DNA from: Nitrospirota bacterium
Lineage (GTDB): Bacteria > Nitrospirota > UBA9217
Length of the DNA: 30,588 nucleotides
Reading direction: 5' to 3'
Assembly: GCA_027456925.1 (NCBI GenBank)
Contig: DAIDTZ010000048.1
Location: 1 to 30,588 of the forward strand
The position numbers and the translations under genes were made by a program. Positions 1-30,588 of this stretch are shown one piece after another; the stretch's first letter is position 1, and every line of letters begins with the position of its first letter. The notes under the pieces were generated by a model. The model was not told where the DNA came from, searched no databases, and was given only the letters and a program-made list of their open reading frames with translations.

Positions 1-313
1 CGCGCGCGTCGATTCCGTAGAATCCGCAGTCGCGAAGATCAACCGGTTCTACAGCCGCTACCACAGCATGCGTTATGTTAACGGACAGCTCGTGTTCCGC
101 ATCACGTCGCAACTCAGTACGGAGCACCTCCGGAAGCTTACGGAGCGCTTTCACGACATTCTGCTTCCGGGCGGAGAGATCGCGCCTTCCCTGGCCTTGC
201 CCGCGGAACTGGATGATGAGGACCTTGTCCATCTGCCGCGCCTTGTTATCGATTTCAATCGCAAGGATTTCGGCAGGCTCAGAAGCCTGATCGATGCCAT
301 CAATGAATTTTGA
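1..313 (+). CDS. C-terminal part of a LOG-family (long-form Rossmann-fold nucleotide-binding) protein, 5'-truncated by the window
   Basis: Frame 2 is open from base 2 (ARVDSVESAVAKINRFYSRYHSMRYV...PRLVIDFNRKDFGRLRSLIDAINEF*). The FY..YHS.RY and F.R.DFGRLR.LID motifs match my recollection of long LOG-family C-termini. Confidence 0.55.
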   Translation, partial: ARVDSVESAVAKINRFYSRYHSMRYVNGQLVFRITSQLSTEHLRKLTERFHDILLPGGEIAPSLALPAELDDEDLVHLPRLVIDFNRKDFGRLRSLIDAINEF

Positions 314-362
314 ACCTTGCGCGACGGCTAATACTTAAGCAGCACGCAGCAGAGGCTCATTC

Positions 363-390
363 TTGACTTTCCCCTTCCCGATGCTAAGCT
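363..390 (+). promoter_or_regulatory. Candidate sigma70 promoter for the molybdoenzyme operon
   Basis: TTGACT (363-368), a 16-nt spacer, then TGc-TAAGCT (extended -10, 385-390), about 100 nt upstream of ATG 488. Confidence 0.45.
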
Positions 391-487
391 AGAAGTGTGC
401 GACCGCGTATTTGGCGGTCTTTTTTCCATTTGCTCAGTTCTTTTCCTGCATTTCACCCAACCATGCCAACCAACAGGAGGTGTTTCC

Positions 488-940
488 ATGATCAATCTCA
501 ACATCAACGGCAAGGCATACCAGGTGGATGTTGCCCCGGACGTGCCGCTCGTCTGGGTCATCAGGGAGCGGCTCAAACTCACCGGCACCAAGTTCGGATG
601 CGGCATCGGCATGTGCGGTTCCTGCACAATCCATATCGACGGCAAGGCCGAGCGCTCGTGCCAGACGCCGGCAGAAAGCGCACAGGGCAAAAAGATCGTC
701 ACCATTGAAGGGCTTCCCGAGAACCATCCGGTGAAGCAGGCGTGGATCAAGGAGCAGGTCCAGCAGTGCGGCTACTGCCAGCCGGGCCAGATCATGCAGG
801 CCGCCTCGCTCCTCGCCGAGAACCCCAAGCCCAGCGAAGCCAAAATCATCGAACAGATGAACGGCAACCTCTGCCGCTGCGGCACCTACCCGAAGATCAA
901 AAGCGCCATCCGCCTCGCTTCAACAGGAGGGAAAAAATGA
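488..940 (+). CDS. (2Fe-2S)-binding small subunit of an isoquinoline-1-oxidoreductase/aldehyde oxidoreductase-type molybdoenzyme (IorA-like)
   Basis: RBS AGGAGG before ATG 488. Motifs GTKFGCGIGMCGSCTIH, RSC, QCGYCQPGQ and NLCRCGTY indicate two [2Fe-2S] centres of the xanthine oxidase family. ATGA overlap with the next gene. Confidence 0.93.
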   Translation: MINLNINGKAYQVDVAPDVPLVWVIRERLKLTGTKFGCGIGMCGSCTIHIDGKAERSCQTPAESAQGKKIVTIEGLPENHPVKQAWIKEQVQQCGYCQPGQIMQAASLLAENPKPSEAKIIEQMNGNLCRCGTYPKIKSAIRLASTGGKK

Positions 941-3099
941 AGACCGAACTCACGAGAAGACAATTCCTGAAGATGACGGGAACAGGCCTTGCCATTGCCG
1001 TTGCCGCGACATCAACCGGTTTCCGCCTTCTGTCCGCCGCCGAACTGGAGAATGCCGGTCCCGGCTTCCGGCCGAGCGTGTGGCTCGAGGTGCGGCCTGA
1101 TAATATCGTCGTCGTAACCGTAAATAAATCCGAAATGGGCCAGGGCGTGTATACGTCGCTTCCCATGATCGTTGCCGACGAACTCGATGCTGACTGGAAA
1201 AATGTCCGCATGGAAGTTGCTCCCGCGGCCGACGCCTACAAGGACCCGGCGTGGGGCACCCAGTCCACCGGCGGCAGTTCCAGCATCCGCCACATGTATG
1301 AACCGCTCCGGAAGGCCGGGGCGGCGGCGCGGGAAATGCTTCTGATCGCGGCTGCCCGCAAATGGAACGTCGCAGTCAAAGGGTGCGCTGTTGATCTGGG
1401 CAGGGTGAAAAACCTGAAGACCAACCGCATGCTCACCTACGGCAAGCTCTCCGTGGACGCGGCAAAACTTCAAGTTCCGCAGAACCCCACGCTCAAAAAA
1501 GAGAGCCAGTTCCGTTACATCGGCAAGGAAATTCCACGGCTCGACATGCATGACAAAGTGAACGGCCTGGCGCAATTCGGCATCGACTCTTTCGTGCCGG
1601 GCATGCTCTACGCCGCTATTGCGAGGCCGCCTGCCTACGGCGCAGACCTCGCTTCCGCGGACAAAGACGCTGCCCGGGCCGTGGCCGGCGTCCAGGCCGT
1701 CGTGCCGATTCAGAGCGGCATGGCGGTCTGCGCAGATACGATCGACGCAGCTTGGAAAGGCCGCGACGCCCTCAAGGCGAACTGGCAGGACCCGAAATAC
1801 CCTGCGCTCAGTAACGCATCCCTGGAAAAGGATTTTGCCGACCGGATGAACGCGAACGGCATCATTGCCCGGAACGACGGCAATGTGCAGGACGCCCTGA
1901 ACGCAGCCTCGAATAAAATCGATGTGACCTATCTTCTCCCCTACCTGTCGCACGCCACCATGGAGCCCATGAACTGCACGGTCGACGTCCGGAAGGACAG
2001 CTGCGACATATGGGCGCCGACGCAGAACCAGTCGGGCGTGCTCGCCCTGGCCGCCGAGCTCACGGGATTAAAGCCCGGGCAGATCAACGTGCATACGACG
2101 TTCCTGGGCGGCGGGTTCGGCAGACGCTTTGAGCGGGACTTCGTGGAAGAGGCGCTGCTTCTGTCCCTTTCCACGGGAAAGCCGGTCAAGCTGGTCTGGA
2201 AACGGGAGGAGGATATCCGGAACGATTTCTACCGCCCCATGAACATGAGCAGGCTTCAGGGCGCCGTCGACAAGGCGGGGCGGGCCGTTGCCTGGTCTCA
2301 CAAGATCGTCTGCCCTTCCATTTTTGCCCGCGTCTTCCCGCAGATGATGAAGGAGGGCATCGACAGCGCGGCAGTGGAAGGCGTCCGGGACCTGGAATAT
2401 GAAATCCCGAACGTCGCAGTCGAGTATATGCGCATCGACACGCCCGTACCGGTGGGCTTCTGGCGGTCCGTCGGCAGTTCGCACAACGGCTTCACGGTCG
2501 AGAGCTTCGTTGACGAACTCTCCCATGCGGCACAGAAGGACCCCCTCGAGTTCCGGCTCGGGCTGCTCAGGAACCATCCGCGTGCATACAAAGTGCTCGA
2601 AGTGGCCGCGGAAAAGGCCGGCTGGGGCAAGCCCCTCGCCCGGGGCCAGGCGCGCGGCATCGCCTACCAGCTTTCCTTCGGAAGCTATGTGGCCCAGGTT
2701 GCGGAGGTCTCGGTCAATAACAAAAGCGGCGCAATCACCGTACACAAGGTCACCTGCGCCGTGGACTGCGGGTCAACGGTGAACCCCGCCATCGTCTCGG
2801 CCCAGATGATGGGCTGCATCACCATGGGTCTCTCTGCAGCGCTCAAGGAGAAGATCGAGATCGCAAACGGCGGCATCAAGTCCGAGAACTTCGCTGATTA
2901 CGAGCTTCTGCGCATGGAAGAAGCGCCCGAGGTGGACGTCCATATCGTAAAAAGCGGAGAGCAGCTGGGCGGCATCGGCGAACCCGGCCTGCCTCCAGTC
3001 GCGCCGGCAGTGGCGAATGCGGTGTTCAAGGCAACGGGCGCGCGCATACGGCAATTGCCCATGAAGCCGGAAACCGTGCTCGCGGCGATGAAAGGCTAG
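937..3099 (+). CDS. Xanthine dehydrogenase-family molybdopterin-binding subunit (IorB-like) with twin-arginine signal
   Basis: True start is ATG 937 (RBS AGGAGG, ATGA coupling). N-terminus [12 protein letters not shown] is a Tat motif. Family motifs [34 protein letters not shown]. Confidence 0.93.
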
Positions 3100-3257
3100 G
3101 GTCCCGGGGCCCGGCTCCGAGGGTCCAAAAGAGCCGGAACAGCCTGAAAGAGTACTGATGGTCACAAGCTTTTTGCAAGACCGTTCGATCCCCTGAAAAG
3201 ACATTGGGATATCGGTGTTAGGTTTTCGCCGGACCCTGGACCCCGGCCCCTTGCCCC
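3098..3257. repeat. Intergenic inverted element of 7-nt tandem units (AGGGTCC-like)
   Basis: Left arm AGGGTCC CGGGGCC CGGCTCC G AGGGTCC (3098-3126). Right arm GGACCCT GGACCCC GGCCCCT TGCCCC (3231-3257) is the reverse complement of the same unit. Confidence 0.75.
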
Positions 3258-3281
3258 GTATTCTTTCGAATGAGGTGCTCC

Positions 3282-4124
3282 GTGCAGATCTATGAAGAAG
3301 CTCTCCGGCTCAAACGCCTTGGCCGCACTTCCGCCATTGCCACGATCGTCGAGTGCCGGGGCTCATCGCCCCAGAAGCAGGGCGCCAAGATGCTCGTTCG
3401 CGATGACGGCTCGATCCTGGGGACCCTGGGCGGCGGCTGTCTTGAAGCCGACGTGGTTACGGCTGCACGCATGTCCATGAAGGACGGCAGTCCTCTGACC
3501 CTCCCCTTCGAGCTCACGGAGAAGGAAGGCGGGCTCGTGTGCGGAGGCGCGGTCCTGGTCTACATCGAACCGATGATGCAGGAACCCCATCTCGTGATCC
3601 TCGGCGCGGGTCACGTGGGAAAGACGCTGACCAAGCTCGCGCGCTTCACCGGCTTTCGCGTGACCGTGGTCGATGACCGGCAGGAATTCGCAAACCGGGA
3701 AAACATCCCTGATGCAACAGACCTGCTCGTAAACGAGTTTTCCCGGGCCTTTGAACAGGTGCCCGTCGAGAGCGGCACGTTCATCGTCGTTGCCACGCGG
3801 GGCCATAACCACGACCTCGACGCAGTCAAGGCCGCGCTCATGACCGGGGCCTGCTATATCGGCCTTCTGGGCAGCAAGCGCAAAAAGGCCCTGCTGCATA
3901 AATCGCTTCAGGAAGCCGGGTTTTCGCAGGAGGACATCAGCCGGATCGTGATTCACGTGGGCCTTCCCGTGGGTTCCGTCACCCCCGAGGAAATTGCCGT
4001 AAGCATCATGGCGCAGATCATTCAACTGAGGAGAGCAAATGGGAAACCGCGTATCGGCGCTTCTTCTTGCGGCAGGCTCGTCCAGCAGGATGGGACGGAC
4101 CAAACAGCTTCTCCTGCTCGATAA
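3282..4124 (+). CDS. xdhC: XdhC/CoxI-family molybdenum cofactor insertion chaperone
   Basis: GTG 3282 follows GAGGT. Motifs GSSPQKQGAKML, GTLGGGCLEA, CGG, GAGHVG, TRGHNHD, YIGLLGS, TPEEIAVSI. Confidence 0.9.
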   Translation: MQIYEEALRLKRLGRTSAIATIVECRGSSPQKQGAKMLVRDDGSILGTLGGGCLEADVVTAARMSMKDGSPLTLPFELTEKEGGLVCGGAVLVYIEPMMQEPHLVILGAGHVGKTLTKLARFTGFRVTVVDDRQEFANRENIPDATDLLVNEFSRAFEQVPVESGTFIVVATRGHNHDLDAVKAALMTGACYIGLLGSKRKKALLHKSLQEAGFSQEDISRIVIHVGLPVGSVTPEEIAVSIMAQIIQLRRANGKPRIGASSCGRLVQQDGTDQTASPAR

Positions 4125-4635
4125 CAAGCCGGTCATCGGACACTGCATCGACGCTCTTTTCGCGGCCGATGTAGGCAACGTCGTAGTCGTCGTCAGCACG
4201 GCGGACAACGGGATCACCAAGACCCTCACGGGACTGCCCGTGACCATCGCGGTAAACACGTCCGCAGGCAGCGATATGGCGGAATCCGTCAGGACCGGGG
4301 TCCGGGCGCTGGATCACTCCCCTTCCGCGGTCCTCGTCTGTCTCTCCGATCACCCGCTCGTCAGTCCCCAGTCGATCATAGCCTTGATGGACATGCATGA
4401 CAGATTTCCTGATAAGATCATCATCCCCTGTTACCAAGGACGACGGGGCCACCCCGGCCTGTTCCCCAGGACGGTCCTGGATGAGATTTTTTCCGGGATC
4501 ACCCTTCGCGACATTGTCAGAAAAGAGAGCCGTCGCGTGCTGGAGCTGCCCGGTCTTGACGAAGGCGTCCTGTTCGACATGGATAGGCGAGACGATTACG
4601 AGCGCCTGGTCGAGCTCTTCGGGAGAAAAAAATGA
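4039..4635 (+). CDS. mocA: Molybdenum cofactor cytidylyltransferase (MocA-like, NTP_transf_3)
   Basis: RBS GAGGAG. Motifs LLAAGSSSRMGRTKQLL, GHPGLF, DMD. Lies next to xdhC and an MCD-type enzyme. Confidence 0.85.
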   Translation: MGNRVSALLLAAGSSSRMGRTKQLLLLDNKPVIGHCIDALFAADVGNVVVVVSTADNGITKTLTGLPVTIAVNTSAGSDMAESVRTGVRALDHSPSAVLVCLSDHPLVSPQSIIALMDMHDRFPDKIIIPCYQGRRGHPGLFPRTVLDEIFSGITLRDIVRKESRRVLELPGLDEGVLFDMDRRDDYERLVELFGRKK

Positions 4636-5372
4636 CGAGCGATCACAGGCTGTCTCCCCTTGCCCTTACGGGCCTCCTGCTTGCGCTGATTTTCGTTGCC
4701 ATGGAAGCTTTCGCGGGCTTCGGCAGCCGCTGGGGATGGTGGAATTTCATGATGGGCATCGGCATGCTGCGATGGGCCGCCTATGGCGGGCTATGCGCCG
4801 CCGTGTTCAGCGCCGTCGGGCTCGTCGTATCGTCGATGCATCACAGAGTTTTTCCAAGCGCAGTCCTGGCAATAGCCGGCATCATCCTCGGCCTCGTGAC
4901 CGCGGGCATTCCCTGGACCTGGATGGAGGCCGCCAAACGGGTCCCGCCGATCCACGACATAACGACCGATACCAGGAACCCTCCGGAGTTCAAGGCAATC
5001 CTCGCGCTCCGGAAAAACGCGCCGAACTCCGCATCATACGGCGGCGAGGAGATTGCGGCCCAGCAACTCAAGGCATACCCTGATATCCGGTCCCTGGTAA
5101 TGCCCGTATCAGCCCGTGTTGCCTTCGAAAAGGCGCTTACCGTCGCTCGCCACATGGGCTGGGATATAGTGGCCATGGCCCCGAGTGAGGGACGCATTGA
5201 AGCGGTTGACCGCACCTTTTGGTTCGGCTTCAAGGACGACATCGTCATCCGGATTTTGGCTGAAGGCGAAGGCAGCCGGGTCGACATCCGTTCCGAATCC
5301 CGGGTCGGTGTCAGCGATATCGGAACCAACGCCAAAAGGATCCGCAAATTCCTAAAGCTAATGAAGAGTTGA
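4632..5372 (+). CDS. DUF1499 domain membrane protein
   Basis: Three N-terminal hydrophobic helices followed by PPIHDITTD, IEAVDRTFWFGFKDDIVIRI and VDIRSESRVGVSDIGTNAKRI, which are typical of DUF1499. ATGA overlap with mocA. Confidence 0.85.
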   Translation: MTSDHRLSPLALTGLLLALIFVAMEAFAGFGSRWGWWNFMMGIGMLRWAAYGGLCAAVFSAVGLVVSSMHHRVFPSAVLAIAGIILGLVTAGIPWTWMEAAKRVPPIHDITTDTRNPPEFKAILALRKNAPNSASYGGEEIAAQQLKAYPDIRSLVMPVSARVAFEKALTVARHMGWDIVAMAPSEGRIEAVDRTFWFGFKDDIVIRILAEGEGSRVDIRSESRVGVSDIGTNAKRIRKFLKLMKS

Positions 5373-5570
5373 ATTCAGCGCAATTAAATATGCCGCATGT
5401 GGGATGAAACTGCTATTTATATCGATGAATAGCCATATTATACGGCAATATTTACCAATAAAGCACACAGGTGGGCTGATCATCAGCCAAAGCCTTTAAT
5501 AGGCATCCATTTCCCTTGAGGACCATTCGACTCATTAAGGTTTGCTCCCGGCATCCAGCCCGAAAATCTG

Positions 5571-5600
5571 TTGACAATAAATCAGGCCCTGTGCTATAAA
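5571..5600 (+). promoter_or_regulatory. Candidate sigma70 promoter for DUF1015-gap-pgk-tpiA-secG
   Basis: TTGACA (5571-5576), an 18-nt spacer, then TGc-TATAAA (5595-5600). Confidence 0.6.
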
Positions 5601-5653
5601 AGAGGTCTTTTGAAGCATATTTCCAGCCTGTTCACCAGCAAGGACATCGATAC

Positions 5654-6982
5654 ATGGCGACTATAGCCCCCTTTCGGGGAATGGTTTACAACCAGGCAAA
5701 AGCGGGAAAGATCCACAACCTCGTCTGTCCGCCTTACGATATCATATCGCCGGCAGAGCAGCAGGATTTGTACAGAAAAAGCCCGTACAATGTGATCCGG
5801 CTCGAATACGGACTGGCAAGCCCCGGCGACACCGAAGAAGACAACCGGTACACGAGGGCAGCGGCAATACTGGAAGACTGGTCGCGCACAAATATTCTGC
5901 AGCAGGGCGCGGAGCCGGCTTTCTACATATATGAGATGGAGTACCATGCAGGCGAGGACGTCAAGAAACTGCGCGGCTTCATCAGCCTGGTCAGGATCGA
6001 GGACTACGACTCGGGCGTAGTCAAGCCCCACGAGACGACCCTCTCCGGCCCCAAGACGGACCGCCTGAATCTCCTGCGCGCGTGCAAGGCGAGCTTCAGC
6101 CAGATTTTTTCGCTCTTCTCCGATCCGCAGGGGAAAATTTCGGGCATCCTTGCGAAGGTCGCGGGCAAGCCCGAGCTGGAAGTAAAAAGCAGCGACAATG
6201 TGGTCCACCGCGCTTGGCCCCTGAACGACAAAAACGATATCGAGACCATTGTGCGGGAAATGGCCGGCAAACAGATCTTCATCGCCGACGGTCACCACCG
6301 GTACGACACGGCTTTAAATTATCGAAACGAACGCCGCAAGGCAGCGGGTTCATCCTCTACGGGCGAGGAAGGCTACAATTACACAGCCATGTTCCTGGCC
6401 CGGCTGGAAGATCCGGGGCTCACGATTCTTCCTGCGCACCGCGTTCTGTTCAACCTGGCGAACTTCGATCCGCGGCGCTTCGAGGACGACCTGAACCGGT
6501 ACTTCAACATCGAGCGTATTGATTTCGACAAAAGGTCCGAAGCCAAGGATTTGCACACGGTCCTGGACACCATGGCACACCGCGCGGATCATGCCCATGT
6601 CTTCGGCATGCGGGTCAAGGGAGAACACAGTTACTACCTCCTCTCGCTGCGGAACGAAGCGGACATGGATGCGCTGCTCCCGTCCAAGTCTCCCGCGTAC
6701 CGGAGGCTGGACGTCTCGATTCTCCATCACCTGATCATCGACAGGCTCCTGGGGATCAAGATGGAAACGCACAAGCTGGGGCTCAACATCGAATACATCA
6801 AGGACGCTGCTGAGGCGGACAAGCGGGTCCACGACGACGCCGTGGAACTGGTCTTTTTCATGAACCCCACCAAGGTGCAGGAAGTGAAGGATGTGGCAAC
6901 AGTCGGCGAACGGATGCCGCAGAAAGCGACGTACTTCTACCCCAAGCTGCTGACGGGGCTGGTGATACATAAGCTGGACTAA
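5654..6982 (+). CDS. DUF1015 family protein (ParB/Srx-like fold)
   Basis: Motifs PFRG, PPYDII, SPYNVIRL, VKPHETT, IFIADGHHRYDTA and MPQKATYFYPKLLTGL. Confidence 0.9.
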   Translation: MATIAPFRGMVYNQAKAGKIHNLVCPPYDIISPAEQQDLYRKSPYNVIRLEYGLASPGDTEEDNRYTRAAAILEDWSRTNILQQGAEPAFYIYEMEYHAGEDVKKLRGFISLVRIEDYDSGVVKPHETTLSGPKTDRLNLLRACKASFSQIFSLFSDPQGKISGILAKVAGKPELEVKSSDNVVHRAWPLNDKNDIETIVREMAGKQIFIADGHHRYDTALNYRNERRKAAGSSSTGEEGYNYTAMFLARLEDPGLTILPAHRVLFNLANFDPRRFEDDLNRYFNIERIDFDKRSEAKDLHTVLDTMAHRADHAHVFGMRVKGEHSYYLLSLRNEADMDALLPSKSPAYRRLDVSILHHLIIDRLLGIKMETHKLGLNIEYIKDAAEADKRVHDDAVELVFFMNPTKVQEVKDVATVGERMPQKATYFYPKLLTGLVIHKLD

Positions 6983-7062
6983 GGGTCAAGGGGCAGGGGT
7001 CATGGGTCACGGGAGTCCGCAGGCTGGATTTTTCTTGACCCTTGCCCCTTGACCCTTGCCCC
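6981..7062. repeat. Intergenic inverted element of 7-nt tandem units (AAGGGTC/AAGGGGC)
   Basis: Left arm AAGGGTC AAGGGGC AGGGGTC ATGGGTC ACGGG (6981-7013). Right arm TTGACCC TTGCCCC TTGACCC TTGCCCC (7035-7062). Confidence 0.85.
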
Positions 7063-7072
7063 TCGAATTTAA

Positions 7073-8098
<1,026 letters not shown>

Positions 8099-8106
8099 AT
8101 GAATTG

Positions 8107-8187
8107 GCCACAGAGGCACTGAGACACAGAGACCCGGGTTTCATGATTTAAAACAAGACAAACTCTGCGCCTCCCTGTCTACGTGGC
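8107..8187. repeat. Intergenic inverted element of 8-nt tandem units (NCACAGAG)
   Basis: Left arm G CCACAGAG GCACTGAG ACACAGAG (8107-8131). Right arm CTCTGCGC CTCCCTGT CTACGTGG C (8163-8187). Terminal GCCAC pairs with GTGGC. Confidence 0.75.
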
Positions 8188-8210
8188 AGATTTTGGAGTT
8201 TCATTAATTA

Positions 8211-9404
8211 ATGGATAAAAAAACCATCGAAAAAGTCGACCTGAAGAACAAGCGGGTCTTCATCCGCGCCGACTTCAACGTGCCGCTCGACGACAACGGC
8301 AACATCACCGACGACGGCAGGATCCGTTCGACGCTTCCCACCATCAACTACGCCCTCGATGCAGGCGCCAAGGTGATCCTGGCCTCGCACCTGGGACGGC
8401 CCAAAGGCAAACCGAGTCCCAAATACAGCCTGGCCCCGGTGGCCCTGCGGCTGCACCGTCTCCTGAACAAGGAAGTGACATTCGCCAAGGACTGCATCGG
8501 CCCGGACGTGGAACACCTGGTCGCCGGCATGCGGCCCGGCGATGTGCTGCTGCTCGAGAACCTCCGGTTCCACGAAGAAGAAGAAAAGAACGACGAAGGT
8601 TTTTCGAAGGCCCTCGCTGCCTTCACCGATGTATATGTGGACGACGCCTTCGGCACGGCGCACCGCGCCCATGCCTCCACCTACGGTATCACCAAGTTCG
8701 TTAAACAGTCCGTAGCGGGATTTCTCATGAAGAAGGAAATCGATTATCTGCAAAAAGCCGTTGCGAATCCCGTGCGGCCCTTCGTTGCGATCCTGGGCGG
8801 CGCCAAGGTTTCGGGGAAAATCGGGGTGATCGAGAACCTCAAGAACAAAGTGGACAAAGTGATCGTCGGCGGCGCCATGGCCTTTACCTTCAATAAGGCC
8901 TGGGGCGACGAAGTCGGAAACTCGCTGGTCGAGCCGGACATGATCGAGACTGCCATGCGCATCAGAAATAGCGCCCGCGAAAAGGGCGTCAAATTCTATC
9001 TGCCAGTGGATTTCGTGGTGGCCGAGAATATGAATGACGGGGCTGAGACAAAAATCGTCACGTCCCAGGAGATCCCGAAGGGCTGGGTGGGCCTCGACAT
9101 CGGCCCGGCAACGGTCCGGCTCTTTGCCGAGGCGATCCAGGACGCCAAGACCATCATCTGGAACTGTCCCATTGGCATGTTCGAAAAGGACGCTTATTCC
9201 CGCGGCACCTTCGCCGTGGCCCGCGCGGTCGCTGATGCCTATGCGACCACCATCGTCGGCGGCGGCGACACGGACGTGGCCGTGCACAAGGCCGGCGTGT
9301 CCTACAGCATCACCTTCATCTCCACCGGCGGCGGCGCGTCGCTGGAGCTGCTCGAAGGCAAGGAACTGCCGGGCCTAGCGGCGCTTACCGACGATAAAGA
9401 ATAA
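8211..9404 (+). CDS. pgk: Phosphoglycerate kinase
   Basis: [48 protein letters not shown]. Confidence 0.98.
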
Positions 9405-9413
9405 AACAATTTT

Positions 9414-9465
9414 TCTCGCAGGGACGCTGAGAATAATTCTCCGCGTCCTCCGCGACTCCGCGAGA
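9414..9465. repeat. Intergenic inverted element of 8/9-nt units (CTCCGCGA)
   Basis: Left arm TCTCGCAGG GACGCTGAG AAT. Right arm ATT CTCCGCGTC CTCCGCGA CTCCGCGA GA. Terminal TCTCGC pairs with GCGAGA. Confidence 0.75.
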
Positions 9466-9480
9466 GACAAGGGGTTTCTC

Positions 9481-10242
9481 ATGAATCCGAAAAGAAGGCC
9501 TATCATAGCGGGCAACTGGAAAATGAACAAGACCACCGTCGAAGCATGCGAACTCGTTCGCAAGATCGCTTATGCGGTGATCAACACCAAGGATCGTGAC
9601 GTCGTGGTTGCGCCTCCCTTCACCGCCATTCCCGGCATAATTGACGTCATCCGGGACACGAACATCGGACTTGCCGCCCAGAACATGCATTGGGAGGACA
9701 AAGGCGCCTTTACCGGCGAGATTTCCGCTGAAATGCTGTTGGATTTGGGCTGCAAGTATGTTATCATAGGCCACAGTGAACGCCGTCAGTACTTCGGTGA
9801 AACCGACGGGACGGTGAACAAAAAGATCCGGCAGGCCCTGAACAAGGGACTGCTGCCGATCGTCTGTGTCGGAGAACTCCTGAGCGAACGCGAAGCCGGC
9901 AAAGCGAACGAAGTGATCGAACGACAGGTCATGGGCGCGTTCAAGGGCGTGACTGCCGCTGAAATGCAGAAGATCGTCATTGCCTATGAACCGGTCTGGG
10001 CAATCGGCACCGGTAAGACCGCCACACCGGACCAGGCGAACGAGATCCACGCATTCATCCGCGGGAAGGTGAAGGCGGCGTACAACGCCGACGTCGCCGA
10101 GGGCCTTCGCATCCAGTACGGCGGGAGCGTAACGCCCGATAATGTATCTCAGCTCATGGCGAAACCCGACATTGACGGCGCACTGGTGGGCGGCGCAAGT
10201 TTGAAGCCCGAATCGTTTGCGGCACTGGTGAACTTCAAGTAA
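9481..10242 (+). CDS. tpiA: Triosephosphate isomerase
   Basis: IAGNWKMN, GHSERR, AYEPVWAIGTG, YGGSV, LVGGASL. Confidence 0.98.
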   Translation: MNPKRRPIIAGNWKMNKTTVEACELVRKIAYAVINTKDRDVVVAPPFTAIPGIIDVIRDTNIGLAAQNMHWEDKGAFTGEISAEMLLDLGCKYVIIGHSERRQYFGETDGTVNKKIRQALNKGLLPIVCVGELLSEREAGKANEVIERQVMGAFKGVTAAEMQKIVIAYEPVWAIGTGKTATPDQANEIHAFIRGKVKAAYNADVAEGLRIQYGGSVTPDNVSQLMAKPDIDGALVGGASLKPESFAALVNFK

Positions 10243-10253
10243 AACCTTTTATC

Positions 10254-10337
10254 ACCGCAGAGAACGCAGAGACCGCAGAGTTTTACATTTTGAATTACTT
10301 ATGTGAATCTTTCTCGACGTTCTCCGTGATCTGCAGT
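10254..10337. repeat. Intergenic inverted element of 9-nt tandem units (ACCGCAGAG)
   Basis: Left arm ACCGCAGAG AACGCAGAG ACCGCAGAG (10254-10280). Degenerate right arm CTCGACGTT CTCCGTGAT CTGCAGT (10313-10337). Confidence 0.7.
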
Positions 10338-10363
10338 TTAGGAATATCTTCAAGGAGGCAACA

Positions 10364-10687
10364 ATGCGTATTTTTTTAGTATCACTTCATGTCATAGTGT
10401 CCGGCATCCTGATCGGGATAGTGCTCTTGCAAAAGGGTAAAGGCGCTGATATCGGCGCGGCATTCGGCGGCGCGTCCCAGACCGTGTTCGGCCCGCGCGG
10501 AACGCAAAGCGTCCTGTCAAAGGTCACCACAACGGCGGCGGTCATTTTCATGATCACGTCGCTCAGTCTCGCGCTCTCGTCAAGCCATCGGAGTTCGGTC
10601 ATGGAGAACCTGAAGCAGGACCAGGCAGCTCCGGCTGTTCCGCTCGCACCGCCTGCTCCGGTTCAGGCGCCGACGCCGACAAAATAG
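10364..10687 (+). CDS. secG: Preprotein translocase subunit SecG
   Basis: Two TM segments around [16 protein letters not shown]; usual position after tpiA; RBS AAGGAGG. Confidence 0.95.
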
Positions 10688-10721
10688 TTGGCATGCAGTC
10701 GTGACCGTTCCACGGACTCAC

Positions 10722-10751
10722 AGGGTAGGCGTTGCCTACCCTTTTGTTTTT
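10722..10751 (+). terminator. Rho-independent terminator after secG
   Basis: Perfect 9-bp stem AGGGTAGGC-GTT-GCCTACCCT followed by TTTGTTTTT. Confidence 0.85.
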
Positions 10752-10881
10752 GAAAGCGAGCCCTTCTGGACGCAGATAAGCGCGGAAGAAAAAACGGGGC
10801 AATCCCGATTGGAAAAGCAGAACCCGTTTTAGCATTCTGCACGATTTTCCACGCACCTGTGCGTTAGGCGAATTCTTTTAG

Positions 10882-12459
10882 ATGAATAAATTTTCCCTGC
10901 ACATCCTTGTCCTTATTCTTCTTCTCTCTGCCTGCGGCCAAAAGGTCGAGCGGAACCCGAATACGTTTATCGAGAGCTCCATCGGCGACGCGCGGCGGCT
11001 GAATCCGGTCATTGCGAACGACTCCGCGTCGGGCACGATCAACGACCAGGTCTTCAACGGCCTGGTGAAGTACGACAAGGACCTCAAGCTTGTCGGCGAC
11101 CTGGCCGAACGGTGGACCGTTACAAACCGCGGGAAAACGATCACCTTTTATCTCCGCAAGGGAGTGAAGTGGCACGACGGCGTAGAGTTCACCGCCGAAG
11201 ACTGCCTGTTCACCTACAGGAAATTCATCGACCCCAAAGTCGCCACGCCCTACAGCAGCTCCTACATGGTCGTGAAAAAAGCCGAGGTCGTGAGCAGGTA
11301 TGTGTTCCGCGTGACCTATCGGAAACCTTTTTCTCCGGCCCTCGAAAGCTGGGCCGCCGGAATGATCCCCAAACACCTGCTCGAAGGCAAGGACATCAAC
11401 ACCGACGCCTTCAACCGCCACCCCGTGGGCACCGGCCCCTACAAGTTCAGGGAATGGATCTCCGGCCAGAAGATCGTCCTCGACGCGAATGACGATTATT
11501 TTGAGGGCAGGCCGAACATCGACCAGTTCATCTATCGCATCATCCCCGACAGCTCGACCGCGTTCCAGGAGCTGCTTTCCGGCGGCGTGGACATGATGGA
11601 CCTGAACCCGCTCCAGTTCCTGCGAAAGAGCGAGACCCCCCGCATCAAGGAGAATTACGTTAAATTCCGGTATCCCGCGAACGCTTACACCTACATGGGC
11701 TACAACCTGTTGAACCCCCTTTTCGGCAGCATCAGGGTCCGGCAGGCGCTCTCCTATGCCATCGACCGCCAGGGGATCATCGACGGAATCCTCCTCGGCC
11801 TCGGCAGGCCCTGCACCGGCCCCTTTTCGTACGTGTCCTGGGCCTACAACCCGAAGGCAAAAAGTTATGCCTACGATCCCGAACGTGCCCGCCGCATGCT
11901 TGCCCAGGCAGGCTGGAAAGACAGGAACGGCGACGGCGTGCTCGAAAAGAACGGCAAGCCGTTCCGGTTCACGATCATGACGAACCAGGGGAACACCGAG
12001 CGCATTCGCACCGCCGAGATCATCCAGCAGAATTTGAAGGCCGTGGGCATCGTCGTCGATATCCGGGTCATGGAATGGCAGGCGTTCATCGAACAGATCG
12101 ACAAGCGGTCCTTTGACGCCATCATTCTCGGGTGGAGCATGGGCCGCGACCCGGACCTTTACGACATCTGGCATTCGAGCAAAACAAAAAAAGGGGAATA
12201 TAATTTTATCAGCTACAAAAATCCCGTGGTCGATCGGCTGCTCGTCGAAGGCCGGCGCACCTTCGATATGAAAAAGCGGAAAAAAATCTACTACCGCATT
12301 CATGCGATCCTGGCCGAAGAGCAGCCCTACGCCTTCCTCTATGTGCCGGACGCATTGCCGATCGTGCATAAGCGGTTCAAGGGCATCAAAGTCGAGCCGC
12401 TCGGCATCATGTACAATTTCATCCACTGGTATGTTCCGAAGAACCGGATGGAATGGTAA
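10882..12459 (+). CDS. Peptide/nickel ABC transporter substrate-binding lipoprotein (SBP family 5)
   Basis: Lipobox LSAC, then LNPVIAND, FNGLVKYD, LAERW, GVKWHDG, GTGPYKF, RVRQALSYAIDR. Confidence 0.92.
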   Translation: MNKFSLHILVLILLLSACGQKVERNPNTFIESSIGDARRLNPVIANDSASGTINDQVFNGLVKYDKDLKLVGDLAERWTVTNRGKTITFYLRKGVKWHDGVEFTAEDCLFTYRKFIDPKVATPYSSSYMVVKKAEVVSRYVFRVTYRKPFSPALESWAAGMIPKHLLEGKDINTDAFNRHPVGTGPYKFREWISGQKIVLDANDDYFEGRPNIDQFIYRIIPDSSTAFQELLSGGVDMMDLNPLQFLRKSETPRIKENYVKFRYPANAYTYMGYNLLNPLFGSIRVRQALSYAIDRQGIIDGILLGLGRPCTGPFSYVSWAYNPKAKSYAYDPERARRMLAQAGWKDRNGDGVLEKNGKPFRFTIMTNQGNTERIRTAEIIQQNLKAVGIVVDIRVMEWQAFIEQIDKRSFDAIILGWSMGRDPDLYDIWHSSKTKKGEYNFISYKNPVVDRLLVEGRRTFDMKKRKKIYYRIHAILAEEQPYAFLYVPDALPIVHKRFKGIKVEPLGIMYNFIHWYVPKNRMEW

Positions 12460-12468
12460 TGTACCGAC

Positions 12469-12543
12469 AGTTCATCGTGCAAAGTACGGAGTTCGGAGTT
12501 CCGGGACTTTTCACGTTGAACTTTGAACCCTGAACTTTGAACT
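12469..12543. repeat. Intergenic inverted element of 7-nt tandem units (AGTTCRR / TTGAACT)
   Basis: Left arm AGTTCAT CGTGCAA AGTACGG AGTTCGG AGTTCCG (12469-12503). Right arm TTGAACT TTGAACC CTGAACT TTGAACT (12516-12543). Confidence 0.85.
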
Positions 12544-12549
12544 CAAGAA

Positions 12550-13533
12550 ATGTCTATCATTACTGTTAACAACCTCACCAAGAAGTTCAAGTCGCTGACC
12601 GCCGTAGACGGCATTTCCTTCGCAGTCAACAAGGGCGAGGTCTTCGGTTTCCTCGGTCCGAACGGCGCCGGCAAAACGACGACCATCAGCATTCTTTGCA
12701 CGCTGCTCTCGCCTTCGTCGGGTGGGGCGGAGATCGCGGGATTTGACTGCGCAAAAAACCCCGATCAGGTGCGCACGTCCATCGGCCTCATATTCCAGGA
12801 CACCACGCTCGATGTAGGGCTTACCGCCTACGAAAACCTGAAGTTCCACGCCTACCTGTACAACCTTGACCGGCGCCTTGCGGAGAAGAGGATCGACGAA
12901 ATGCTTGCGGTGGTCGAGCTGCAGACCCGGAAACACGATCTTGTCAAAAATTTTTCCGGGGGCATGAAACGGCGGCTGGAGATCGCGCGCGGACTTCTCC
13001 ACTACCCGCGGGTGCTGTTTTTGGACGAGCCCACGATCGGCCTTGACCCGCAAACGAGAAACACCATCTGGGATTTCATCAACACGCTCAGGAACAAAGA
13101 AAAGATCTCCGTGTTCATGACCACCCACTACTTGGAGGAGGCCGAGAACTGCGGCCGCATCGCCATCATCGACCACGGCAGGATCATCGCCCTGGACACG
13201 CCGGCAAAGCTCAAACAGATGGTCCACGGCGATGTTATCCACGTCATAACTGCCGACAACCAGCGTGCGATCGCCGAGATTCAGAAGACCTTTGGCCTGG
13301 CTGCGCGCGAGGAGAACGGCGGGCTGGTCCTCGAAACGGAGAAGGGCGACGAATTCATCCCCAGACTGCTTCATTCCCTGACCATGCAAACTCTGTCGGT
13401 GAGCCTCAAAAAACCGACCTTGAACGACGTGTTCCTGAAGCTTACCGGCAGGACCATCAGGGACGATGTGGTTGCCGACAGCAAGGAAGTCACGCGCGAG
13501 TTCGTCAGGAGCCACCGGAGGGCGCAGCGATGA
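12550..13533 (+). CDS. ABC-2 exporter ATP-binding protein (DrrA/NodI-like)
   Basis: Walker A GPNGAGKT, signature FSGGMKRRL, Walker B LFLDEPT, TTHYLEEA, and a C-terminal LNDVFLKLTG domain. Confidence 0.93.
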   Translation: MSIITVNNLTKKFKSLTAVDGISFAVNKGEVFGFLGPNGAGKTTTISILCTLLSPSSGGAEIAGFDCAKNPDQVRTSIGLIFQDTTLDVGLTAYENLKFHAYLYNLDRRLAEKRIDEMLAVVELQTRKHDLVKNFSGGMKRRLEIARGLLHYPRVLFLDEPTIGLDPQTRNTIWDFINTLRNKEKISVFMTTHYLEEAENCGRIAIIDHGRIIALDTPAKLKQMVHGDVIHVITADNQRAIAEIQKTFGLAAREENGGLVLETEKGDEFIPRLLHSLTMQTLSVSLKKPTLNDVFLKLTGRTIRDDVVADSKEVTREFVRSHRRAQR

Positions 13534-14297
13534 TCCAGCTCCGGCCGATCTACGTCATCTGCATGCGCGAATTCATCAAGTTCTTCCGTGAAAAAAGCCG
13601 TTTGCTCGGCACGCTCGCCCGTCCCGTGCTCTGGCTCTTTGTCGTCGGCAACGGGATGGGCTCGCTCATCAGGCCCCGGGCGGGGTTTTCCTATCTCCAG
13701 TTCATCTTCCCCGGCATGATCGGCATGACCATCCTCTTTTCGTCTATTTTCTCGTCCATCTCGATCGTGTGGGACCGCGAGTTCGGGTTCATGAAAGAGA
13801 TGCTCGTTGCGCCTATTTCGCGGCTCTCGATCGTCATCGGAAAAACGCTTTCCGGCACGCTGATCTCGGTCGCCCAGGCGGTTATTATCCTGGTCTTCAT
13901 TCCCGTCCTCGGAATTCATCTGACGATCATGCAGTTTTTTGAGGTCGTTGCCGTGTCCGTGCTCGTCTCGTTCTGCATCACGTCGCTCGGCATCCTGATC
14001 GCCGCCAGGCTTACTTCCTTTGACGGGTTCAACATCATCATGAACTTCCTCGTGATGCCCATGCTGTTTCTCTCCGGCGCCATGTACCCCGTCACCTCCA
14101 TGCCGCCTGCCCTGCGGCATCTCACGCTGATCAACCCCCTCACGTACGGAATAGACGCGCTCAAGCATATCCTGCTCCGGAACGGCACGCCGCCGCTCGG
14201 ACCCGAGTTCCCGCTCCTCCTTGACCTCTTCATTGTTGCCGTCATATCCGTTGTTATGCTCACCTTCGCGGCGCTGTCGTTCAGAAAAAAGGAATAA
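13530..14297 (+). CDS. ABC-2 exporter permease (DrrB/NodJ-like)
   Basis: Six TM helices with DREFGFMKEMLVAP, FLSGAMYP and NPLTYGID; ATGA coupling to the ATPase. Confidence 0.93.
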   Translation: MIQLRPIYVICMREFIKFFREKSRLLGTLARPVLWLFVVGNGMGSLIRPRAGFSYLQFIFPGMIGMTILFSSIFSSISIVWDREFGFMKEMLVAPISRLSIVIGKTLSGTLISVAQAVIILVFIPVLGIHLTIMQFFEVVAVSVLVSFCITSLGILIAARLTSFDGFNIIMNFLVMPMLFLSGAMYPVTSMPPALRHLTLINPLTYGIDALKHILLRNGTPPLGPEFPLLLDLFIVAVISVVMLTFAALSFRKKE

Positions 14298-14393
14298 CAG
14301 CGGTTGCTCTTTCATGACGGCATGCGAAACGGGATGGCATGTTTCCAGTTGAAATTAGCGGATCATTGCCTTAACATGCTGCAGGAAAATAAA

Positions 14394-14726
14394 CCTAAAA
14401 AGAGCATTTAACCACGGATTAACACGGATAAACAGCGTTGATTCTAAAAAGAGCAGTTGGACACTGAAGAATCGGATTAACATATGATAAAGGCGGATAA
14501 ATCCTGAACCAAAGCCTTCGCCTTTTGGGGAACTGATTATTAAAGGAAAATCCGCTGTTATCAGGCTTTTATCCGCTTTTATCAGTGTCAAATGCCGTTT
14601 TTAAGTTGATTCAAAGTCCTAAGACAAAAACAAGGAGCGCCGATTGGGTGAAGCTCCCGTTCGAAATAAATTATTGATTTAAGGCCTTAACCGTGTTCAT
14701 CTGTGGTTCCAACTGCCGTTTGTAGG
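14394..14726. mobile_element. Outer MITE-like element (about 165 bp once the nested insert is removed)
   Basis: Left end CCTAAAAAGAGCATTT-AACCACGGAT-TAACACGGAT. Right end AACCGTGTTC-ATCTGTGGTT-CCAACTGCCGTTTGTAGG. Flanked by direct ATAAA (14389-14393 and 14727-14731). Confidence 0.65.
14443..14605. mobile_element. Inner (nested) MITE-like element, 163 bp
   Basis: Left end TCTAAAAAGAGCAGTTGGACACTGA. Right end TCAGTGTCAAATGCCGTTTTTAAG. Subterminal 10-nt units (AAAGGCGGAT / ATCCGCTTTT). Flanked by direct TTGAT (14438-14442 and 14606-14610), extendable to GTTGATTC. Confidence 0.65.
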
Positions 14727-14748
14727 ATAAACAAAAAAGGGGCTCGTT

Positions 14749-15591
14749 ATGAATGACCATGCCATAAACCTTTTTGCTTCGCCCAGTTGACCGCCGTCAG
14801 GCGGCGCCGGAGGTTGCCGACAGGATGGAGCAAAAAGAGCTGGTGGATTTTCTCCTGAAGAGGGGGAAAAGATCAGAAATGCCATACGGAGTAAATACGC
14901 TGAAGTATCCGTTTCGGCAACGGGAAAATTTCAATATCCCACAGGCAAGGACGGCGCTGAGGCGTTAGGATACGATCGTGACCTTATAGAAAGCGCGCCT
15001 GCACGATTTTTCGAATCCTATTGCGGGGTAGGAAATCCATTCTCTCTCGGAAAAATTCTGCCGGGAGACGTCGTGCTCGACTTTGGGTGCGGAGCAGGAT
15101 TCGATCTCTTTGTCGCAAGTAAACTCGTCGGTGAACGCGGACGGGTCTGCGGAATAGATTTGACGGAAGACATGGCAATACGGGCCGGAGAGAACCTCGC
15201 TCTCTCGGGCTTTGCAAACTTCGAGGTCAAAAAAGTTGATTCGGAAACCATCCCCTACCCTGATCATGTCTTTGATGTCGTGATATCGAACGGCGTCATC
15301 AATCTTTCCCCATGCAAGCAGGCCGCCTTCACTGAGATCTACCGCGTCATGAAGCCGGGCGGCAGACTCCAGTTCGCAGATGTAATCCTGGAAAACGATT
15401 TGCCGGCATCCCTGGCAGGAAACGCTGAAGCGTGGTCGCAATGAATAGGCGGCGCGGTCCCGGTTCGGGATCAGGTCGGATTGCTGGAGGAAGCGGGCTT
15501 CAAGGAAGTGGAATACAGGGGGATAACCGGCTTTCGTACGTCACCCTACACCGTGGGCGCCTTGTTCCGGGCGAACAAGGAAGCCCGTTAA
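14749..15591 (+). CDS. ArsM/UbiE-like SAM-dependent methyltransferase, probable selenoprotein with two Sec (U14, U232), 280 aa
   Basis: ATG 14749 with RBS AAGGGG; in-frame TGA at 14788-14790 and 15442-15444; TAA at 15589-15591. Motifs CGVGNP, VLDFGCGAG, GIDLT, FDVVISNGVINL, MKPGGRLQFAD, and WSQ-U-IGGA (ArsM W..CIAGA position). The frame after the second TGA continues as LLEEAGF. No in-frame ATG/GTG/TTG between 14791 and 15072. Confidence 0.85.
14802..14819 (+). promoter_or_regulatory. Candidate bacterial SECIS element for UGA 14788-14790
   Basis: Starts 11 nt after the UGA: CGGCGCC-GGA-GG(T)TGCCG, a stem with a bulged U and a G-containing apical loop. Confidence 0.6.
15456..15472 (+). promoter_or_regulatory. 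Candidate bacterial SECIS element for UGA 15442-15444
   Basis: Starts 11 nt after the UGA: GGTCCCG-GTT-CGGGATC, a 7-bp stem with one G-U pair and a G-containing loop. Confidence 0.7.
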
Positions 15592-15622
15592 CAGCCGGCC
15601 TCCCGGCGCAGGCCCTGACATA

Positions 15623-18079
15623 CTACCTTGCCGGAGCAGCGGCCTTCTCTGCTTCACCGCTATTCCCGTCCTCCTTCTTCTCTTTTTTCTCCTCGCTTTT
15701 TTCTGAAGCAGACAGCTTCTTCGACATGTCTTTGAGCCGCCTGTCCACAAGGAAATTTATCGAACCCTCAGGATAGGTTCCGTCCTCCCTGCGTTCACCT
15801 GCAGGAAGTCCGGTAAGGAGCTCCAGCGCCTCATTCACGGTTTTGACCGAATAGACGTGGAACTTCCCCTCCTTTACGGCTTCCACTACTTCCTTCTTGA
15901 GCATAAGGTTTTTCACGTTGCTCTGCGGAATGATGACCCCCTGGTCTCCGGTCAAACCGCGGTTCCTGCAGACGCCGAAGAACCCCTCGATCTTCTCGTT
16001 CGCCCCGCCGATGGGCTGGATCTCCCCTTTTTGATTGATCGACCCGGTGATGGCGAAGTTCTGCTTGATCGGCACTTCGGCAATGCCTGAAATGAGCGCG
16101 ATTAATTCGGCAGCTGACGCGCTGTCGCCTTCTACCTCTCCGTAGTTCTGCTCAAAGGCAAGAGTCGCGGACACGGACAGCGGTTTATCCTGGGCATAGG
16201 TGCCGCCGAGATAGCCTGAGAGAATGAGCACCGCCTTGTTGTAGATGCGGCCGGCGAGTTTGGCCTCGCGCTCGATGTCGACGACACCTGCTTTGCCGAG
16301 GTACACCCTGCTCGTGATGCGGGACGGTTTGCCGAAATAAAAATCGCCGATATCGTACACGGACAAGCCGTTCACCTGCGCCACCACGGAGCCGGTGACA
16401 TCGACCATGAGCGTTCCTTCGGCGAACATTTCCTGGATGCGCTCGTCGATCAGGTTCGCGCGGTAAAGCTTTTCGTTCAGCGCCTTATCTACGTGCTCGC
16501 CCAGCACGCTCGTCCTTCCTGCTTGCGATGCCCAGTACGACGACTCGCGCACGAGGTCGGAGAGGTCGCTGAAACGCAGCGAGAGCTTGTTCTTTTTTTC
16601 GACCAGGCGGGAGGCATGCTCGACGATCCCCGCCACCGCGCTCCGGCCGAAGGGAAGAAGGCCGTCACTCTTCACCATGTTTGCGATAAAATGCGCATAG
16701 CGCATTTTATCATCCGTTGAACTCGTGGTCTGGGTGTCGAAGTCGGATTTGACCTTGAAGATGTCCTTGAAGTCCTCGTCGTAATTGTACAGCAGGTAAT
16801 AGAGCCAGGGGCTCCCGAGCATGATGATCTTCAGCGCTACGGGAATGGGCTCGGGTTTGATGCCGCCGGCGCCGAAACCGTACAAATCGGCGACGTCCTC
16901 GATCTTCACTTCGTTTTTTTTGATGATCCGCTTGAGCGCGTCCCACGAGAAGGGGTTCCGAAGCACGTCCAGGGCATTCACCAGCAGATATCCGCCGTTC
17001 GCCTGGAGCAACGCCCCCGACCGGATCATGGTAAAGTTCGTGTAGAAGGCCCCGAAGCGCGCCTTGCGCTCGATGCGGCCGACAAGATTGTTGTAGGTTG
17101 GGTTTATCTCTTCGATCACCGGTCCGCCCTTGGTCTCGGAATTATCGACAATGAGGTTTACCTTGTAGCGCTCCAAAAAGCTCCCTTTGTCCATGCCCTC
17201 GATCGGGAAGGGCATCTCCGGCGTCTGGCCCAGGAATTCCCGCAGATTGCCCAGGATGTCCTCCTCCACCTCGCCCAGGAACTCCGGGATGCGCGGGTTG
17301 GCCCCGTATTTTTCCCTCAGGTCGTCGAGCTGGTGGCCCATGGAGAAATGGGCGACGCGCCGGTTTAACTCATGGACTTTTTCATGGGTTTCCTTGTCGA
17401 GCTGGCGGGCCTTGGCAAGAAAATCGCGTATCTCGGAATCGACTTTTTTCTCGTGCTCCTCGAGTTCGCGCTTCTGTTCCGCGGACAGGCTGTCGAGTTC
17501 CTGCGGCTGGAGCGGCTTGCCCTTCCAGAGCGGGACCTTGACGATGCCGGTGCGCGTGATCGTGAGCTGGAACCCCAGCTCGTGCGCCCGTTTCCCGGCG
17601 TCGTCGAACAGGATCTCTTTCGCCTTCTCCGCCTCTTCCACGACGCGGGACTTCTGTTCTTCGTACTCTTTGGACTCGAACACCTTCGGGATCTCGTTCT
17701 GCATGAACTCGATGAACTTTTCCACATCGCGCCTGAAGGCTCCGCCCTTTCCCGGCAAAAGCTTGATGGCCCGCGGCCGGTCGGGGTCCTTGAAGTTGTT
17801 GATGTAGCACCAGTCGTCGGGCACCGGGAGGTCCCGGGAGATCCGTTTGATGATCGACTTGGCAATGGAGTTTCTGCCCGTGCCCGGAACGCCGGACACG
17901 AAAATATTGTAGCCGTGATTGCGGATGGAAAGGCCGAACTCGATCGACTTCACGGCCCGCGCCTGGCCGATCACTTCTTCCTTCGGGGAAAGTTCAGACG
18001 TGGTCTGAAACGGGAATTCCGCCGGATCACAGACGTGACGCAGTTCGGAAAGCGCTACTTCACGTTCTTCGATATTCAT
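15623..18079 (-). CDS. Lon-like (LonC/LonB-type, AAA_32 + Lon_C) protease
   Basis: Start ATG 18079 with RBS AAGGAGG (MNIEEREVALSELR). Motifs IGQARA, GVPGTGR, GALLQANGGYL, VNGLSV, and a Ser-Lys dyad in EGDSASAAE / PIGGANEKIEGFF. Confidence 0.9.
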   Translation of the reverse strand: MNIEEREVALSELRHVCDPAEFPFQTTSELSPKEEVIGQARAVKSIEFGLSIRNHGYNIFVSGVPGTGRNSIAKSIIKRISRDLPVPDDWCYINNFKDPDRPRAIKLLPGKGGAFRRDVEKFIEFMQNEIPKVFESKEYEEQKSRVVEEAEKAKEILFDDAGKRAHELGFQLTITRTGIVKVPLWKGKPLQPQELDSLSAEQKRELEEHEKKVDSEIRDFLAKARQLDKETHEKVHELNRRVAHFSMGHQLDDLREKYGANPRIPEFLGEVEEDILGNLREFLGQTPEMPFPIEGMDKGSFLERYKVNLIVDNSETKGGPVIEEINPTYNNLVGRIERKARFGAFYTNFTMIRSGALLQANGGYLLVNALDVLRNPFSWDALKRIIKKNEVKIEDVADLYGFGAGGIKPEPIPVALKIIMLGSPWLYYLLYNYDEDFKDIFKVKSDFDTQTTSSTDDKMRYAHFIANMVKSDGLLPFGRSAVAGIVEHASRLVEKKNKLSLRFSDLSDLVRESSYWASQAGRTSVLGEHVDKALNEKLYRANLIDERIQEMFAEGTLMVDVTGSVVAQVNGLSVYDIGDFYFGKPSRITSRVYLGKAGVVDIEREAKLAGRIYNKAVLILSGYLGGTYAQDKPLSVSATLAFEQNYGEVEGDSASAAELIALISGIAEVPIKQNFAITGSINQKGEIQPIGGANEKIEGFFGVCRNRGLTGDQGVIIPQSNVKNLMLKKEVVEAVKEGKFHVYSVKTVNEALELLTGLPAGERREDGTYPEGSINFLVDRRLKDMSKKLSASEKSEEKKEKKEDGNSGEAEKAAAPAR

Positions 18080-18110
18080 GCGGCCTCCTTCACCGAAACG
18101 CTCTACTTCA

Positions 18111-18139
18111 AGTGTATGCACTGCATCCGCTGTTGTCAA
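18111..18139 (-). promoter_or_regulatory. Candidate sigma70 promoter for the Lon-like protease
   Basis: Minus strand TTGACA (18139-18134), a 17-nt spacer, then TACACT (18116-18111). Confidence 0.6.
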
Positions 18140-18188
18140 GGCAACCGTTTCCTCAGGGAGAGGTCCTGCGCGGAAGAAAAATAAGATG

Positions 18189-18217
18189 TTGATTTTTTCT
18201 CGTGCCGCTCTTATAAT
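18189..18217 (+). promoter_or_regulatory. Candidate sigma70 promoter for the STAND regulator
   Basis: TTGATT (18189-18194), a 17-nt spacer, then TATAAT (18212-18217). Confidence 0.65.
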
Positions 18218-18290
18218 CGCCGCATTCATACATTCATCGTTCATGACCCGGCAGCTGGCAGCAACACCCTGTCGAATGAAGGAGGCTTTT

Positions 18291-21200
18291 ATGAATCCTG
18301 CCAAGTTTCTTCCGCCCAGGCCGGTCCGGGTGTTCGAGCGCGATCAGCTGATGAACAAACTTGCGGCCTGGGAAGACAAAAAGTTGCGCCTCGTCCACGC
18401 GCAGGCAGGCCAGGGCAAGAGCACGCTTGTTGCAAGCTACATCAAATCGCTGGCCTCGCCGTCGGTATGGTACAATCTGGACCAGGAAGACGAAAACCCC
18501 GGCGTATTCCTCTCGTCGCTGGGCAAGGCGGTCCAGCAAACGTGGCAAGATCGCCTGCCCACGCTGCCCCCGGTCCCGCACCGCTACGGCATGGGCCAGA
18601 TCCATCAGGGACTCGACCAGTGGGTCCGTCTGGTTTTCCATAACCTTCCTGATACAAGCTTGATCGTATTCGATGATTTCGCCGGCACACCTTCAGGGTC
18701 CCTGGAACAGCTCCTCAAAATGCTGATTGCGTCCACGCCGCCCTCTGTCCGGTTTCTGGTCATCTCCCGGACGCGGCCGGAGCTCGAAATTGCGAAGCTT
18801 CGCGCCACACAGTCCGTCGGCGAACTTACCGGAGAAGACCTCCGGTTCAGCGACGCCGAAGTGCAGGACCTCTTCACGATCATCTTCCGCATGCAGATTT
18901 CCGAGACCGAGGCGGCGCTCATCAACGCCACCGCGGAAGGCTGGCCCGCCGGGCTCGTGCTGATGCACGAGTATCTCTCAACCCTCTCTCCGAAGGCCCG
19001 CTCGCTTGCGCTCATCGACCGGCGCTCCACGGGGTTCCGGACCCATGTCTTCGATTACCTGGCCCAGGAAGTGTTCGTACACCTCCCGCAGGAACTGCAG
19101 CAGTTCCTCCTCCGGACGTCGATCGCCGATTATCTTTCCGCCCCGCTCATGGCGCACCTGACCGGCCTGCCGCGAACGCATGCGGGCCGCGGGAAAGCGT
19201 CGGTCGCCGGCATGGTAAAAGAGCTCAGGAGCAGAAACCTTTTCGTAACCGCGATGGACAGTGATGCGTCGGTGATCCGCTATCACGCCCTGTTCCGGGA
19301 ATTTCTTCGCAAAAAGCTGGTTGCCCAGACAAAACCGTCTGAAGTGAAGAAGCTCTATACTTCCGCCGCAACGTATTTCCTGAAAGCGGGAGACGTGGTC
19401 CGGAGCATAGACCTTCTCATCGCTTCCGGCCAGTTCGAGCAGGCCATCAGGCAGATCGAGCAGGCAGGCGAAGACCTCATCGTTCGCGGGCAGGCGCGTA
19501 CCCTTATCCGTTGGATCGAGGCGCTTCCGCTCGAATACGGCAACCGCCCCTGGTTCCTCTTTTCCCGCGCCGTGGCATGCCGCTACACCGACCCCCGCAC
19601 GGCGCTCGCTTTTTTCGATCTCGCGTTTAAGGGTTTTCGGTCCTCCGGCGCGGCCTACCATCGGAGCGCAGGGCAGATGCTGTCGCTCTGCGGGATCATC
19701 GAGACCTGCTTCTATGCAGGCGGAAACTTCAAACGGATGACGCGCGCCGCCGCAACGGCAAGCGCGCTGCTGAAGCGTACAACGCAGAAATCGCCCGACG
19801 CGCGTTCCCGCTTGCTTCTGGCGCTCGGTACCGCCTGTTTTTTCATCGGGAAACTCCAGCAGGGCGCCGAAGCGTTGCAAGGGGCGCTCGACGCCTTTCG
19901 CAGGTCGCGCGACCATTATCACCAGATCCAAAGCGCGATTTATCTTGCGCCCTGCGCCATCTACCTGGGGAACTTCAGGTTGGCGCGCGAAGCGATTCGA
20001 AAGGGCTTCGAAGCCCACGCCTCTATCCCCGAGGAATCGGGGGCCGGAGCGGCCCTGTCCATGGCCCAGGCCATGACTGCGCTGTTCGAGGGACAATTTG
20101 CCGAGGCCCAGGCATGCATCGACAAATGCCAAAGCCTTTCGCAGGAACATGAGCTTGAGGCCTTCGATTTCCTTTCCCTCGACATCGGCGGATGGCTCAA
20201 GACCGCGCTGGCAGACTATGATCACGCCGATCAGCTGCTTCAGCAATGCAAAAGCAAGGGGGAAGAACTGCAGAACGCATTTTTCAACGCGTCGGCGGCG
20301 CATTTGCTCGCAATAAATTACCTCCACCAGAACAAGCTCGATGCGGCCCAGGCCGAGGCGGACTATGCGCTTGCGGTCAGGTCGCAGTCCGGCAGCAGCC
20401 TTTTTTATGCACTGTCGCTCTCGGTAAGCGGGGCCCTCGAGCTTAAGCACGGCAGAATACAAAAAGCCGAGCGGATGCTGAACGAGGCGCTCTCGCTATT
20501 CCGCAGGAACGGGGCCGCTCAACAGGAAGCGAACGTGCTGCTTCTCCTGGCAGAGCTGAGCGCGCAAAAAAAACGGAGCCGCGAGTTCAGGGAGTTTCTT
20601 CACTGGGGTCTTGCGATCGGCCGGGAACGGGGGTTTACCTACTATGCTCTCTTCACCCGGGCGGACATGGAGAATCTCGTTCGCAGTGCCCTCGCAGAAA
20701 ACATCTGTGTTGACTACTGCGAAACGCTGCAGAAAAAATTCCGGGAAGGGACGAGCGCATCGTCCATCAGAATATGCTGTTTCAACGGATTCAAGGTCTT
20801 CCGCGACCGCGAGAGGATTACCGACGGCCTGTGGAAAAGCACCCGGGCAAAAACACTTTTGAAAATTCTCGCATCCCGCGACGGGTTGACCCTGCCGCGG
20901 GATACGGCGCTGGAACTGCTCTGGCCGGGAGACCGGCCGGAATCGCCGAACCAGTCACTGAACAGCATGCTTTCGCGCATTCGAAAGGTCCTGGAGCCTG
21001 CGGTCCGAGACGATGGGGGCGATTCCTGCCTGTCTCTGAAGGACGGGGTTCTCATGCTCGACGCGAGCCGCGTCTGGACCGACGTGGGACAATTTCATAC
21101 CCACATCGAAAATGCGGAACGTTTGAAGGTGCGCGGAAAGACCGAGCAGGCGATGGAAGAATACTCCCAGGCGGTCATGCTCTACCAGGGCGATTTTTTG

Positions 21201-21527
21201 CCGGAAGACCTCTCCGCGGACTGGACAGCCGCGGTTCGCGACCAGCTTCAAACTCGCTACCTGCGGGCGCTTGAGGCCATGGCAACCATGGCCGAAGGGA
21301 CCAGCGACAGTGAAAAAACCCGCACCGTCTATGAAAAATTGTTCCTTGCCGATCCGTGCAATGAAAACGCCTGCTGCTGGCTCATGACGCAGTACCACTC
21401 AGACGGCCGGCGCAGCGACGCGATACGCGCCTATGAGCGGTGCGAGCTGGCATTAGGCAGGGACCTGGACCTTGAGCCTGAGGAGCGGACGAAAAAACTG
21501 TACCGGGGTATTCTGGGAGGTGATTGA
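18291..21527 (+). CDS. MalT-like STAND ATPase-TPR transcriptional regulator with C-terminal SARP-type wHTH and BTAD domain (1078 aa)
   Basis: Start ATG 18291 after AAGGAGG. KFLPP..R..L, Walker A AQAGQGKST, WYNLDQED, Walker B LIVFDD, EGWPAGL, FDYLAQEV, YHALFREFL, then TPR-like helices. C-terminus has LLELLWP-like TALELLWP, VWTDV, LYQGDFL, DPCNE and AYERC..L..DLDLEP. Confidence 0.88.
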   Translation: MNPAKFLPPRPVRVFERDQLMNKLAAWEDKKLRLVHAQAGQGKSTLVASYIKSLASPSVWYNLDQEDENPGVFLSSLGKAVQQTWQDRLPTLPPVPHRYGMGQIHQGLDQWVRLVFHNLPDTSLIVFDDFAGTPSGSLEQLLKMLIASTPPSVRFLVISRTRPELEIAKLRATQSVGELTGEDLRFSDAEVQDLFTIIFRMQISETEAALINATAEGWPAGLVLMHEYLSTLSPKARSLALIDRRSTGFRTHVFDYLAQEVFVHLPQELQQFLLRTSIADYLSAPLMAHLTGLPRTHAGRGKASVAGMVKELRSRNLFVTAMDSDASVIRYHALFREFLRKKLVAQTKPSEVKKLYTSAATYFLKAGDVVRSIDLLIASGQFEQAIRQIEQAGEDLIVRGQARTLIRWIEALPLEYGNRPWFLFSRAVACRYTDPRTALAFFDLAFKGFRSSGAAYHRSAGQMLSLCGIIETCFYAGGNFKRMTRAAATASALLKRTTQKSPDARSRLLLALGTACFFIGKLQQGAEALQGALDAFRRSRDHYHQIQSAIYLAPCAIYLGNFRLAREAIRKGFEAHASIPEESGAGAALSMAQAMTALFEGQFAEAQACIDKCQSLSQEHELEAFDFLSLDIGGWLKTALADYDHADQLLQQCKSKGEELQNAFFNASAAHLLAINYLHQNKLDAAQAEADYALAVRSQSGSSLFYALSLSVSGALELKHGRIQKAERMLNEALSLFRRNGAAQQEANVLLLLAELSAQKKRSREFREFLHWGLAIGRERGFTYYALFTRADMENLVRSALAENICVDYCETLQKKFREGTSASSIRICCFNGFKVFRDRERITDGLWKSTRAKTLLKILASRDGLTLPRDTALELLWPGDRPESPNQSLNSMLSRIRKVLEPAVRDDGGDSCLSLKDGVLMLDASRVWTDVGQFHTHIENAERLKVRGKTEQAMEEYSQAVMLYQGDFLPEDLSADWTAAVRDQLQTRYLRALEAMATMAEGTSDSEKTRTVYEKLFLADPCNENACCWLMTQYHSDGRRSDAIRAYERCELALGRDLDLEPEERTKKLYRGILGGD

Positions 21528-21574
21528 AGCACGACGAAGATAAGTGATCTCCAGGATAGGCGGGAGTGGAGCCC

Positions 21575-21595
21575 CCTCCGGAAGAAGCCGGGAGG
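21575..21595. terminator. Possible bidirectional hairpin between the convergent regulator and mltA
   Basis: CCTCCGG-AAGAAG-CCGGGAGG with one bulge; no clear U tract. Confidence 0.3.
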
Positions 21596-21627
21596 ATTGC
21601 ACACGCGGGATTCACCGTTTCTCAGAC

Positions 21628-22830
21628 TCATTCTTCCTGCTTTCTGCGAAGCAAGAAGTACAGCTTCCCCTCATGCTGCAGGTTCCCCGCAGTAAGTTCA
21701 GCGTCTGCTCCCTGACCGAAGAACAGATCGACCCTTCCCGGCCCCTTGATCGCGCCGCCCGTGTCCTGGTTCATCACGAACCGCGTAAAAGGCACCCATT
21801 TCTTGATCTCGTTGTTCTCGATCACCGGTTTCTGCGACGTGATAAGACCCAAGGCGCCCTTGGGGAAGAGCCTGCTGTCCGTGGCTATGGAGCGTCCCGG
21901 CGTGAGCGGCACGCCGATGTTCCCGCGGGACGGCCCCGTGTCGAGCCGGAAGAAGACATAGCTCTGGTTCCGGCACAGCACCTCGTTCAATTTCTCGGGA
22001 TGAGAACGAAGGTATTCCCGCAGCGCCTGCATGGACATCGTGTCCCTGGCCATCGCCCCCGTATCGATCAGATATTTGCCGATGCTCGTGTACGGCCTGC
22101 CGTTCTGGCCGTCATACAGAACGCTCAGGACATTCCCGTCCCCGAGGTCGACCTTGCCCGAGCCCTGCACCTGGAGCACATAGATGTCGACGAGGTAGGA
22201 GCACCAGAGGATCTCGAAATTTTTATTCGCAAGCAGCTTCTTCCCGTCGATCTCTTCCCGTGAATAATAGGGAACGACTTTCTTGCCGTCCAGCCTGCCG
22301 AAGAGTTTGTCCTTGGGAAAGCCCGTACCAAACTGCGAAAGATCGATTTCGATCATGTCGTCGGGCTTGCGATAGAGCGGAAAGCGGAACGTCTCATCAG
22401 GAGCAACCCGGCAGGAAAGGGTTGGCTCGTAGTATCCCGTGAGCAAAATGGTGCCGCCGCCGTTTGTTCCCACGGATTGGTAAAGAACAAAATCCTTTTT
22501 GATCCGTTCGATCTTTTGGTCAAAAGAAAGGGAATCGTTCTCGACGATCAGCAGAAAGTTCTGGAGCGTGACAACCTGGTCCAGCGCGGTCACCTTATCG
22601 GGGCCGAAAGAAAAAACCGTGTTCTGGGGAAGCTTCTTATAATACTCCAGGCTCTGGCGCGCTGCAGTTGCCATGCCCTTAAAATCCATGTCATCGGCCG
22701 GCTCCGCCGCTTTCCTCCACGAGACGGGCTCCATGGCCTCCTCCGGTTTCGTCACCATGAGCGGCGCTCGGACACAGGCAAAGAGGGAAAATAAAAAAAT
22801 CGTTGATAGTATAAATCTTCTCGTGTTCAA
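21628..22830 (-). CDS. mltA: Membrane-bound lytic murein transglycosylase A (MltA + 3D domain), lipoprotein
   Basis: Likely TTG start at 22830 (MNTRRFILSTIFLFSLFAC lipobox). Motifs TGYYEP, LQVQGSG, NGRPYTSIG, NQSYVFF, TPGRSIATD, catalytic QDTGGAIKG, DLFFGQG. Confidence 0.92.
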   Translation of the reverse strand: MNTRRFILSTIFLFSLFACVRAPLMVTKPEEAMEPVSWRKAAEPADDMDFKGMATAARQSLEYYKKLPQNTVFSFGPDKVTALDQVVTLQNFLLIVENDSLSFDQKIERIKKDFVLYQSVGTNGGGTILLTGYYEPTLSCRVAPDETFRFPLYRKPDDMIEIDLSQFGTGFPKDKLFGRLDGKKVVPYYSREEIDGKKLLANKNFEILWCSYLVDIYVLQVQGSGKVDLGDGNVLSVLYDGQNGRPYTSIGKYLIDTGAMARDTMSMQALREYLRSHPEKLNEVLCRNQSYVFFRLDTGPSRGNIGVPLTPGRSIATDSRLFPKGALGLITSQKPVIENNEIKKWVPFTRFVMNQDTGGAIKGPGRVDLFFGQGADAELTAGNLQHEGKLYFLLRRKQEE

Positions 22831-22907
22831 TTCATAAACCGCCTTTGGGCATTTTAAAACCATTTTGACTGTTATGGTGCAAATCCGCACTCTCCTGACG
22901 TGAGGGC

Positions 22908-22936
22908 AATTTATACTTTTCCCGCAGCCTTGTCAA
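22908..22936 (-). promoter_or_regulatory. Candidate promoter for mltA
   Basis: Minus strand TTGACA (22936-22931), a 17-nt spacer, then TAAATT (22913-22908). Confidence 0.4.
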
Positions 22937-22940
22937 TTAT

Positions 22941-23116
22941 CCTATAAAAGCATGTGGGACGCAGACAAAATCGGATAAACGCGGATGAAAACTTGGCAAC
23001 AAAATACTTCTGAAACTAAAAAAGACTCCCCTTTGCGATGAAGCATCTTTACCCTTGCACGTGCCGTTCTATCCGCGAAAATCTGCGTTCATCGGCGTCC
23101 GACTGCCGTTTTCACG
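22941..23116. mobile_element. MITE-like element of the same end-family, 176 bp
   Basis: Left end CCTATAAAAGCATGTG-GGACGCAGAC-AAAATCGGAT-AAACGCGGAT. Right end ATCCGCGAAA-ATCTGCGTTC-ATCGGCGTCC-GACTGCCGTTTTCACG. Flanks ATTAT / ATAAT match at 4 of 5 positions. Confidence 0.6.
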
Positions 23117-23217
23117 ATAATTCGTTGTAATTATGAGAACGAAGAAGTATAAAGAATATTACTGTGGCAACAAGCCCTTTGTAAAGAGCTTTTTCTGCTT
23201 TGAGAAGGTCGGAGAAA

Positions 23218-24090
23218 ATGATCATCAGCGCCAGTAGAAGAACTGATATCCCGGCATTTTACAGCGATTGGTTCATGAAACGGATCGAAGAGGGCTTTGT
23301 TTTGGTTCGGAACCCGATGAATGCCCGTCAAGTGAGCCGGATTTCCCTGGCCCCGGAACTCGTGGATTGCATCGTCTTTTGGACAAAGAACCCGGCCAGG
23401 ATGATCGACAAGCTGACTGTTCTTGACCGGGAAAAGTATAGTTACTACTTTCAATTTACGCTGACGCCCTATGGGAAAGATATCGAGCCGAATGTACGGG
23501 ATAAAAACGACGTTGCAGCAACGTTCATCGAATTGTCGGAGAGAATCGGCAAAGAGCGCGTTGTGTGGAGATATGACCCGATACTCATGACGGACTCGAT
23601 AAACAGGGATTTTCACTGCAGGTCCTTTGAACGCTTAGCCAGGGCACTGACCGGACACACTGATACATGCATCATCAGCTTCGTGGATTTTTATGCGAAA
23701 TGCCGAAAGCGGCTGAGCAGTCTCAAGGCCCGCGAGATGAGCCTGGAAGATATTCGCGCCGTCGCAGGAGCATTTGCCGGCATATGCAAGGCCTATAATT
23801 TGAAACTCGAAACGTGCGCTGAAGAGGTCGATCTTTCAGATTTGGGCATAGGCCATGGAAAGTGTATCGATGATGAACTTATATCCAGGATCATCGGGCG
23901 GCCGTTTGAAGTGAAAAAGGATAAGTCGCAGCGTGAACTCTGCGGATGTGCCGCCAGTACGGATATTGGAGCGTATAACACCTGTCCTTTTGGTTGCCTT
24001 TACTGCTATGCCAACAATGGTAGCGAGGCTGTGTCAGCAAAGATATCTCTCCATGACAGGGAGTCTCCCTTGCTGTCGGGCGCTGAGTAA
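23218..24090 (+). CDS. DUF1848 domain protein
   Basis: MIISASRRTDIPAFY, FWTKNP, WRYDPI, CIDDELI, and C-terminal CGC..STDIGAYNTCPFGCLYCYAN; RBS GGAG. Confidence 0.9.
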   Translation: MIISASRRTDIPAFYSDWFMKRIEEGFVLVRNPMNARQVSRISLAPELVDCIVFWTKNPARMIDKLTVLDREKYSYYFQFTLTPYGKDIEPNVRDKNDVAATFIELSERIGKERVVWRYDPILMTDSINRDFHCRSFERLARALTGHTDTCIISFVDFYAKCRKRLSSLKAREMSLEDIRAVAGAFAGICKAYNLKLETCAEEVDLSDLGIGHGKCIDDELISRIIGRPFEVKKDKSQRELCGCAASTDIGAYNTCPFGCLYCYANNGSEAVSAKISLHDRESPLLSGAE

Positions 24091-24187
24091 TATCGTGATG
24101 TTGAAACGCATTTGTCGTGGATCGGGAAGCGATCCCCATGCCCCCTCGGGCGTAACAACCTCCCGCTCTCCTTCTCAAGTTCCGCAG

Positions 24188-24376
24188 TCATTTCCCCGTG
24201 ATAAAGAGTCTCACTATTCTACCTACAAGGATTATCCCTAAGATAATGCCTGTGGCTAGTGCAAGGAAGATAGCAAAAAAAAGAGTCAGCTTGAAGACCA
24301 GAAAAAAGAGAGGGATTAACACGGCGCAGAGTATTATCGTCAGGCAACCTGTGACAAAATCCTTCGCTTCCAGCAT
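24188..24376 (-). CDS. Small two-TM hypothetical membrane protein (62 aa)
   Basis: ATG 24376 after AAAGGA: MLEAKDFVTGCLTIILCAVLIPLFFLVFKLTLFFAIFLALATGIILGIILVGRIVRLFITGK*. Fills the gap between DUF1848 and the GGDEF gene. Confidence 0.55.
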   Translation of the reverse strand: MLEAKDFVTGCLTIILCAVLIPLFFLVFKLTLFFAIFLALATGIILGIILVGRIVRLFITGK

Positions 24377-24548
24377 TAAGGTGGTCCTTTCCGTTTTCCC
24401 TTTCAGAGGGAGTCTAGTGACAATTATAACAGAAGTGGGCTGGGGGAGAAGATCAAGGAGGGGAAATTTAACAGTAGAGACCTGATATGGCCTGGCAATA
24501 CGACAATTAAGAAGCAAGAAATTTTGAGAAATGAGGTTCTTGCTTTTC

Positions 24549-26693
24549 TTAATTCTCTCTTCCCCGCTTGCTTCTTTTTTGTTCATACATCAGCGCGTCT
24601 GCCTGGACCAGCAGTTCATCAAGAGAACTGGGATTCTCGTGGTCGTAATAGCCAAGTCCTGTGCTTAATGACAGTTTCCAGGGTTCGCTTTCCCCGGCAT
24701 TAAAGATATCCAGATTTTTCTGTAAACGGGCAGTAACCAGATCAGTATCCGTCTTCGTTATCCCTATCGGGACAACCACAAACTCATCTCCGCCGAGACG
24801 AGCGATGATGTCTACATTCCGAAAGGACTTCTTGAGGATATTGGCAATCATGATTAAAGCCTTATCCCCTTCTTTATGGCCCAGGTTGTCATTGATCGCC
24901 TTTAAACCATCCATATCCGCGGACAGTATATACATGCTTCTCTTCAATCGTTTGGCCATATTCAATTCCCGCTCGGCAAGGTCGTAGAATCCTCTCCGGT
25001 TGTACAGGCCGGTCAGAGCGTCGGTAAAGGAAAACTCACGGAGTTGCGCTTCCATGCGTTTACGCTCGGTTATATCCCTGAGTATCCCCTTGATACCGAG
25101 AAAATCGCCTTTCTCGTCCTCTATCATCATGCTCGACGCTTCAAGTTCCAGTGGTTCTCCATTTATTTTCCTGGCCGCCATGTAGTAGGCGCTTACCGCC
25201 TTCTTGATCTTCAACTCCTGCCTGAACGCCTCCCTGTCCTTCGGGTCTCTCCAGTAGTCAAGCGCGTTCCTGCCGATCATTTCAGAGGGGTCTTCGTGGC
25301 CGAATATCCTCGCCCCCGCCCGGTTCATCATTATAAAGACACCTTCAGCATTGACCTGATAGATCCCGTCCAGGGACGCGTCAAACAAATTTTTATATTC
25401 CGCTTCGGTCTTCCGGAGTTCTTCCTCCATCTGTTTCCGCCCGGTAACGTCCTCATACAGAGCCAGCCAGACAATTCCGTGGGTAGGGTGCTCAAAGGAC
25501 GAAACAGTGCCGGAACACCAGAAAAGTGTCCCGTCTTTTCTTCTATTCCGGACTTCGCCGGTCCACACCCCGGCCTCCCTTAGCGACGTTGCCACGTCAT
25601 TGGCCGTTGCAACCGGAGACGTTCCGGAAGAGGCGTTCAATATGCTGATATTTTCTCCGATCAGTTCCCCCTGCCCATAACCGAACATCTTCTCAAACTT
25701 CGGATTGGTATAAGCAATGACGAGGTCAATTGCTCTGACCAGAAATACCCCCTCTTCCATTTTGTTTATGATCTCGCTGTCGAGTCGAAGCGCTTCTTCC
25801 GCCCTGGCGAAATCAGCGTGTGCCTGGTCTATTTGACCTCCGATCGATTTTGACATCTTCGTTATCAACAGGGTGACGACAAGTACGGATAAAATGGCGA
25901 GCAATGAAGATAAGAGCGCGGGATTGACGGTTTTCGTATAGGTCGTCATATACAGCAGCCCATCGACCAAAATGAGCGTGATGAGGGCGGGAAGAAACGA
26001 CCTCATCAACTGACTGCGAACAGTCTGACCTGTAAAAACACTGAAAGGCAGGGCAGTCGGCCCGGCCGCGGCTGTCAATCCGAGACCTGAAAGGACAAAA
26101 GCTGCAGCAGTCGGGAGCGCGACCGGTATGATGGTGCCGCCGTACAGGAGAGGCGTGCCGTACGCGTACCCGGCAAGAACAATACATCCAAACACGCTGA
26201 CGGCTATTCCAGCGAATGCTGCATTGTTTTTAAAACGAACCCTGGATTGGGATGAAAAGACCAGAAAGAGGATGCCTGTTGCCCCGGTTAAAAAGGCGGC
26301 AGCGGTCAGCGGCGACATATGGCCTGCACGAACATTACCAACTGGCAACGGCATGTTCAGCCACAGATATTCTGCCTCGCTTGAGATGTTAAGAAAAAAA
26401 CCGATGATTATCGCTGACGCGAGCACGAACGTCAAACAGGCAGAGAAGACGGCAAGTCTGCGCCGGGCAAAACTCAGAGGACGAAACACGTATGCCAGAA
26501 AGGACGAACTGAGTATGCTGAAACACAGTGCAGTGCTTGGAGCAATCGGAATGTAATCCGTGTGTAATCTGGTTACGATCAGCACGCCCGAAAACCATCC
26601 CAGTAAAGACACAACACTGATGAGAGCTACGAGAAATAAGCTCGCTTGGGCTATTCGCTTTAAATCAATCTCCAGCCGTTTCACAGGCTTCAC
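24549..26693 (-). CDS. Membrane-anchored PAS-PAS diguanylate cyclase (GGDEF)
   Basis: About 7 N-terminal hydrophobic segments, two PAS/PAC domains (NPKFEKMFGY..ELIG, NRAGARIFG), DALTGLYNRRGF, I-site RNVD and an intact GGDEF. Start is uncertain (GTG 26693; the ORF extends to TTG 26711). Confidence 0.88.
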   Translation of the reverse strand: MKPVKRLEIDLKRIAQASLFLVALISVVSLLGWFSGVLIVTRLHTDYIPIAPSTALCFSILSSSFLAYVFRPLSFARRRLAVFSACLTFVLASAIIIGFFLNISSEAEYLWLNMPLPVGNVRAGHMSPLTAAAFLTGATGILFLVFSSQSRVRFKNNAAFAGIAVSVFGCIVLAGYAYGTPLLYGGTIIPVALPTAAAFVLSGLGLTAAAGPTALPFSVFTGQTVRSQLMRSFLPALITLILVDGLLYMTTYTKTVNPALLSSLLAILSVLVVTLLITKMSKSIGGQIDQAHADFARAEEALRLDSEIINKMEEGVFLVRAIDLVIAYTNPKFEKMFGYGQGELIGENISILNASSGTSPVATANDVATSLREAGVWTGEVRNRRKDGTLFWCSGTVSSFEHPTHGIVWLALYEDVTGRKQMEEELRKTEAEYKNLFDASLDGIYQVNAEGVFIMMNRAGARIFGHEDPSEMIGRNALDYWRDPKDREAFRQELKIKKAVSAYYMAARKINGEPLELEASSMMIEDEKGDFLGIKGILRDITERKRMEAQLREFSFTDALTGLYNRRGFYDLAERELNMAKRLKRSMYILSADMDGLKAINDNLGHKEGDKALIMIANILKKSFRNVDIIARLGGDEFVVVPIGITKTDTDLVTARLQKNLDIFNAGESEPWKLSLSTGLGYYDHENPSSLDELLVQADALMYEQKRSKRGREN

Positions 26694-26931
26694 GGAAAAC
26701 CCCCGGCCCAATACGTTATTTGAATGGAAACTTTACTCCAAGTGGCCGGAAATGTCCCGAAGAGAGATAGGCGATAAACCCCGCAAAAAAATGGCAACTC
26801 CGACTTTACATTTTGCATCCACCTGCATTGTCATATTATTCGTTAAAAAAAATCTTTCTTTTCCTCGCGCTTTTGTGTAGTATAGCACTTACTTACATTA
26901 AGAACTCCCTTGTGGAGATTGAGGTCACCTT

Positions 26932-28227
26932 ATGAGCCATAAAAAAACCATCGCTGTTCTGTTATTTTGTCTGATGATCATCCCCCGCAGCAGTCATGCA
27001 CTGACCCTGGAAGAGGGCCTGAAGATCGTCGTGCAGGACGGACGTGACGTCAAAATTGCCCAGAGCGACGAAGATGCGGCCCGAGCATCGGTATCGCTCG
27101 CACGTTCTCCGTGGCTCCCGTTCGTAGATCTCTACGGCCGCGAGACCTGGCTTCAGTACACTCCTGAGGCAAAATTCGGGTCGCAAACGGTCCCGACATC
27201 GCAGGACCAATTCCTGACCTACGGGGTAAGGGCCACACAGCTGCTCTATGACTTCGGGAAAACAGGGTCATCGATCAATGCTGCTCAGTACGGATTGAAG
27301 TCACGGGAAATCGAGACCAACCGCACGAAAAGCCAGGCAGCGCTCGACTTTATAACCAAGTACCTGGACCTGTTGGAATCCGAGAAGCTGCTCCAGGTCG
27401 CCAGGGAAGAAGTGCAGCAGTACGAGGCCCACAAAAAAGACACGGAAGCCAGGTATGGCGCGGGTGTCATTACCAAGAACGAAGTGCTCCAGGCAGACGT
27501 GACGCTTGCGGACTCCCGGCAGCGCCTTGTGACTGCCGAGAATCTCCGCTCGCTCAGGGAGTCGGAGCTCAACAGTCTGCTCCTAAGGCCGCTGAACGAA
27601 CCGGTGCAGCCTGAAGAAATTCAAAAAAGTCCTGCTGCAGGTCTTACGCTCGAAGATGCATGGGCCAGCGCCGAGGCATTGCGGCCGGCGCTCAAGGAAA
27701 TGGATGCAGAGATCGCAGCGAAAGAACAGAACGTGAAGATGGCACGGGCCGAGTATTTTCCCACATTCTACGTTTCCGGCGGCTACGAATATCAAGAAAA
27801 CCAGTACATGCTGCATCAGGATAACACATCCCTGATCGCCGGGGTGAACATCAATCTCTCTTCGGGCGGCGCAAGCAATTCAAAGATCGGCATAGCCAAG
27901 GCGGAGCTGCGGTCCCTTAAATTGTCCCGGGAAAAGCTGCTTGACAACATCCGGCTTGAAGTAAAAAGCGCCTATCTCGACCTCCAGAGCTCTGCCCAGA
28001 AGATGGAAGTAACAAAAACGGCGGTTGATCAGGCAGAGGAAAACCTGAGACTCGAGCGGCTTCGCTACAAGGAAGGCGTGGGCACTGCAACCGACGTAAT
28101 TGATGCGGTGACGCTATTGACCACGTCTGAATCTAACTCCTGGAAGTCGCTCTACGGCTATAAGCGTGCGGAGGCCGTTTTCCTCAATGCCGCAGGCAAG
28201 GATATTGTCGAATTGTACGAAAAATAG
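26932..28227 (+). CDS. TolC-family outer membrane efflux protein
   Basis: Signal peptide, TQLLYDFGK, YLDLL, G.ITKNEVLQA, EYFPTF, RYKEGVGTATDVIDA. Confidence 0.9.
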   Translation: MSHKKTIAVLLFCLMIIPRSSHALTLEEGLKIVVQDGRDVKIAQSDEDAARASVSLARSPWLPFVDLYGRETWLQYTPEAKFGSQTVPTSQDQFLTYGVRATQLLYDFGKTGSSINAAQYGLKSREIETNRTKSQAALDFITKYLDLLESEKLLQVAREEVQQYEAHKKDTEARYGAGVITKNEVLQADVTLADSRQRLVTAENLRSLRESELNSLLLRPLNEPVQPEEIQKSPAAGLTLEDAWASAEALRPALKEMDAEIAAKEQNVKMARAEYFPTFYVSGGYEYQENQYMLHQDNTSLIAGVNINLSSGGASNSKIGIAKAELRSLKLSREKLLDNIRLEVKSAYLDLQSSAQKMEVTKTAVDQAEENLRLERLRYKEGVGTATDVIDAVTLLTTSESNSWKSLYGYKRAEAVFLNAAGKDIVELYEK

Positions 28228-28238
28228 TCTAGGGGCGC

Positions 28239-28291
28239 TGAGGGCAGTGGGTTTGGGGTAACATTTTTTAACTCTTTGCTCTATGCTCTAC
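28239..28291. repeat. Degenerate intergenic inverted element of 7-nt units
   Basis: Left arm TGAGGGC AGTGGGT TTGGGGT. Right arm ACTCTTT GCTCTAT GCTCTAC. GGG/CTC pairing needs G-U wobble. Confidence 0.5.
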
Positions 28292-28314
28292 ACAATAATC
28301 GTCAAGGAGCTATC

Positions 28315-29193
28315 ATGGCAGAAGAAAAGACCGGCAACGGACAGAAAAAGAAAAAAGCCTTCATGATCGTCGGAGCGATCGTCGTCGTCGGCCTGACGCT
28401 CGGCTATTTCTATAACGGCTACCGCAAAACGCACGTTTCAACCGATGACGCTTTCATCCACGGCGATATCCATACTATCTCGGCCAGGATCAGCGGCAAT
28501 GTGAAGGCCGTTCTCGTTACAGACAATCAGCGGGTGAAGCAAGGCGACAGCCTGGTCGAGATAGATCCTGTGGATTACCGATCGAAGGTCGAGGCCGCCA
28601 AAGCGAACTTGGAGCTTCAGCGGGCCACGCTGCGGCTTGCTGAGATCGACCGAAAACGCGCAAAGGCGCTGTACGAACAGGATGCGAGCTCAGCTGAACG
28701 CTACGATAAGGCAGTCTCGACCTACGAGATCTCAGTGGCGCAGGTGAAGCTCGCCGAGGAGCAACTCCGGCAAGCGGAACTCAATCTGAGCTACACTACG
28801 GTCGTGGCGCCGGCGAACGGCTACGTTACGAAAAAGTCCGTAGAGACGGGCAACCAGGTGCAGACCGGCCAGCCCTTGATGGCGCTTGTCGACCTGGACA
28901 ACCTGTACGTCGTGGCAAACTACAAGGAAAACCAGATGGAGAACATTCGACCTGGCCAGGAGGTCACGATGACGGTCGACTCTTTCCCCGGGAAAGTGTT
29001 CAAGGGAAAAGTTGACAGCATCATGGCGGGAACCGGCGTGTCCTTCTCTCTCTTCCCTGCGGAGAACGCCACGGGCAACTACGTCAAGGTGGTCCAGCGG
29101 ATCCCGGTCAAGATCGTGTTCCAGAAAGGAGCCGACAAAGACCATCTTTTAAGGATCGGCATGTCCGTCGTACCCACGGTGCTGGCAAAATGA
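28315..29193 (+). CDS. emrA: EmrA/HlyD-family efflux adaptor (membrane fusion protein)
   Basis: ATG 28315 after AAGGAG. Motifs STDDAF, ISARISG, VVAPANGYV, ANYKE, FPAENATGNYVKVVQRIPVKI. Confidence 0.9.
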   Translation: MAEEKTGNGQKKKKAFMIVGAIVVVGLTLGYFYNGYRKTHVSTDDAFIHGDIHTISARISGNVKAVLVTDNQRVKQGDSLVEIDPVDYRSKVEAAKANLELQRATLRLAEIDRKRAKALYEQDASSAERYDKAVSTYEISVAQVKLAEEQLRQAELNLSYTTVVAPANGYVTKKSVETGNQVQTGQPLMALVDLDNLYVVANYKENQMENIRPGQEVTMTVDSFPGKVFKGKVDSIMAGTGVSFSLFPAENATGNYVKVVQRIPVKIVFQKGADKDHLLRIGMSVVPTVLAK

Positions 29194-30588
29194 CGTTGGA
29201 GCACAAAACCAAAAGCCTCGGCCTCATCGCATTCACGGTGATGCTGCCGACCCTGATCGAGATCATCGATACGTCCATTGTGAACGTGTCCCTCGATCAT
29301 ATCCGCGGGTCGCTTTCAGCAGGGTATGACGAGGCAACCTGGACCATCACCGCTTACCTCGTTTCGAACGCCATCGTCATTCCCATGGCAGGGTGGCTCG
29401 CCAAGCTCATCGGCAGAAAAAATTACCAGATCGCCTCCATCGCGTTGTTCACCTTCAGTTCCTTCATGTGCGGCTCCGCCTGGAGCCTGAACAGCCTCAT
29501 ATTTTTCCGGATACTCCAGGGCATCGGCGGCGGCGGGCTTGTGCCGATCAGCCAATCCATTCTCCTTGAATCCTTCCCAAGGGAAAAACACGGCCAGGCC
29601 ATGGCCATCTTCGGCTTAGGCGCCATGCTGGGGCCCATCGTGGGTCCGCTTTTGGGCGGTTGGATAACAGATACCCTGTCCTGGCGCTGGATCTTCTACA
29701 TTAATATCCCCATCGGCATCATCGCGATCATCATGAACGTCATCGTAATCCAGGACCCGCCGTACATGCAGCGCCAGAAGATGAAGATCGACTACTGGGG
29801 CCTGCTGTTCCTGTCCGTGGGCTTGGGAGCGCTCCAGTTCATGCTCGACAAGGGCGAGAGCGATGACTGGTTCTCGTCCAACTTGATCGTGACCTTCGGC
29901 ATTATCGCGGCAGTATCCCTCACGCTCCTGGTAATCAATGAGTATTATTCAGAGACCCCCATCGTCAACCTGAAGCTGTTCAAGGACCGAACGTTCACGA
30001 GCGGCTCCACGGTGATGTTCTTCGTGTTTCTGAACCTCTTCGGCAGCATCGTGCTGCTGCCGATCTATTTGCAGATGATCATGGGCTACACGTCGTTTTA
30101 CGCCGGTCTCGTGCTCGGCCCCGGAGGTGTTGCCACGATCTTTGCCATGCCGATCGTAGGGAAGTTCATCGGCAAGGTGAACCCCAAGCGGTTTCTCATC
30201 TTCGGCCTGTCGGTCTGCGCCTTAAGCACGTATATGATGTCCAAGTTCAACCTGACCACGGACTTCTGGTCCTTTGTCTGGCCGCGGGTGGCGCTGGGAT
30301 TCGGCATGGGCATGACATTCATCCCCCTCACCACGCTGACGCTCTCGCATATCCCGAAAGAACGGATGACGGAAGCGACTTCGGTGTACAACCTGCTGCG
30401 GAACCTGGGCGGAAGCGTGGGCATTGCCATGACAACAACGATCCTCTCGCGCAGGGCGCAATTCCACCAGAGCCGTTTGGCGGAACATTTGTCGCCTTTC
30501 AATCCGGCGTACCAGATCGCTCATGAAAAGATGGCCGGGGTCTTAAGCATGAAGGGGTTACCGCCTGCGGGCGCAGACAGCATGATCT
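29190..30588 (+). CDS. emrB: DHA2-family MFS efflux permease (EmrB/QacA), 3'-truncated; missing from the ORF track
   Basis: ATGA overlap with emrA. Reads MTLEHKTKSLGLIAFTVMLPTLIEIIDTSIVNVSL...WTITAYLVSNAIVIPMAGWL...RILQGIGGGGL...GPIVGPLLGGWITD..SWRWIFYINIPIG and is open to the window end. Confidence 0.93.
   Translation, partial: MTLEHKTKSLGLIAFTVMLPTLIEIIDTSIVNVSLDHIRGSLSAGYDEATWTITAYLVSNAIVIPMAGWLAKLIGRKNYQIASIALFTFSSFMCGSAWSLNSLIFFRILQGIGGGGLVPISQSILLESFPREKHGQAMAIFGLGAMLGPIVGPLLGGWITDTLSWRWIFYINIPIGIIAIIMNVIVIQDPPYMQRQKMKIDYWGLLFLSVGLGALQFMLDKGESDDWFSSNLIVTFGIIAAVSLTLLVINEYYSETPIVNLKLFKDRTFTSGSTVMFFVFLNLFGSIVLLPIYLQMIMGYTSFYAGLVLGPGGVATIFAMPIVGKFIGKVNPKRFLIFGLSVCALSTYMMSKFNLTTDFWSFVWPRVALGFGMGMTFIPLTTLTLSHIPKERMTEATSVYNLLRNLGGSVGIAMTTTILSRRAQFHQSRLAEHLSPFNPAYQIAHEKMAGVLSMKGLPPAGADSMI

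Follow-up and report, generated by a model that had tools for sequence, protein, structure and literature searches.

The DNA analysed here is a 30,588-nt stretch (the window) of a MAG from a Nitrospirota bacterium. Positions 14749-15591 on its forward strand hold a single frame of 280 codons, which runs from an ATG to a TAA when TGA is translated directly as selenocysteine (Sec, U). Judged on sequence comparison, both in-frame UGAs are very probably read as Sec, which would make the gene product a real double selenoprotein. The gene's neighbours in the window encode an ABC transporter and a Lon-like protease, the latter convergent. The gene and its parts are as follows.

14749-15591, + strand: probable selenoprotein gene for an ArsM-like SAM methyltransferase, 280 codons plus TAA (translation, profile matches, orthologues, fold)
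14737-14742, + strand: Shine-Dalgarno-like AAGGGG, 6 nt ahead of the ATG (sequence reading)
14788-14790, + strand: first UGA (UGA1), codon 14 (U14), context ASPS-U-PPSG
15442-15444, + strand: second UGA (UGA2), codon 232 (U232), context AWSQ-U-IGGA
14749-14835, + strand: N-terminal arm, residues 1-29, carrying U14 and C23 (pLDDT below 50, codon periodicity)
14848-15585, + strand: ArsM-type core, residues 34-279 (matches to NF041537, NF047649, NF041536 and NF008823, alignment to CmArsM)

Retranslation bore out a preliminary description of this frame in every detail, that is, its coordinates, its ATG led by a ribosome-binding site, its length of 280 aa and the contexts of both TGAs. It was also right that the ORF track shows 15073-15444 alone: in table-11 ORF calling this is the only ORF listed in the frame, starting at a GTG and encoding 123 aa. 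Reading of the sequence revealed no in-frame ATG, GTG or TTG between the first TGA and the GTG at 15073, in agreement with the earlier claim that the N-terminal family segment has no start codon after UGA1.

Both TGAs are kept in place in orthologues of 53-91% identity. In 61 related genomes there are 17 strong orthologues; in 13 of them the match contains two TGAs, and in the remaining four the alignment begins after codon 14. A sample of 401 genomes of the phylum yielded 31 carriers (23 of 63 in the window's own family); here two TGAs are found in every match whose alignment covers codon 14, and no sense codon occurs at either TGA site. A scan with one genome per species gave 230 relatives. 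Among the best 80 are members of Nitrospirota/Thermodesulfovibrionia and of Desulfobulbales and other Desulfobacterota, one of them the cultured Desulfopila aestuarii DSM 18488, whose orthologue is on NZ_FRFE01000016.1; single MAGs of Chloroflexota, Methylomirabilales and Brocadia occur as well. In all, 79 loci were analysed. The second TGA is present in 78 of the 79 loci, with the consensus W-[SAV]-[QHED]-U-[IV]-G-G, and the N-terminal TGA in 72, in the context U-[P/A/G]-P. In most of these 72 loci an ATG lies exactly 13 codons 5' of the first TGA, behind a Shine-Dalgarno-like run, which in the orthologues is of the GGAG/GAGG type and occupies the site equivalent to that in the window. About six loci (Methylomirabilales, Brocadia and some Nitrospirota) begin just ahead of the first helix and have the second Sec only, and the locus of a Geobacter MAG, situated at a contig edge, has Ser in place of U14. 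Furthermore, U14, C92 and U232 are the only invariant Cys-type residues in an alignment of 50 full-length orthologues. A two-TGA frame conserved in this manner is far beyond chance.

The classic pairing of Sec with a homologous Cys is found at U232, which corresponds to Cys224 of CmArsM, while U14 has no Cys counterpart in the orthologues seen. Neither the 79 loci nor the 401-genome sample contains a Cys at the U14 position (there is one Ser variant), and a homologue search with residues 1-60 for forms with Cys14 returned five candidates, none of them significant. Thus, the Sec/Cys pair argument applies to U232 alone. Full-length metagenome proteins with W at both sites were also retrieved, at 55-74% identity. 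The preliminary description had listed homologues of the Trp or Gln type as an argument against Sec, but this alarm was false: the one W/W metagenome record checked matches its DNA only when TGA is translated as W. Trp at both sites was therefore rejected as a true homologue state and taken, on the one record checked, to be a gene-calling artefact; the other W/W metagenome homologues very likely stem from code-4 gene calling on short contigs and would, hence, be further carriers of two TGAs. Many other matches, of 193 residues, correspond to the piece between the two TGAs.

The MAG (2.83 Mb in 462 contigs, 92% complete) has the components needed for Sec insertion for which the preliminary description had proposed a search. 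It contains selA (611 bits), selB (371 bits) and selD (371 bits), all above the curated cut-offs, and a tRNA-Sec whose anticodon is TCA (UCA) according to ARAGORN. Genome-wide reassignment of TGA was rejected, because TGA is the ordinary stop of 4 of the 15 long ORFs within the window; the recoding is thus site-specific and the genetic code unchanged. As a side observation, the selD gene of the MAG itself has one in-frame TGA. Both TGAs are covered by Logan contigs of metagenomes from three studies (mine drainage, wetland and mine tailings), and among the better-supported Logan rows listed there is no difference at either of them. One Logan contig represents a 94%-identical relative and spans the whole gene, and a 151-nt contig from a soil metatranscriptome crosses UGA2, which is weak evidence of expression.

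Each UGA is followed by a putative SECIS-like hairpin.

14800-14819, + strand: hairpin 1, GGCGGC/loop/GUUGCC (folds, hairpin enumeration, orthologue comparison)
15456-15472, + strand: hairpin 2, GGUCCCG-GUU-CGGGAUC, 7 bp, starting 11 nt after UGA2
15450-15478, + strand: optional outer stem of hairpin 2 (fold)

Single-sequence fold z-scores in the window are unremarkable (-1.0 for hairpin 1 and -0.4 for hairpin 2), and the support for these candidate elements comes from comparison across orthologues, not from single-sequence folding. For hairpin 2, 92% of the cells are paired over 78 sequences and five of the seven pairs have changed on both sides; none of 500 shuffles reached the observed values, and slid controls scored lower. 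Pair 19-33 is AU in 32, GC in 29 and GU in 12 sequences, and several of the C-G to U-A swaps alter amino acids too. The spacer between UGA2 and the hairpin is 11 nt long in 65 of the 78 sequences. Hairpin 1, which can also be drawn in the alternative register CGGCGCC-GGAG-GUUGCCG starting 11 nt past UGA1, is less uniform, and its covariation is weaker than that of hairpin 2. In the orthologues it occurs in two registers that are one codon apart; over the mixed set, each is paired to 67-70% and covaries more strongly than the shuffles, and GGUC loops are frequent. When ranked by folding energy against all codon-stepped windows of the gene, the windows following the UGAs lie at a median of 8% (UGA1) and 6% (UGA2). 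The peptide G-G-x-G-x-C after U14 is conserved and overlaps hairpin 1, so that part of its conservation may be RNA-driven. No SECIS or other family of Rfam was found in the window at the gathering threshold, and at E<=10 the region 14700-15620 gave a chance miRNA match only; bacterial SECIS elements are too short for those models, and the missing match is therefore not evidence against them. A promoter and terminator scan of the locus gave nothing useful. With the Sec machinery complete, both TGAs conserved and a hairpin after each, our analysis upholds the double-selenocysteine reading made in the preliminary description.

The assignment of the protein as arsenite-methyltransferase-like is firm, by its fold and by its active-site Sec. 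An AlphaFold2 model was built from 50 orthologues (mean pLDDT 89.2); in a Foldseek search of the PDB its 13 best matches are without exception ArsM/AS3MT structures, with TM-scores by query of 0.56-0.69 and identities of 28-32%. Pfam matches are to class I methyltransferase domains, the best being PF13847 (99 bits), with PF13649 at 68 bits. According to the 50-sequence alignment, the core carries the invariant C92, in the motif CGVGNP, and the SAM-binding LDFGCGAG. HMMER aligned U232 with the catalytic Cys224 of the CmArsM structures 4FR0, 4KW7 and 5EG5 ('wsqUIGGA' versus 'ygeCLGGA'), which agrees with the earlier placement of the second UGA at a conserved Cys of ArsM. The canonical ArsM set of four Cys (44, 72, 174 and 224) is absent from the protein. 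In the alignment to CmArsM, the position of Cys72 is Val, with C92 two residues ahead of it, the positions of Cys172 and Cys174 are Gly and Ile, and there is no equivalent of Cys44. The gene is the sole ArsM-like gene of the MAG (genome search, 190.3 bits), and in the protein search its product scores 197.3 bits with NF008823, below the cut-off of 263 bits. Scoring below every curated cut-off and having no equivalents of Cys174 and Cys44, the protein is a variant rather than a canonical ArsM. Neither an ars operon nor a conserved neighbour was found in the window or at the orthologous loci. The commonest neighbour is a DedA/VTT membrane protein directly downstream, in 9 of about 78 loci, and PEPCK, SUI1 and aldehyde dehydrogenase lie next to the orthologues in small clades. 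Most finds of this DNA are in metagenomes of mine drainage and mine tailings.

The N-terminal arm that carries U14 is predicted to be disordered, with pLDDT below 50 for residues 1-29 in the AlphaFold2 model, and no NCBIfam model matches over residues 1-33. Among 72 orthologues, three-base periodicity in the frame of the gene is seen on both sides of UGA1: the second codon after it is CC-N (Pro), with 1.4, 1.75 and 0.07 bits at its positions 1, 2 and 3, and codons -3 and -2 before it follow the same periodic pattern. This periodicity argues that the stretch around UGA1 is translated. There is no ATG, GTG or TTG between UGA1 and the first conserved helix in 33 of the 72 orthologues, that of the window included, and no ATG in this interval in 59 of them. 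As the first helix belongs to the family core, a core without such a start codon can be made only by reading through UGA1. The length of the tether varies, with 69-98 residues between U14 and the Cys of CGVGNP, and 64 of the 72 arms have a nearby Cys (44 at +9, 11 at -7 and six at -1). Since some lineages are without the arm, it appears to be an add-on to the C92/U232 core.

Sec at the Cys224 site of ArsM goes back in the literature to Fomenko et al. 2007 (Science 315:387), cited in a 2026 review (PMC13188914) whose ArsM entry gives the motif UxxG and one Sec. The same review contains at least four curated methyltransferase families with two or three Sec, and lists NF047649, NF041537, NF041536 and MduS, from Haft & Tolstoy 2025. 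Two Sec in a bacterial methyltransferase are thus no longer a rarity, contrary to the earlier remark that they are uncommon. The name MduS, which the preliminary description mentions, proved to be real and published (PMC13188914). With Sec-ArsM (NF008823/PRK11873) our protein shares the fold, and U232 in W-S-Q-U-I-G-G is the Sec of UxxG; it differs from Sec-ArsM in having a second invariant Sec, U14, on an N-terminal arm. The families that match its sequence best are NF041537, NF047649 and NF041536 (E 1e-84 to 5e-88); the matches extend across the whole methyltransferase core and take in the Sec site. These three families (ArsM/AhpD, UXPK-star and ArsM/DUF2284, respectively) likewise add to an ArsM-like Sec core a module that bears a second Sec. 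In the present protein, however, the second Sec is N-terminal (M-x12-U-P-P) and lies in the part covered by no model. The match to NF047649 (290.6 versus 460 bits) stops at profile position 249 of 283, and the protein ends in ...NKEAR, without the U-x-P-K-stop tail or any C-terminal Sec. Similarly, the matches to NF041537 (295 of 510 bits) and NF041536 (284 of 575 bits) are confined to profile positions 5-250, and the protein contains neither the C-terminal AhpD domain of the former nor the C-terminal DUF2284 domain of the latter. The scores fall well below the cut-offs because these defining C-terminal modules are absent. The Cys-only enzymes CmArsM, CrArsM and human AS3MT (4FR0, 6CX6, 5EVJ and 8XT7) resemble our protein in their fold, SAM-binding motif and Cys224 equivalent. 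Unlike them, it keeps only two positions of the four-Cys set, U232 and a C92 that is displaced by two residues, misses the C-terminal domain of about 100 residues, and has gained the selenol-bearing N-terminal arm.

The comparison with MduS is based on its published descriptors only (PF13649, motif CxxU, two Sec, WP_332845911.1; PMC13188914). A methyltransferase domain and two Sec are common to both, and PF13649 is a secondary match of our protein, whose best Pfam match is PF13847 and whose best NCBIfam matches are of the ArsM type. Its Sec contexts, S-P-S-U-P-P and W-S-Q-U-I-G, are not of the form CxxU, and no MduS model is among the NCBIfam matches listed. We put the chance that the protein nevertheless belongs to the MduS family at roughly one in four. 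NF045647 was considered as the MduS model and rejected, as it is alr0857_fam, which is unrelated. BSepDB makes no mention of methyltransferases. Thus, the active-site Sec is already known, whereas the N-terminal U-P-P arm is absent from the models and catalogues compared (MduS by descriptors only).

Canonical ArsM works by a disulfide-cascade mechanism, in which re-opening is brought about by Cys44/Cys72 and thioredoxin. Starting from this cascade and from how the sister families are built, we propose, with a probability of roughly 0.6, that the protein is a SAM methyltransferase of the ArsM/AS3MT fold whose two UGAs are decoded via SelA, SelB, SelD and tRNA-Sec, whose core binds a metalloid, and whose arm selenol assists. 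A short hairpin 9-11 nt downstream would serve each UGA separately. The pair C92/U232 would bind a soft metalloid (arsenite or a similar As, Se or Te species), and the methyl group would come from SAM. The role that we ascribe to the N-terminal Sec arm is drawn by analogy. Its selenol (U14) might swing into the site to supply the third ligand that is missing there, and/or it might be the resolving, reducing partner that re-opens a Se-S bond formed in each turnover, on reduction of the pentavalent intermediate. In the sister families the C-terminal UXPK tail, the AhpD domain or the DUF2284 domain would play the part of the arm. The existence of arm-less relatives with a single Sec fits an accessory, turnover-enhancing role for it.

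Alternatives to this proposal concern either the reality of the two Sec or the substrate. If the TGAs were assembly errors, or the gene a decaying pseudogene, one would not expect two TGAs to recur in independent genomes by the dozen and across several phyla, both TGAs to be present in contigs from three separate studies, or purifying selection over the whole frame; the fragmentation of the MAG (462 contigs) and its low coverage speak for errors, but this explanation is already effectively refuted. A different possibility is that UGA2 alone is Sec, and that UGA1 ends a 13-codon uORF encoding a leader peptide, with the enzyme started downstream by reinitiation or from a non-canonical start. The constant distance of 13 codons between ATG and UGA1 is also compatible with such an arrangement, U14 has no Cys homologue, and some lineages make the enzyme without any arm. 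The available start codons cut both ways: an ATG, GTG or TTG lies between UGA1 and the first helix in 39 of the 72 orthologues, but none does in the other 33, that of the window included, and ATG is missing from this interval in 59. A leader peptide would moreover not account for the protein-type conservation in frame right after UGA1 (U-[P/A/G]-P, with third positions free), for the hairpin with GGUC-type loops that follows UGA1 at SECIS spacing in most orthologues, or for the parallel with the sister families, which also have a second Sec on an appended module. We therefore consider this explanation highly improbable.

A somewhat stronger, though still unlikely, alternative accepts both Sec and assigns the enzyme another soft nucleophile as substrate, for example a small-molecule thiol or a compound of sulfur or selenium, or else makes the arm selenol a carrier of the methyl group or of the substrate. 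The nearest sequence families and all of the best structural matches are ArsM/AS3MT, and a Sec takes the position of Cys224, the best conserved As ligand; both points argue for a metalloid. On the other hand, the score lies under the curated ArsM cut-off, the As-binding Cys174 as well as Cys44 are absent, the Cys72 equivalent is shifted by two residues, ars genes are missing from the gene context, and a DedA/VTT membrane protein is encoded directly downstream in nine loci. The occurrence in mine drainage and mine tailings weighs against a non-metalloid substrate as weak, circumstantial evidence. We thus retain the metalloid-binding methyltransferase assisted by an arm selenol as the preferred reading.

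What is new here is the arm: a second Sec that is invariant in the 50 aligned orthologues, occurs in 72 of the 79 loci and sits on a flexible N-terminal tether. It is conceivable, although we put this forward tentatively, that the M-x12-U-P-P arm marks an uncatalogued and widespread family of double-Sec proteins (Nitrospirota/Thermodesulfovibrionia, Desulfobulbales and others), in which an obligate Sec on a tether acts as a built-in swinging selenol. If this is true, the arm, being N-terminal, would join the C-terminal UXPK tail and the AhpD/DUF2284 fusions as a third solution, and it would be the counterpart in bacteria of thioredoxin reductase's mobile Sec tail. Standard annotation yields a fragment of 123 or 193 residues, or code-4 'Trp' calls on short metagenome contigs, and by this token a common enzyme of bacteria from anaerobic sediment, aquifers and mine drainage is systematically mis-annotated. 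Together with the three curated sister families, the arm suggests by analogy that ArsM-like selenoenzymes may generally need a second, mobile selenol. Because the cultured Desulfopila aestuarii DSM 18488 carries an orthologue, this idea is directly testable, and it bears on the microbial methylation of arsenic or related metalloids in anoxic settings.

The orthologues of the selenoprotein gene vary in the N-terminal arm, on which the first selenocysteine (U14) is located. A shorter form without the arm was found at loci L101, L103, L105, L110 and L116, belonging to Methylomirabilales, Brocadia and some Nitrospirota, and this form has the active-site selenocysteine alone, in the context W-S-[ED]-U-[IV]-G-G. 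The only orthologue seen with a sense codon, for serine, at the U14 position is that of a Geobacter sp. MAG (L096:74-850, at a contig edge), which retains the second TGA and whose arm has a CC pair at +9/+10. This serine form may have arisen in assembly, or it may be a naturally occurring variant in which the arm is inactive.

The commonest neighbour across the roughly 78 orthologous loci is a gene encoding a DedA/VTT-domain membrane protein, yet it is far from universal: it lies directly 3' of the orthologue, on the same strand, at nine of them (L073:1221-1955 and eight others). On the contig studied here, the selenoprotein gene is followed by two other genes:

15623-18304, minus strand, LonB/LonC-like AAA+ protease gene, convergent with the selenoprotein gene
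18078-21527, plus strand, TPR/BTAD regulator ORF of 1149 aa, divergent from the protease gene

As listed, the protease ORF overlaps the start of the regulator ORF by about 230 nt, and therefore one of the two start codons has probably been mis-set.

The intergenic stretch directly 5' of the selenoprotein gene (14630-14730) is filled by a dispersed repeat, about 97 nt in length, that resembles a MITE/REP-like element. Other contigs of the MAG (C116, C158, C233, C211 and C175) hold at least five further copies that are nearly full-length and 93-97% identical, and there are partial copies as well. Metagenome contigs end at the 14630-14730 repeat, where the summed depth goes from about 7 to 164.

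Finally, the selD gene of the MAG (G000:C136:904-1818, L010) contains one in-frame TGA, and thus selenophosphate synthetase is a selenoprotein too in this genome.
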